This document shows, one piece after another, positions 1 through 64,000 of a stretch of 64,000 bases of DNA. The stretch is from contig JASGHJ010000001.1 in NCBI GenBank assembly GCA_047602405.1, positions 384,001 through 448,000 on the forward strand, in the 5' to 3' direction. The position numbers and the translations under genes are program-made. The number at the start of each line of letters is the position of its first letter. The stretch's first letter is position 1. The notes beneath the pieces are model-generated. The model saw only the letters and a program-made list of their open reading frames with translations, did not search any database and was not told the origin of the DNA. The stretch comes from Anaeromyxobacteraceae bacterium (lineage in GTDB: Bacteria > Myxococcota > Myxococcia > Myxococcales > Anaeromyxobacteraceae).

Positions 1-1
1 G

Positions 2-232
2 CTCACCCCCGCCGCCCGCGAGGCGGTCGCGGACGCGGGCTACGACCCGGTCTACGGCGCCCGGCCGCTGAAGCGCGCCATCCAGCGGATGCTGCAGGAC
101 CCGCTCGCGACGAAGCTGCTCCGGGGCGAGTTCAAGCCCGGCGACCACGTCCTCGTGGACGAGGGGGCCGACGGGAACATCGGGTTCGCGAAGGGCCGGC
201 GGGCGGTGGAGGGCGACGTCGTCGTTCACTGA
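2..232 (+). CDS. clpB: ATP-dependent chaperone ClpB, C-terminal fragment (5' end outside window)
   Basis: Own translation of frame 2: LTPAAREAVADAGYDPVYGARPLKRAIQRMLQDPLA...; GYDPVYGARPLKRAIQ is the ClpB/ClpA D2-small motif; TGA at 230-232. Confidence 0.85.
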   Translation, partial: LTPAAREAVADAGYDPVYGARPLKRAIQRMLQDPLATKLLRGEFKPGDHVLVDEGADGNIGFAKGRRAVEGDVVVH

Positions 233-2400
233 CCCGCGGCCACGAGCGACCGCGCCAGGAGCTCCCGCACGCGGTCGACGAGGACCTCCGGGGTGAACGG
301 CTTCGTGAGCAGCTCGACGCCCTCCCCCAGCTCGCCACGCTGGGTGAGGGCGTCGCGGGTGTAGCCCGACAGGTAGAGGACGCGCAGCGCCGGGTGGCGG
401 GCGCGCAGGGCGGCGGCGAGGTGCGGGCCGTCGATCCCCGGCATGACCACGTCGGTGACGACGAGGGCCACCTCCGCGACGTCGACCGGGGGGAGGGCCA
501 GCGCCTCCTCGCCGGAGCCGGCCACCAGGACCCGGAACCCGGCGGCGCGCAGCGCGCGCTCCAGCACCCGCCGGACCGAGGCGTCGTCCTCGACGAGCAG
601 GAGCGAGCGGCCCGCGCCGTCCGCCGTGGGGAGCATCCGGGCCGGAGCGGGTGGCGTCACCGGGCCCCGGGCGCGCGGTAGCCACAGGTCGAAGCGGGTG
701 CCCTGCCCGGGCGCGCTCTCGACCGTCACGTGCGCGCCGTTCTGGCGGAGGATCCCGTAGACCGTGGCGAGGCCGAGCCCGGTCCCGGCGCCGGCGGGCT
801 TCGTCGTGAAGAACGGCTCGAACAGGTGCGCGCGGACCTCCGGGGTCATCCCCTCCCCGGAGTCGGTCACCGTGAGCCGCACCCATTGCCCGCCCTCCGC
901 GCCCTCCGGTGCCACCTCCGCGTTCGCGGCCGCGATGCGGAGGACGCCGCCGGCGGGCATCGCGTCGCGGGCGTTGGCCGCGAGGTTCATGAGCACCTGC
1001 TCGAGCTGGCCCGGATCGAGGCGTACCGGCCAGAGCCCGGCCGCCATCTCGAGCTCGACCCGGACGTCCTCGCCCACGAGGCGCCGCAGGAGCCGCTCGA
1101 TGGAGGCCATGGCCTGGCCGAGGTCCAGGACGACCGGGGCGATGATCTGCTTGCGCGCGAACGCCAGGAGGCGCCGCGTGAGATCGCCGGCGCGGCGGGC
1201 GGCCCCGAGGATCTCGTCGAGCTCCTCCTGCTGCCCCGTCGCGGCCGGCGGCGGCCCGTCTCGCAGGCTCCTCGCGCAGGCCTGGATGACGGTGAGGACG
1301 TTGTTGAAGTCGTGTGCGACGCCGCCCGCGAGGCGGCCGATGCTCTCGAGCCGCTGGGACTGGTGGAGCTGCTCCTCGAGCGTCCGCTGCTCGGTGATGT
1401 CGAGGAGCACGGCCACGCTGTCGGTCGGCGCCGCGCCCTCGCGCCAGAGCGCGGACACGGTCACGGTCCCCCACACCACCCGGCCGTCGGGGCGGAGGTA
1501 GCGCTTCGTGCGCGTGAAGGAGCGCGTCGCCCCCGCGCGCAGCGCCGCCGCGGCCTCGACGTCGCCGGCGAGGTCGTCGGGGTGGGTGAGCTCCTGCCAG
1601 CGCACGCCGAGGAGCTCCTCCGGGGACCGCCCGAGCACCTCCGCGAAGCGCGGGTTCACCCGCACGAACCGGCCCGTCGCGCCGTCGGTCTGGGCGACGC
1701 CGACCGCGGTCTGCTGGAAGAAGGTCCGGAAGACCGCCTCGCTCTCGGCGAGCTTCCGCTCGGCCGCCTTGCGCTCGGTGATGTCGCGCGCGCTGCCCAC
1801 GATCCCGACGATCTCGCCGTGCGCGTCCCTCACCGGCGCCTTCGTCGAGAGGAAGACCCGGGGCCCCTCCGGCGTGGCGATGATCTCCTCGACGGCCTCG
1901 GCGCGCCCGGTGGCCATGATGCGCCGGTCGGTGGCCATGAGCGCCTCGCCGATCGCCGGGTCGTCGTAGATCTCGACGTCGGTGCGCCCGAGGACCCGCG
2001 CCTCCGTCCGCCCGATCACCCGCAGCGTCGCCGGGTTCGCGAACTGCCAGCGGCCGTCCCGCGCCTTCAGGAACACGGGGTCGGCCACCGCGTCGGTGAC
2101 CGCGCGCAGGAGCGCCTCGCTCTCCTCGAGCCGCTCGCGCGCCTTGCGCTCCCGCCGCTGCACCCAGCGCATGCCGACGTGGAGGAGCACGGCGGTGAGC
2201 GCGACGAACGCGTAGCCCTTCCACATCGACCAGCGCGCGGCCTGCTCGACGGTGCTCGCGAGGAGCCCGACGGCCCGGTCGGAGAACGTGATCCAGAGCC
2301 CCGCGAGGACGACGTAGGCCGCCGGCAGCGTGAGCGTGGGACGCCTGCGGAGCGCGGCGAAGAGCCGCCATGGCTGCCTGGGATCGACCGGAGTGGACAT
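226..2400 (-). CDS. Hybrid sensor histidine kinase (2 TM, 2 PAS, HisKA, HATPase, receiver)
   Basis: H-box GRLAGGVAHDFNN, FEPFFTTK, GTGLGL, receiver LLVEDD...TDVVMP...KPF; start taken at MSTPVD. Confidence 0.9.
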   Translation of the reverse strand: MSTPVDPRQPWRLFAALRRRPTLTLPAAYVVLAGLWITFSDRAVGLLASTVEQAARWSMWKGYAFVALTAVLLHVGMRWVQRRERKARERLEESEALLRAVTDAVADPVFLKARDGRWQFANPATLRVIGRTEARVLGRTDVEIYDDPAIGEALMATDRRIMATGRAEAVEEIIATPEGPRVFLSTKAPVRDAHGEIVGIVGSARDITERKAAERKLAESEAVFRTFFQQTAVGVAQTDGATGRFVRVNPRFAEVLGRSPEELLGVRWQELTHPDDLAGDVEAAAALRAGATRSFTRTKRYLRPDGRVVWGTVTVSALWREGAAPTDSVAVLLDITEQRTLEEQLHQSQRLESIGRLAGGVAHDFNNVLTVIQACARSLRDGPPPAATGQQEELDEILGAARRAGDLTRRLLAFARKQIIAPVVLDLGQAMASIERLLRRLVGEDVRVELEMAAGLWPVRLDPGQLEQVLMNLAANARDAMPAGGVLRIAAANAEVAPEGAEGGQWVRLTVTDSGEGMTPEVRAHLFEPFFTTKPAGAGTGLGLATVYGILRQNGAHVTVESAPGQGTRFDLWLPRARGPVTPPAPARMLPTADGAGRSLLLVEDDASVRRVLERALRAAGFRVLVAGSGEEALALPPVDVAEVALVVTDVVMPGIDGPHLAAALRARHPALRVLYLSGYTRDALTQRGELGEGVELLTKPFTPEVLVDRVRELLARSLVAAGQ

Positions 2401-2491
2401 CGAGGCGCGGGCCCCCGCGTGGACGATTCTCACGGCAGACGGCGCCCGCGGCAATGGTGGCGGCTGACGCGATGCGTCCAGCGCCGCGCCC

Positions 2492-3349
2492 TCACGCCCG
2501 CGGCGTCGGGTACGCGAGCAGGTCGACGTGCAGGAGCGGATCGTCCTTCGCGATGCGCGCCCAGCGCGCGAGCACGTCGTCGACGTCGGCGGCGAACTCG
2601 AGCGGCCCCTCGAACCGGATCACCGCGAAGCGGTAGCCGTCCGCGGCGAGCTGGTCGAGGTAGGTCCGGGGCGGCTCGTCGTTGTTCCGCTCGAGCGCCC
2701 ACGGGTGGAACTCGGTGAGGATGAGCGGGCGGTGCCGGCGGACGAGCCCCCGCATCCCGCGGAAGACCATCGGCTCGTGCGCCTCGACGTCCACCTTCAC
2801 CACGTCGATGCGCGGCTCGTCGCGCAGCACCTCGTCGAGCACCACCGCGTCGACCTCGTAGCAGTAGGTGGGGCGGCCGTCCGTCGAGGGCGCCGCGGCG
2901 GCCCGCTCGTTCACGACGCCGCCGTTCGTGCCGACCGTCACGAACTTCAGCCGTCCGGCGCGATCCGAGGCCGCGCACGGGTGGAGCGTCACGTTCCGGA
3001 ACCCGTTCACCGCCACGCTGGCGCGGACGAGCGCCTGGTTCTGCGGGTTCGGCTCGACCGCGATGACCTTGCCCGCGGGGCCGACCCGCCGCGCGCCGAG
3101 CAGGGTGAACACCCCGTGGTTCGCGCCCACGTCGAGCACCGTCGCGCCGGGGCGGACGATCGCCCGGAACACCGCGGTGACGTGGTGCTCGTAGCTGCGG
3201 GCGGCGATGATGGACCTGCCGATGTAGTCGTCGGGCAGGGCGTAGACGAGGACGTCCTCGAGCTCGACGAGCTGCTTCGTGTCGAGGTCGAAGACCCTGC
3301 CCCACATCTCCTCCGGGACGACCGGCGGCGACGCCACGTCTGCGCTCAT
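2492..3349 (-). CDS. FkbM family SAM-dependent methyltransferase
   Basis: VLDVGANHG, AVEPNP, IDVVKVDVEAHE motifs; GGGGAGGG upstream of MSADV. Confidence 0.85.
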   Translation of the reverse strand: MSADVASPPVVPEEMWGRVFDLDTKQLVELEDVLVYALPDDYIGRSIIAARSYEHHVTAVFRAIVRPGATVLDVGANHGVFTLLGARRVGPAGKVIAVEPNPQNQALVRASVAVNGFRNVTLHPCAASDRAGRLKFVTVGTNGGVVNERAAAAPSTDGRPTYCYEVDAVVLDEVLRDEPRIDVVKVDVEAHEPMVFRGMRGLVRRHRPLILTEFHPWALERNNDEPPRTYLDQLAADGYRFAVIRFEGPLEFAADVDDVLARWARIAKDDPLLHVDLLAYPTPRA

Positions 3350-3460
3350 GGGCAATCCCTCCCCGGCGTCAGCGAACCGTCGCTGCGCGACCGGCGAGGA
3401 CCCGTGGTGCACGCGGCCTGCCAGGGCGGGCGTCACGGGGCTGGCGGCGGCGGCCGCTCG

Positions 3461-3736
3461 CTACCCCGCCGTCACCAGCGCCTCCAGGTCCTCCGGCCGG
3501 AGCTCCTGCCGGCGGGCGAGCTCGGGGGCGCGCTCGAGCACGTCGAGCGCGCGGTCGAGGATCCGCGCGGCGTTCGCGCCGTCGCCGTGGAGGATGGACA
3601 CGTGCGCGGCGGCGAGCGCGCGCGCCCAGACCCCGTTGCACAGAGGGTGAAGCCCCTGGGGCCCGAACTCGGCCTCGATGGCCTTCAGGTGACGCGCCGC
3701 GACGGCGCGCTGCTCGTCGATGCGGGACCAGACCAC
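3461..3736 (-). CDS. Hypothetical protein (91 aa)
   Basis: ORF with normal amino-acid composition filling the gap between co-oriented genes; start uncertain. Confidence 0.5.
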   Translation of the reverse strand: MVWSRIDEQRAVAARHLKAIEAEFGPQGLHPLCNGVWARALAAAHVSILHGDGANAARILDRALDVLERAPELARRQELRPEDLEALVTAG

Positions 3737-3780
3737 CCCGCTTCACTAGCCCGGCCTACCGGTCCGGGCCACCCGGGGCC

Positions 3781-4455
3781 TCACGACGCCCGGGCCGGGT
3801 TTTCCCCGAGTCCCGGGGCGTTCACCGTAGGTACTTGGTCCATCGATCGATCGTGCCCGCGTCCCCCGATCGGGAGGGCGATCGCCGCGCCGACGAGCGC
3901 GAGGAGCATGTCCCACTGCGCGTCCCAGGGGTCGCCCTGCGAGCCGAGGAACGCCGCGCCCTTCTCCGGTGAGACGCCGAGGGTCGTCCACCACTCGAGG
4001 AGCTCCCAGAAGGCGCCGATCGCGAGGATCACCGCGAGGAGGAGGAACACGAGCCAGCCGTCGCGGCGGAGCGGCGTCCTGCGCAGGAGGACCTCGCGCG
4101 CGAGGAAGACCGGGAACACGCCCAGCGCGAGGTGGCCGACGCGGTCGTAGGGGTTCCGCGCGAGGCCGAAGGTGTCGCGCGCCCAGTTGCCGAGCGGCGT
4201 CTCGGCGTAGGTGTAGATGCCGCCGTAGTTCAGCACGAGGACGTGCAGGAACATCCCCACGCACACCCAGTGCGAGAGCGGCATGCGCCGCCACGAGAGC
4301 GCGAACGCCCCGATCATCAGGAGCCCCGGCACGACCTCGAGCGCCCAGGAGAACACGCCGGCGGGCGCGAGCGCCGCCGAGACCGTCAGGATCGCGAGCA
4401 GCGCGCCGAGGAGCGCGAGGGGCAGCCGGGTGTGGCGGGCGAGGGCCGGGTCCAT
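3781..4455 (-). CDS. DUF2238 / YjdF-like inner membrane protein
   Basis: Hydrophobic; GGIYTYAETPLG, RNPYDRVGH, FLGSQGDPWDAQWDM motifs; start at 4455 or 4467. Confidence 0.85.
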   Translation of the reverse strand: MDPALARHTRLPLALLGALLAILTVSAALAPAGVFSWALEVVPGLLMIGAFALSWRRMPLSHWVCVGMFLHVLVLNYGGIYTYAETPLGNWARDTFGLARNPYDRVGHLALGVFPVFLAREVLLRRTPLRRDGWLVFLLLAVILAIGAFWELLEWWTTLGVSPEKGAAFLGSQGDPWDAQWDMLLALVGAAIALPIGGRGHDRSMDQVPTVNAPGLGENPARAS

Positions 4456-4475
4456 GCCGGTGAGCATGGCACGGA

Positions 4476-4529
4476 CCGGGCGCCCCTTCGACCTCGCCGC
4501 TCCGCGTGAGCGGAGTCGAAGGTGCCCGG
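4476..4529. repeat. REP-like imperfect palindrome
   Basis: CCGGGCGCC-CCTTCGAC...GTCGAAGG-TGCCCGG arms in the intergenic gap downstream of the RND gene. Confidence 0.5.
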
Positions 4530-4575
4530 CGCGGCCGAGGCTCGCCGACGCTCCCACCGATGGGTGGGCGGGGGT

Positions 4576-7500
4576 CTACGCCGCCGCGCGCTCGATCTGC
4601 TTCGCGCCGCGGTCCTTCGCGATCAGCATGTAGATCGCCGGCACGAAGAACAGGGTGAATGCCGTGCCCATCGCCATGCCCGCGACCAGCACGAGCCCGA
4701 TGCTGTTGCGCGCGTGCGCGCCCGGCCCGCTCACGAGCGTGAGCGGGAAGTGCCCGCAGATGGTCGCCACGCTCGTCATCAGGATCGGGCGGAGGCGGGT
4801 GACCGCGGCCTGCTGCACCGCCTCGAGCTTCGCGAGCCCGTCCTCCTGGAGCTTGTTCGCGAACTCCACGATCAGGATGCCGTTCTTCGCGACGAGGCCG
4901 ACGAGGGTGACGAGCCCCACCTGCGAGTAGACGTTGAGCGTGGTCGTCCACCCGTCGGTGAAGAACGGCATGTTGGGGTTCGGCATCTTGAGGAAGGTGA
5001 GGACGAGCGCCCCGAACATGCCGAGCGGCACCGAGCCCGCGAGGATCACGAACGGGTCCCGGAAGCTGTTGAACTGCGCGGCGAGCACCAGGAAGATCAG
5101 GATGACCGCGAGCAGGAAGGCCGGCAGGAAGCGGTCGCCCTCGGTGCGCAGCTGGCGGGACTCGCCGGTGTAGTCGACGACGTAGCCGCGGGGGAGGATC
5201 TTCGCGCCCTCGTCCTCCAGGAAGCGGAGGGCCTGGTCGAGCGGCGCGATGGCCACGCCGGAGAGCTTGACCGCGTTGAGCTGCTGGAAGCGCGAGAGCG
5301 AGCGCGGGGTCACCGAGTCCCTGAGCTTCGCGATCGAGCCGAGCGCCACGAGCTGGCCGCCGGGGCCGGTGACGTGGATGTCCTTGAGCTGCTCCGGGTT
5401 GAGCCGCTCGGAGCGCACCACCTGCGGGATGACCTTGTAGCTGCGCCCCGCGACGCTGAAGCGGTTCACGAAGTTGCCGCCGACGGCCGCGGCGAGGTCC
5501 TGGCCCACGGTCGCGAGGTTGAGCCCGAGCTCGGCCACCTTCTCGCGGTCGATCTCGATCTCGGTCTGCGGCTGGTCGAGCTTGACGTCGATGAGCGGCG
5601 GGAAGGCGAAGAGCTTGCTCTCGATGGCCTTCGCCTGGAGCCGCTGGACGAACCCGAGGATCTCCTCGGTGTCGGCGGTGGAGGCGATGACCACCTCCAC
5701 CGGGAACGTGCCGCCGCCCGGCAGCGCCGGCGGCATGATCCCGAAGCTCTGCACCGCCGGCACGGTGGAGACCTTCGCCTGCACCTCCGGCGCGATCTGG
5801 AAGGCGGTCCGCTTGCGCTCCTCCCAGGGCTTGAAGCCCACGCCCCAGAAGCCGTTCGTCGGGAAGGTCACCTGGAAGGTGAACTCGGTCTCCGGGATGG
5901 TGAAGAGGCGCCGGTTGATCTCCTGGGTGGAGGGCACCACCTGGTCGATCGTCGAGTTGGCGGGCGTGTTCACCACCCCGAACATGAAGCCCTGGTCCTC
6001 GGTGGGCGCGAGCTCCTTCGGCGACTGCGTGAACATCGCCACCGCGAGGAGGCTGATCACGGCCCAGGCCACGTAGATGGGCTTGCGGGTCCCGAGGACC
6101 ACGCCGAGGTGGCGCGCGTAGATGGCCTTCAGCCGGTCGAAGCCGCGGTTGATGGCGCCCTCGAGGCCCCGGTCGGTGTGGCCGGCGCGCAGGAGCCGGG
6201 CCGACATGACCGGCGAGAGCGTGAGCGCCACGACGCCCGAGAGCAGCACCGCGCCGGCGAGGGTGAGCGCGAACTCCCGGAACAGCGAGCCGGTCAGGCC
6301 GCCCTGGAAGGCGATGGGCGTGTAGACCGCCGCGAGCGTGATGGTCATCGAGATGATGGGCCCGACGAGCTCGCGGGCGCCCATGAGCGCGGCGTCCACC
6401 GGCGTGCGCCCCTCGCGCAGGTGCCGCTCGACGTTCTCGACGACGACGATCGCGTCGTCCACCACGAGCCCCACCGAGAGCACGATGGCGAGCAGGGTGA
6501 GCAGGTTCACGGTGAACCCGAACGCCTGCATGAGGAAGACGGCGCCGATGAGCGAGACCGGGATCGCCACGACCGGCACGAGCACGGCCCGGAACGACCC
6601 GAGGAACAGGAAGATCACCAGCACGACGATGACCAGGGTCTCGGCGAGCGTCTGCTCCACCTCGGAGACCGCGTTCGAGATGTACTTCGTGCCGTCGAAG
6701 GCCACCCGGCCCTGGAGCTGCTCGGGGAGCTCCTTCTGCAGCGCCGCCATCTCCTCCGTCGCCTTCTTGATGACGTCGAGGGAGTTCGCGTTCGGCAGCG
6801 CCCACATGCCGATGAACACCGCGGTCTCGCCGCTCGCGTTCACGACCACGTCCTCGTCCTCGGCGCCGAGCACCACGTCCGCCACGTCGCCGAGCCGCAC
6901 CACCGCCCCGCCCTGCTCGCGCACCACGAGCTCGCGGAACTCCTTCACCGAGCGGAGGTCGGTGTTGGCGGCGAGGTTCACCTGGACGAGCTGCCCCTTC
7001 GTCTGCCCGACCGCGGCGAGGTAGTTGTTGGCGGCGAGCGCCTGGCGGACCTGCACCGGCGACACGCCCAGCGCCGACATCCGGTCCGGCTTGAGCCAGA
7101 TCCGCATCGCGAACGTGCGGCCGCCCAGGATGTCGGCGCGCTGCACGCCCTCGATGGCGGTGAGGCGCGGCTGCACCACACGGGTGAGGTAGTCGGTGAT
7201 CTCGTTCTGCTTCAGGAACTTGGAGGTGAAGGCGAGGTAGGCCGAGGCGAACTGGGAGTCGGCCGACTCGATGTTGAGGATCGGGATCTGGGCCTCGGGC
7301 GGGAGGTCCCCGCGGACCTGATCGACCTTCGAGCCGATCTCGGCGAGCGCCTTCTGCGCGTCGTGGTTGAGGCGCAGGCGGGCCTTGATGATCGAGAGGC
7401 CCTGCCGGCTCTCCGACTCGATGAAGTCGACGCCGTCGGCGGCGGCGATCACCCGCTCGAGCGGGGTGGTGATGAAGCCGCGCACGAGCTCGGCGTTGGC

Positions 7501-7659
7501 GCCGACGTAGACGGTGGTGACCGTGACCGAGGCGTTCTCGCTGCGCGGGTACTGCCGCACGTTCAGCGAGCGGACCGCCTGCAGGCCGGCGATGACGATG
7601 ACCAGGTTGACGACGACGGCCAGGACCGGCCGGCGGATGAAGAGATCGGTGAACCGCAC
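4576..7659 (-). CDS. RND efflux permease subunit (AcrB/MexW/MexI-like)
   Basis: 1027 aa; FIRRPVLA start, GLVVDDAIVVVENVER, KNGILIVEFAN, RLRPILMT. Confidence 0.95.
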   Translation of the reverse strand: MRFTDLFIRRPVLAVVVNLVIVIAGLQAVRSLNVRQYPRSENASVTVTTVYVGANAELVRGFITTPLERVIAAADGVDFIESESRQGLSIIKARLRLNHDAQKALAEIGSKVDQVRGDLPPEAQIPILNIESADSQFASAYLAFTSKFLKQNEITDYLTRVVQPRLTAIEGVQRADILGGRTFAMRIWLKPDRMSALGVSPVQVRQALAANNYLAAVGQTKGQLVQVNLAANTDLRSVKEFRELVVREQGGAVVRLGDVADVVLGAEDEDVVVNASGETAVFIGMWALPNANSLDVIKKATEEMAALQKELPEQLQGRVAFDGTKYISNAVSEVEQTLAETLVIVVLVIFLFLGSFRAVLVPVVAIPVSLIGAVFLMQAFGFTVNLLTLLAIVLSVGLVVDDAIVVVENVERHLREGRTPVDAALMGARELVGPIISMTITLAAVYTPIAFQGGLTGSLFREFALTLAGAVLLSGVVALTLSPVMSARLLRAGHTDRGLEGAINRGFDRLKAIYARHLGVVLGTRKPIYVAWAVISLLAVAMFTQSPKELAPTEDQGFMFGVVNTPANSTIDQVVPSTQEINRRLFTIPETEFTFQVTFPTNGFWGVGFKPWEERKRTAFQIAPEVQAKVSTVPAVQSFGIMPPALPGGGTFPVEVVIASTADTEEILGFVQRLQAKAIESKLFAFPPLIDVKLDQPQTEIEIDREKVAELGLNLATVGQDLAAAVGGNFVNRFSVAGRSYKVIPQVVRSERLNPEQLKDIHVTGPGGQLVALGSIAKLRDSVTPRSLSRFQQLNAVKLSGVAIAPLDQALRFLEDEGAKILPRGYVVDYTGESRQLRTEGDRFLPAFLLAVILIFLVLAAQFNSFRDPFVILAGSVPLGMFGALVLTFLKMPNPNMPFFTDGWTTTLNVYSQVGLVTLVGLVAKNGILIVEFANKLQEDGLAKLEAVQQAAVTRLRPILMTSVATICGHFPLTLVSGPGAHARNSIGLVLVAGMAMGTAFTLFFVPAIYMLIAKDRGAKQIERAAA

Positions 7660-7671
7660 GGTCGCGCCCCC

Positions 7672-8868
7672 CTACTTGTTCGCCGGACGGGGCGCGAGCT
7701 GGGCGGCGGGCGTGACGGACTCGCCCACCACCACCGCGGCGCCGTTGCGCAGCTTGAAGGCGCCGGTGGAGACGATCTCCTCGCCGGCCTTGAGCCCCTC
7801 GAGCACCGCGACGAAGTCGCCGCGCCGCTCGCCGAGGCGCACGAAGCGCTGGCGGGCCACGAGGGCGGGCTTCGGGGGGCCGGCGGCCTCCTTCCCTGGC
7901 GCGTCCTTCGCCGCGGGGGCCGTCGCGGGCGCGGCGTCGGCCGGGGGCTTCTCGAGCACGTAGACCGAGTCGCCGAACGGCGCGTAGAGCACGCTCGTCG
8001 CGGGCACCACCAGGACGTCGCGCGGCGAGCCGGAGAGCACCTCGACGTTCGCGAACATGCCCGGCCGCAGGCGCCCGTCCGCGTTCGCCACGGTGGCGCG
8101 CACCCGCACGTTGCGGGTGGCGGGGTCGACCTCGGGGTTGACGGTGGTGATGGCACCCTCCCAGGTCACGCCGGGGAAGACGTCGGAGTGGACGTGCACC
8201 CGCTGCCCCGCCGCGATCTCGGCGAGGGCCTGCTGCGGCAGCCAGAAGTCCGCGTGGATCGGGGTCACCGACTGGAGCGAGGCGATGGCCGCGCCGGCGG
8301 GGAGCACCTGGCCGAGCTCGACCTGGCGGATCGAGATGCGCCCGTCGAACGGGGCGCGGATGGTCTTCTTCGCGATGGTGGCCTCGAGCGCGGCCGCCTG
8401 CGCCGCCGCCGCCCGGGCCGACGCCTCGGCGGCGTCGAGGTCGGCGGGCGTGTTGGACCCGCCCGCGCGCAGCTCCCGGGCCCGCTTGAGGCTGAGCTCG
8501 GCGAGCGCGGCCTGCGCCCGGGCCGCCTCGAGCTGCGCGGCCTCGGCGGAGGTGTCGAGCCGGACGAGGGTCTGACCGCGGGTCACGGTCGAGCCCGACT
8601 CGAAGGTGATCTCGCGCACCAGCCCGGGCAGCTCCGCGCCGAGCGTCACCCCGCGCACCGCGACCAGGGTCGCCGTGGCGGTCCGCGCCGCCTGCCAGGG
8701 GGTGGTCTCCGCCTTCGCCGCGGTGACCGCCTCCGGCGGCGGGGCGAACGACTTGCCCGCCGCGATCATCTTGCCGATCTGGCCCGCCTTCGTGCCGACC
8801 AGGACGGCCACCACCACGAGGAGCCCGAGGATCACCCCGGCCCAGAGCCGCGCATTCGTCTTCGCCAT
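7672..8868 (-). CDS. RND efflux periplasmic adaptor (membrane fusion protein)
   Basis: N-terminal TM, IRAPFDG, LRPGMFA, GLKAGEEIV; directly upstream of the RND permease. Confidence 0.93.
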   Translation of the reverse strand: MAKTNARLWAGVILGLLVVVAVLVGTKAGQIGKMIAAGKSFAPPPEAVTAAKAETTPWQAARTATATLVAVRGVTLGAELPGLVREITFESGSTVTRGQTLVRLDTSAEAAQLEAARAQAALAELSLKRARELRAGGSNTPADLDAAEASARAAAAQAAALEATIAKKTIRAPFDGRISIRQVELGQVLPAGAAIASLQSVTPIHADFWLPQQALAEIAAGQRVHVHSDVFPGVTWEGAITTVNPEVDPATRNVRVRATVANADGRLRPGMFANVEVLSGSPRDVLVVPATSVLYAPFGDSVYVLEKPPADAAPATAPAAKDAPGKEAAGPPKPALVARQRFVRLGERRGDFVAVLEGLKAGEEIVSTGAFKLRNGAAVVVGESVTPAAQLAPRPANK

Positions 8869-9006
8869 GAGTGCGCGGTGGATTAGCGGGAACCGCGCGG
8901 CTTTCCCGTGAATCCGACCGGAGTGTCACCTCCGGGACGCCCGGACCATCCCCAGGGTCGGGGTGGCGGGCGTCTGGTCCCCCGGCGGTGGGAGTTCCCG
9001 CGGAGG

Positions 9007-9468
9007 TCAGGTCGTCCCGACGCCGCGGAGCCGCAGCGCGAGCCGGTAGAACTGGCACCCCAGGCAGAAGCCGGTCGCCGCGGAGAGCAGCGCCAGCCCG
9101 CCCACGACACCGCCCAGCACGGAGGCGAGCACGCCGAGCCCCGCGGCCCCGGAGAGCGCCGCCGCGCCGGTGAAGAGCACCCCGAGCTGGTTCGCGAAGC
9201 GCGGCGGCCGGGAGTCCTCGAGCTCGCCCTCGCCGACGAGCGGCTGGACGACGTCGAAGTAGAGCCGGCAGGGCAGGCAGAACCGCCGCCCGAAGCGCAG
9301 CGTCACGGCGAGCTGGACGGCGGGGACGGCGAAGAGCCACCAGAGCCCCGTCACCGCGCCCGCGATCGAGAAGGCGGCCACGAAGGTCTGGTTGAGCCGC
9401 GGCGCGCGCGCGTCGATGACGGCGAGGTCGCGGTAGGGATCGGCGGTGCGGGGCTGGAAGGTGGCCAT
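9007..9468 (-). CDS. DUF4395 family membrane protein
   Basis: C-terminal part of ORF 9007..10455: IDARAPRLNQ, EDSRPPRFANQLG, GFCLGCQFY; ATG at 9468. Confidence 0.8.
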   Translation of the reverse strand: MATFQPRTADPYRDLAVIDARAPRLNQTFVAAFSIAGAVTGLWWLFAVPAVQLAVTLRFGRRFCLPCRLYFDVVQPLVGEGELEDSRPPRFANQLGVLFTGAAALSGAAGLGVLASVLGGVVGGLALLSAATGFCLGCQFYRLALRLRGVGTT

Positions 9469-9482
9469 GGTCCGGGCGCCGC

Positions 9483-10451
<969 letters not shown>

Positions 10452-10529
10452 GCATCCGTTATAGCGGACGCCCTCCGCCCTGTCCAGCCAGGACGGACGA
10501 ACGTCCGATAAAGCGGCGGCCGGGCGGCG

Positions 10530-12350
10530 CTACTTCCGCTCGACGAGCTTCACCGGCACGACCCTGCGGGCGCCGGCGCGGACGTACTCGACCTCGACCG
10601 TCTCGCCGGGGCGGTTCGCCTTGAGCGCGTAGGCGAGGTCCTGGAGGTTCTGCACCTTCGTCGCGCCGATGCGGACGATCACGTCGCCCGCGGCGAGCCC
10701 GGCGCCCTCGGCCGGGCTGCCCGGGCGGACGCCGGAGAGCAGCACGCCCGGGTCCGGGCGCTCGCCGAACTCCGGCACGGCGCCCAGGAACGCGCCGCCC
10801 GTGCGGCCGCCGCCGCCGCGGCCCACCACGCCCTCCTTCGGCGGCTCCACCCGCACGACCGCGAGCCGGTCCTGCGCGTCGGCGAGGTCCCGCACCACCC
10901 GCCCGGCGTAGCGCGCGACCTCGGCGACGGCCTTGCCGTCGATCTTGTCGGCGGTGTCGCTCGGCCGGTGATAGTCGAGGTGGGCGCCGGTGAAGAAGTA
11001 CAGCACCGGGATCCCCTTCGCGTAGAAGGCCGTCGAGTCGGACGGTGCGTAGCCCTCGCCGTCCCACGCGAGCTTGAGCGTCACGGCCGGCGCCCGCTCC
11101 GCCAGCGCGCGGACCCGCTCGCGCAGCCCCTTCGCCGTGTCGACGCCCTGCACGTAGACCTTCCCGCCCTGCGGGCGGCCCACCATGTCGAGGTTCACCA
11201 TGAGCTGGATCTTCTCGGCGGGGCAGGCGGCCGGGAGCTCCTTCACGAGGTGCGTCGAGCCGAGGAGCCCGGTCTCCTCGCCGGTGAAGTGGACGAAGAG
11301 GAGCGTCCGCCGGAGCGGCGGGCCCGCCCTGAAGCCGCGCGCGAGCTCGAGCACCGCGGAGGTGCCGGAGGCGTTGTCGTCGGCGCCCGGGTGGACCTGT
11401 CCGACCTGCGTGGGCGCGAGCGAGGTCTCGCCGCCGAAGCCGAGGTGGTCGTAGTGCGCGCCGACGACCACGCACTCCCCGGCGAGCGCCGGGTCCGCGC
11501 CCGGCAGCACCGCCGCCACGTTCGAGGAGGTGGTCTTCTCGTGCACCACCGTGATCTCGAGGGTGGCCTTCAGGCCGAGCGCCCTCGAGCGCGGCTTCAG
11601 GTCCGCGCCGATGGGCGCCGCGAGCGCCGCGACGTCCACGCCCGCCTCCTTCAGCGCCGCGAGCGTCACCCGCGCCGCGAGGACGCCGCCCCGCGAGCTC
11701 GTGGCCTCGGACCAGGCCGGCAGGTCGTCGGCCGCGGGGTGGTGCCAGTCGTCGCGCACCGCGAGCAGCGCGGCGGCGCCGTGCTCGCGCGCGGTGATCG
11801 CCTTCTGGCGCCACTCGCCGAGCGCGAAGTTCTTCGGGTCCCGGAAGGGCGAGGCCGGGTCCTGCTCGCGCGGGAAGTCCTGCGCGACGACGACGATCTT
11901 CCCCTTCACGTCGAGCCCGGCGTAGTCGTCGTAGCCGAGCGCGGGCGCCGAGATGCCGTAGCCCGCGAAGACGAGCTCCGCCTCCACCTTCCCGTCGTCC
12001 GAGAAGCCGAACGGGACGAAGCCCTTCGAGAGCTCCACCGGCCTCCCCGCGAGCGCGAGCGCGTTCGGCGCGCCGAGCCGGGCCCGCCACGGCACCTCGA
12101 AGCGCTGCTGGTAGCCGGCGTCGAACGCGGGCGCGAGGCCGAGCGCCCGGTGGCGGGCCTCGAGCCAGTCGGCGGCCGCGGCGAGGCCCGGGGTGCCGAT
12201 GCCGCGCCCGGTGCGGGCGGGGTCGGCGAGCCAGGTCACGTCGGCGCGGAGCCGGGCCGGGTCGGGCGAGAGCTCTCCGGGCGGCGGGCGGACGGCGGCG
12301 CAGGCGGCGGCGAGGAGCAGGGACGCGGCGGCGACGCGGGCGAGGCGCAT
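10530..12350 (-). CDS. M28 family peptidase lipoprotein with PA and PDZ domains
   Basis: Lipobox LAAAC; GAHYDHLG, GADDNASG, FTGEETGLLGS, NLDMVG, DYHRPSD; C-terminal PDZ GSPAEGAGLAAGDVI. Confidence 0.9.
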   Translation of the reverse strand: MRLARVAAASLLLAAACAAVRPPPGELSPDPARLRADVTWLADPARTGRGIGTPGLAAAADWLEARHRALGLAPAFDAGYQQRFEVPWRARLGAPNALALAGRPVELSKGFVPFGFSDDGKVEAELVFAGYGISAPALGYDDYAGLDVKGKIVVVAQDFPREQDPASPFRDPKNFALGEWRQKAITAREHGAAALLAVRDDWHHPAADDLPAWSEATSSRGGVLAARVTLAALKEAGVDVAALAAPIGADLKPRSRALGLKATLEITVVHEKTTSSNVAAVLPGADPALAGECVVVGAHYDHLGFGGETSLAPTQVGQVHPGADDNASGTSAVLELARGFRAGPPLRRTLLFVHFTGEETGLLGSTHLVKELPAACPAEKIQLMVNLDMVGRPQGGKVYVQGVDTAKGLRERVRALAERAPAVTLKLAWDGEGYAPSDSTAFYAKGIPVLYFFTGAHLDYHRPSDTADKIDGKAVAEVARYAGRVVRDLADAQDRLAVVRVEPPKEGVVGRGGGGRTGGAFLGAVPEFGERPDPGVLLSGVRPGSPAEGAGLAAGDVIVRIGATKVQNLQDLAYALKANRPGETVEVEYVRAGARRVVPVKLVERK

Positions 12351-12388
12351 CCCGGGAACGTACAGGAAGCGCGGGCCCGCGGGCAGCC

Positions 12389-14894
12389 CTAGGCCGCCGG
12401 CCCGCCCCGCCGGCGCAGGAGCCAGGCCGGGAGCGCCACCAGCGCCGCGATCACGCAGGCGAGCTCGCCCACCGAGGCGAGCGCGCCGAAGCCCTGCAGG
12501 CCGCGGTTCTGCGCGACGAGGAGCGACCCGTAGCCGATCACCGTCGTGAGCGAGCAGAGGCCCACCGCGCCGCCGGTCTCCCGCAGCACGCGCGAGAGCG
12601 AGCCGCGGCCCTCGGCGCGCCAGCGCTGCACGATGTTCACGGCGTAGTCCACGCCGATGCCGAAGGTGATGGGCAAGGTCACGAAGTTGAGGAAGTTGAG
12701 GCGCACGCGCGTCGCGCCGGCGATCCCGAGCAGCCAGAGCACCCCGAGGAGCAGGCTCCCGAGGACGAGCGCGGACGCGCGCAGGCTCCGCATCGAGAGG
12801 AGCACCAGCACCACCACCGAGGCGAAGGCGAAGACCGTGGCGATCGGGCCGTCGCGCAGGATCGCGTCGGCGATGTCGATGAAGAGGCATCGGTTGGCCG
12901 AGGGTCTGCGCCCGCGCGCCGGAGCGGTCGATGGCGCCGCGGAGGAGCTCGGTGAGGGACCGCATCTCGACCGGCGTGAGCGTGCCGACGTGGCGCGGGA
13001 AGGCGAGCGCGATGCGCCCGCGGGTGCCGTCCCGCTCGGTGAGCGGCTGGCGGATGATGGCCGGGAGGTCGTCCACCGTGATCGGGCGGACGTCGGGCGG
13101 GGGCCGGAGCGCGAGCACCTTCGCGCGGAGCTCCGGCTCGAGCCGCGCGAGCCGCGCGTCGGTGAGGGTGTCGCGCAGGCGGTTCAGCCGCTCGACCTTC
13201 GCCTCCTGGTCCTTCGGCACCACCGTGCCGAGGGTGCGCACCTCCCGGATCGGGTCGGCGGCGCCGAGCGCCGCGCGATCCCGGTCGAGCTGGGCGACCA
13301 CCTTCTCGAGCTCGGCGGGCGTCTCGCCGACGACCACGAGGGGCGTGAGGTAGGTCTGGAACACCTGGTCCTGCCTCGTGCCCCAGAACTGCGCCCCCTC
13401 GCGCTCGCTCTTCGCGGCGCGGAGCTTCCTGAGGTCGTACTCGACGATGTCGCCGCGGTAGCTCGCGATCCCGGCGATCGCGAGCGCGGTCGCGAGGCCC
13501 GTCACGGCGAGGATCCGCTTCGGGTGGGTGCCGTTCAGCCAGGAGACGAACCGGCCGATCAGGGAGTCGCGGACGTCCACCCGCTCCCCGGTCCGCATCG
13601 CGTCGAGCGCGGCGAGGAGCGGCGGGAGGAGCAGGTACGCGGTCACCCAGCAGAGCGCCATCCCCAGCCCGCCGATGATCCCGAACTGGCTGAAGCCGCG
13701 GAAGTCGGTGACCGCGAGCGAGAGGTACGAGAGCCCGGCGCCGAAGCTCGCCACGAAGGTCGCGGCGAGCGTCCCCGCGAAGGCCTCCTCGTTCGCCTCG
13801 AGCACGCCGCGCCCCCGGCGCCGCTCCTCGAGGTAGCGGGCCACCACGATGATCGAGACGTTGATGCCGTTCCCGATGACGATCGAGCCCAGGAACGCGG
13901 TGTTGGTGTTGAGGTAGCCGACCAGGAACCAGGAGACGCCGAAGGTGAGCGCGCAGCCCACCGAGAGCGCGCCGGCGATGGAGAGGATGGCCGACCAGCG
14001 CCGGAAGTAGAACCAGAGGAGCGCGAGGGTGAGCGCGAGCACCACGACCGCCGACGAGAGCAGGTCGGCCGCGAGCGCCTCCTGCTCCTCGACGATGGTG
14101 GCGACCTCGCCGCCGTAGCCGATCTGGATCGTGGGGTCGTAGCGCTCGGGGTGGAGCACGGCGAGCTCCCTCTTCACCGCGTCGAGCACGGCGAGGTTCG
14201 ACTCGAGGTTCGTCGCCGAGAGCGGCGGCCGGACGAGCAGCACCAGGATCTTCCCGTCCGGGGTCTGGTAGTAGCCGTTCCGGAAGCGCGCGACCGAGCC
14301 GCCGGCGCGCGCGACCCGGGCCTCGACGTCGGAGAAGTCGAGCGGGGGCGCGGGCCCCACGTCCTCCTCGTCGCCGAGGAGGTCGAGCATCGGGTTCGCC
14401 TTCCTCTTCTCCCAGGCGATCCGCCGGTCGATCCGGCCCTGGATGGTGTCGAGGTCCTCGACCGAGAGGTAGAACCCGCCGAACCTCCGGAGGAACGCGG
14501 TCTCCTCGTCCACCCGGTAGTCGACCGCCCGGACCACGCCCGGCGGGAGCTTCCTCAGGCGCGGGGCGAGGTCGTCGGCGAGGCGGGCGATCGCGTCGCC
14601 GTCCTGGCCGGTGATCACCACCGACAGCGTCGAGACGCTGTAGAGCTTCGGCCCGAGCGTGCGCGCCGCCGCCACGCTGGGGGCGGTGTCGGGCAGGAGC
14701 TCCTCGAAGCCGGAGCGCAGGTTCGCGTAGAGCCGGACCGAGAAGAAGGTGCCGAGGACGAAGAGGACGAGCGCCGCGCCGAGGACGAGGCGGCGGTTGC
14801 GCACGAGCCCGGGGACGAGCGCGTGCGCGAGCCTGCGGGAGTACCCACCGTAGCCGGCGGGCACGGGACCCGGGTCCGGGCCGTTCCCGTCCAC
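12389..14894 (-). CDS. MMPL/RND family transporter (HpnN-like), split by a single-base insertion near 12887
   Basis: Two TM repeats (IVIGNGIN; ITFGIGVDYA). Reading ATG CTC TTC ATC instead of ATG CCT CTT CAT joins the N-terminal frame to ORF 12389..12817; start uncertain. Confidence 0.85.
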
Positions 14895-15034
14895 TGCCGG
14901 ACCGGCCGGCCGCTCTGCGTCTCTGGTCTCCTGCACGTCGAGGGCCCCGGCCGCGCGTGCGGCGGGGCTCGCGGTTCGATACTTGAAGGACCCGCCGTTG
15001 CCAAGTAGCTTCAGAGCTTTCTGGCGGATCTCCC

Positions 15035-15689
15035 ATGCGCGCCCCACACCTCCTGGCACTCCTCCTTTCCCTTGCGCTCCCCGCGGTGGCCCACCCGGAG
15101 TCCGCGACCGAGGCGCTGAAGGCCCGGGACGCGGAGATCCGCGCCGCCCTGCCGCCCGCGGGGGTCGAGCCCTCGCCCGCCGTCCGGGCGAAGCTGGAGT
15201 CCATCGTGACCCGGGCCGTCGACCTCGACGGCATGGTGCAGAAGGCCATGGGGAAGAGCTGGGGCCAGGCCACCCCCACCCAGCGGAAGCGCATCGTCGG
15301 CGCGTTCACGAAGCGCTTCGGCGCCCTGACCGGCGGGCAGCTCGACTCCTACCGCTCGACCGACGTCGCCTACGGCGCGGAGGCCCCGGGCGCGGGCGGC
15401 ACCACGACCGTCCCGACGAAGGTCGTCGTGAAGGGCGAGCCGACCGAGATCGCCTACGCCCTGAGGAAGCAGGGCGCCGGCTGGCGGATTCGAGGACGTC
15501 GTGATCGACGGCGCCTCCACGGTGGAGGGCTTCCGCTCCTCGTTCGCGAAGACCATCGCGAAGGAGGGCATCCCGGGGCTCGTGACGAAGCTCGAGAAGG
15601 CGGCGGCCCAGAGGTCCACGAAGCCCGCGCCACCGCCCTCCCCGAAGCCCGGGCCGTCCCCGAAGCCCCCCGCCGGGGCGAAGCCGTAG
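15035..15689 (+). CDS. MlaC/Ttg2D (HpnM-like) lipid-binding periplasmic protein, single-base insertion near 15490
   Basis: Signal peptide; removing one T from CGGATTCGAG restores WRIEDVVIDGASTVEGFRSSF, the MlaC WxxxDVxxxG-S motif. Confidence 0.8.
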
Positions 15690-15754
15690 CTTTCGACGAA
15701 ATCGGCGTGCGCCGCCGGGCGTAGGGAGCCAGGCTCCCCACCTCCGGAGGAACC

Positions 15755-17668
15755 ATGCCCACCCGCCTCGCCCGTCCCCTCGCCCTCGCCGGTCTCGCAG
15801 CCGCCTGGGCGCTCGCCGCCGCCCCGGCCCGCGCCGACGCCCCCCGCCCCGCCCGCACGTACACCATCGAGCAGTTCCTCACGACCGAGTCGGTCGGCGG
15901 CGCGAGCTTCTCCGCCGACGAGAAGCGCCTCCTCTTCTCCTCGAACCGCACCGGCATCTGGAACGTGTACGAGGTGCCGGTGGCCGGCGGCCCGGCCCGG
16001 GCGATCACCGCCTCGACCACCGACTCGACCTACGCGGTCTCGTACTTCCCGAAGGACGACCGCATCCTCTTCACGCGCGACCAGGGCGGGAACGAGCTCA
16101 ACCACCTCTTCGTCCGCACCCCCGACGGCAAGGATCGGGACCTCACGCCCGGCGAGAAGCTCAAGGCCTCCTTCGCCGGGTGGAGCCGCGACCGGAAGGC
16201 GTTCTACGTCACCACGAACGAGCGCGACCCGAAGTTCATGGACGTCTGGCGCTACGACGCCGCCACCTACGCCCGCACCCGCGTCTTCGAGAACCCGGGT
16301 GGCTTCTTCCCGGACGCGATCTCCGGCGACGGCCGCTTCATCGCGCTCGTGAAGCCGAACACGACGACCGACAACGACGTCCACCTCTACGAGGTGGCGA
16401 CGAAGAAGCTCACGCACCTCACGAAGCACGAGGGCGCGATCTCGTACAACCCGGGCGAGTTCGACCCCGCCTCGAAGGCGCTCTACTACACGACCGACGA
16501 GGGCGGCGAGTTCCGGCGCGTGCGGCGCTACGTGCTCGCGACCGGCAAGCACGAGGACGTCGAGCGGGCCGAGTGGGACGTGATGTACACGGCCTTCTCG
16601 CGGGACGGCCGCTTCCGGGCCACCGCCGTGAACCAGGACGGCGCGACCGTGGTCCGCGTGGTCGACCGCACCGGGAAGCCGGTCGCGCTGCCGGCGCTGC
16701 CCGCCGGCGAGATCACCTCGGTCGAGTTCTCCGACTCCGAGAAGCTCGTCGCGTTCTACGCGAGCGGCGACCGCTCGCCCTCGAACCTCTACGTCTGGCG
16801 CGTCGGCGAGCCGGAGGCGCGCCGGCTCACCGACACGCTCTCGAAGGACGTCGACCCCGCCGACCTCGTGCAGAGCGAGGTGGTGCGCTTCCGGGCCCGC
16901 GACGGGCTCACGATCCCGAACATCCTCTTCAGGCCGCACCAGGCGGCGCGGGGCAAGGTCCCGGCGCTCGTCTGGGTCCACGGCGGGCCGGGCGGCCAGA
17001 CGCGCCAGGGCTACTCCGCCGTCATCCAGTACCTCGTGAACCACGGCTACGCGGTCCTCGGCATCAACAACCGGGGCAGCTCCGGCTACGGGAAGACCTT
17101 CTACGCCGCCGACGACCAGAAGCACGGCAAGGAGCCGCTGTGGGACTGCGTCGACGCGAAGGCGTGGCTCGCGGCCCAGCCGTGGGTGGACGCGGACAAG
17201 ATTGGGATCATCGGCGGCAGCTACGGCGGCTACATGACGCTCGCCGCGCTCGCCTTCCAGCCCGACGCGTTCCAGGTCGGCGTCGACATCTTCGGCGTCG
17301 CGAACTGGGTCCGGACGCTGCAGAGCATCCCGGCCTGGTGGGAGGCCCAGCGCAAGGCGCTCTACGGGGAGATGGGGAACCCCGAGACCCAGCTCGACAT
17401 GCTGAAGGAGATCTCGCCGCTCTTCCACGCCGAGAAGATCCGCCGGCCGCTCCTGGTCCTGCAGGGCGCGAACGACCCGCGGGTCCTCAAGGTCGAGTCC
17501 GACGAGATGGTGGAGGCCGTGAAGAAGAACGGCGTGCCGGTCGAGTACGTCGTCTTCCCCGACGAGGGGCACGGCTTCTCGAAGAAGGCGAACCAGATCG
17601 AGGGCTACGGGAAGGTCCTCGACTTCCTCGACCGGCACCTCAAGGGCGCGAAGCCCGCCGGGAGCTGA
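15755..17668 (+). CDS. S9 family serine peptidase (dipeptidyl/acylaminoacyl peptidase)
   Basis: Signal peptide, propeller region, VHGGP, GGSYGG, QGANDPRV, FPDEGHGF; GGAGG RBS. Confidence 0.93.
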   Translation: MPTRLARPLALAGLAAAWALAAAPARADAPRPARTYTIEQFLTTESVGGASFSADEKRLLFSSNRTGIWNVYEVPVAGGPARAITASTTDSTYAVSYFPKDDRILFTRDQGGNELNHLFVRTPDGKDRDLTPGEKLKASFAGWSRDRKAFYVTTNERDPKFMDVWRYDAATYARTRVFENPGGFFPDAISGDGRFIALVKPNTTTDNDVHLYEVATKKLTHLTKHEGAISYNPGEFDPASKALYYTTDEGGEFRRVRRYVLATGKHEDVERAEWDVMYTAFSRDGRFRATAVNQDGATVVRVVDRTGKPVALPALPAGEITSVEFSDSEKLVAFYASGDRSPSNLYVWRVGEPEARRLTDTLSKDVDPADLVQSEVVRFRARDGLTIPNILFRPHQAARGKVPALVWVHGGPGGQTRQGYSAVIQYLVNHGYAVLGINNRGSSGYGKTFYAADDQKHGKEPLWDCVDAKAWLAAQPWVDADKIGIIGGSYGGYMTLAALAFQPDAFQVGVDIFGVANWVRTLQSIPAWWEAQRKALYGEMGNPETQLDMLKEISPLFHAEKIRRPLLVLQGANDPRVLKVESDEMVEAVKKNGVPVEYVVFPDEGHGFSKKANQIEGYGKVLDFLDRHLKGAKPAGS

Positions 17669-17675
17669 GGCCCGC

Positions 17676-20600
17676 TCAGCGTGCGGCGAGCGCCTGCCGC
17701 ACGATCACGAACTCCACCCGCCGGTTCCTGGCGCGGCCGGTCGCGGTCCTGTTGGACGCGACCGGCCGGTCGGGGCCGTAGCCCCTCGCGTCGAGCCGCG
17801 CGTCGGCGACGCGGCCTGGACGAGGAAGGCGCGCACGCGCCTCGCGCGCCGGTCGGAGAGCGCGCGGTTCGCGTCGGCCTTGCCCTGCGTGTCGGTGTGG
17901 CCCTCGACGCGGACCCGCTCGAGCTCGGGGTGGTCCCGGAGCGCGCGGGCGACGGCCTCGAGGAGCGGGAACGACTCCGGGAGGATGGCGTCCCTCGCGG
18001 TCGCGAAGTGGACCTGCTCGAGGATGACGAGCCGCTCCTTCGTGACGACCACCTGCGGCGGAGGCGGCGCGGGGAGCGGCGCGGGCGCGGGCGGGGCGGG
18101 CGCGGCGACGACCGGCGGGGCCGGCGGCGCGGGGGCCGGGGCCTGGACCTGCACGATCACCGGCGGGGGCGGCAGCGGGACGACGAGCGCCGGCCTCGGC
18201 GCGGGCCTCGGGGCCGGCGGCGGCGCCGCGGCCACGGCCGGCGCCGGACGCGGCACGAAGGCCGCCGACGCGACGACGCGGAAGCGCGGCGTGCCGTAGC
18301 CGGCGCCGACGCCGGGGCCGCCGCCGAGCGTGAGCTCGAGGCCGAGCGGGAGCCGGGCGCGGGCGGCGAAGAGGAGCTCCATCGGGCTCGCGCGCGCGCC
18401 GCCGCCGAGGCTGGCCTCGCCCGCGAAGGAGCCGAGGAGCGCGAGGGGACCTCCCCCGACGCGGAAGGCGAGCGGGAGCTCCGCGGCCACCCCGTACGAC
18501 ACGGCCCGGCCGACCGAGAGGTCCACGAGCTGGCGCTCGCCGCGCGCGACGAAGCCGGCGCTCGCGAGCGCGCGGAGGCCGCGGGCGCCCCGCCACTCGG
18601 CGAGCGCCTCGAGGCCGCCGGTCACCTCGCCCTGCCCGGCGTAGGCGTCGCGCCTGCCGGTGGGGAGGCGCACGGGCACGCCGAGCGCGAGGCCGAGCGG
18701 CCCCGCGTCGACGAGGTGCGCCTTCGCGGCGAGCGAGACGTCGCCCAGGCTGGCGGCGGCCTTCGGCAGGGTGACGCCGGAGATCGACGGCCGGTCGCCG
18801 CTGGGCATCGTCATCGGCACGGTCGCCGCGAGCTCGAAGCGGTCGAGGAGGCCGATCGAGGCGCCGAGCTGCGCCGTGGTCTGGCTCGCGACGAGCGGCC
18901 CGGCCACGGAGGCGTCGGCGGTCGACGCGATCCGGAGCGGCTGGTCGGCGTAGGAGAGCCAGAGCGAGAGGTGGCGCTCGAGGTGGCCGGGGACCGCGGC
19001 GGAGGGCACCGCGAGCACGTCGGCGGCGCCGCCCTGCGGGTGGAACCGCTCGACGTCGATGGACTGGGCCGCCCCCGGGCGCGGCAGGGCGAGCGCGAGG
19101 AGGCCGGCGGCGACGCGGGCCGCCGGGCGGACCCGCACCGCGACGGCGGCGCGGCGCCGGCCCGCGCGGGCGAGCACGAGCGCGGCGAGGAGCGCGAGCG
19201 GGCCGGTGGCCCCGCCGGAGCTGCAGCCGGAGCCGGACACCGAGAGCGCGGCCGTCGTGGAGCCGGCCCGGCAGGTGCCGATCGGCTGCGGGTAGGCGCA
19301 GGCGTCGGCGTGGGTGCCGTCGCAGGCGGCCCCGCAGGCGGCGCCGCCGGGCTCGCAGGCCGTGCGGCCGCCGTGCGGCGCGCCCGTCACCGGGGTGCAC
19401 GCGCCGGCGTGGCCGGCGACGTCGCAGGCCTCGCACTGCCCATCGCAGGCGCGGTCGCAGCAGACCCCGTCCACGCAGGCGCCGCTCGCGCACTGGCCGC
19501 CGGCGCCGCAGGCCTCCGCCTGCTGCTTCTTCGGGGTGCAGACGCCCGCCGCGCACCAGCCGCCGGCGGCGCAGTCGGCGTCCGTCCCGCAGTCTCCCTT
19601 GCAGGCGCTCGCGCCGCAGGCGTACGGGGCGCAGTCCACGGTCTCCGCCGCCGGGCAGTGGCCCGCGCCGTCGCAGGTCGCGGGCACGGTGGCGACGCCC
19701 GCGGCGCAGGCGCCCGCGCGGCAGGCGGACCTCGGGAAGGTGCACGCCGCGCCGTTCGCGCCGTCGCAGGCACCGCCGCAGGCGGTGCCGTCGGACTCGC
19801 AGGCGGGGCGCGGCCCGACCGGCGCGCCGGTCACCGGCGTGCAGGCGCCGGCGTGGCCGGCGACGTTGCAGGCCTCGCACTGGCCGTTGCAGGCGCCGTC
19901 GCAGCAGACGCCGTCGGTGCAGAAGCCGCTCGCGCACTGGGCGTTGCCGGCGCAGGCCTGGCCGCCGCCGAGGCGGGGCTGGCAGACGCCGGCGGCGCAG
20001 TAGTTTCCGGCCGCGCAGTCGCCGTCGACGGCGCAGTCGCCGCGGCAGGTGCTCTCGCCGCAGGCGTAGCCGCCGCAGCCCACGGTCTGGGCCGCCGGGC
20101 ACGCGCCCGCGCCGTCGCAGGCGGCGGCGAGCGTGGCCGTGCCGGCGCTGCAGGAGGCGCCGCGGCAGGCGGTGGCCGCGCCGGGGTAGGCGCAGGCGCC
20201 CCGGACCGCGCCATCGCAGGCGCCGCCGCAGGCGGAGCCGTCGGAGGCGCAGGCGGCGCGCGCGCCGTGGGGCGCGCCGGCGACCGGCGCGCAGGTGCCC
20301 ACGCTGCCCGGCACGTCGCACGCCTCGCACTGGCCGTTGCACGCCGCGTTGCAGCAGACGCCGTCCGCGCAGTGGCCGCCCGCGCAGGCGTCGTCGGCGG
20401 AGCAGGCCGCGCCCGGGCCGCCCTTCGGCACGCAGGCGCCCGCGGAGCACCAGGCGCCCGCGGCGCAGTCGGCGTTCACCTGGCAGGCCGCGAGGCAGGC
20501 GGTGGCGCCGCAGGCGTACTCGCCGCAGCCCAGGGTCTGCGGGGCCGGGCACGCACCCGCGCCGTCGCAGGCCGCCGCGAGCGTGGCGGTGCCGGCGCTG

Positions 20601-22942
20601 CAGGAGGCGCCGCGGCAGGCGGTGGCGGCGTCCGGGTAGGTGCAGGCGTTCCGGGCGGTGCCGTCGCAGGCCCCGCCGCAGGCGGAGCCGTCGGAGGCGC
20701 AGGCGGCCCGGGCGCCGCGCGGCGCGCCGGCCACGGGCGCGCAGGTGCCGGCGCTGCCCGGCACGTCGCAGGCCTCGCACTGACCTTCGCAGGCCGCGTT
20801 GCAGCAGACGCCGTCGACGCACAGGCCGGTGCCGCATTCGGCGCCCGCGCCGCAGGCCTGGCCGCGGTCGAGCCGGAAGGTGGCCACGATCTCCCGCGGG
20901 CCGGTCACGTTCGCGGCGCCGTACGTGGCCCCCTGGACCTGCGCGAGCACGTCGGCGCCGGCGTCGGCGAGGGCGGCGAGCACGTAGCCCGCGTCCGGGG
21001 TGACGGTGCAGGCGGCGGTCGCGCCCTGCGCGACCGGCGAGAGGCAGGAGAGGGCGCCGTGGCCGCCGGGCACCGAGGTGGTGACCGAGGGGCCGTCGAA
21101 GGCCGCGAGGGCGGTCGCGTCGCCGGCGATCGAGAGCGTGCAGGTGGTCTGCGCGCCGGCGCAGGCCCCGCTCCAGCCGGCGAAGGTGTCGCCCGGGCGC
21201 GCGACGGCGGTGAGCGTGACCTGGCCGCCCTGCAGCACGTTCATCGAGGTCGTGGCGCAGCCCTCGGCGCAGGCGATGCCCTCCGGGTACGAGACCACCG
21301 AGCCCTGGCCCGTCCGCCCCGCCGCCTTCTCGACCGTGAGCGTGCGCAGCGTGCCGATGCCGTTCACGTCGGCGTCGGCGTTGTTGGTCGGGTCGGGGTC
21401 GGTGACGCCGGAGGGCGCCGTCACGGTGGCGGTGTTGGCGAGCGTGCCGTTCCCGGAGCCCGCGACCACGGTCGCGGTCACGGCGAAGGTCGCCTTCGCG
21501 CCGGAGGGCAGCGTGACCTTTCGGGCCGAGATGTTGCCCGTGCCGCTCGCGGTGGTGCAGGCGCCGCCGCCGCTCGCGGTGCAGGTCCAGGCGACGTTCG
21601 CGAGCTGGGCCGGGAAGGCGTCGTCGACCGTGGCGTTCGTGGCGGTGGCCGGGCCCGCGTTCGAGACCTCGATCGAGTACGCGACCGGCTGGCCCCACAC
21701 GACGGCGGAGCTCGCGTCGCGCACGGCGACCGAGAGGTCGGCATAGGAGACGGCGGAGGTGAGCGCGGTCTCGACGAGCGGCCCGAGGAGCGCGGAGACG
21801 GAGTCGGCGCGGATGGCGTAGTTGCCGTTCGCGATGCGCCCGGTGGCGCCGTTCGGGATCGCGACCGTCACGCTGAAGGTCGCGCTCGCCGAGGGGTTCA
21901 TCCAGCCGAAGTTGCAGGAGACGGTGCCCGCCTGGCCGACCGCGGGCGTCGTGCAGGTGGCGCCGGCGGGGGCGCTCACCGAGACGAACGTGGTCTGGCC
22001 GGTCTGGGTGGCGCCGCTGAACGCGGCGGGTAGCACCTCGTCGACCACCACGTTCGGCACGAGGCCCGGCGTCGCGTTCTTCACGAGGAACGTGTAGGTG
22101 AGCTGCGTGCCGGCGTTCGCCGCCTGCGGCGCGCTCGCGGCGACCGACAGGCTCGGCAGGTAGGCGCCGAAGCCGTCGACCGCGACCTCGCCCCAGTGGC
22201 CGGTCTGGGCGCAGCCCGCGGCCACGACCGCGATCTCGACGGTGTCGCCCGGAGTGAGCTTCGCGTCGCCGGGGGCGACGTCGAAGATCTGCCAGTCGGT
22301 GTAGCGGACCTGGTTCTGGCCCGTCCCCTGGACGTTCCACGGGATGCCGGGCTGGTTCGAGTAGTTGAAGGTCGTGAAGAGCAGCGTGTTGCGGGTGACG
22401 TTGCGCAGCTGGGCCCAGAAGTACGGCTGCTGGTTCACCGGGTGGCCGGGGTCCTGGAGCGCCGGGGCGAGCGCGAAGCGCACGTGGACCTTGCCGTCGG
22501 CCGGATCCACGTCGGAGGTCGTCACCGCGTAGGACTGCTTCAGCGTGTTGACGTTGTAGTTCTTGCCGCCCTCGTTCACGACGACCGAGGCGTTCCCGAA
22601 CTTCGGGAGCACGGGCTGCGCGAGGCCGGAGAGGCCGTAGAGCTGCTGCGCCGGGGCGGTGCGGACGTAGGTGCGGGCGGAGCCCCCGGACCGGAGGTTG
22701 AGATCGCCCAGGCTCGCGGGCGGGTAGGTGATGCCCGCGGACGTGTACTGGCCGGCCGGCGTCAGGTGGGTCGTGATGGTCCAGCCGGTGGTCGTGCCGT
22801 CCTCGAAGCCGCCGTTCACGAAGAGCGGCGCCTCCGCGAGCTGGGTCGCGCCGCTCCCCCCGGAAGGCTGACCGCCGCACGCCGAGAGGGCGATCGCAGC
22901 GCAGGTGACGAGGACACCGCGGAGGTGGGGGAAGGTGAGCAT
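17676..22942 (-). CDS. Large surface lipoprotein: DUF11 x2, InlB-B-like repeat, Cys-rich repeats, MYXO-CTERM-like tag, beta-barrel, Pro linker, OmpA C domain; one-base deletion near 17812
   Basis: Lipobox LSAC; OmpA motifs VHFATARD, VEGHTD, NRALSDRRA; the end ARGYGPDRPVASN...RARNRRVEF lies in the adjacent frame with stop at 17676. Confidence 0.85.
19280..20870 (-). repeat. Intragenic tandem repeat, about 450 bp (150 aa) Cys-rich unit, 3 full copies plus a partial fourth
   Basis: GCAGCAGAC anchor (DGVCC) at 19457, 19901, 20351, 20801; spacing 444/450/450. Confidence 0.9.
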
Positions 22943-22966
22943 GGTCGTGATCTCCGGGGCCTGCGA

Positions 22967-22982
22967 AGCAAGCCGCGGGCCC
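22967..22982 (-). promoter_or_regulatory. Putative sigma54 promoter for the surface protein gene
   Basis: Minus strand GGGCCCGCGGCTTGCT = GG-N10-GC with TTGC, about 25 bp before the ATG. Confidence 0.55.
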
Positions 22983-23057
22983 GTGCCCGGGGACCGCGCG
23001 ACCCAGCGTGATCAGGGACCCGGGCCCCGGCGACCTGCCGCGGGCTGCGCGTGTCGT

Positions 23058-23072
23058 TGACGGAAACCGTCA
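23058..23072. promoter_or_regulatory. Palindromic operator/enhancer candidate
   Basis: TGACGG-AAA-CCGTCA in the divergent intergenic region. Confidence 0.45.
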
Positions 23073-23217
23073 GTCGATAGCGCGTCGTTCACGCAGGGAG
23101 AACGTGGGCGGCGCGCGCACAGAGGGGCGCGAGGTCGGCAGGTTCGACATCGGGCGCGCCATGACACGCGAAGGCGGGAGGCCGGGCGCAGCGTGAAAGG
23201 GATACTCAGGAGGACGC

Positions 23218-24009
23218 ATGAGCGGCGATCGATACGGCGTGTTCGCGGTGGGCAACCACCTCATCGGCGTCCCCGCCGCCCAGATCCACGAGATCTTCCA
23301 GCTCGGCGAGGTGCGGGTGCCGCCGAACTGCCCGCCCGAGCAGCGCGGCCTCGCCGTGCTCCGCGGCAACGTCTTCCCCGCCCTCGACCTGCGGGTGTGC
23401 CTCGGCCACGTCTCCGCCCGCGAGGAGAGCGAGGCCCTCGCGGCGCTGCTCGGCGAGCGCGAGGAGGACCACAGGCGCTGGGTCGCGGAGCTCGAGGCCT
23501 CGGTGCGGGAGCGCCGGCCGTTCAGGCTCGCGACCGATCCGCGCAAGTGCAAGTTCGGGCAGTGGTACTACGCCTTCAAGTCGGACGACGCGGTGCTCCG
23601 CTCCGAGCTCGCGAAATTCGAGGAGCCGCACGCCCGCATCCACGCGCTCGCGATCGAGGTCGGCAAGCTGGTCGAGGCCGGCCAGCTGGACCGGGCGCTC
23701 GAGCGCATCGAGCAGACGCGCCGGGGGCTCCTCGCCACGCTCGTCGAGCAGTTCGAGCGCACCCGCGCGGCCCTCCACGACGCGCGCAAGGAGGTCGGCG
23801 TGACCGTCGAGCTCAACGGGCGCCGCTCGGTCCTGATCGTCGATCGCGCGGAGGCCGTGGCCGACCTCGAGCCCATCGCGGCCGAGGACGACCCACTCGC
23901 GGCGGGCACGCTCCCGGTGGACCTCGTCCGCAGGCTCGCGCGCTGGCGCGGCAGCCCCGCGCCGGTCCTCCTGCTCGACGTCGAGCGGGTCGGGAACCTC
24001 GCCGGCTAG
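23218..24009 (+). CDS. CheW-like protein with inserted CZB zinc-binding domain
   Basis: CheW halves (GLAVLRGNVFPALDLR; LIVDRAEAV...LLLDVERV) flank DHRRW...CKFGQWYY...PHARIH; AGGAGG RBS. Confidence 0.85.
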   Translation: MSGDRYGVFAVGNHLIGVPAAQIHEIFQLGEVRVPPNCPPEQRGLAVLRGNVFPALDLRVCLGHVSAREESEALAALLGEREEDHRRWVAELEASVRERRPFRLATDPRKCKFGQWYYAFKSDDAVLRSELAKFEEPHARIHALAIEVGKLVEAGQLDRALERIEQTRRGLLATLVEQFERTRAALHDARKEVGVTVELNGRRSVLIVDRAEAVADLEPIAAEDDPLAAGTLPVDLVRRLARWRGSPAPVLLLDVERVGNLAG

Positions 24010-24893
24010 GACCAGGCCCACGGGGCCGGAGGCGGGGCCCCCTTCCCCGGCGCGGCGAGGTCCCAGCGGTACCGCTCGCCGCGCGTGAGCACGTGGATCC
24101 GCTCGCCGAGGCCCTCGCGCTCCGCGGCGCGGAGGAAGTCCCCGAGCGGCGACCGGAACACCCGGTAGTCGTCGAAGTGGAGCGGGATCGCGACCTTCGG
24201 GTTCACGAGCCGCACCGCCGCGACACCCTGCTCGGCGTCCATCGTCACGAGCAGCCCGAGCACGCGGGTGCCACCGAGGTGGAAGAGGCCGAGGTCGAGG
24301 TCCGGGAACCGGACCGGGAGCTCCTCGAGCGCGCGGTGCAGGAGCGTGTCGCCGGACACGTAGATCCGGTAGCGCGCCTCGCCTCCGAGGCCGAAGGTCA
24401 CGAGGCTCCCCATCACCGGTGGCAGCAGCCGTCCGGCGAGGCCGAACGCGTGGCGGGCGGGGAGCGACATCACCTCGAGCCAGGCGCTCGCGCGCCGGAA
24501 CCGCACCGTCTGCCAGGTCCTGAGGCCCAGCGCCGCGGGGAAGCCCCGGCCGCGCAGGGCCCGGGCCGCGTGCGGCGTCGTCACGATCCTCAGGCGCCGC
24601 GGGAGCTCCCGCTCGGCGATCCGGTCCCAGTGGTCGCCGTGCAGGTGGGAGAGCAGGCAGAAGTCGAGCGGCGGCAGGTCGCCCGGCCGCAGGGCGGGCT
24701 CGGTGAGCCGCTCGGAGGTGAGCCCGTAGCCGAGGTGCGCGTGGTCGCCGGCGTGCAGGAAGTTGGGGTCGGTCAGGAACGAGAACCCGCCCGCCTGGAC
24801 GAGGACCGTCGCGGTGCCGACGAAGACGAGGGATCCCTCGCGGAGGTCCGGCTCCGCGGGAGATCCCTCGAGCATCGCCTCGTAGGTGGGCAC
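24006..24893 (-). CDS. MBL-fold metallo-hydrolase
   Basis: FVGTATVL, LTDPNF, SHLHGDH, SGDT, IPLHFDDY; start uncertain. Confidence 0.85.
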   Translation of the reverse strand: MPTYEAMLEGSPAEPDLREGSLVFVGTATVLVQAGGFSFLTDPNFLHAGDHAHLGYGLTSERLTEPALRPGDLPPLDFCLLSHLHGDHWDRIAERELPRRLRIVTTPHAARALRGRGFPAALGLRTWQTVRFRRASAWLEVMSLPARHAFGLAGRLLPPVMGSLVTFGLGGEARYRIYVSGDTLLHRALEELPVRFPDLDLGLFHLGGTRVLGLLVTMDAEQGVAAVRLVNPKVAIPLHFDDYRVFRSPLGDFLRAAEREGLGERIHVLTRGERYRWDLAAPGKGAPPPAPWAWS

Positions 24894-24966
24894 GCCCTCG
24901 AACGTTGGCCACCCCGCGTCCCCGCCGCCTGCGGCGTTTCCACGCCCGGAACGGAGCGGAGGCAGG

Positions 24967-25734
24967 TCAGCCGAGGTCGTCCGGGTCGCGCCGCGTCGGG
25001 TCGCGATCACCGCGATCCGCGATGCGGGACTCGTCGTCCCCTTCCACCCGCACCTCCTCGCGCCGGACGTCGGCGTCGGCGGCCCGGTGCTCGACGGTCC
25101 GCTCCTTCCTCAGGCGGACCTCCTCCTTCACGACCGGGCGCTTCCTGATCTCGACCTCCTCCTCGCGGAGCGGGATCGACTCGGTGCGCTGCTCGAGGTC
25201 CCCGGTGTCGAGGGTCCGGTCCCCCGAGGCCGGCACGCGCTCGACGCGCACCGTCTCCTTCGTCACCGGCACGTCGATCGAGCGGTGCTCGGTCACGACG
25301 TCCTTCCTCAGCCGCACCTCGCCCGCGTCGCGCTCGGTCTTGACCGCCTCGAGCTCCTCCTCCGCGACGGGCATGCGGATCTCGTCCTGCCCTGCGGCCG
25401 CGCGGGCCCGCTCGCCGGGCGGGCGTTCGGCGCTCTCCTCCCAGGGCTGCGTGCGCCCCAGGTTGGCGTCGCCCCCCGCCGCGATGGTGTCGTCGTCGCT
25501 CCCGAGCTCGCGGCGCGCGAACGCGTCCTTCCCGATGGCGAGCCGCACCTCGTCGCCGTCGTCGCCCTCGAGCCCCGCGATGTCCGCGTAGCGGCAGGTG
25601 TGATCCTTCGGCAGGAAGAACCCCTTCTCCACGACGAAGGTGTCCTCGCCGAGGGCGAGGATCTTCCCGAGCTTCTCGCCGTCCGAGCTCCGGACGGTCA
25701 TGCCTTCCCTCAACATCCCGCGGTCGAAAATCAT
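24967..25734 (-). CDS. YsnF/AvaK (DUF2382) family protein
   Basis: EEELEAVK, GEVRLRKDVVTE, EEEVEIRKRPVVKEEV, DVRREEVRV; GGAGG RBS before MIFDR. Confidence 0.88.
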   Translation of the reverse strand: MIFDRGMLREGMTVRSSDGEKLGKILALGEDTFVVEKGFFLPKDHTCRYADIAGLEGDDGDEVRLAIGKDAFARRELGSDDDTIAAGGDANLGRTQPWEESAERPPGERARAAAGQDEIRMPVAEEELEAVKTERDAGEVRLRKDVVTEHRSIDVPVTKETVRVERVPASGDRTLDTGDLEQRTESIPLREEEVEIRKRPVVKEEVRLRKERTVEHRAADADVRREEVRVEGDDESRIADRGDRDPTRRDPDDLG

Positions 25735-25986
25735 GTGTTCGTCTCCTCCCTCGGTAGTGGACGCTGCGGACGACGCCGCGCCCCGGCCCGGAAGCCCCGG
25801 CGGCGTGCGTGCGGCGCGGCGAGCGGGTGTCGAGCGCAGCGGGGCGCCCCGGATCGGGCGCGTGAGCGGGTCCTGATCGGTTCTGTCGCGCGCCGGGGCG
25901 CGCGCGACGATGCGTCTTGACGCCCGGCATGGACAGGCGCGGCACGGAGGCGTCTCCTCCCGGTCACATCCTCGCGGGAGGGCACG

Positions 25987-27330
25987 ATGCGCTCCGTCGT
26001 CAGCTCCGCTCCGCTGCCGGGCCTGCTGCCGGGCCCGCTGTTCTCGGACCGCATCGCGCTCCTCGGCACCGAGAACGCGTTCAAGATCGGGCCCTGGATC
26101 GCGGCCCTCGAGGCCGACGGGCACCACGTCGTGCGGTGCAACCTCGGCGAGCCGGACTTTCCGCTCCCCGGCCACGTGCGCGAGGAGGTGAAGCGGGCGC
26201 TCGACGCCGATCTCACGCACTACGTCGACCCGCAGGGGATCCTGCCGCTGCGCGAGGCGATCGCGCGGGACCTGGGCGCCCGGCGCGGGCTCGAGATCAC
26301 GGCGGACCGGGTGGTCGTCTTCCCGGGCGCGAAGCCGCCGATCGGCTTCTGCCAGGAGGTCTACACGAACCCCGGCGACGAGGTCGTCTACCCGAGCCCC
26401 GGGTTCCCGATCTACGAGTCGTTCGCGACGTACCTGGGCTGCCGGCCGGTGCCGCTCCACCTCGAGGAGGAGCAGGGCTTCACGGTCACCGGCGCCGCGC
26501 TCGAGCGGCTGCTCTCGGGCCGGACGAAGCTCGTGTTCCTCAACTTCCCGGGCAACCCGACCGGCGGCGTCGCGACCGCGGCGCAGCTCGAGGAGCTCGC
26601 GGACGTGCTCGCCCGCCGCCTGCCCCCGAACGCGCGCGTCTACTCCGACGAGGTGTACGAGGCGATCGTCTTCGACGGCCGGCTGCACCGCTCGATCGCG
26701 TCGTTCCCGGGCATGGCGGAGCGGACGATCATCGTGGGCGGGGTCTCGAAGAGCTTCGCCTGGACCGGCGGCCGGATCGGCTGGGCCGCGTTCCCGACCG
26801 GCGAGGAGGCGGCCGTCTTCAAGAACCTCGCCATCAACTACTACTCGTGCGTCCCCGCCTACAACCAGTGGGGTGCGAAGCTCGCGCTCGAGGCGCCGGA
26901 GAGCCGGGGCGAGATCGCGCGGATGGTGGCGGCGTTCCAGGAGCGGCGCGACGTGGTCGTGCCCGCGCTGAACGCGATCCCGGGCGTGCGCTGCCAGAAC
27001 CCGGGCGGCGCCTTCTACGTCTTCCCGAACGTGGCCGGCCTGTGCGCGTCGCTGGGCGTGCTCGAGGCCCACGCCGCCCTGCCGCCGGCGGTCCGCGACG
27101 CCACGAGCCCCTCCACGCTGCTGGCCCGCTTCCTCCTGTTCCGCCACCACGTCGCGACGCTCGACCGGCGCTCCTTCGGCCGCATCGGCGCCGACGGCCG
27201 CCACTTCCTGCGCCTCTCGATCGCGACAGCCCTCGACGAGCTCCGCGTCGCCGTCGACCGGCTCGCCCGCGCCGGGCAGGACCGCGACGGCTTCCGCGCG
27301 TTCGTCCGCGAGGGCCGCTTCCTCACCTGA
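25987..27330 (+). CDS. PLP-dependent aminotransferase class I/II
   Basis: GEPDF, NFPGNPTG, SDEVYE, SKSFAWTGGRIG, PGGAFYVF. Confidence 0.92.
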   Translation: MRSVVSSAPLPGLLPGPLFSDRIALLGTENAFKIGPWIAALEADGHHVVRCNLGEPDFPLPGHVREEVKRALDADLTHYVDPQGILPLREAIARDLGARRGLEITADRVVVFPGAKPPIGFCQEVYTNPGDEVVYPSPGFPIYESFATYLGCRPVPLHLEEEQGFTVTGAALERLLSGRTKLVFLNFPGNPTGGVATAAQLEELADVLARRLPPNARVYSDEVYEAIVFDGRLHRSIASFPGMAERTIIVGGVSKSFAWTGGRIGWAAFPTGEEAAVFKNLAINYYSCVPAYNQWGAKLALEAPESRGEIARMVAAFQERRDVVVPALNAIPGVRCQNPGGAFYVFPNVAGLCASLGVLEAHAALPPAVRDATSPSTLLARFLLFRHHVATLDRRSFGRIGADGRHFLRLSIATALDELRVAVDRLARAGQDRDGFRAFVREGRFLT

Positions 27331-27370
27331 CGCTTCGTCCCCGACCGCCCACCTGCGAGGAGCCACCCCG

Positions 27371-29776
27371 ATGCCCGTCTGTGAACCCACCGTCGCCTTC
27401 GGCCCCCGCCGCGCGCTCCGCCTCGCCGTCCACGCCGCGCCCGCGGGCGCCGTCGCGGGCCGCGTCGGCGTGCTCGAGGCCCTCGACCTCGTCTACCGCT
27501 CGCTCTGCACGGCGCTCTACAACTACGCGCCGATGTCCGGGCACCCGGGCGGCTCGATCTCCTCGGGCCGGTTCGTGCAGGCGCTCGTGTTCGAGCAGCT
27601 CGCCCACGACGTCTCCGACCCCGACCGGCCCGACGCCGACGTCGTCTCCTACGCGGCCGGGCACAAGGCGCTCGGCCTGTACGCGCTCTGGGCTTTGCGC
27701 GACGAGATCGCCCGCATCGCGGCGCCGCGCCTGTTGCCCACCGACCCCGCCCGGCGGCTCCGGCTCGAGGACCTCCTCGGCTTCCGCAAGAACCCCACCA
27801 CGCCGACGCCGCTCTTCCAGGCCTTCGGCGCGAAGCCCCTCGACGGGCACCCCACCCCGGCGACGCCGTTCGTGAAGCTCGCGACGGGCGCCTCGGGCGT
27901 GGGGGTCGCCTCCTCGTTCGGGCTCGCGCTCGCCGCGCTCGACGTCTACGGCGACGACGCGCCGCGGATCCACGTGATCGAGGGCGAGGGCGGCCTCACG
28001 CCGGGCCGGGTGCACGAGGCGCTCGCCTTCGCCGCCACCTCGCGGCTCCACAACCTCGTCGTGCACGTCGACTGGAACCAGGCTTCCATCGACTCCGACC
28101 GGGTCACCCGCGACGGCGATCAGCCGGGCGACTACGTGCAGTGGGATCCCGCCGAGCTCTTCTACCTGCACGACTGGAACGTGGTGAGCGTGCCCGACGG
28201 CCACGACCTCGGCGCGATCCTCGAGGCGCAGGCGCGCGCGCTGGAGCTCGACAACGGGCAGCCCACCGCCATCGTCTACCGGACGGTGAAGGGGTGGCGG
28301 TACGGGATCGAGGGCAAGGGGTCCCACGGCGCCGGCCACAAGCTCTGCTCGCCCGGCTTCTACGAGGCGCTCGGGCCGCTCACCCGCGAGGCCGGCCTCA
28401 CCCTGCCCACCTGCGAGCCCGGGCACGGCTGCCGCGACGGCGCCGACGCGGTCGCCCTCGAGCGCTGCGCCTGGTCCTCGCTCTCGATCGTGCGGAGCCT
28501 GCTCGAGTCGAACGAGGCCACCACCCGCGCCCTCGCGCTCCGGCTCGAGGAGGCGCGGGAGCGGCTCGTCGAGCTCGACCGGCGGCCGCGGGAGGGCGCG
28601 CCCCGCGTCGAGGCGATCTTCGAGGTCGCCGCGGCGGGCGAGCCGCCCCCCGATCTCGCGCTCCCGCCGGGCACGGGGACCACGCTGCGCGGCCAGCTCG
28701 GGAAGGTGCTCGGGCACCTGAACCGCGCCTCGCACGGCGCGCTGCTCGTCGCGGCGGCCGATCTCCTCGGCTCGACGAGCGTGAACGAGGCGACGAAGGG
28801 CTTCGCGGGGGGCTGGTTCCAGGCCCGCGGCAACCCCGACGCCCGCACCCTCTCGATCGGGGGCATCTGCGAGGACGCCATGGCGGGCGTGCTGTCCGGC
28901 GTCTCCGCCTTCGGCTGGCACGCCGGCGTGGGCTCCTCCTACGGCGCCTTCATCGCGCCGCTCGGGCACATCGCCGCCCGGCTCCACGCCATCGGCGACC
29001 AGGCCCGGCGCGCCACCGGCGGCGGCGCGGGCCGTCCGATGTTCCTCGTCTGCGGCCACGCGGGCCTCAAGACCGGCGAGGACGGTCCGACCCACGCCGA
29101 CCCGCAGCCCCTGCAGCTCTTGCAGGAGAACTTCCCCCGGGGCGCGCTCGTCACGCTCACGCCGTGGGATCCGGCCGAGGTGTACCCGCTCGTCTGCGCG
29201 GCGCTCCGCCACCGGCCGTCGGTGATCGCGCCGTTCGTCACCCGCCCCACCGAGAAGGTGCTCGATCGCGCCGCGCTCGGCCTCGCGCCCGCCTCGGCGG
29301 CCACCACCGGCGTCTACCGGCTGCGCACGGCGCGCCGGCGGGCCGACGCGGCGGTCGTGCTGCAGGAGTCGGGCGTCACCTACGCGTTCCTCGAGGAGGC
29401 GCTGCCGCTCCTCCTGAAGGCCGGGGTCGAGCTCGACGTCTGGTACGTCGCGAGCGCGGAGCTCTTCGACCTGTTGCCGCTCGACGTCCAGCGGAGCCTC
29501 TTCCCCGAGGAGGCCGGGGAGCGGGCGATGGGGATCACCGGCTTCACGCTGCCGACGATGTGGCGCTGGATCCGCTCGACCGCGGGGCGCGACCACACCA
29601 TGCACCCGTTCCAGCGCGGGCACTTCCTCGGCTCCGGGCGCGCGGACGCGGTGCTGCGCGAGGCGGGGCTCGACGGGGAGAGCCAGGTCCGGCGGGTGCT
29701 CGCGTTCGTGGAGTCGCGGGGAGCCCCTCGACCCCGGCCCGCGGAGGTGCGCGCCACCGGCCCACGCCCGGGGTGA
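27371..29776 (+). CDS. Transketolase-like ThDP-dependent enzyme
   Basis: SGHPGGS, GH...LY, LDGHP, RTVKG, GICEDAM, GEDGPTH. Confidence 0.85.
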   Translation: MPVCEPTVAFGPRRALRLAVHAAPAGAVAGRVGVLEALDLVYRSLCTALYNYAPMSGHPGGSISSGRFVQALVFEQLAHDVSDPDRPDADVVSYAAGHKALGLYALWALRDEIARIAAPRLLPTDPARRLRLEDLLGFRKNPTTPTPLFQAFGAKPLDGHPTPATPFVKLATGASGVGVASSFGLALAALDVYGDDAPRIHVIEGEGGLTPGRVHEALAFAATSRLHNLVVHVDWNQASIDSDRVTRDGDQPGDYVQWDPAELFYLHDWNVVSVPDGHDLGAILEAQARALELDNGQPTAIVYRTVKGWRYGIEGKGSHGAGHKLCSPGFYEALGPLTREAGLTLPTCEPGHGCRDGADAVALERCAWSSLSIVRSLLESNEATTRALALRLEEARERLVELDRRPREGAPRVEAIFEVAAAGEPPPDLALPPGTGTTLRGQLGKVLGHLNRASHGALLVAAADLLGSTSVNEATKGFAGGWFQARGNPDARTLSIGGICEDAMAGVLSGVSAFGWHAGVGSSYGAFIAPLGHIAARLHAIGDQARRATGGGAGRPMFLVCGHAGLKTGEDGPTHADPQPLQLLQENFPRGALVTLTPWDPAEVYPLVCAALRHRPSVIAPFVTRPTEKVLDRAALGLAPASAATTGVYRLRTARRRADAAVVLQESGVTYAFLEEALPLLLKAGVELDVWYVASAELFDLLPLDVQRSLFPEEAGERAMGITGFTLPTMWRWIRSTAGRDHTMHPFQRGHFLGSGRADAVLREAGLDGESQVRRVLAFVESRGAPRPRPAEVRATGPRPG

Positions 29777-31202
29777 GCGGGGGTCCGTCCACGAGGACGC
29801 GGGCGGAGGTGGGCGGCAGCTCGAGCGCCACGGTGCGCGCGTCGACGGCCCGCGCCGGCTCCGCGCGCTCCGCCAGCGCGTCGAAGGCCGGCGCCGGGCC
29901 CGGCGCGCCGGGGATCTCGAGCTCGACCCGCGCCGGCGCGGGGCCGAAGTTGAGCACCACGAGCGCCCGGCCGGCCTCGCCCGCGTCCCGCTGGAACGCG
30001 AAGACCGCCTCGCTCGGCGCCCCGCCCTCGGTCACCCGCGCCCGGCGGTAGAGCCCGTCGCGCAGCGCCGGGAGCTGCTCGCGCAGCGCGGCCAGCCGCC
30101 GGTAGAGCGGCCTCAGGCCCGAGGGATCCCGCCCGTCGAGCGGCGCCGGATCGGCGTAGGGCTCGTAGGCCGCGCCGGTCTCCTCGCCCGTGAAGACGAG
30201 CGGCAGGCCGGGCAGCGTGTGCTCGAGCACCGCCGCGACGCGGGTGAGCGCGGGGCCGTGCCGGGTCACGAAGCGCGCCCCGGTGTCGTTGTTGCCGAGG
30301 AAGCGGAGGACCCGGTCCATCGGCGTCGCGCGCGCGGCGAGCGCCGCGTCGAGCGCGGGCGCCACCCGGCGGGGATCGTCGAACGCGTGCTCCCAGGCCC
30401 CGTGCCCGAGCTCCGCGGTCCAGTCGTAGGCCGCGTCGAAGCCGCTCGCGATCCAGTACGGGTCGCGCGCGCTCGCCTCGGCGAGGAGCAGGAGCCCGGG
30501 CTTCTGGGCGCGCAGGTCCTTCACGAGGGCGGGCCAGAAGTCGGCGGCGCGGTCCTTCACCGCCCAGGCCGCGTCGAAGCGGAAGCCGTCCACGTCGTAG
30601 TCGCGCACCCACAGCGCGCAGGCATCGGAGACCATCCGGCGCACGGCCGGGTTCGCGTAGTCGAGCCGACGCAGGTGCTTCCAGTCGAAGTCGTAGCGCG
30701 CCTCGCCGTCCGGCCCGCGCTCGTAGAACGCCCACCAGGGCGACGCCCGGCCGCGCGCCTCGGCGTCCCGGTAGAAGGGGTGGCCGGTCGAGGTGTGGCT
30801 CGCGACGAGGTCGAGCACGACGCGCATGCGACGGGCGTGCGCCTCGCGGACGAGCGCGCGGAGCTCCGCGGGCGTGCCGTAGTCGGGCCGCAGCGCGAAG
30901 AGGTCGGTGACCGCGTAGCTGATGGCGCCCGGGTCGTCGGTGGCGGTGACCGGCGCGAGCCAGAGCACGTCGACGCCGAGGTCGGCGAGGGCGTCGAGGT
31001 GCGCGGTCACCGCCGCGAGCGGGCTCTCCCCGGGCCGGGAGACGAGGAGCGGCGGGACGACCCCGTACACGACCGCGCCGCGGTGCCACGCCGCCGCCGG
31101 GACCGGATCGGCCACCCGCGGCGCCGGGGGAGGCGGCGGGCGGGCGCAGGCCAGGAGGGCGGCCAGGCCCAGGACCCGTGCGAGGGTGGGAGGGAGCGGC
31201 AC
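29544..31202 (-). CDS. GH13 alpha-amylase family lipoprotein
   Basis: Lipobox LLAC; LGVDVLWLAP, DGFRFDAA, LLAE, FLGNND; 3' end overlaps the convergent transketolase-like gene. Confidence 0.85.
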   Translation of the reverse strand: MPLPPTLARVLGLAALLACARPPPPPAPRVADPVPAAAWHRGAVVYGVVPPLLVSRPGESPLAAVTAHLDALADLGVDVLWLAPVTATDDPGAISYAVTDLFALRPDYGTPAELRALVREAHARRMRVVLDLVASHTSTGHPFYRDAEARGRASPWWAFYERGPDGEARYDFDWKHLRRLDYANPAVRRMVSDACALWVRDYDVDGFRFDAAWAVKDRAADFWPALVKDLRAQKPGLLLLAEASARDPYWIASGFDAAYDWTAELGHGAWEHAFDDPRRVAPALDAALAARATPMDRVLRFLGNNDTGARFVTRHGPALTRVAAVLEHTLPGLPLVFTGEETGAAYEPYADPAPLDGRDPSGLRPLYRRLAALREQLPALRDGLYRRARVTEGGAPSEAVFAFQRDAGEAGRALVVLNFGPAPARVELEIPGAPGPAPAFDALAERAEPARAVDARTVALELPPTSARVLVDGPPLTPGVGRWRAPPRAGVEGLPATPRTRAPAGPGSPRRAPPRAAPRPRARSRGSARAGTGAWCGRAPRSSGSSATSSAA

Positions 31203-31293
31203 GCGGTCACAACCTCTCGCTGCCGGCGCCTCTTCCCCCGTGACCCGCGGAGGTCGTCCGTCCTACGCTGGTCACCCCACGGAGGTCCACGCC

Positions 31294-32209
31294 ATGACGC
31301 CCGCGCTCCTGCCGCTCGCTGCGCTGCTCGCCCTCAACGCCGCCGCCTCCGAGGCTCCCTCCGAGGCCCCCGCCGCGCCCTCCCCGGTGCCCGCTCCTGC
31401 GGCCACCCCCGCCGCCGAGCCGCAGGGCGCCCCCGCGCTCGTCGTCCTGAAGGACGGCCAGCAGCTCCGCGGCCGGCTGGTCGCGCAGGACGCCGCCGGC
31501 GCCACGCTCGAGCTGGCCGGCGGCTCGCGGGTGGTCGTCCCCGCCGCCTCGAATCGAGCGGATCGAGCTCGCGAGGCCTGGCCAGGCGGAGGCGCGCTCC
31601 CGCGACCCGAACCGCACCCGCTACCTCTACTCTCCCTCCGGCTTCATGCTCCGGCAGGGCGAGGGCTACGTCTCGCAGACCGAGCTCCTCTTCACCTCCG
31701 TCGCCTACGGCGTGACGGACCACGTGACCATCGGGCTCGGGACGGCGATCCCCGCGCTGTTCGTGGAGGACGGCTTCAACCTCCTCGGCACGCTGAAGGC
31801 CGGGCTCGACGTGAACGAGCACGTCCACGTCGCGGTGGGCGGCCAGACCCTGTGGCTGCCGGGCCTCGACGCGGGGACCACCGGGGGCGTGCTCTTCGGC
31901 GCGCTCACGCTCGGCACCCCCGACCTCCACCTCGGCGTCGCCGCCGGGCCGCTGTTCGTCACGGGGAACGAGGCGAACGACTTCGGCGACGTGCTCATGA
32001 CGGTCTCCGGCAACGCCCGCGTGTCCGAGCACCTCGCGCTCGTCTCCGAGAACTGGTTCCTCCCCGGCTCGTCGAACGGGTTCGTGCTCTCCGGCGCGCT
32101 GCGGATCATCTTCCAGCGGCTCGGCGTGGACGTGGGCCTGATGTTCGCGAAGGACGCGGACGTGCCGATCCCCTGGCTCGACTTCACCTGGAACTTCGGC
32201 GCGCGCTGA
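31294..32209 (+). CDS. Hypothetical outer-membrane/secreted protein, single-base insertion near 31552
   Basis: Signal peptide and LKDGQQLRG domain; removing one A from TCGAATCGAG joins it to DPNRTRYLYSPSGFML...WLDFTWNF (barrel-like end). Confidence 0.7.
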
Positions 32210-32219
32210 GGCGAGGCGC

Positions 32220-33089
32220 TCAGGGCCGCACGCCCGGCGCGTCGCGCCAGAGCCAGCCGAGCGCGTTCGCGAGCGCGATCGGGAAGACGGAGTCGTGCGT
32301 CTGTCCGGCGAGGAGGTCCCGCCGGAGCCGGTCGCGCGGGACGCCGCGGGCGGCGAGCAGCTCCGCGGCGCGCACGAGGTCGCCCTGCATCTCGCGCTCC
32401 TCGCTGCCCTCGCGGTCGCCGACCGCGAGGTAGACGCGGGCCCTCCCGGCCGCCTCCCGCCCCAGGCGCGCGAGGCCCGCCGGGCCGAGCACCCGCCGGT
32501 CCTCGAGCCAGAGCGAGGGGCTCACCGCGACGTGCCCCGCGAAGAGCCCGGGGGCCTCGGAGAGTGCCCACAGCGAGAAGAGCCCGCCGTAGGAGTGTCC
32601 GACGAGCACGCGGTCCGAGCCGACGCGGTACTCGCGCTCGAGGAACGGCAGAACCGTGTCGCGCAGGAACGCGAGGAACGCGGGCGCGCCGCCGGTGACG
32701 CCGTCGTACGGCGGGCCGTAGCCGCCGCGGGTGGTCGCCCAGGGCGTGTAGTCGCGGCTGCGGTGCATGCGGTACTCGTGCATCGTGGTCGCGCCGACGT
32801 ATCCCACGCCGACCACCACGAGCTCGGGCAGGCGGCCGCGGTCGGAGAGGTGGTCCACCATCGCGTGCGCGAGCGGGAACGCGTAGTCGGGGTCGAGCAC
32901 GAGGAGCAGGGGATAGCGGCGCGCCGGCTCCGCCGCGAACGACCGCGGCAACGAGACGCGGAGCTCGTGGCGGACGCCCGCCGCGGAGGTGAGCTCGCGC
33001 CGCTCGGTGTGCGGGAGGGCGACCGGCGGCGGCGCTGCGACCGGCGGCGGTGCGGCGAGCGCGGCCGCGAGGAGGAACGGCGCGAGCAT
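32220..33089 (-). CDS. Alpha/beta hydrolase (IroE/BesA-like esterase)
   Basis: YPLLLVLD, RSRDYTP, GGAPAFLAF, GHSYGG, SPSLW, THDS. Confidence 0.88.
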   Translation of the reverse strand: MLAPFLLAAALAAPPPVAAPPPVALPHTERRELTSAAGVRHELRVSLPRSFAAEPARRYPLLLVLDPDYAFPLAHAMVDHLSDRGRLPELVVVGVGYVGATTMHEYRMHRSRDYTPWATTRGGYGPPYDGVTGGAPAFLAFLRDTVLPFLEREYRVGSDRVLVGHSYGGLFSLWALSEAPGLFAGHVAVSPSLWLEDRRVLGPAGLARLGREAAGRARVYLAVGDREGSEEREMQGDLVRAAELLAARGVPRDRLRRDLLAGQTHDSVFPIALANALGWLWRDAPGVRP

Positions 33090-33174
33090 CCCGGAGGTAT
33101 ACGCCATCCGGAACGTGACGGGGACCCGCCGGGCACGTAGGCTGGGCGAGGCACGTCGACCTGAGGAGGTCCCC

Positions 33175-33549
33175 TTGGCCGTGAACCCTTCCACCCGCGC
33201 CCGCTTCCGCGAGTACAAGGGCAAGCGCATCTACGTGACCGACGGCTCCGGCCTCGGCCACGACGACATCCTGCGCATCGCCGACAAGTGCGCGGAGGAC
33301 GTCCGCGCCCAGCCGCTCGGCTCGGTGCTGGCGGTCATCCACGCGAAGGACGCGATCATCGACTGGCGCATCATGGAGAAGATGCGCTGGCTCGCGGACG
33401 GCAACCGCCCCCACGTCCGGGCCGCCGCGGTCAGCGGGCTCGCGCCGGTGCACCGGATGATCCTGAAGACGGTCTCGATCGTCACCCGCCGCGACTTCCT
33501 GGTCTTCGAGACGCTGGAGGAGGCCCTGGACGCCCTGGCGAAGCTGTAG
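33175..33549 (+). CDS. Hypothetical protein (STAS/SEC14-like)
   Basis: GAGGAGG RBS then TTG/GTG; ends FETLEEALDAL, typical of this fold. Confidence 0.65.
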   Translation: MAVNPSTRARFREYKGKRIYVTDGSGLGHDDILRIADKCAEDVRAQPLGSVLAVIHAKDAIIDWRIMEKMRWLADGNRPHVRAAAVSGLAPVHRMILKTVSIVTRRDFLVFETLEEALDALAKL

Positions 33550-34438
33550 GCCTCCGGTCGAGCTCCGCCCGGAGCGCGCGCAGGAACGCGTCCCGGAGCG
33601 GGCTCCCCGGCCCCGGCAGCCACGCGGCGCCCACCCGCCACGCGGCCTCGGGCACGAGGAGGGGCAGGATGACGACGCCCTCCACCCGGGTGGCGGTCAC
33701 CGTGCGCGGCACGATGCCGATCCCGGCGCCCGCCGAGACGAGCGCGAGCACGGTGAAGAACTCCTTCGCGGCCTGGACCACCCGCGGGCGGAAGCCGTAG
33801 CGCGCGCAGACCCGGTTCACGTGGGCGTGGAAGGAGGGCGAGCGCGACTCGTCGAGCTCGACGAACGGCTCGTCCCCGAGCACGCCGCCGGAGAGCTTGC
33901 CCAGCGCCGCGGCGCGCGCGGCCGGCACGGCGAGCACCAGCCGCTCCTCGACCACGGGCACGTGCACGAGCGGCCGGTCCACCGGGAGCCGCACGAAGCC
34001 CACGTCGAGCTCCCCCCGCCCGAGCGCGTCCACCTGGGTGGGCGTGGACATGTCCTGGAGCGCCACGCTGACGTCCGGGTGCTGCGCGCGGAACCGCGAG
34101 ACGAGCCGGGGGACGAACAGGCGGGTCGCGATGCCGAAGCCGAGGCGGAGCTCGCCCACCTCACCCCGGGCGATGCGCCGAGCCCGCTCGCCGAGGTGGT
34201 CGGCCTGCCGGAGCAGCGGCGCGACCTCGGCCGCGAAGAGGCGGCCCGCCGGCGTGAGCTGGGCGCCGTGCCGCCCCCGGAGGAAGAGCGGGAGGCCGGC
34301 GGCGTCCTCGAGCTGCCGCACCTGCTTCGTGAGCGCGGGCTGGCTGAGGTGCAGGGCCCCCGCGGCCCGGCCGAAGTGGCCGTGGGCGGCGAGGACCTGG
34401 AACGAGCGGAGGAGGCGCAGCTCGAGGTCGACCGGCAT
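33482..34438 (-). CDS. LysR family transcriptional regulator
   Basis: HFGRAAGALHLSQPALTKQVRQLE, LTPAG, LDVGFVR. Confidence 0.95.
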   Translation of the reverse strand: MPVDLELRLLRSFQVLAAHGHFGRAAGALHLSQPALTKQVRQLEDAAGLPLFLRGRHGAQLTPAGRLFAAEVAPLLRQADHLGERARRIARGEVGELRLGFGIATRLFVPRLVSRFRAQHPDVSVALQDMSTPTQVDALGRGELDVGFVRLPVDRPLVHVPVVEERLVLAVPAARAAALGKLSGGVLGDEPFVELDESRSPSFHAHVNRVCARYGFRPRVVQAAKEFFTVLALVSAGAGIGIVPRTVTATRVEGVVILPLLVPEAAWRVGAAWLPGPGSPLRDAFLRALRAELDRRPTASPGRPGPPPASRRPGSRGG

Positions 34439-34440
34439 TC

Positions 34441-34457
34441 GATAACCTTAGGTTATC
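34441..34457. promoter_or_regulatory. LysR T-N11-A operator overlapping the lysR -10 element
   Basis: Perfect inverted repeat GATAACC-TTA-GGTTATC immediately upstream of the lysR ATG. Confidence 0.8.
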
Positions 34458-34564
34458 CGACCTTGGCCTTCAATCGATTGGACGTCCGCGGCGCCCGGCG
34501 GCATGGTCCGGGGCGTGGCTCCGGGTGGCACGCCGCCCCCCGCCCACGCGGAGAACACGCCGTC

Positions 34565-34651
34565 ATGACGTTCCTCAGGTCGATCGCCAGCGCCGCCGTC
34601 CGGGCCGCCCGCGCCAACGCGTGCGAGAAGCTCGCCGAGTGGGCCCCGTAG
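34565..34651 (+). CDS. Candidate small ORF (28 aa) divergent from lysR
   Basis: MTFLRSIASAAVRAARANACEKLAEWAP; GGAGA upstream; GC-rich third positions. Confidence 0.4.
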   Translation: MTFLRSIASAAVRAARANACEKLAEWAP

Positions 34652-34682
34652 CGGCGGCGCCGGGGTACGGCGCGCGCGTCCC

Positions 34683-36725
34683 TCAGGGCGCGAGGACGTG
34701 CAGCGCGCTCGCCGAGCCCGAGTTGTTCCCGATCGGGGTGAGGACCCAGTTCCAGTGCAGCGTGGCCGTCGAGGCCGTCCAGACGTGGCCGCGGCAGTCG
34801 GAGTTGTTCATCGTCGAGCCGTCGGTCTGCCCGGCGTAGTTGACGAAGTCGAAGAACGCGCCGGCGGGGGCCCCGGCTGCGTAGCCGAGCGCCGGCCCCT
34901 GCCCGAGCCCGCAGGCCGCGATCGCGAGGCCGTCCGGCGCGCCGGGCGTGAGCGCGGGGAAGTCGGACACGCTCGAGGCGCCGGAGATGTCGAGGAAGCC
35001 GTCCGTCGCCCCGGTCGCCCCGATGGGCGCGGCGGCGGCGCCCGCGAGGTCGTACACGGTGAAGCTCGCCGGCTGCGGGGTGCCCGCGATGGTGAGCGTG
35101 AGCGCGAGGTCGCCGCCCACCTGCGCGCCCGGCGCCACCCAGAACTGCGGGCGCCCGCTCCCGTCGATGGCCTGGGTCCAGGCGTTCCCCTTCGAGTCGG
35201 TGAGCGCGGCGATGGTGACGATGAAGTCCTCGTGGGTCACGAGCAGGAGCGTGTTCCCGGACGAGGGCGCCTGCAGGCGGAACGGCCCGGTCCCGAAGGT
35301 CTCGTTGGTGAAGTGGAGGATCCGCACGATCCGCAGGCCGCCGCCGGGCGGGGTGCCGGCCCGCGCCGCGCGCAGCGCGATGGCGAGCCCGACGAAGGGG
35401 TCGTGCTGCGGCGCCATGGCCGCGGTCAGGGCCGGCGTGATGGGGGCCGCCGCGGCCTGGACGCCCCACTCGCTCGCGTGGTGGCAGGAGGCGTCGCGGT
35501 GCCAGGCGACGTTCGCGTCCAGGAGCTCGAACCCGGCCCCGGCCGTGAAGCCGGTCACGTCGTTGCCCGAGCCGGGGCTCGCGTCGTCCCAGAAGAGCGC
35601 CCAGATCGCGTTGCCGCCCGCGGCGTCGTTGTCCTCGGGCGTGAAGGTGCCGGCGGAGAGGTCCGGGGCCTGCACGAGGCTCCTCGAGGTGCTGCCGCTC
35701 ACCGGGTTCACGGTCGCGATGCCGGCGAGCTCGGTGACGGTGTACTGGAACGGGATCACGTTCCCGGTGAAGTGGACGGTGAGGGTGTGGACGCCGGGCG
35801 CCGCGTCGGGCAGCACGAAGATGGCGAGGTCCACGTTGCCCGCGGCGTCCACCGCGACGGCGGCGGGGGTGGTGGGCCAGGTGCCGTTCGTGTCGGTGAC
35901 CGGGGTCGCGGCGAGGGTGCCGCTCGCGCCGTAGGCGATGCCGAGCACGAGGCAGTTCCCCGGGAGCACCGGGTTCGGCAGCGTGAACCTGAAGTGGTTG
36001 CCCGACTCGGTCTTGCCCGGCGCGTTCGTCGAGGAGGCGAGGTGCTGCACGAGCGTCGGGCGGTCGGCGCCGGCGGTGAACGTCGTCGCCTGGACGGGCG
36101 CGGAGGACGCCGAGACGTTGCCGGCGGCGTCGCGGGCCGCGACGGTGTACGCATGCGGGGACGCGGTGGCGAGGCCGGTGTCGGACCACGAGGTCGAGGT
36201 CACGGTCGCGGCCGCGGCGCCGTCGCGGGTCACGAGGTAGGCGGTGACGCCGACGTCGTCGGTCGAGGCGCTCCAGGCGAGGTCGATGCGCGACGGGGAG
36301 GCCGGGGTGGCGGTGAGCCCGGCGGGCACCGAGGGCGGGGTCGTGTCCGGTGCCGCGGCGGTCTGGAGCGTCGCGTCGGGGCCGAGCGCGACGTTGCCGG
36401 CCGCGTCGGCGGACCGGACGCGGAAGTGGTAGGTCGTCGCGGGCGCGAGGCCGGCGAGGGCCACCGCGTGGGCGAGGGAGCGCCCGGCCGTCGTCGAGGT
36501 CGAGCCGTAGGCGGCGGAGGCGCCGTACTCGACGGCGCTCGTGGCGGGCTCGTCGGTGGTCCAGGACACGGTGGCCGAGGTCGCTCCCGGCGTCCCGACC
36601 GTCACGCCGGAGACGACGGGCGAGGTGGTGTCGGCGGGCGGAGGCGGCCTCGAGCCGCCGGCGCCGCCGCAAGCGACGAGGACCACGAGCGCGAGGAGGG
36701 CGGGCAGGAGGCGAAGGGGCGTCAC
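34683..36725 (-). CDS. Fibronectin type III domain lipoprotein
   Basis: Lipobox LVAC; WTTDEPATSAVEYG...TTYHFRVRS and DTTPPSVP...WSASTDDVGV...YTVAARDAAGN domains. Confidence 0.85.
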   Translation of the reverse strand: MTPLRLLPALLALVVLVACGGAGGSRPPPPADTTSPVVSGVTVGTPGATSATVSWTTDEPATSAVEYGASAAYGSTSTTAGRSLAHAVALAGLAPATTYHFRVRSADAAGNVALGPDATLQTAAAPDTTPPSVPAGLTATPASPSRIDLAWSASTDDVGVTAYLVTRDGAAAATVTSTSWSDTGLATASPHAYTVAARDAAGNVSASSAPVQATTFTAGADRPTLVQHLASSTNAPGKTESGNHFRFTLPNPVLPGNCLVLGIAYGASGTLAATPVTDTNGTWPTTPAAVAVDAAGNVDLAIFVLPDAAPGVHTLTVHFTGNVIPFQYTVTELAGIATVNPVSGSTSRSLVQAPDLSAGTFTPEDNDAAGGNAIWALFWDDASPGSGNDVTGFTAGAGFELLDANVAWHRDASCHHASEWGVQAAAAPITPALTAAMAPQHDPFVGLAIALRAARAGTPPGGGLRIVRILHFTNETFGTGPFRLQAPSSGNTLLLVTHEDFIVTIAALTDSKGNAWTQAIDGSGRPQFWVAPGAQVGGDLALTLTIAGTPQPASFTVYDLAGAAAAPIGATGATDGFLDISGASSVSDFPALTPGAPDGLAIAACGLGQGPALGYAAGAPAGAFFDFVNYAGQTDGSTMNNSDCRGHVWTASTATLHWNWVLTPIGNNSGSASALHVLAP

Positions 36726-36863
36726 GATGCCCCGATGCTACGGCCTCGGCCCCGCCTGGCCAGTCCCGCGCCGACCCGACCCCCCCGGCGGGCCTCGAAA
36801 GGAAGGGGCGGACGCCGCGATCGGCGCCCGCCCCCGTGACTTCACGGCGACTTCAACGCGGCG

Positions 36864-39668
36864 CTACCGGTGGCAGGCCTTGCAGGCCTCCTCCTCGTCG
36901 CCGCTCCACTCCGCGTACGGCGTGGGGTCGTAGGTCATCGACTTCATGTGCGCGAGCGCCGCGTCGGTGTCGTGGCAGCCGCGGCACGCGACGCGGTTCG
37001 GGTTGGTCTTCCAGGTGCCGCTCGTCTCGCCCGCGGGGTGGCAGGACTCGCAGTTCCGGACGTCCATCGGGTACACGATGTACCAGTTGCGGCCCGGGAC
37101 GCTCTCCTCGTGGTCGACCGTGATCGTCGGCGTGGAGAGGTTCGCCCCGTTGTGGATCGAGTGGACCCGGCGGGAGATCGGCTTCGTGCTGCCGCCGGTC
37201 GTCCAGGTCCGCGTGGTGAGCGTCTCGGCGGAGGCGTAGTCGTGGCAGCCGCCGCACTGATCCAGGGCCCGCGCGTCGAAGAGCTTGTCGTGGCGCGGGT
37301 AGTCGAGGATGTAGCCTGTGTTGGACGCGTAGCTCCAGTGGCAGGTGTCGCAGTTCTTCGCGATGGGGAGCTCCTCGGCCTCCTGCTTCACCTGGAACGT
37401 CTTCACCGCCACCGACGGCGTGCGGTAGCTGGCGGAGGTCGCGCCGCGGCCCATGTCGGCGAACTCGACGTTCACGACGTAGGTGCCCGGCTTCATGTAC
37501 GGGTCGATCGGGTCGAGCGTGTACTTGATGCCGGCCGCCGTGAGCGTCAGCTTCGGGTCGTTGTTGGCCGTGTTGGTGCGCGCGCGCAGCTGCGACGCGC
37601 CGCCGGTCGCCTTCGCGTCGTGGTCGGTGCCGCCGGTGAAGACGAGCTGGTTGAGGCTGGTGGCGTCGGTCAGCGCCGGGACCTGCACGGTCGTGTTGGC
37701 GAGCGTCGGCCGGCTGCGGATCGCGAAGCGCTGGGTCGCCTCGTCGAGGTACGCGATGGCCCGGTCGCGGAACAGGAAGTTCCGCTCGTTGTAGGTGAAC
37801 GTCGCGTTCGGGCCCATGAGGAACGTCACGAGCTCGGCGGCGGTCGCGGCGGCCGGGGCGGCGAAGGCCGTGTCGGGCACCGAGACGGTGAAGTCACCGG
37901 GCACGAGCACGTCCTCGCCCTCCTGCATGAGGACGATGAAGTTGCCGGAGTCGACGATCACGCGCAGCGCGGCGGCGCCCGCGGCGCTGAGGTCCCACGG
38001 CCCGGCGGAGGTCGCGACGACGCGGGCCCGCGCGTTCATGGCGAGCACCGGGACGCGCAGGGCGCGCGGACCGGTCACGTACATGTTGGCGTTGCGGAAC
38101 AGGCCGTCCGCCGTCTCGTTGCACTCCGTCCCCTCGGCGCCGGTCTTGGGGGTGCAGCCCTCACCGGTGGGGTCCTCGACGACCGTGGTGTGGTCGATGG
38201 GGGTGCCGTTCTTCGAGAGGACCACCGTCACGACGGGGACCTCGCCGTCCACGTAGAACTTGGCGTTCGCCGGGGCGGACATCGTCACCGCAACGTCGAA
38301 CTCGGGGACGTTGCGGACGTCCTTCTTCGTGAAGGCGTGCGCGTTCGGCACCGAGGCCGCGTTCGTGCCCGACGACGGGTGGCAGGTGGTGCACGCGCCG
38401 TCGGTGGTCTGCGCGATGTTGTTGGAGGAGTGGCCCGCGCCGGTGGCGAAGTTGATGTTGTCGTGGCAGGAGCCGCACGCCTTGCGCGACGGGACGGCCT
38501 TCCAGTTGTCCTTCTGCGCGCCCGCGCCGTCGTGGCACGCCGTGCAGTTCGCGATCACGGCCGGGAAGGCGCCGAACCAGGAGTGCTTCGAGTTCGAGTT
38601 GCCCCAGATGGCGTACTCGTGGTTGTCCGCCGACTCGTCGGCGAGGGTGGCCGGGTTGTCCCAGTAGGTCCAGTCGGCGCCCGCCACCGAGGGGAGCTCA
38701 CCGCCGGCGTGGATGCGGTGGATCATCACCGTCATGTCGATGCTCTCGCCGCCGTGCGGATCGACGCCGTCCTGCGCGGTGCCGTCGGAGCTGTGGCAGG
38801 TCACGCAGCCCTGCATGGTCAGGCGATCGCCGCCGTGGCCGGCGAACTCGGGGCCGTGGCACTTCACGCACACCGAGGTCGGGATGATGTCGCGCTTCGT
38901 GACCGCGCCGGAGCCGTCCGGCACGAAGTCGAACGTCGCCTCGGCGGTCGGGCCGCTGTGCCCGCCCATCATGATCTGCACGCGGTGGGTGAGGTTGCGC
39001 TGGTAGGGGATCGCGACCCCGTCGACCGTGACGGCCGAGAGGTTGAGCGCGAAGCGATAGGAGTACTGGCCGGCGCCGAGGTTGGTGAGGACGCCGTTGT
39101 TCTCGCGGCTGCCCTGGCGGGCCTTCGTGCCGTCGGGCTTCGGCCAGTTGCCGGTCGCCGAGCCGGAGACGGTCTGGACGCGCTGGTTGTAGTCGACCCA
39201 GCGGCTCCACGCGACGTCCGCGGCCGGCGGGACCAGCTTCGCGACCAGCGCCTGGACCGCGGTGAGGTTGGTGACCGGCGTCGCGCCGTCGGCCACGTTG
39301 AAGGCGACCGTGACGACGCCGGCGGCGTCGGCGGTGGCGCCGGTGATCGTGGCGGTCACGAACTTCTTCGCGCCGTTGGCGTACTCGCCGGTGGAGAGGA
39401 GCCAGTCCTCACCGTGGAAGTTGACGACCGCGAGGTCGCTGCCGTCCTGCCCGGCGGGGCCGGTCGCGCCCGTGGGGCCCGTCGCGCCCGTGGGGCCCGT
39501 CGCGCCGGTGGGACCCGTCGCGCCGGTGGGGCCGGTCGGACCGGTCGGACCGGCCGCGCCGTTCGTCCCGTTCGTCCCGTCCGTGCCGTCCGTACCCGAG
39601 CAACCCACGATGAACACCGCCGCCACCATGGCCGCGAACACGCGGCCCGCCATCACCGTTCGTCTCAT
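36864..39668 (-). CDS. OmcA/MtrC family decaheme c-type cytochrome lipoprotein
   Basis: Lipobox IVGC; ten CxxCH motifs in two groups of five separated by a heme-free domain; GGAGGGG RBS. Confidence 0.92.
39440..39600 (-). repeat. Collagen-like Gly-X-Y tandem repeat (9/18-bp units)
   Basis: [52 protein letters not shown]. Confidence 0.9.
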
Positions 39669-39855
39669 GGAGCCCCTCCGAGGGTTCGTTCTCTCGAACT
39701 GCGCCGGCGAACGACCGCGTGCCCGGCTGGCCCGCGGCTCATCGCCGACGCGAGCGTGCAGGCTTGCATGGCGCGTGCGCCGGGGAGGTGTGGTCACTCG
39801 ACGCGAGGCTACGTGCCGCGCGCCGATCGGCGCTGTGCGGTGATGGCGCAGGTGA

Positions 39856-39875
39856 GGTGAACGGTTCGTGAACGG
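39856..39875 (-). promoter_or_regulatory. 11-bp-period direct repeat, OmpR/PhoB-type site candidate
   Basis: Minus strand CCGTTCAC-GAA-CCGTTCAC upstream of the decaheme gene. Confidence 0.55.
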
Positions 39876-40133
39876 AGCGCCGCGCGACCGCGGCCGCGGC
39901 GCGCGCCTGCGCGGCCCCGCGATGCGGCGAGCGCTGCTCCGACTCGCGCGGGCATGCGCGGCTCGCCGCGCCCCGCGCGGGTGAGACGGGGCGGCGCGAG
40001 CATTGCGGGGGCGCACCAAGACTGGCCGGGGACGCCGCCCTCTTCGGAGCCCCCCGTAACGCCGCGCCACGCCCGCGGACAGGAGCGCTCGGGATGCGCG
40101 GCCTCCGCCGTGCCCCGACGGAGGTTCCACGAC

Positions 40134-40826
40134 ATGAAGCCGACGACCCTGCTCCTCGCCCTCTCCCTCACGCTCACCGCCACCGCCGCGCGCGGCGGCG
40201 ACGACGCCGCCCAGTACCGCGTCGTCTTCACCGGCGCCTGGACCGCCGCGAGCCATCCCCTCGAGTACCCGAAGGCGGGCCTCCTCACCGGCCCCCACTT
40301 CTCCGGCCTCATCGGCGCCACGCACGCCAGGGGCTGGGAGCTCTTCATGCCCGGCGCGCTGCCCACGCCGGGCCTCGAGCGGCTCTCCGAGGAGGGGAAG
40401 CACAGCCCGCTCGACGCCGAGATCCGCGCCGCCATCTCCGCCGGCAAGGCGGGCACGCTGTTCGAGACCGGGCCCATCCGCGACATGACGCGCACCGAGA
40501 CGGTCGTGTTCCGGGTCGACGCCGCCCACCCGCTCGTCTCCGCGGTCGCGATGATCGCGCCGTCGCCGGACTGGTTCGCCGGCGCGGCCGACGTCGACCT
40601 CCGCGAGGGCGGACGGTGGGTCGAGGCGCGCGAGGTGGTGCTCTACGCGTACGACGCGGGCTCCGACGACGGCACCACGTACGAGGCGCCGGACCAGGAC
40701 GCGACCCCGAAGCACCCCACCGCGCTCAACGACTCGCCCCACTTCAAGCGCGGCGGTGAGCGCGTCCCCGTCGGGAAGCTCACGTTCACCCGCGTCGGCG
40801 ACGCCGGCGCCGTGGGGTCGCGGTGA
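40134..40826 (+). CDS. Spondin_N domain secreted protein
   Basis: [10 protein letters not shown]...[37 protein letters not shown]. Confidence 0.85.
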
Positions 40827-41926
40827 CCGCCGGCGGGCGCACCGGAGGCCGCGCGTCCGCGCGCGCCCGCCTGGCCGTGCCCCTCGCCGCCGCGCTCGTC
40901 GCGGCGGCCGGGGCGGGCTGCGCGCTCCGCCCGCCGGTCGCCGGGGCGGGCGAGGCCGTGAACCTCGCGCTGTCGGGCGAGCTCGCGTACGTGGCGCTCG
41001 GCGAGGCCGGGCTCGGCGTGTACGACCTGCGCGCCCGGCGCATGACGACGGTGGTCCCGCCCGACGGCGACGCCGCGAGCGTCGACGACCTCGCGCTCGC
41101 GGACGGGTTCCTCTTCGCGCTCGACGCGCGCGCCCCGGGTCACCTCTCCGCGTACGCGCTCGCAGAGCCGGCGCGGCCGCGCCGGCTGCCGGGGGCGCTC
41201 ACGGTGCCCGTGGAGCCGTTCTCGGGCGTCTCCGCGGACGGCGGGCGGGTGGTCGTCTCGGGTGGCACGAAGGTGCTGACCGTCGCGCGGTACGGCGCGG
41301 ACGGCGCCCTCCACGCGACCGGCGAGGCCGAGCTCGGGCGGGGTCAGCCGGACGTGCTCGTCGCCCCCGGCGGCGCGGTGGCCTACGTCTCGACGCACTT
41401 CTCCCTCCTGCGCGCCACCTACGGCATCACCGCGCTCGCGCTCGACGCCCCGCCTCGCGCGCTCTCCGCCCTCGAGATCGAGGGCGCGGGGTTCGTGCGG
41501 GGCGCCGCCAAGCCCGCGAGCTTCGCGCTCGAGGCCGCGCTCGAGGGGACGACGCTCTTCGTGGCCTCCGGCGCCGGCCTCACGGTCGTGGACGTGTCCG
41601 ACCCGGCGGCGCTCCGGACCCTCGGGACGCTCGCCCTGCCGGTGACGCCGGTCAACGTCGACGTGCGGGATGGCGTCGCGGCGCTGGTGGGCAGCGCACC
41701 CACGCCGGCGCTCGTCCTCGTGGACGTGCGGCGGCCGGCGGAGCCGAGGTTGCTCTCGGTCCGGAGCCTGTCACGGGAGGTGCAGCCCACCGCGGTCGCG
41801 CTGGACGGTGAGCGGATCGTCATCGCCGGTCGCGCAGCGGGCGTGCTGGTGCTCGACCGCGGGGACACGCCCACCTCGCGGGAGACGCCCCACGCGGGCG
41901 GCACGCCGCACGCCTCCCGCCCGTAA
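40823..41926 (+). CDS. LVIVD-repeat beta-propeller lipoprotein
   Basis: [39 protein letters not shown] overlap with the spondin gene. Confidence 0.7.
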
Positions 41927-41950
41927 GACCTCTCACCTGGAGTGATTGCG

Positions 41951-42733
41951 ATGGCCCCCTTGCGAGCCTTCTCCGGCATCCCGGCCGAGCTCCCGCAGGC
42001 CCGCCTGGTGCTGCACCACGCCGTCCAGCCGGTCGCCGCCGTCGGGCAGGGGCTCCTGCCCCGGGCGCACGACGACGCGCAGCAGGCGCTCACGCTCGGG
42101 CCGGCGGGCCGGCTCCTCGGCGCGCCGGTGGCGGGAGGACTCCGCGCGGGGCTCGACGCCGTGACGCTCGAGCTCCTGCTCTGCGACGCGGGCGGCGAAC
42201 CCGTGGCGCGCGCGTCGCTCACGGGGATGACGCTCGCCGGCGCGGTGGCGTTCCTCGCGGGCGCGCTCTCCGAGCGCGGCGTGCGCGGCGCGCCGGTGCT
42301 GCCGGCCCACCCGGCCGACTTCCCCCGCCACGCCATCGGGGCCGGCGCCCGGTTCCCTGCCGTCGATCGCGGCGCGCTCCGCGCGCTGGCGCGGCTCCAC
42401 GAGCTCTCGGCGCCGATCCTCGAGGCGCTGTCGGGCGCCGTCCCGCGCCTGTGGCCCCACCACCTCGATCTCGCCGTGACCACCGCGCGCGGCGGGCCGA
42501 GCTTCACGCTGGGCGTATCGCCGGGCGACGGCGAGGACGGCCTCCCGTACGCCTACGCGACCCCGTGGCCCCATCCCCCGCGGGAGGCGCTCCCGCCGCT
42601 CGCGGGCGGCGGCCGCTGGCGGACGGAGGGCTGGTTCGGCGCCGAGCTCCCCGTGGCGAGCCTGGACGACCCACCCCAGGCGCAGCTCGCCGACTTCTTC
42701 GAGTCGGCCCTCCGGACCTCCGCGAAGGCGTGA
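41951..42733 (+). CDS. Hypothetical protein (possibly DUF5996-like)
   Basis: LWPHHLDLA and GVSPGD...PYAYATPWP motifs; co-oriented in the operon. Confidence 0.6.
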   Translation: MAPLRAFSGIPAELPQARLVLHHAVQPVAAVGQGLLPRAHDDAQQALTLGPAGRLLGAPVAGGLRAGLDAVTLELLLCDAGGEPVARASLTGMTLAGAVAFLAGALSERGVRGAPVLPAHPADFPRHAIGAGARFPAVDRGALRALARLHELSAPILEALSGAVPRLWPHHLDLAVTTARGGPSFTLGVSPGDGEDGLPYAYATPWPHPPREALPPLAGGGRWRTEGWFGAELPVASLDDPPQAQLADFFESALRTSAKA

Positions 42734-42744
42734 AGGAGGACCGC

Positions 42745-43860
42745 ATGGCACGCTGGCACGATCTCGGTTCACTCGCGCGGTACGACCGTCCCGTGACGCC
42801 GGTGACGGTGGGGAAGCTCCGCCTCGCCATCACCCGGCTCGGCGACCGCCTCGGCGCGCTCTCCGCCATGTGCAACCACGCGGGCGGGCCGCTCGGCGAG
42901 GGCCGCTGCGACGGCGAGTACCTCGTGTGCCCCTGGCACGGCTGGAGGTACCACCTGCTCACCGGCAGGGGCGAGCCCGGCTTCGAGGCCGACGCGGTGC
43001 CGAGCCACGCGGTGCGCGTCGTCGACGGGCGGCTCGAGGTGGACCTGGAGCCGGCGTCGCCGCGGACGAAGGGAGACCACCCCCCACACCCGCTGGCCCG
43101 CCCCATCGCGCGGGCGCCCGGCCCGGTGCGCGTGGTCGGCATCTCCACCACGAACATGGACGTGAAGAACCCGCGCTACTCCACCTCCGACGCGCTCCTC
43201 GACGTGGCGACGCGGTTCGCCGGCGCCGAGCTCGGCGCCGAGGTGCGGACGATCCGGCTCGCCGAGCTCCGGTTCCGCCACTGCGAGGGCTACTACTCGA
43301 AGAGCGCCCGCGCCTGCACCTGGCCCTGCTCGATCACGCAGATGGACGCGGACGACCAGCTCGACCGCGTGTACGAGGCGTTCGTGCACTGGGCCGACGT
43401 GTTCCTGGTGGCGACGCCCATCCGCTGGGGTGGACCGAGCTCGCTCTACGTGAAGATGGTGGAGCGGATGAACTGCATCCAGAACCAGATCACCATCGCG
43501 AACCGGGTGCTGCTGCGGAACAAGGTGGCGGCGTTCGTGATCACGGGCGGGCAGGACAACGTCCAGGCGGTCGCGGGCCAGATGATGGCCTTCTTCGGCG
43601 AGCTCGGCTGCCAGTTCCCGCAGTTCCCGTTCGTCGCGCACAGCCGCGGCTGGTCGGCGGAGGACATGGAGCGGAACGTCGACTACGTGAGGCACAGCCG
43701 CGAGCTGCGGCAGGGCGCGGAGATGCTGGCCGCGCGGGCGGTGCACGCGGCGCAGGCGCTGCTCGAGCACGCGGCGGCGCCCCGCGAGGTCGCCCGCGGC
43801 GGGAGGAAGGCGCATCACCTCTCGCTCGACCCGGAAGGCGGCGGCGAGGCGGGGGAGTAG
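42745..43860 (+). CDS. Rieske [2Fe-2S] domain fused to flavodoxin/NAD(P)H-FMN reductase domain
   Basis: CNHAGGPL...CPWHG; ADVFLVATPIRWG; AAGGAGG RBS. Confidence 0.88.
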   Translation: MARWHDLGSLARYDRPVTPVTVGKLRLAITRLGDRLGALSAMCNHAGGPLGEGRCDGEYLVCPWHGWRYHLLTGRGEPGFEADAVPSHAVRVVDGRLEVDLEPASPRTKGDHPPHPLARPIARAPGPVRVVGISTTNMDVKNPRYSTSDALLDVATRFAGAELGAEVRTIRLAELRFRHCEGYYSKSARACTWPCSITQMDADDQLDRVYEAFVHWADVFLVATPIRWGGPSSLYVKMVERMNCIQNQITIANRVLLRNKVAAFVITGGQDNVQAVAGQMMAFFGELGCQFPQFPFVAHSRGWSAEDMERNVDYVRHSRELRQGAEMLAARAVHAAQALLEHAAAPREVARGGRKAHHLSLDPEGGGEAGE

Positions 43861-43929
43861 CGGAGCGGCGGAGCCGGAGGGCGAGGAGGTCGCCGGCGAC
43901 TGCTGGAATACGGACAGCGCCCGCGTCGC

Positions 43930-45789
43930 TCACACCCGCTCGGCGCGCGTCCGGCCGAACTGCCCGTCCTTCCAGACGACGCCGTTCACGCGGAACTCGA
44001 CGGCCTCGGGGAAGATGCCGGTGATGGTGGCGTGGCCGCCGTGGACGACGACGTGGTGGTGGAAGGCGCAGAGCGGCATGCGGTTCCAGGCGTCCTCCGA
44101 GCCGCCGTGGCTGCGGAACTCGATGTGGTGGCCGTGGTCGCTGCGGCGGCTGCAGCCCGGGAAGCAGCAGCGCGGGTACTTCGCGCGCTGCTTCTGGGAC
44201 ACGGTCTTCGGCTCCATCACGTCGCCGCCCCAGACCGCGATGAAGTGGTCCGCGAGCTTCCCGAGGAAGGCGCCGTCCAGGGTGGCGGACTGCGGTCTTT
44301 CGGCCTCCTCCGGGGTCACGGGAAGCGCCAACGACGCCAGGAACGCCTGATGGAGCAGCAGGGCGACCCGGCGGGGGACCCATACGCGGAATCGCTTCGA
44401 CGCAGACATATGCGCGTCGGTCCGCGCCTGGACGGCCTCCTTGAGCTCGACCACCGTCAGGGTCTCGGCCCGCTTCGCGAATTCCAGGATCTGGTCCTGC
44501 GGGACCTCCTTCAGGAGGAGGAGCTTCGAGTAGCTGAGGCCCATCTCCTTCGCGACCTTGAGCTCGGGCTTCTCCCAGAGGTGCTTCTCGAGCGCGGCGC
44601 GGGTCTCGATGGTGCGGGCCGGGACGCCGAGCCGCTCGGTCGCGTAGTGACGGAAGTCGACGAAGCCGGCCTCCTTGTGGAGCCGGGCGCCCTTCACGAC
44701 CGCCGAGCAGAAGCCGATGAGGTCCTCCCAGCTCTTGATCTCCAGGGAGAGGCCGAGCGCCGTGCCGTAGAGGTCGTCGTCGGTGGCAGCGTCGAGCGGG
44801 TCGAGCTCGACGGCCGGGACCGGGACGACGGGATCGAGGAACTCCCAGGAGGAGGTCTCCGACTCGAGCTTCGCCTCCGCGGCGTTCCGCTTCGTCGGGA
44901 CGTCGAGCGGGTGCAACGTTCGATCGAGGGCGAGCTCCGCGCCCTTCACGTCCCACTCGTCCCCCGGGTGCTCGGAGAGGAACTCCTGCCCGAGCGCCTC
45001 GAGCTGGACGAACCGGTGCGGGCTCTCGACGAGCTCGCCGGCGAGGGCGAGGGCCTTGTGGAGCCGCTCGCTGGCCCGATCCGAGACCGGCACGTCGAGG
45101 TGCACCCAGGGCGCCTCGTCCTCCTCCCTCTTCTCCTCCGCCGCGTCGGGCCCCGGCAGCGCCTTCCGCTCCTTCAGCGCCCGCTTCACCTCCTGCTTGA
45201 GCCTGCGGACCGGCAGCTCGGCCGCGCGCTCGACCCAGCGCGCCTCGTCGTCCCCGGGCGTGACCGGCAGCACCGCGAGCGCCGCCGACGGGCTCACCGT
45301 GCCGGCGTGCACCGCGGCCCTGAGGAGCGGCCGCTCCCGCAGCGCCTTCGAGAGCTGGACCTCCACCTGCGCGGCGCGCCGGCGGGTGCCGAGGAGGTTC
45401 TCGGTGAAGTCGCCGAGGCTCGAGAAGCCCAGCCGGGCGAGCCGGTCACCCTCCGTGAACTTGGCGAGCACCGCGGCGCGGCTGACCTGCAGGGCCCGCA
45501 GCATGCGAGCGCCCTGGGCGAGAGCGCGTTCGTACTTCTCGAGGCCGCCGTCGCCGCGCAGCCAGAGCTCGCGCAGCTCGAACAGCGTGAAGGTCGGGAG
45601 ATCCCACCGCGGCGCGCGGAGATCCCAGCGGTCGCCGAGCGGGTCGCGGTGGGTGATGCTGCTCGCGGCCTGCGCGGAGACGGCGTCGTTCGAGGCAGCC
45701 GCCGGGGCGAGCTCCGGAGGTACGAGCTCCGGAGGCACTCCGCCGACGATCTCGCTGGCCGCGCGCGTCCATACCCGCGATCCTGCCAC
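43930..45789 (-). CDS. HNH endonuclease, DUF222-like
   Basis: C-terminal RCCFPGCSRR...HHIEFRSHGG...NRMPLCAFHH; start uncertain. Confidence 0.85.
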   Translation of the reverse strand: MAGSRVWTRAASEIVGGVPPELVPPELAPAAASNDAVSAQAASSITHRDPLGDRWDLRAPRWDLPTFTLFELRELWLRGDGGLEKYERALAQGARMLRALQVSRAAVLAKFTEGDRLARLGFSSLGDFTENLLGTRRRAAQVEVQLSKALRERPLLRAAVHAGTVSPSAALAVLPVTPGDDEARWVERAAELPVRRLKQEVKRALKERKALPGPDAAEEKREEDEAPWVHLDVPVSDRASERLHKALALAGELVESPHRFVQLEALGQEFLSEHPGDEWDVKGAELALDRTLHPLDVPTKRNAAEAKLESETSSWEFLDPVVPVPAVELDPLDAATDDDLYGTALGLSLEIKSWEDLIGFCSAVVKGARLHKEAGFVDFRHYATERLGVPARTIETRAALEKHLWEKPELKVAKEMGLSYSKLLLLKEVPQDQILEFAKRAETLTVVELKEAVQARTDAHMSASKRFRVWVPRRVALLLHQAFLASLALPVTPEEAERPQSATLDGAFLGKLADHFIAVWGGDVMEPKTVSQKQRAKYPRCCFPGCSRRSDHGHHIEFRSHGGSEDAWNRMPLCAFHHHVVVHGGHATITGIFPEAVEFRVNGVVWKDGQFGRTRAERV

Positions 45790-45823
45790 CCCGGTCTGAC
45801 AGTGGAGATCGCAGGATCCGGCT

Positions 45824-46010
45824 GGGGCTCAGGGAGGATCTGAGCCCCCGGGCCCCTGTCCCTCGTCTCCGCCCCCGCTGCGCGGGGGCTACGCTCGGGA
45901 CGGACGGGGGGAGAGGGACGGACGGGCAGCCCTCCCGAGAGCCCTCCGAGGCGCCGCGCCGACGTCTGCGTCGACTCCGAGCGCCGCGCAGACGTCTGCG
46001 CCGTCCGGCC
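45824..46010. repeat. Structured intergenic region: hairpin, REP-like element and short direct repeats
   Basis: GGGGCTCAG..CTGAGCCCC; CCCCCGCTGCGCGGGGGCTACGCTCGGGAC; GCGCCGCGCMGACGTCTGCG twice. Confidence 0.55.
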
Positions 46011-46019
46011 CCACCACCC

Positions 46020-46220
46020 TCACCCCCCCGGCGTCCGGGGCGCGACGTGCTCGGTGTACGCCGGGTTGCGGTGGTTCTGATCCGGGTTGTGGGCGTCCCA
46101 GCACGCGTCCGAGCAGAAGTAGAGCTGGAAGCTCTTCCGGTTGCAGGTCGAGACGGCGCACTTCAGGTACGGCGCGCCGAACGCGATCGGCTTCTTGCAC
46201 ACGCTGCACTTGTTCCACAT
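46020..46220 (-). CDS. Small Cys/His-rich zinc-finger-like protein (66 aa)
   Basis: CSVC...CAVSTC...FCSDACWDAH. Confidence 0.75.
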   Translation of the reverse strand: MWNKCSVCKKPIAFGAPYLKCAVSTCNRKSFQLYFCSDACWDAHNPDQNHRNPAYTEHVAPRTPGG

Positions 46221-46287
46221 GGCCCGCACTCTATCGCGGGCGCGGGGCCCGCGCCGGGCGAGCGGCTCCCGGGTGATGCGCGCCGCC

Positions 46288-47187
46288 CTACAGCGCGCTG
46301 AGCTCGGGGCCCGCGACGCGGACCTCGACCTCGACGTCGCGGCCCGCCACGTCCACCACGGCCGGGGCGCTGACGGTGCGCGCGCCCGAGAGCATCACGA
46401 CCGTCCAGCGGCCGGGCGGGACGGCCTCGACGACCGTGCGGCTCGCGCCGGGGAGCAGGATGGCCTCGCTCGCGAGGACGGCCGGGAGCGCCGCCGGCGC
46501 GCCGGAGGAGGCGGGCACGAGCAGCGCCTGCGCGGAGGCCACGCGGCCGGCGCCGTCGACGGCGCGCACCCGCACCGTCGCGCCCGCGGGGCGCTCGTGC
46601 AGGGCGAGGGCAGTGACGGCCGAGGGGGCCACGTCCACGCCGCGCGCGCCGAGGCGGGCGGCGACCGGTGAGCCGATCCCGGCGAAGACGGCGTAGCGGC
46701 CGGGGCGCAGGGAGACGAGGAGCCAGCGGCCGGCGTCGTCGGTCACGTCCTCCACGAAGTCGTCGCCTTCCGCGGCGACCGCGAACACCGCCACGCCGGC
46801 GAGGGGCTGGCCGGACGCGTCGGCGAGCGTGCCCTGGATCGCACCCGGCTCGGCGGGCGCGCCCAGGGGCGTCGCCTCGACGCTCGCGACCTCGACCGGA
46901 GGCGGCGCGTCCTCGTCCGCCTTCGTGGCGGGGACGGCGGGCGGCGGAGGGACCGGGCGGCGGACGTGCGCGCGCGCCACCGGAGCCGCCGCCGGCGCGG
47001 GCGCCGCCATCACGGCGGCGGGCTCGGCCGAGGGCGCGGGCGCCAGCGGAGCGGCGGCCGGCGTGCGCACGGTCAGGCCGGCCTGCGCGACCGCCTGGGG
47101 AGGCGGCGCGACGCGCGGCGCGAGGGCGATCCAGGCGAACGCGATGCCCGCGGCGACGGCGATGAAGGTGAGTGTGCGCGTGGTCAT
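46288..47187 (-). CDS. Membrane-anchored carboxypeptidase regulatory-like domain protein
   Basis: TM, Pro/Ala linker, IQGTLADASGQPLAGVAV...TDDAGRW...LRPGRY; GGAGG RBS. Confidence 0.75.
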   Translation of the reverse strand: MTTRTLTFIAVAAGIAFAWIALAPRVAPPPQAVAQAGLTVRTPAAAPLAPAPSAEPAAVMAAPAPAAAPVARAHVRRPVPPPPAVPATKADEDAPPPVEVASVEATPLGAPAEPGAIQGTLADASGQPLAGVAVFAVAAEGDDFVEDVTDDAGRWLLVSLRPGRYAVFAGIGSPVAARLGARGVDVAPSAVTALALHERPAGATVRVRAVDGAGRVASAQALLVPASSGAPAALPAVLASEAILLPGASRTVVEAVPPGRWTVVMLSGARTVSAPAVVDVAGRDVEVEVRVAGPELSAL

Positions 47188-47210
47188 GCGGCGCCTCCGC
47201 ACCCACGGTG

Positions 47211-47226
47211 TGCAAGGCGCGAGCCC
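47211..47226 (-). promoter_or_regulatory. Putative sigma54 promoter
   Basis: Minus strand GGGCTCGCGCCTTGCA = GG-N10-GC, about 23 bp before the ATG at 47187. Confidence 0.6.
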
Positions 47227-47311
47227 CACCTCGCGCAGGGGACGCGCGGGGTTACCGCGGGGCCTCGAGCCCTGCCCGCGACCCTGGGTCTGCCCCGGCG
47301 CCCGGTCCGGC

Positions 47312-48094
47312 TCAGCGCGAGCCGGTGGCCCGGCGCCGCGTGAGCGGCTCCGCGCCGGGAACCTTCCAGCCCTCGCCCTGGTACTCCATGAACTCGGCGG
47401 TGCCCGCCGCGACCTCGCGGCCGAGGTAGCGCTCCACGACGCGCAGCGCGAGGTCGATGCCGGCGGAGAGGCCCGCCGACGACGCCACCCGCCCGCTCTC
47501 CACGAAGCGCGCCCCGGCGACGAAGGTGGCCTTCGGGTAGCGCTGGCCGAGCGGCTGGACGAACCAGGCGTGGGTCGTCGCCCGCTGCCCGTCGAGGAGC
47601 CCCGCGCGCGCGAGCACGCTCGCGCCGGTGCAGACCGACATCGTGAGGTCGGCCGCACCCGCGACCTTGCGCAGCCAGGCGAGCTCCGCGTCCGAGGCCC
47701 GGTGGGCCGGGACCACCACGAGGTCGGGGGCCGGCGCGTCCGCGAAGGTGTGGTCCGGGACGACGCCGAGGCCGCCGCTCACCTTCATCGGCGCCCTCGA
47801 CTCGGCCACCGTGTACAGCGTGAAGGGGTGGCGGGCGCCGGGGTCGCCCTCCATCTGCGCCATCGTGCGGATCGGCTTCCCCGCCGCGTCGATCATGACG
47901 TCCTGGAAGACCTCCCACGGCCCGGCGAAGTCGATGAGCGTCGCCCCCTCCGAGACGAGGAACGCGACGCGGATCGGCGCCTCCGCCACCGCGACGAAGC
48001 GGTGGCGGTCGTCGGCCGCGCGGGCGGGCAGCGCCGCGGCCGCCGAGGCGAGGAGGAGGAGCACCGGGAGCGGGCGCAGCGCGGTCGAGGGCAT
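47312..48094 (-). CDS. DJ-1/PfpI family protein with signal peptide
   Basis: IDFAGPWEVF, SVCTGA, AGLLDG..ATTH, SAGLSAGIDLAL. Confidence 0.88.
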   Translation of the reverse strand: MPSTALRPLPVLLLLASAAAALPARAADDRHRFVAVAEAPIRVAFLVSEGATLIDFAGPWEVFQDVMIDAAGKPIRTMAQMEGDPGARHPFTLYTVAESRAPMKVSGGLGVVPDHTFADAPAPDLVVVPAHRASDAELAWLRKVAGAADLTMSVCTGASVLARAGLLDGQRATTHAWFVQPLGQRYPKATFVAGARFVESGRVASSAGLSAGIDLALRVVERYLGREVAAGTAEFMEYQGEGWKVPGAEPLTRRRATGSR

Positions 48095-48145
48095 GCGGTC
48101 CAATACACCGTCGGGCGACGGCGCGGCGAGGGTACATTCGACCGC

Positions 48146-49057
48146 ATGACCTCCTCCCCGAAGGGCGAGCTCGAGCGCGTCCTCACCGGCTCCCTCGTCG
48201 CCTCCGCGGCCTCCGCGGCGGCCGGCCTGGGCTGGGGCGTCGCGAGCGGCTCCGGCGCGGTCCTCTTCGACGGCCTCTTCTCGGCGCTCAGCCTGCTGAC
48301 GCTCTGGGTGGCGCTCCGGGCGACCCGCATGCTCGGGCTCCCCGAGGACGACCGGTTCCAGTTCGGCTTCCGGCACCTCGAGCCGCTCGTGGTCGCGCTC
48401 CGCGCGCTCGCGCTCGTGCTGGTGTGCGTCTCGGCGGTCGCCTCCGCGGTGAACTCCCTCCTCCGCGGCGGGCAGGCGCTGGACCAGCCCTCGGTGCTCG
48501 CGTTCGCGCTGTTCTCGCTCGCGCTCTCGGGCGGGATGGTCGCCTGGGAGCGGCGGGTGCTCGCGCGCGAGCCGTCGGCGACGCTCGCGCTCGACGCGCA
48601 GGAGTGGCTCCTCTCCGCGCTCCTCTCGCTGGGGATCCTCGGGGGCTGGGCGGGGGCACGCGGGCTCGAGGCCGCCGGCCGGGGGCCTGCGGCGCGGCTC
48701 ATCGATCCCTTGCTCGTGCTCGCGGTGGTGGCGACCGTGGTCCGCGTCCCGCTCGCGGCGCTGCCGCGCGCGGTGCGCGACGTGCTGCTCATCGCGCCGG
48801 AGGCGGAGGTGCAGGCGCGCTTCCGCGCCGTGGTGGAGGCGGAGGCGGCCGCCGCGGGGCTGCCGCGCTGGAAGCTCCACCTGGCCCGGCTCGGCGAGGC
48901 GTTCGACGTGGAGCTCAACTTCCTCGTGCCGCCCGAGCACGCGCTGCCCGCCGCCGCGCTCGACGGCCTGCGCGACCGGCTCGCGGCCGGATTCGGGCTG
49001 CCGGCGCACCGGCTGTGGCTGACCGTGACGCTCACGGCGGACACGCGCTGGACCTGA
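48146..49057 (+). CDS. Cation diffusion facilitator family transporter
   Basis: SGSGAVLFDGLFS, DDRFQFGFRHLEP, six hydrophobic segments. Confidence 0.8.
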   Translation: MTSSPKGELERVLTGSLVASAASAAAGLGWGVASGSGAVLFDGLFSALSLLTLWVALRATRMLGLPEDDRFQFGFRHLEPLVVALRALALVLVCVSAVASAVNSLLRGGQALDQPSVLAFALFSLALSGGMVAWERRVLAREPSATLALDAQEWLLSALLSLGILGGWAGARGLEAAGRGPAARLIDPLLVLAVVATVVRVPLAALPRAVRDVLLIAPEAEVQARFRAVVEAEAAAAGLPRWKLHLARLGEAFDVELNFLVPPEHALPAAALDGLRDRLAAGFGLPAHRLWLTVTLTADTRWT

Positions 49058-49154
49058 GGCGGGGCGCCCGCCACGGTGCTCCCCAATTTCCCGGGTCCTC
49101 GCCGGGCCGGGGCACCTTGGCCCACACGGGCGGCGTCGGCAACGTCGAGCGGAC

Positions 49155-49955
49155 ATGGGCGCTCCCCCCGGCGCGGTCGACGTCTGGATCCTCACGCAGG
49201 TGAACGCCTGGCTCGGCCTCTGGCCGCGGCTCGACGCCCTCGTCGAGGTGCTCGTGCAGAACGACCTCGCGAAGGGCGGCCTCCTCGTGGGGGCGCTCTG
49301 GTTCGTGTGGCACGACCCCCGCCCGGACCGCGACCGGCGCCGCGAGCTCGTGCTCGCCACGATCGCGGGCGCGCTCCTCGCGGCGGTGGCGAGCCGGACG
49401 CTGGCCGTCACGCTCGGCTGGCACGCGCGCCCGTACGCGACGGCCGGGCTCGCGCTCCAGCACCCCTTTCCCCTCGAGCTCGACCGCCAGCCGAACGCCT
49501 TCCCGAGCGACCACGCGGCGCTCGCGATGGCGCTCGCGACCGGGCTCGCGTTCGTGTCCCGGCGGCTCGGGGCCGTGGCGGTGGCGCAGGTCGTGCTGCT
49601 CGTCGCCCTGCCGCGCCTGTACCTCGGGCTGCACTGGCCGAGCGACCTCGCCGCGGGGCTCGCGATCGGCGCCGCGGCATCCTGGGTGACCTGCGCCGCG
49701 CCGGTGCGCGCGTGGCTCGCGCGGCCGGTGCTGGCGCGCGCGGAGCGCGCGCCCGGGCTCTTCCACGCGCTGCTCTTCCTCGTCGCGTTCGGGCTCATGA
49801 CGCGCTTCGAGGACGAGCGCGCGCTCGCGGGCTGGGCCGCGGCGGCGGCGGCCGGACACGCCACCGCCGGCCTCGCGGCGGGCGCGGCGCCCCGCCCGGC
49901 GGAGCTCCGGCCGCCCGAGGCCCCGAGCGCGGAGGCGCGGCCCGCGGCGTTCTGA
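49155..49955 (+). CDS. PAP2 family phosphatase
   Basis: RPY, FPSDHA, RLYLGLHWPSD. Confidence 0.85.
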   Translation: MGAPPGAVDVWILTQVNAWLGLWPRLDALVEVLVQNDLAKGGLLVGALWFVWHDPRPDRDRRRELVLATIAGALLAAVASRTLAVTLGWHARPYATAGLALQHPFPLELDRQPNAFPSDHAALAMALATGLAFVSRRLGAVAVAQVVLLVALPRLYLGLHWPSDLAAGLAIGAAASWVTCAAPVRAWLARPVLARAERAPGLFHALLFLVAFGLMTRFEDERALAGWAAAAAAGHATAGLAAGAAPRPAELRPPEAPSAEARPAAF

Positions 49956-50057
49956 GCCCGCCCGGGAGGCGGGCCCGGGACCCGGGCCGCATGACGCATC
50001 GCGCTGCGCCCGCCTGGCACCCCACACGCCGCTGTCGCGGGACGATGCGCCCGGGTT

Positions 50058-51518
50058 ATGCAACCCGAGGTGAACGCCCCCATCACCCTCCCGCTCTGGT
50101 TCGTGGTGCTCGCGGCGCTCCTCGCGCTGGTCGGCCTGCTCGACCGCATCGTGGGCCCGTCGATCCGCTGGTTCGTCCGTCGGCGCGTCGAGGCGGTGGT
50201 GGACCGGCTGAACGCGAAGCTCCGGCTCCGCATCCACCCGTTCAAGCTCACCCGGCGCCACGTGCTCGTGGACCGCCTGAGCTTCGACCCGCGCGTGCTC
50301 GAGGTGGTCGAGGCGCACATGCGCGAGAGCGGCGAGCCGCGCGAGGCGGTCATGGGCCGGGTGCGGCGCTACGCGCTCGAGATCGTCCCGTCGTTCAACG
50401 CCTACGCCTACTTCCGGCTCGGGTACGCGATCGCCCGCGCGGCGGCCCGCGCGCTCTACCGCGTGCGCATCGGCTTCGCCGACGACGCAGGGCTCTCCTC
50501 GATCGATCCCGGCGCGAGCGTGGTGTTCGTGATGAACCACCGCTCGAACATGGACTACGTGCTCGTCTCGTACCTCGCCGCGGAGCGCACCGCGCTCAGC
50601 TACGCGGTGGGCGAGTGGGCCCGGATCTGGCCGCTCCAGAACCTCATCCGGTCGATGGGCGCCTACTTCATCCGCCGCGACTCGCGCGATCCGCTCTACC
50701 GGCGCGTGCTCGAGCGCTACGTGCAGATGGCGACCGAGTCGGGCATCGTCCAGGCGGTCTTCCCGGAGGGCGGGCTCACGCGCGACGGCAACCTGCGCAC
50801 GCCGAAGCTCGGGCTCCTCGACTACATGCTACGCGCGTTCGACGCGCGCAGCCCGCGCGACCTCGTGTTCGTGCCGGTCGGCATCAACTACGACCGGGTG
50901 CTCGAGGACCGCGCGCTGCTCCTCGACGGCACGGGCGAGAAGCCCGGCCTCGTCTCGAAGAGCGCGGCGGCGGCGCGGTTCGCGGTGCGGCAGGCCGGGC
51001 TGTGGATGCTGGGGCGCTGGCACCGCTTCGGGTATGCGTGCGTGAACTTCGGCACGCCGCTCTCCATGCGCGAGTGGACCTCGCGCCGTGGGGTGGACCT
51101 GCGCGCGCTCGCGGGCGACGAGCGGAGGCGCGAGGTCGAGGCGTTCGGCAAGGAGCTCATGGCGGCGGTCGGCAAGGTCGTGCCGGTGCTGCCGGTCTCG
51201 CTCGTGTCGACCGTGCTGCTGGAGGCCCGCGGCGCGCCGGTGCCGGCCCTCGAGCTGCACCACCGGGTGCAGGCGCTGATGCGGCGCCTGGAGCGATCGA
51301 GCGCGGTGGTGTACGTGCCGCGGACGGATGAGGAGTACGCGACCGCGGTGGGGCTCCGGATGCTCACCCTCCGGCGGCTGGTCGAGGAGCGGGAGGGCGG
51401 GTTCGTCGCAACCTCCGGTGAGGAGCGGGTGCTGCGCTACTACGCGGGCTCGATCGGCCACCTCGTCGCGGCGGCGGCGGCCCGCGAAACGGACGCTGGG
51501 TCCGCGCCGGCGGCCTGA
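50058..51518 (+). CDS. Glycerol-3-phosphate acyltransferase (PlsB-like)
   Basis: NHRSNMDY, GAYFIRR, FPEGGLTRDG, VPVGINYDRVLE. Confidence 0.88.
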   Translation: MQPEVNAPITLPLWFVVLAALLALVGLLDRIVGPSIRWFVRRRVEAVVDRLNAKLRLRIHPFKLTRRHVLVDRLSFDPRVLEVVEAHMRESGEPREAVMGRVRRYALEIVPSFNAYAYFRLGYAIARAAARALYRVRIGFADDAGLSSIDPGASVVFVMNHRSNMDYVLVSYLAAERTALSYAVGEWARIWPLQNLIRSMGAYFIRRDSRDPLYRRVLERYVQMATESGIVQAVFPEGGLTRDGNLRTPKLGLLDYMLRAFDARSPRDLVFVPVGINYDRVLEDRALLLDGTGEKPGLVSKSAAAARFAVRQAGLWMLGRWHRFGYACVNFGTPLSMREWTSRRGVDLRALAGDERRREVEAFGKELMAAVGKVVPVLPVSLVSTVLLEARGAPVPALELHHRVQALMRRLERSSAVVYVPRTDEEYATAVGLRMLTLRRLVEEREGGFVATSGEERVLRYYAGSIGHLVAAAAARETDAGSAPAA

Positions 51519-51613
51519 GGACCCCCGGGGCGCACGGCCGCACCGCCCGGGACACTGCCCGGCCTCGCGCCGCCGTGTTACTCAACGTTTCATGGGGGAC
51601 CGGCTCGCCGGCG

Positions 51614-53509
51614 ATGCGAGGAGCCTCGAGGAGCTTCTTCGAGGCGCTCCTCACGTACGTCGGGGACCCCGTCCTCCTCACCCGGCCCGACGGCGGCATC
51701 CTGCGCGCGAACCCGGCGGCCTGCCGGGCGCTCGGCCGGACCGAGCCGGAGATCTGCGCGCTCGGCCGCGCCGGCGTCATCGAGGCCTCGCCGGAGCTCT
51801 CGCGGATGCTGGAGGAGCGGGCGCGCCTGGGCGCGACCCGCGGCGAGCTGCGCTTCCGCAAGGCCGACGGCTCGACCTTCCCCGCCGACGTCACCAGCAC
51901 CGCCGTGCCGGTGGCCTCGGGCGAGCCGGTCACGCTGGTCGTCTTCCGCGACGCGACGGAGCGCAAGCAGCTCCTCGAGGCGCTGCGCGAGAGCGAGACC
52001 CGCTTCCGGGCGGCGTTCGACGCCCTGCCCGACGCGGTGAGCGTCACCGACCTCGCGACGGGCAAGTTCCTGCTCGTCAACGAGGGGGCGCGCCTCGTGA
52101 CGGGGTGGACCCCCGACGAGCTCGTCGGGCACGGCGCCCTCGAGCGCGGCCTCTGGGCCGACGGGGACCGCGAGGAGGCGGTCGGCGACCTCCTGCGAGA
52201 CGGCGTGCTCAGGGACTTCGACACGCGCCTGCGCCGTAAGGACGGGTCGGTCATCGAGGTCCTCCTGTCCGCCCGGCCGCTGAAGGTCTATGGTCGCGAC
52301 CTCCTCCTGACCATCACCCGGGACGTCACCCGCGAGCGCCAGGCCCTGCGCGATCGCGACGCCGCCCAGGCGCAGCTGCGCGAGAGCCAGCGGCTCGAGT
52401 CGCTCGGCCGCCTCGCGGGCGGCGTGGCGCACGACTTCAACAACCTCCTCACGGTGATCCTGGGCTGCGGCGGCTCGCTCGAGGAGGACCTGCGCCGCGG
52501 CGCGACGCCGGACCCGGAGGACCTCGCCGAGCTCCACGCGGCCGCGGAGCGGGCGCGCGACCTCACCCGCCAGCTCCTCGCGTTCGCGCGCCGCGAGGTG
52601 CCCTCCCCGGTCCCGCTCGACGTGGGCGCGACGGTGCAGAAGATGGAGAAGCTGCTCCGCCGGGTCCTGGGCGAGGACGTCGAGCTGCTCGTGGGCACGC
52701 CCCCCGAGCCGCGCCTCGTGCGGTGCGATCCCACCCAGCTCGAGCAGGTGATCCTGAACCTCGCGGTCAACGCGCGGGACGCCCTGCCCCGCGGCGGCAA
52801 GCTGCTCGTGGAGGCGCGGAACGTGACGCTCGACGACCGGCTCCTCGCCCGGTTCCCGGGCGCCCAGCCCGGGCCGCACGTGCTGCTCGTCGTGCAGGAC
52901 AACGGCGTCGGCATGCGGGCCGAGGTGCGCGAGCACGCCTTCGAGCCGCTCTTCACGACGAAGGGCGAGGGGAAGGGCACCGGGCTCGGGCTCGCGACGG
53001 TGTACGGCATCGTCGGCCAGGCGGGCGGGCAGATCGCGCTCGAGAGCGCGCCCGGGCTCGGGACGAAGGTCGAGATCCTCCTGCCCGCGGTCGCGGGGGC
53101 GCCCGCCGCGCCGCAGCCCCGCCCGCCCGCCGGCCCGGGCGGCTGCGAGACCGTGATCGTGGTCGAGGACGATCCGCGCGTGCGCGAGGTCGCGTGCCGC
53201 ATCCTGCGCCAGGCCGGCTACCGGGTGCTCGACGCCGGCACCGGCGAGGACGCCCTCACGCTCGTCGCCGGGGAGAGCGTGGACCTCGTGCTCTCGGACG
53301 TGGTCATGCCGGCGCTGAACGGCCGGCAGCTCGCCGATCGCCTCCGCGAGCGCCCCGCGCCGCCGCGGATGCTGTTCATGTCCGGGCACCCGCAGGAGAC
53401 GGTCTACCGGCGCGGGCTCCTCGATCCGGGCACCCCGCTCCTCGCGAAGCCGTTCACGCCCGCCGCGCTGCTCGGCCGGGTGCGCGAGGTGCTGGACGCG
53501 CCGCGCTGA
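51614..53509 (+). CDS. Hybrid sensor histidine kinase (2 PAS, HisKA, HATPase, receiver)
   Basis: GRLAGGVAHDFNN, GKGTGLGL, SDVVMP, KPF; start uncertain (51575/51614). Confidence 0.9.
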   Translation: MRGASRSFFEALLTYVGDPVLLTRPDGGILRANPAACRALGRTEPEICALGRAGVIEASPELSRMLEERARLGATRGELRFRKADGSTFPADVTSTAVPVASGEPVTLVVFRDATERKQLLEALRESETRFRAAFDALPDAVSVTDLATGKFLLVNEGARLVTGWTPDELVGHGALERGLWADGDREEAVGDLLRDGVLRDFDTRLRRKDGSVIEVLLSARPLKVYGRDLLLTITRDVTRERQALRDRDAAQAQLRESQRLESLGRLAGGVAHDFNNLLTVILGCGGSLEEDLRRGATPDPEDLAELHAAAERARDLTRQLLAFARREVPSPVPLDVGATVQKMEKLLRRVLGEDVELLVGTPPEPRLVRCDPTQLEQVILNLAVNARDALPRGGKLLVEARNVTLDDRLLARFPGAQPGPHVLLVVQDNGVGMRAEVREHAFEPLFTTKGEGKGTGLGLATVYGIVGQAGGQIALESAPGLGTKVEILLPAVAGAPAAPQPRPPAGPGGCETVIVVEDDPRVREVACRILRQAGYRVLDAGTGEDALTLVAGESVDLVLSDVVMPALNGRQLADRLRERPAPPRMLFMSGHPQETVYRRGLLDPGTPLLAKPFTPAALLGRVREVLDAPR

Positions 53510-53512
53510 GCC

Positions 53513-54145
53513 TCACTCGACGAGGCGGTGCTGCAGCGCGTACCGGGTGAGCTCGACGTTCGTGGAGACGCCCAGCTTCGCGGAGATCCGCTGCCGGTAG
53601 GTGGAGATCGTCTTCTCCGAGAGCGAGAGCTCCGCCGCGATCTCCTTCAGCGTCCGGCCGCGGGCGACCATCCGCAGCACCTCGAGCTCCCGCTGCGAGA
53701 GCGCCTCGTGGCCGGGCCGCGGCGCGTCCCCGCCGAGGAGCGCCGCGAGCCGCTCCGCCAGCGCCGGCGTCACGTAGCGCCGGCCCTCGAGGGCGGTGCG
53801 GCAGGCGGAGAGGAGCTCGCCGCCGGGGGCGGCCTTCGTCACGTAGCCCGCGGCGCCGAGCTTCAGGCAGCGCACGGCGAACTCCTCCTCCGGGTGCGCG
53901 GAGAGCACGAGCACCGGCAGCTTCGGCCAGCGCCGCCGCGCCTCCTCGAGGAGGTCGAGCCCGCCCCGGCCCGGCAGCGACAGGTCGAGGAGCACGAGGT
54001 CCCAGGCGCGCGCCTCGAGCGCCGCCTGCCCCTCGGCCGTCGTGGACGCCTCGCCGAACTCGGCACCCGGGAAGCCCTCGTTCAGGAGCAGGCGGGTGCC
54101 GGCCCGGACCACCGCGTGGTCGTCGACGAGCAGGATCGCCGTCAA
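53513..54145 (-). CDS. NarL/LuxR family response regulator
   Basis: ILLVDDHAVVR, LLDLSLPG, LSQRELEV...LSEKTISTYR; TTG start overlaps the kinase stop. Confidence 0.93.
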   Translation of the reverse strand: MTAILLVDDHAVVRAGTRLLLNEGFPGAEFGEASTTAEGQAALEARAWDLVLLDLSLPGRGGLDLLEEARRRWPKLPVLVLSAHPEEEFAVRCLKLGAAGYVTKAAPGGELLSACRTALEGRRYVTPALAERLAALLGGDAPRPGHEALSQRELEVLRMVARGRTLKEIAAELSLSEKTISTYRQRISAKLGVSTNVELTRYALQHRLVE

Positions 54146-55104
54146 GGCACGACCTCCTGGAGGCTGCCGAGGGGGATGCGCGCGCGCACCCGGGTGCCGC
54201 CCCGATCCTGGCGCTCGAAGGTGACCTCCCCGCCCTCCATGGTGGCGCGCTCGCGCATCGAGGCGAGGCCGAGGGCCACCGGGTCGGCGGCGAGCGCGGG
54301 GTCGAGGCCCACGCCGTCGTCCGAGACCTCGAGCTCGGCGATGGCCTCGCGCACGCCGAGGCGGATGGCGACGTGCCGGGCCCGGGCGTGGCGCGCCACG
54401 TTGGTGAGGGCCTCCTGCGCGATGCGGTAGAGCGCGGTGGCCTTGCCGGTGGGCAGCGCCGGGAGCGGCTCGTCGAGCCGGACCTCGCAGCCGATCGAGG
54501 CCCGCCGCGCGAACCGCCGGCCCTCCTCGCGGAGCGCCTCGCCGAGCCCGAGCCGGTCGAGCGACGCGGGCCGGAGATCCCCGGCGATCCGCTGCACCTC
54601 CGCGACGGTCTGGCGGGCGAGCTCGGAGGCGGCGACCGCGCGATCCACGAGCGCGCTCGCCCCCTGGCCGGCCGGCATGGCCTCGAGGCGGCCCTCCAGC
54701 CAGTCGAGGTCCATGGAGAGGCCGGTGAGCAGCTGCCCGAGCTCGTCGTGCAGGTCGCGGGCGATGCGCGCCTTCTCCTCCTCGCGCACCTGCTGCAGGC
54801 GCGCGGCGAGCGCGCGGAGCTGGACGTTCGTGCGCTGGAGCCGGTCGTTCGCCTCGCGGACCTCCTGCTCGGCGGCCCTCACGAGCCGGAGCTGGCGGCG
54901 CAGCGCCCCCCACAGGAGGAGCCCGGTGACGGCGACGAAGAGGAAGCCCTTCGCGATCGAGAGCCGCTCGACGGTCTTCGGGTCGGTGCCGAAGAGCCAG
55001 AGCAGCCGGTCCGACCAGACGATCCACGCGCCCGCCGCGAGGGCGTAGCCCAGCGCGAACACGCCCGCCGGCAGCGGTCGCTCGAAGGGGCTCGGCCGGG
55101 CCAT
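54142..55104 (-). CDS. HisKA_3 sensor histidine kinase (original start codon lies across the intron at 57033-57035)
   Basis: EEKARIARDLHDELGQ, QEALTNVARHA, DDGVG, LGLASMRERA. Confidence 0.92.
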   Translation of the reverse strand: MARPSPFERPLPAGVFALGYALAAGAWIVWSDRLLWLFGTDPKTVERLSIAKGFLFVAVTGLLLWGALRRQLRLVRAAEQEVREANDRLQRTNVQLRALAARLQQVREEEKARIARDLHDELGQLLTGLSMDLDWLEGRLEAMPAGQGASALVDRAVAASELARQTVAEVQRIAGDLRPASLDRLGLGEALREEGRRFARRASIGCEVRLDEPLPALPTGKATALYRIAQEALTNVARHARARHVAIRLGVREAIAELEVSDDGVGLDPALAADPVALGLASMRERATMEGGEVTFERQDRGGTRVRARIPLGSLQEVVP

Positions 55105-57032
55105 TGGTCGATCCTGGCGCAGTACCGGCCGTTAGGCCAGCCTGGTTCCAGGGCCTCCTTTCAAACCGTGCGTGCGGGTTTCCCGCACACGGCTTAACGA
55201 TGGTCTTCGCGCGGCAGCTTGCGCGGGGTTGCGGACGCGGCCCATGCAGCGGTGCAGGCCAAGCTCGAAGAGACGTTCGAAGGGCCAAGCCTCGTACTGA
55301 TAGCGAGTCCGCTGACCACCGCGCCGATGGAGCCAGCGCGTGATCCGTTCGTGCACGTACCAGTCGACGCGGTTGAACTCCCGATCCGCTGTTCCGGTCC
55401 GGAAGTAGTTGGCCCAGCCCCGGATGACGGGGTTCACGGACGCGATGACCTCCTTCACGTCCTTCGCCCCGCTCCTGCGCACGTCCGTCAGCTCGTGGAC
55501 GCGCTCGCGGACGCGGGTCATCGCCTTCGGTGAGGGCCAGCGGTGCATGTAGTGCCGGTCGGGGCGCCGCTGGATGCTGCGCCGCTTCCGGTTCACGCAC
55601 CCGAGGAAGGTGAAGCCTTCCTTTCCTCGCCTCAGATCGACGATCCGCGTCTTCTCCGGGTGCAGCGTCAGGCCGAGGCGCGCCATGATGAGCTCGACGC
55701 GCCGCCTCGCCTCGTTCACCTTCGACTCCGTCCCACACATCACGACGAAGTCGTCGGCGTACCGCACCAGGACGCCGAGGTGCTTGCACCTCTGCGCCCA
55801 GATCCGGTCGAGCTCGTGCAGGTAGACGTTGGCGAGCAGCGGCGAGATCACTCCACCCTGTGGCGTTCCCGCCACGGGGTTTCTCACCGTGCCCTCCTCC
55901 ATCACCCCGGCCTCCAGCCACTTCCGCAGGAGCTTCAGCACCCTGCGGTCCGAGATCCGCTCCGCCACCATCGCCATCAGCTTCTGCTGGTCGATGCTGT
56001 CGAAGTACGCCTTGATGTCGGCGTCGAGCACGAAGTTGTGACCCTGGTTGCCAGCCTCGCGGATGGCCTCCAGCGCCTGCGTCGCGCTCCGCTTCGGCCG
56101 GAACCCGTAGCTCGACGACAGGAAGTCGGCCTCGAAGATCGGCTCGAGCACCAACTTCGCAGCCATCTGCGCCACGCGATCCCGCACCGTCGGGATCCCG
56201 AGCGGCCGCTGCTTTCCGTCTGCCTTCGGGATGTACCGCCGCCTCACCGGGAGGGGGCGGTATTCGCCTGCCAGGAGATCGGCCTGGATCCCTTCGAGGA
56301 ACGCCTCGACTCCGCTCTCCTCGATGGCCCGGATGGACTCGCCGTCCACCCCTGCCGCGCCTCCGTTGCTGCGCACCCGCTTCCACGCTTCCCGCAGGAC
56401 GTCACCCCTGCAGATCCGGTCGTACAATGCGTGAAAGCGCCGCGTGCTGCTCCGCTTGGCGGCCACGTAAAGCCGGCGCTGGAGTTCTCGCACTTTGTCG
56501 ATGGGGGTGTTGGGCCTCACGGCCATGCCCTCGCGCTTACCCCCAGTGCCGACGCGACCAAAGCAGGGCCCCTTCCCTCCGCGCGGTTATCCCGCGCCTC
56601 ACCGGTACTACGGGCCCCTCGGACTCCCTTCCGGCTCCTCGCGCTTTCGACTCCCGTCTTATGCGCTCGGTCTCTGCCCGACGCGGGCTGCCGGCGAGGG
56701 TCTCTCGTGTTCCACACCGATCCTTCGCGACGTGCCGCCGCCCCTACCCCGGGGAGCCCCAGCGTCCGTTCCGGACCAAGGACGCTGTGCATCGCCTTCG
56801 CCGTGGCATGACCGGCTCGGCGCTCCCGAACACCTTTCGGCTGAGGATCTGTCGAGGCTGAAGCGTTCACCTTGTTGCGGCCCGCCGCTTCGCTTCCTCC
56901 GTACGTGAGGCTTTCGACGCACCGCTCGGCATGCCCGGTCTCCCGGACAAGCTGGTGCCTGCTTCCGGGCTCTCCGGCGATTACCCGGACCGGACTCTCA
57001 CCGGCTGGATCGGTGCAGCTTCCACGACGCAC
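55102..57032 (-). mobile_element. Group II intron (about 1.93 kb)
   Basis: 5' GTGCG at 57032; domain V AAGCCGTGTGCGGGAAACCCGCACGCACGGTTT at 55163-55195; 3' end ACCAAT(G); internal RT; ends uncertain by 1 nt. Confidence 0.92.
55132..56526 (-). CDS. ltrA: Group II intron reverse transcriptase/maturase, no endonuclease domain
   Basis: [51 protein letters not shown]. Confidence 0.95.
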
Positions 57033-57062
57033 CATGCCCGGAGCCTACTACACCTCGGGGCG

Positions 57063-58205
57063 CTAACCGGCCGGGACGACCGCGAGATCTCCGCCGAGCG
57101 CCCGCTCGAGGTCGGTCACGATCTCCTGCACCGACTTCAGCTCCTCGAAGGTCTTCTCCGGGATCCGGGTGACGCTCGAGCCGCTGTAGAAGAGCCCCTT
57201 CTCGGTGTCGCCGAGGATCGCGCCGCGCAGGAGCGCGTCGGTGATGCAGAAGCTCTCCTGGAAGTCGGACTGGCGGCACAGGCAGACCTCGGCCGAGAGG
57301 CACTCGATGCACGCCTTCGTGCGGCCGCGGTAGCCCTCCTTGCCGAAGAACCACGCCTTGGAGCGCGGCGGGAACCGCTCGCCGCGGGCCAGCGCCTCGG
57401 TGAACGGGTTCCTCACGGCGCGGGCGGCCATCCCCTTCACGCAGCTCTTGATGACCACCACGTCGTCGGCGGTCTTGCCGAGGTGCATCTCCTTGAAGCC
57501 GCGGTGGGTGTCACCGTCGGTGGAGGCGATGAACCGGGTCGCGAGCTGCACGCCCGCGGCGCCCCGCGCGAGCAGCGCGCGCACGTCGGCGCCGTCGATG
57601 CCGCCGGCCGCCACGACCGGGAGCCTCGACGCGCCCACGACCTCCTCCACGAGCGGCCCGATCGCGTGGCCGATGTCGCCGATGTGCCCGCCCGCCTCGG
57701 CGCCCTCGGCGACCAGGAACTCGGCGCCCCACTTCTCGTACATGGCCGCGAGCCGCCCGGAGGAGACGATGCCGGCGAACGGCACCCCGGAGTCCTTGCA
57801 CCAGCGCACGATCTCGCGGGAGATGCCGGCGCCCTGCACGATGAAGGAGACGCCCTCCTCGAGGGAGACCTTCGCGAGGTCGGTGAAGTCCTCCTTGAGG
57901 ATGGCGGCCATGAGGTTCACGCCCACGAACCCGCCGGGCGCCTCCGCGAACGCGCGGCGCAGCTCTCTCCGGAGCATGTCGGGCGTCTTCCCGACCGCGG
58001 ACACGGTGCCGACCGTCACGAACCTCGAGGAGCGCGCCGCGGCGACCTTGCCCGCGAGCCCGTCGGAGGCGTGCAGGCCCATGCCGCCCTGCACGAGGAG
58101 GTGGCGGCCGGAGGCGAGGATCTCGCGGATCGTCGCGGCGGTGAGCCTGGGCGCGCCGGCGACGGGCGCGGCGGAGAGGGCGGCGGACGTGGCGGGAGGA
58201 GTCAT
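57063..58205 (-). CDS. Nitronate monooxygenase / FabK-FabX family flavoprotein with C-terminal Cys cluster
   Basis: VQGGMG, EGAEAGGHIG, VVAAGGI, GVQLATRF; CIECLSAEVCLC...FCI. Confidence 0.85.
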   Translation of the reverse strand: MTPPATSAALSAAPVAGAPRLTAATIREILASGRHLLVQGGMGLHASDGLAGKVAAARSSRFVTVGTVSAVGKTPDMLRRELRRAFAEAPGGFVGVNLMAAILKEDFTDLAKVSLEEGVSFIVQGAGISREIVRWCKDSGVPFAGIVSSGRLAAMYEKWGAEFLVAEGAEAGGHIGDIGHAIGPLVEEVVGASRLPVVAAGGIDGADVRALLARGAAGVQLATRFIASTDGDTHRGFKEMHLGKTADDVVVIKSCVKGMAARAVRNPFTEALARGERFPPRSKAWFFGKEGYRGRTKACIECLSAEVCLCRQSDFQESFCITDALLRGAILGDTEKGLFYSGSSVTRIPEKTFEELKSVQEIVTDLERALGGDLAVVPAG

Positions 58206-58474
58206 GTCGAGCACGATCACGGCGCGCGGTCATGGGCTCGTCACGGGCCGTGAGGAATCCGACGACGCGGTGGGCCATGCGCCGACTCGCGAGTCGATCG
58301 ACACGCGAGTCGATCACGGCGCGCGCTCGACGGACCGCCGGATCGACGCGGCAGCACCCAGCGTCAGGGTGGCTTGCGGTGGGTCAAGCGACCGCGGGCG
58401 TCACGGGGACGCGGGGCGCCGGCGCGCTTCCCAACGTGCGCTCGCCCCTGCAAGATGCCTCCAGGGGCGGAGTC

Positions 58475-58494
58475 CCGTTCACGAACCGTCGACC
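58475..58494 (+). promoter_or_regulatory. Second copy of the CCGTTCACGAACCGT direct-repeat site
   Basis: Exact 15-mer match to the reverse complement of 39861-39875. Confidence 0.55.
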
Positions 58495-58508
58495 GCCCCC
58501 CCCGGACC

Positions 58509-60884
58509 ATGGACCGCGCCGCCCCCGAGCACGCCCCCCTCGACGACGCCGCGGAGGACCCGCAGGCGCTGGCGCTGCGCGAGCTCACCCACGCGCCGGA
58601 TCACGCGGGCACGCTGCTCCGGGCCGTCTCGGAGGCCCTGCCGGATCCGGTCTTCGTGAAGGACCGCGCCGGCCGGTGGGTGTTCGCGAACGACGCCACC
58701 CTGCGGGTCGTGCGCCGGACGGCGGCGCAGGTGATGGGCAAGGTCGAGACCGAGATCTACGACGACGCGGCGAGCGCCATGACGATCATGGCGAACGACG
58801 CGCGGATCATGGCCTCCGGGGTGTCCGAGTCGGTCGAGGAACGGATCGAGACCGGCGGGCGGGTGCGCTGGTTCCTCTCGACGAAGTCGCCGTTCCGGGA
58901 CGCCCGCGGCGAGGTGGTCGGGCTGGTGGGCGTCTCGCGGGACATCAGCGCGCGCAAGCGCTCGGAGGAGGCCCGGCTCGCCGCCGAGCGGCGGCTGCGG
59001 ACGGTGCTGGAGAGCCTCTCCGAGGGCGTGCTGGTCGCGGACGCGACCGGCCGGATCCTCTCCTGGAACCGCGCCGCGCTCGACATCCTCGGCTTCGAGG
59101 AGGAGCGCCAGTGGCTCGTCGGGCTGAAGGAGCTCGCGAGGACCTTCGAGCTCGTCTCGGCAAGCGGCGAGGTGCGCGCGGTCGAGGAGTGGCCGCTCGC
59201 CCGCGTGCTCCGCGGCGAGGCGGTCCGCAACGAGGTGTGCGAGATCCGCCGCCGCGACCTGGACTGGCGCCGCACCCTGCGCTTCTCGGGCGCCCTCACC
59301 CGCGGCGCCGGCCAGCAGGACCTCGCGGTCCTCTCCATCACCGACATCACCGAGCGGGAGCGCGCGGTCGAGGCGCTCCGCCTGAGCGAGGCGCGGTTCC
59401 GCGCGCTGATCGAGAAGTCCTCCGACCTCATCGTGCTCTACGACGCGGACCTCCGGATCACCTACTGGGGACCGGCCGTGGAGGCCGCGGTCGGCTGGAC
59501 CGCCGGCGAGCGGCTCGGGCGGCGCGGCCTGTCGACGGTGCACCCCGACGACGCCGAGGAGGCCGCCCGCGTCCTCGAGGCGATCGTCGCGCCGGGCGCG
59601 ACGGTGCAGACGTCCCTGCGGATCCCGACGAAGGCGGGCGGCCACCGCACCCTGGAGATCATCTTCCGCAACCTCCTCCACGACCCCGACGTCCGCGCCA
59701 TCGTCTCCAACGGCCGCGACGTGACCGCGCAGCGCTCGCTCGAGCAGCAGATGCGGCAGGCGCAGAAGCTCGAGAGCATCGGGCGGCTCGCCGGCGGCGT
59801 CGCGCACGACTTCAACAACGTGCTGACCGTGATCCTCTCCTCCGCCAGCGTCATGCGGGAGGATCTCGCCGAGCGCGGCACGGTGAGCTCGGACGACGTG
59901 AAGGAGATCGAGGACGCGGGCAACCGCGCCCGGGAGCTCACCCGTCACCTCCTCGCGTTCGCGCGCAAGTCGGTGCTCACCCCGGTGGTGCTCGACCTCG
60001 GGAAGCTCGTGCTCTCCGGCGAGAAGATGCTCCGCCGGCTCATCGGCGAGGACGTGAAGCTCGTCGTCGAGGTCGAGCCGGGGCTGTGGAACGTCCACGC
60101 CGATCCCGGCGCGATCGACCAGGCGCTCATGAACCTCGTGGTGAACGCCCGCGACGCGATGCCCGACGGCGGCCGGCTCGTGGTGTCCCTCCGGAACACG
60201 CGCTCCCCGGAGGGCCCGCCGGCGGCGCACGCGGGCGACTGGGTCGGCCTCTCGGTGCGGGACAGCGGCGTGGGCATGCCGCCCGACGTGGTGGCCCACC
60301 TCTTCGAGCCGCTCTTCACGACGAAGGAGGCCGGCAAGGGCACCGGCCTCGGCCTCGCGACGGTGCACGGGATCGCCACGCAGGCGGGCGGCCACGTGCA
60401 CGTCGAGAGCACGCCGGGCCAGGGCTCGACGTTCTCGATCTGCCTGCCCCGCTGCCGCGAGGACGTCGCGGCGGCCGCGCCCGCCGCCCCGCGCCCGAGC
60501 GGCCAGGGCACCGAGACGGTGCTCGTCGTGGAGGACGACGAGCTCGTCCGGACCGTCGCGGTGCGCACCCTCGCGCGCGCCGGCTACCGCGTGCTCGAGG
60601 CGGCCGGCGGCGCCGACGCGATGGCCGTCGCCGGACGGCACCCCGGGCCGATCGACCTCGTGGTCACCGACGTCGTGCTGCAGGGCGCGTCGGGGCCGGA
60701 GGTGGCCGCCGCGCTCGCGGCGCTGCGCCCGGGGCTGCGGGTGGTGTACGTGTCCGGCCACGAGCTCGAGCTGCTCTCGCGCCGCGGCGTGCTGGCCACG
60801 GACGTGCCGTTCCTCGCGAAGCCGTTCAGCGCCGAGGCGCTCGCCGCCCGGGTGCGGGCGGCGCTGGACGCCCCGCGGGGCTGA
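58509..60884 (+). CDS. Hybrid sensor histidine kinase (3 PAS, HisKA, HATPase, receiver)
   Basis: GRLAGGVAHDFNN, FEPLFTTK, GTGLGL, VVEDD, KPF. Confidence 0.9.
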   Translation: MDRAAPEHAPLDDAAEDPQALALRELTHAPDHAGTLLRAVSEALPDPVFVKDRAGRWVFANDATLRVVRRTAAQVMGKVETEIYDDAASAMTIMANDARIMASGVSESVEERIETGGRVRWFLSTKSPFRDARGEVVGLVGVSRDISARKRSEEARLAAERRLRTVLESLSEGVLVADATGRILSWNRAALDILGFEEERQWLVGLKELARTFELVSASGEVRAVEEWPLARVLRGEAVRNEVCEIRRRDLDWRRTLRFSGALTRGAGQQDLAVLSITDITERERAVEALRLSEARFRALIEKSSDLIVLYDADLRITYWGPAVEAAVGWTAGERLGRRGLSTVHPDDAEEAARVLEAIVAPGATVQTSLRIPTKAGGHRTLEIIFRNLLHDPDVRAIVSNGRDVTAQRSLEQQMRQAQKLESIGRLAGGVAHDFNNVLTVILSSASVMREDLAERGTVSSDDVKEIEDAGNRARELTRHLLAFARKSVLTPVVLDLGKLVLSGEKMLRRLIGEDVKLVVEVEPGLWNVHADPGAIDQALMNLVVNARDAMPDGGRLVVSLRNTRSPEGPPAAHAGDWVGLSVRDSGVGMPPDVVAHLFEPLFTTKEAGKGTGLGLATVHGIATQAGGHVHVESTPGQGSTFSICLPRCREDVAAAAPAAPRPSGQGTETVLVVEDDELVRTVAVRTLARAGYRVLEAAGGADAMAVAGRHPGPIDLVVTDVVLQGASGPEVAAALAALRPGLRVVYVSGHELELLSRRGVLATDVPFLAKPFSAEALAARVRAALDAPRG

Positions 60885-60972
60885 GCCGCACCGCGGCTCG
60901 CCCCGACACCTCCACCCCGGCCCGCCGCCTTCCACGGTCGCGCAGCGCCACCGCGCGCGCGCAGCGGCGCAC

Positions 60973-61016
60973 ATGGGAAATCCACCATGGGGAAATCCCC
61001 TGCCCGGGGATCTTCC
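60973..61016. promoter_or_regulatory. Tandem GGAAATCC-type palindromic sites upstream of the porin operon
   Basis: ATGGGAAATCCACCAT, GGGGAAATCCCC, GGGGATCTTCC. Confidence 0.5.
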
Positions 61017-61193
61017 GGCGGCGGGCGCGCGCGCCCGACCGCCGCACCCCGCCGCGCGCGCCCCTGATTCCGCGGCCCTGGGCCGCCGCCGCCGCGCTGG
61101 CATCGCGGATGCTCCCCGCCCGCCTGCCCACGCTGCGTGGGCACCACGACCGCCGGCTCCTGGCCCGAGACCCGAACCTCCGAGGGCGAATCG

Positions 61194-62429
61194 ATGCGGA
61201 CTCTCAGAACGTTGGCGTTCCTGCTCGCCGCGCTGCCCTGGTACGCGCGCGCAGGGAACGTCCAGGTGACGAGCTCCACCCAGTACGTCCGCGACGCGGA
61301 CTTCCTCTCGCAGACCACCGACCAGCACGACATCGCGCAGTACCTCCGCCTCAGCGCCACCTTCGGCGAGGCGGAGCAGATCGGCTTCTACGGGTACGGC
61401 CGGCTCATCGGCCAGCTCTCCGACAGCGTCGAGCCCCGGCGCGAGCTCGCGGACAACCTGCTCGGGCGGCTCTACTACCTCTACCTCGACTACCGCGACG
61501 CCGTGCCGGGCCACCTCGACGTGCGCGCCGGCCGGACCTACGTCGGGACCGCGGTCATCCCGGCGGTGGTCGACGGCGCCCAGCTCGTGGGGCGCGACGT
61601 CGGCGTGAAGGGGCTCGGGATGAGCGCCTTCGGCGGCCACCGGGTCTACTTCTCCAACCTCACCGAGCTGCCGTACCGCAACGACTCGGTCTGGGGCGCG
61701 AGCCTCTCCTTCGAGGCGGCCGCCCGGACGCGCGCGGAGCTCTCGTTCGCCCGCGAGTACCGCAGCGGCGACTTCTCCCGCCAGGACGCGGCGCTCGACG
61801 TCTCCACGAGCCCCATGCAGGCGCTCAGCCTGTTCGGCCGCGCGAAGTACGACACGGTCTCCGACAAGCTCGCCGAGCTCGACGTGGGCGCGAAGGTGCA
61901 GCCCATCGACGCGCTCGTGCTGCGGGCCGAGTACCTCGACAGCGTCCCGACCTTCGAGAAGCAGTCCTTCTACCGGTCCTTCGGCGTGGAGCGCTACCGC
62001 CAGGTCGGGTTCGGCGCCGAGGTCCGGCTCGCCCCGTGGCTGCGGCTCACCGGCAAGTACGCCTGGGAGCGGTTCGACGCCGAGGAGCGCGCCAGCCTCG
62101 TGGGCGGCGGCTTCCGCGCGCTGCCCGCGCCCGGCCTCTCGCTCTCGGCGAGCTACGAGCACCGCGACGGCTACGCCGGGCGGCTGGGCGGCCTGCGCAT
62201 GAACGCCGCGTACACGCTCTCGCCCATCAGGACGACCCTGCTCGCGGGCGTGGACTACGACGACTTCACCCGCGAGGCGTCGCGCGACGGCAGCGCGAAG
62301 CGCTACTGGCTCGGCGCGGAGGTGAAGGTGAGCCGGCCGCTGTCGGCCTCGGTGCGCCTCGAGCGCGTCGAGAACTTCCTCTTCGACCGCAGCTATCAGG
62401 GCTTCGTCGCGGTCGACTACCACCCGTGA
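61194..62429 (+). CDS. Outer-membrane beta-barrel (porin of a putative porin-cytochrome module)
   Basis: Signal peptide (ARA), alternating amphipathic strands, aromatic C-terminal strand FVAVDYHP. Confidence 0.75.
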   Translation: MRTLRTLAFLLAALPWYARAGNVQVTSSTQYVRDADFLSQTTDQHDIAQYLRLSATFGEAEQIGFYGYGRLIGQLSDSVEPRRELADNLLGRLYYLYLDYRDAVPGHLDVRAGRTYVGTAVIPAVVDGAQLVGRDVGVKGLGMSAFGGHRVYFSNLTELPYRNDSVWGASLSFEAAARTRAELSFAREYRSGDFSRQDAALDVSTSPMQALSLFGRAKYDTVSDKLAELDVGAKVQPIDALVLRAEYLDSVPTFEKQSFYRSFGVERYRQVGFGAEVRLAPWLRLTGKYAWERFDAEERASLVGGGFRALPAPGLSLSASYEHRDGYAGRLGGLRMNAAYTLSPIRTTLLAGVDYDDFTREASRDGSAKRYWLGAEVKVSRPLSASVRLERVENFLFDRSYQGFVAVDYHP

Positions 62430-62442
62430 CCGGAGGACCGTC

Positions 62443-63102
62443 ATGACCAAGCACACGGCAATCGCGCTCTGCCTGGCCGCCGCGGCCCTCTTCCTCGCGC
62501 CCCGGACGGCCGCCGACGATCACCGCCAGTACCTCGACTCGAAGCCCGAGGAGTGCCGCGAGTGCCACCGCGGCTCGGGCGTGATGGACAACCACGGCGC
62601 GGAGTTCGCGCGGGGCGAGCACCGGGTCCTCGCGCAGCAGTCCGACGCCAACTGCGGCTCGTGCCACGCGCAGTCCTTCTGCGTGAACTGCCACGAGGGC
62701 GGCGCGGTGGACCGCCTCTCCGCCCGCCGCAGCGACCCCGCCACGACCGCCTCGCGCGACGCCACCCTCTCTCGCCGCGGCGAGGTGATGCCCGGCTCGC
62801 ACGGCGCGGACTTCCTGTCCACGCACGCGATCAAGGCGGCGGACGAGCCCAGGTCCTGCGCCCGCTGCCACGACACGAAGACCTTCTGCCAGGACTGCCA
62901 CCAGCGCCAGAAGACGAGCGGCCGCGCCTTCGCGGTCAAGACGCACAAGCCGATCTACGTGGCGCCGGGCGTGCCCGACCCCTCCTGGGTGGACACCCAC
63001 CGCGCCGACGCGCGCCGGAACCTGCAGTCCTGCGCCGCGTGCCACCCGTCGAAGGACAGCTGCTCCAGCTTCGCCTGTCACCCCGGCCTCGCCGGGAAGT
63101 AG
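62443..63102 (+). CDS. Periplasmic multiheme cytochrome c (6 CxxCH plus one CX4CH)
   Basis: Sec signal; CRECH, CGSCH, CVNCH, CARCH, CQDCH, CAACH, CSSFACH; GGAGG RBS. Confidence 0.9.
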   Translation: MTKHTAIALCLAAAALFLAPRTAADDHRQYLDSKPEECRECHRGSGVMDNHGAEFARGEHRVLAQQSDANCGSCHAQSFCVNCHEGGAVDRLSARRSDPATTASRDATLSRRGEVMPGSHGADFLSTHAIKAADEPRSCARCHDTKTFCQDCHQRQKTSGRAFAVKTHKPIYVAPGVPDPSWVDTHRADARRNLQSCAACHPSKDSCSSFACHPGLAGK

Positions 63103-63164
63103 CGCACCCGCCGTCGTCGAGACGCTTCCAACCCGAGCCTCAGAGGAACCTCAAGGAGAGACCC

Positions 63165-63998
63165 ATGGCAGGTAACGAGAAGCTCCCCACCGCGTCGATG
63201 CCGACGGTCGAGATCCCCGCCGAGCTCACGACCTTCGAGCAGGTGAAGGCGTTCATCCACCAGACCATCACCCGCCGCGACTTCAGCAAGGCGATGGGCG
63301 TGGGCGCCCTGGGCGCGGTCGCGTTCCAGGTCGGCTGCGCGAACGACGAGAAGGCGAAGGCGGAGCGCCAGGTCTTCGTCGCGAACGCGAAGGGCATGAT
63401 CGTCGCGGACTCGGTCTCCTGCGCCGGCTGCCGCCGCTGCGAGGCGGCGTGCGTCGGCTTCAACCAAGGCAAGACCCAGCCGGCGATCTCCAACATCAAG
63501 GTCAACCGCAACATGCTCTACGGCGTGAAGGACGTCTCGAGCGGCACCCGCGCGGTGGACGGCATCTACGGCAACTTCCGGATCGTCCAGGACACCTGCC
63601 GCCAGTGCGGGCACCCGGTGCCCTGCCAGCTCGCGTGCCCGAACGCGGCCATCGAGGTCACCGGCCCGCTCAACGCCCGCGTCGTCAACCAGGACAGGTG
63701 CGTGGGCTGCGGCATCTGCGTCGAGGCCTGCCCGTGGGAGATGACCGCCCTCGACGGCCCGGTGAACGGCGCCGACACGAAGTGCAACAAGTGCACGCTC
63801 TGCTCCGACCTCTACGCCGAGGCGACGGCGGACGAGCAGGCGGCTTGGCGGCCGATGTGCGTGGAGGCCTGCATCACCGGCGCGCTCAAGTTCCTCCCCT
63901 GGGAGGACCGCACCGGCGACGTGCCCCCGCGGCACGTGGTGCCCGCGAGCATCCAGCTCGCCGCGGACGTCAAGGACACCTGCAAGCAGTGCCACTGA
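63165..63998 (+). CDS. YdhY-like 4Fe-4S protein with twin-arginine leader and terminal CxxCH
   Basis: TRRDFSK; CAGCRRCEAAC, DTCRQC..PC...CP, CVGCGICVEACPW, KCTLC...CVEAC; ends CKQCH; AAGGAG RBS. Confidence 0.88.
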   Translation: MAGNEKLPTASMPTVEIPAELTTFEQVKAFIHQTITRRDFSKAMGVGALGAVAFQVGCANDEKAKAERQVFVANAKGMIVADSVSCAGCRRCEAACVGFNQGKTQPAISNIKVNRNMLYGVKDVSSGTRAVDGIYGNFRIVQDTCRQCGHPVPCQLACPNAAIEVTGPLNARVVNQDRCVGCGICVEACPWEMTALDGPVNGADTKCNKCTLCSDLYAEATADEQAAWRPMCVEACITGALKFLPWEDRTGDVPPRHVVPASIQLAADVKDTCKQCH

Positions 63999-64000
63999 CC

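Follow-up and report, generated by a model that had tools for sequence, protein, structure and literature searches.

An architecture in which an adhesin, an internal MYXO-CTERM tag, a barrel and an OmpA domain are encoded in one open reading frame (ORF) is already in print, in the passage on MXAN_5598 of Myxococcus xanthus (Guo, Haft, Wall 2025, PMC11980579); that passage mentions neither a second signal peptide nor release of the barrel. The same paper establishes cleavage of TraA by MrtX and export through type II secretion. The traA and traB genes overlap by 4 bases (PMC3325183). The gene described here, encoded on the reverse strand of the window (the whole 64,000-nucleotide stretch of an Anaeromyxobacteraceae genome that was analysed), shows this MXAN_5598-type layout and is one of many such genes. 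We consider it probable that its product is one precursor in which two cuts at an internal membrane hairpin release a surface adhesin with a lipid anchor and, separately, an outer-membrane barrel whose OmpA-C domain is predicted to hold the cell wall.

Domain organization of the precursor

As assembled, the open frame (17705-22942, 1745 aa) is a single frame without a stop, in which GC3 is 0.92-1.0 from codon 1 to about codon 1700, and no stop occurs across 19000-19300 in any frame of the gene's strand. All parts that the earlier note had listed in one ORF, from the lipobox, tip, two DUF11 domains and Cys-rich repeats through the tag, second signal-like segment and barrel to the Pro linker and OmpA-C, were recovered, and an InlB-B-like repeat region absent from that list was added (Table 1). 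The gene is flanked by genes for an S9 peptidase and a CheW/CZB protein, and no sigma-70-like promoter was found for it. Two terminator-like sites lie inside it on the opposite strand and are uninformative.

Table 1. Features of the precursor gene (positions in the window)
Feature	Position	Strand	Basis or remark
Whole precursor gene	17676..22942	-	true C-terminus in neighbouring frame, ending 17676
Lipoprotein-type signal peptide, lipobox LSAC, Cys22	22877..22942	-	sequence
Tip domain, predicted CBM-like jelly-roll beta-sandwich	22157..22834	-	no Pfam family
Two DUF11 Ig-like domains	21353..22156	-	PF01345 E 7e-25, 2 stretches
InlB B-repeat-like domains	20867..21352	-	PF18998 E 4e-10, 2 stretches
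Cys-rich stalk, four ~150-aa units, DGVCC-type, 86 Cys	19259..20866	-	sequence
Internal MYXO-CTERM (candidate): GSGC, hydrophobic helix, RRR	19151..19234	-	TIGR03901 21.0/21.9 bits
Putative second signal, signal-peptidase-I-type	19067..19159	-	Arg cluster as n-region, h-region, site between GAA and Q
Outer-membrane beta-barrel, predicted 12 strands, starts QSIDVERF	18257..19066	-	AF2 pLDDT 89.4; NF033763 partial
Pro-rich periplasmic linker, no TSP3 repeats	18053..18256	-	sequence
OmpA-C peptidoglycan-binding domain, broken near 17811-17813	17676..18052	-	PF00691

The OmpA-C domain is present at the end of the gene as the earlier note had it, but as assembled it leaves the frame at the break, and its last ~45 aa are read in another frame. 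An additional C at the break (about 17811) is found in G026 and in related contigs of 4/4 read runs, and the cluster mate P0103 is intact at 1767 aa. Because relatives are intact, the one-base loss that cuts off OmpA-C is probably an assembly error; the relatives used for this check are about 90% alike (best read-run share of the strain 0.07). Lone one-base indels relative to G026 break genes of the window at 12886, 15489 and 17813, and on such grounds the fusion itself might be attributed to a stop lost, or an indel gained, in an error-prone assembly. That reading is hardly credible: no indel against G026 lies between 18221 and 23197, no stop separates the two parts (a possibility raised in the earlier note), the junction is crossed by short-read contigs from relatives, and cultured genera such as Archangium, Cystobacter and Vulgatibacter appear in the names of fused homologues. 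It is refuted for the junction and valid only for the frameshift near 17811.

The tip was modelled by AF2 with pLDDT 91.6, and its best Foldseek matches are carbohydrate-binding modules (E 4.5e-6, TM 0.4-0.46, 10-16% identity), a CBM4/27/61-like match at the fold level only. The tip had no match among PDB sequences and none in NCBIfam at E up to 1; an Atlas search returned unnamed clusters and, as a lead only, a CBM_4_9 row at 0.82. By fold likeness, the tip is predicted to bind a sugar or glycan. It is 96% identical to that of P0103 and 77% identical to that of P0005 (stalk domains 89-92% and 75-77%), being the most conserved domain in the former comparison and among the most conserved in the latter. 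The stalk scores 14.7 bits with TIGR04201 (Cys-rich repeats), below the cut-off of 25.

The earlier note had read the two halves as a TraA-like adhesin and a TraB-like barrel, possibly for self-recognition, and a fused TraAB-like system for self-recognition and outer-membrane exchange would share with traA-traB the module order, the Cys-rich stalk and a homologous barrel (NF033763, E 2e-53). For the adhesin this found no support. The TraA models NF033759 (cut-off 750) and TIGR04566 gave no listed match to the window protein at E up to 5, whereas a true TraA scores 1163 and 321 bits, respectively; hhalign of the TraA N-terminal domain against the tip family gave a probability of about 1% and no alignment; and the BLAST match between the stalks (E 0.006, 27%) is Cys-biased. 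Homology to the TraA N-domain is thus absent, and a TraA query against genome G000 found no TraA. The CBM-like fold and strong conservation of the tip, the opposite of a variable domain (although compared between species), speak against self-recognition, and traAB is reported to be missing from Anaeromyxobacter isolates (PMC6372800). We regard a TraAB-like function as very improbable.

The TraB comparison stood in part. The barrel is homologous to that of TraB, but it scores 181 bits with NF033763 against a cut-off of 700 (227 for intact P0103), lacks TSP3 repeats, is fused, and is closer to the barrel of the AgmC/MXAN_5598 type. Ten such barrels have no upstream tag in any frame, so that the barrel also occurs alone. 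In a wide structural search that covered the barrel, it aligned with the COG4313 channel (4rl8; Z 22.0, rmsd 2.9, 242 aligned) and FapF (5o65; Z 21.8, rmsd 3.4, 230 aligned). These folds, together with autotransporter barrels (Z 16-19) and the fused homologues P0009 and P0010, which stop after the barrel without an OmpA domain, would suit a barrel that is more than an anchor and serves as the adhesin's own FapF- or autotransporter-like export pore. We give this very little credence, since fold likeness shows no function, GspD is encoded, a disulfide-rich, lipidated passenger of 1200 aa would seem poorly suited to a 12-strand pore, and TraA and TraB arrive independently at the outer membrane (passage in PMC12045341).

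Internal tag and putative second signal

The profile check proposed in the earlier note recovered the internal MYXO-CTERM close to threshold: TIGR03901 scored 21.0 bits on an 87-aa piece and 21.9 bits at the tag in a six-frame genome search (cut-off 20), and TIGR03382 scored 17.9 bits on the 87-aa piece (cut-off 15.85). The tag score is borderline because TIGR03901 falls to 18.6 bits on a 167-aa piece and is not listed for the whole protein. The tag was said to be followed at once by a second signal; there is indeed no stop, but RRR is separated from AARVAAGLL by AAVAVR and VRP. By hydrophobicity, the two internal segments come first and third in the protein and the N-terminal signal comes second. 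Across 32 aligned homologues, the tag cysteine (Cys1240, codon 19223-19225) and Arg1263 are invariant, and Ala1292, after which the second signal would be cleaved, is nearly invariant.

A signal-peptidase-I-like site before the barrel was found in 36/40 non-redundant fused junctions, against 5.4 expected from composition shuffles; with position +1 restricted to Q/E/D, the count was again 36/40 (1.6 in shuffles), whereas the restricted rule found a site at the tag helix in only 5/40. The rule (an h-region and a (-3,-1) site immediately ahead of the barrel) is our own and was devised after viewing the sequences, which are related, and the counts therefore overstate independence.

An in-frame GTG (19136-19138), seven codons into the linker, would allow two in-frame genes, with the barrel made from an internal start and the long product being merely an adhesin with a tail. 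The sequence GTG-CGG-GTC-CGC is kept in the window and G026 and would yield a normal M-R-V-R signal peptide; candidate codons are present in 7/20 junctions with DNA, and split relatives are known. We nevertheless hold this unlikely. The window GTG has no purine-rich ribosome-binding site ahead of it, no stop follows the tag, and the other 13 junctions, paralogue P0003 included, lack ATG, GTG and TTG in the stretch that starts 8 codons ahead of the Arg cluster and extends to the h-region; thus, the barrel there cannot come from an ordinary internal start. Three of these 13 have a candidate codon 9-11 codons before the Arg cluster.

Only one cut might be made: signal peptidase would free the barrel, and the adhesin, unprocessed by MrtX, would be held by the hairpin or its N-terminal lipid. 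The lipobox alone could anchor the adhesin, the tag score is borderline, and some uncut TraA reaches the surface in mrtX mutants (PMC11980579). The invariance of the tag Cys and Arg argues against this reading, as does the co-occurrence of the two anchors. Our own rule finds a lipobox in 27/28 scored barrel-fused homologues and in all 23 of those scored whose tag is terminal, so the two anchors normally occur together. We judge a single cut decidedly unlikely.

Homologues and the proposed two-cut pathway

The fused layout is genuine and common in this group. The source genome encodes two further adhesin-tag-barrel fusions, a scan for related loci returned 3 loci, and the barrel is present in 43/99 tip-domain homologues. 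The passengers vary freely, e.g. Kelch in P0002 and InlB-B arrays in P0003. At 8 loci the two halves are separate genes, with a 4-base ATGA/GTGA overlap in 7; one of these, L038, falls within the 98%-supported clade of the window barrel (1 split, 29 fused) in a quick, midpoint-rooted tree from which we claim no direction of fusion or fission. The mrtX-adjacent gene P0004 also uses this hairpin, there with a lipobox instead, as found in 16/17 parsed loci (25 fetched). MrtX (191 bits, cut-off 180) and GspD (531 bits, cut-off 351) are both encoded.

Double cleavage is likely because the junction sites are conserved, start codons are mostly absent, split genes exist, and MrtX and GspD are encoded; the polyprotein reading of the earlier note is supported to this extent, with cleavage itself a prediction. 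The proposed pathway would comprise five steps: (i) the N-terminal lipoprotein signal directs Sec export, (ii) transfer is halted by the tag helix with the Arg cluster on the cytoplasmic side, where it also provides the second signal's n-region, so that export of the barrel resumes, (iii) the tag Cys is lipidated, MrtX cuts behind it, and signal peptidase I cuts after Ala1292, (iv) type II secretion carries the adhesin to the surface and BAM receives the barrel, and (v) the two may form a 1:1 adhesion complex binding glycans, in a ratio fixed by the fusion. To our knowledge, MrtX has been shown to act on short terminal tails only, and we know of no attempt with a long hairpin.

If cleavage is shown, the gene would specify a bacterial secretory polyprotein on which two membrane proteases act at a single hairpin, a design known from viral glycoprotein precursors. 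Cleavage would also make TraB-like barrels general partners of tagged adhesins, and the label 'OmpA family protein' would mask the two-protein nature of such genes. It would explain how the MXAN_5598/AgmC-type barrel gets to the outer membrane, which PMC11980579 leaves open, and the existing M. xanthus mrtX mutants make it directly testable there. On balance we lean towards a broader reading, in which the hairpin is a general myxobacterial secretory-polyprotein device: the tag Arg cluster would begin a second signal peptide, and myxosortase and a signal peptidase (type I where a barrel follows, type II where a lipoprotein follows) would free two envelope proteins from one chain, here an adhesin with a lectin tip and a lipid anchor at either end, and a wall-bound barrel. 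These would belong to a large, TraAB-like, plug-and-play adhesion family with kin recognition as one special case.

Comparison with known systems

The locus resembles MYXO-CTERM/MrtX sorting (TIGR03901, NF040593) in its Cys motif, helix and Arg cluster and in the presence of MrtX and GspD in the genome. Unlike the usual MYXO-CTERM, its tag is internal, with about 500 residues beyond it, and both ends of the substrate would carry lipid. The literature that we searched shows no second signal peptide after MYXO-CTERM, and this signal and the double lipid anchor appear to be unreported, a claim on which Sah et al. 2020 (PMC7237302) or, in PMC11980579, Table S1 could bear. With the COG4313 channel and FapF, the barrel shares the predicted 12-strand fold, an N-terminal extension and Z of about 22, a likeness in fold only, at 11-14% identity.

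As with TraA/TraB, the gene places a homologous barrel with OmpA-C after a Cys-rich surface protein that bears a tag, and the 4-base overlap recurs in its split relatives. It differs in being one ORF with a conserved tip in place of a PA14-like variable domain, in its lipoprotein rather than type I signal, in lacking TSP3 repeats, and in scores far below the cut-offs.

The G129 gene between ftsA and ftsZ scores as AgmC (NF047640) and, to judge from gene order, is presumably equivalent to MXAN_5598; no paper on AgmC was found. In contrast to this type, the window passenger consists of lipobox, CBM-like tip, DUF11 and Cys-rich stalk, with neither AgmC_N nor NF047640 listed in the profile search, a Pro linker replaces TSP3-like repeats, and the gene lies outside the cell-division cluster. 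The G129 protein nonetheless has the same succession of tag, Arg cluster and second signal at its junction (ARPAVA followed by Q), and its barrel is 37% identical to that of the window protein (E 2e-35).

The precursor gene and its reading frame

The studied ORF encodes 1745 aa; its gene stands alone, flanked by an S9 peptidase gene and a CheW/CZB gene (Table). Both the DUF11-like domains and the C-terminal OmpA domain claimed in the earlier note were matched by Pfam. A single frame keeps a third-position GC content of 0.92-1.0 from its first codon up to roughly codon 1700, right through the junction (the internal MYXO-CTERM tag, an Arg cluster and the second signal-like segment before the barrel), and none of the three frames contains a stop codon across the junction at 19000-19300, in agreement with the earlier proposal that adhesin and barrel form one ORF without an intervening stop.

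The reading frame shifts near 17811-17813, and the last ~45 aa of the OmpA domain are cut off. Related contigs carry one additional C at this position in four of four runs, as does the genome of a relative, G026, and the domain is intact in the cluster mate P0103 (1767 aa, 89% identical, named Anaeromyxobacter sp.). Lone one-base indels relative to G026 occur at window positions 12886, 15489 and 17813, and each breaks a gene: one for a membrane protein, one that is MlaC-like, and the studied fusion gene. Because the window holds these other gene-breaking indels, the frameshift near 17811 is probably an assembly error. ORF calls in the window, such as a 1509-aa frame, are unreliable owing to the indels. 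There are no indels relative to G026 between 18221 and 23197, and the junction is spanned by contigs from two runs with no indel there among the matches listed; the junction itself is no assembly error.

Table. Coordinates of the studied gene and related features (C1 and C2, contigs of the source genome unless G129 is given; otherwise window positions)
Feature	Location	Strand	Remark
Studied ORF: two DUF11 stretches, InlB-B-like repeats, OmpA domain	17705-22942	-	Pfam
Candidate internal start, GTG	19136-19138		
S9 prolyl oligopeptidase gene	15755-17668	+	missing from equivalent position in G026
CheW-like protein	23218-24009	+	inserted chemoreceptor zinc-binding (CZB) domain
1509-aa frame	10530-15059		
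P0002, paralogous fusion	C2:2278145-2282512	-	Kelch-repeat passenger
P0003, paralogous fusion	C2:3421791-3428321	+	InlB-B arrays and Cys stalk as passenger
P0004 gene (locus L020)	C2:2884420-2889737	+	divergent from mrtX
mrtX	about C2:2883475-2884266	-	
2194-codon frame	C1:2257714-2264295	+	terminal MYXO-CTERM-like tail
L084, fusion in G129	G129:C1:7461172-7466859		in addition to AgmC-type gene

Internal tag and second signal

The internal segment was recognized by the MYXO-CTERM models, as the earlier note had expected: it scored 21.0 bits with TIGR03901 (cut-off 20; 21.9 bits in the genome search, though only 18.6 on a longer piece) and 17.9 bits with TIGR03382 (cut-off 15.85). Across 32 aligned homologues selected for possessing the barrel, Cys1240 and Arg1263 never vary and Ala1292 hardly ever does. 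The genome encodes the myxosortase MrtX (191 bits, cut-off 180) and GspD.

For the second signal, 56 fused junctions were parsed from proteins and loci, leaving out 19 split, stand-alone or unparsed rows; a <70% identity filter retained 40, with P0103 representing the window. By a rule of our own, formulated after inspection of the sequences, a small-x-Ala site with a hydrophobic stretch lies right before the barrel in 36 of 40 junctions versus 5.4 expected from composition shuffles, and a stricter +1 residue leaves 36 versus 1.6. The same rule fits the tag helices in only 5/40. Internal starts were surveyed in 20 junctions with DNA, some of them near-duplicates, skipping six split or stand-alone rows. 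From 8 codons upstream of the Arg cluster through the h-region, 13 junctions contain no ATG, GTG or TTG; the window's is among the seven with a candidate, a GTG that is retained in G026 and has no purine-rich ribosome-binding site ahead of it. The precursor would be cut twice, yielding separate adhesin and barrel, and we regard such double cleavage as the most likely mechanism, with fair confidence.

In P0004, encoded beside mrtX, the same hairpin recurs, its second signal being a lipobox: this 1771-aa Cys-rich protein carries an internal MYXO-CTERM tag, behind which come a lipoprotein signal (LAAASGC) and TIG-like domains. Matches to its region occur in 37 of 66 family genomes. Of 25 loci of this type, 17 were parsed and 8 were not; 16 of the parsed ones have the lipobox behind the tag.

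Barrel partner and fused or split forms

The segment starting QSIDVERF, described earlier as a beta-barrel, was modelled as 12 strands (pLDDT 89.4); the nearest solved folds are a COG4313 channel (Z 22.0) and FapF (Z 21.8; Foldseek E 2e-8). The barrel seems to be the constant partner, since P0009, P0010 and P0022 are fused homologues without the OmpA domain; the first two stop right behind the barrel, and P0022 bears a different tail.

The source genome (6.16 Mb, 98% complete) holds two further fusions with the same junction and other passengers, and one stand-alone barrel/OmpA gene. A fourth such fusion, L061, occurs in G026, and a second lipobox-adhesin-tag-signal-barrel fusion, L084, in the order-level relative G129. 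Directly upstream of a 2194-codon frame without NCBIfam match lies an OmpA/TraB-model match.

The barrel is present in 43 of 99 tip-domain homologues (959-3054 aa, out of 2472 candidates), and 53/92 family genomes match it, counting fused and stand-alone forms together. Tagged protein and barrel are two genes at eight loci, seven with a 4-base stop/start overlap; the same overlap is reported for traA/traB (PMC3325183). A quick tree built from 61 barrels calls for at least four changes of the fused state along starred branches; the clade that includes the window's barrel (98% support) comprises 29 fused rows and one split row.

Adhesin tip and comparison with known systems

The tip domain (residues 37-262, pLDDT 91.6) best matches CBM4, CBM61, CBM27 and related beta-sandwiches (TM 0.4-0.46), and may bind glycans. 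Its identity is 96% to P0103 and 77% to the homologue P0005 (remaining domains 89-95% and 75-82%, respectively), which at this scale argues against variability of the domain. An N-terminal lipobox was found in 27/28 scored fused homologues, 23/23 with a terminal tag, 13/20 others and 0/3 IPTL-tagged ones, the scoring leaving out 25 of the 99; the adhesin would thus carry a lipid anchor at each end. The tip also occurs without lipobox, with IPTL-type tails or untagged, in P0092-P0094, P0097, P0083, P0086 and P0088 (one named Luteitalea), and is thus a surface module that is mobile and belongs to no Pfam family.

The TraA-like self-recognition proposed earlier was not supported: true TraA from G129 shows no homology to the tip and, as a query, finds no match in the source genome, and the tip is conserved. 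Anaeromyxobacter is reported to be without traAB (PMC6372800); the TraAB model itself has been described (PMC12045341). Kin recognition by the studied fusion is unlikely.

A closer precedent is MXAN_5598, an adhesin with internal MYXO-CTERM, barrel and OmpA that Guo, Haft and Wall (2025) compare to fused TraA/TraB, proposing that its N-terminal part is processed; the passages of their account on this protein mention no second signal (PMC11980579). MXAN_5598 appears in an outer-membrane-vesicle proteome list (PMC4158809). In G129, the gene between ftsA and ftsZ scores as AgmC_N; it has the same junction as the studied gene, and its barrel is 37% identical. The studied gene is a real, conserved fusion of the MXAN_5598 kind.
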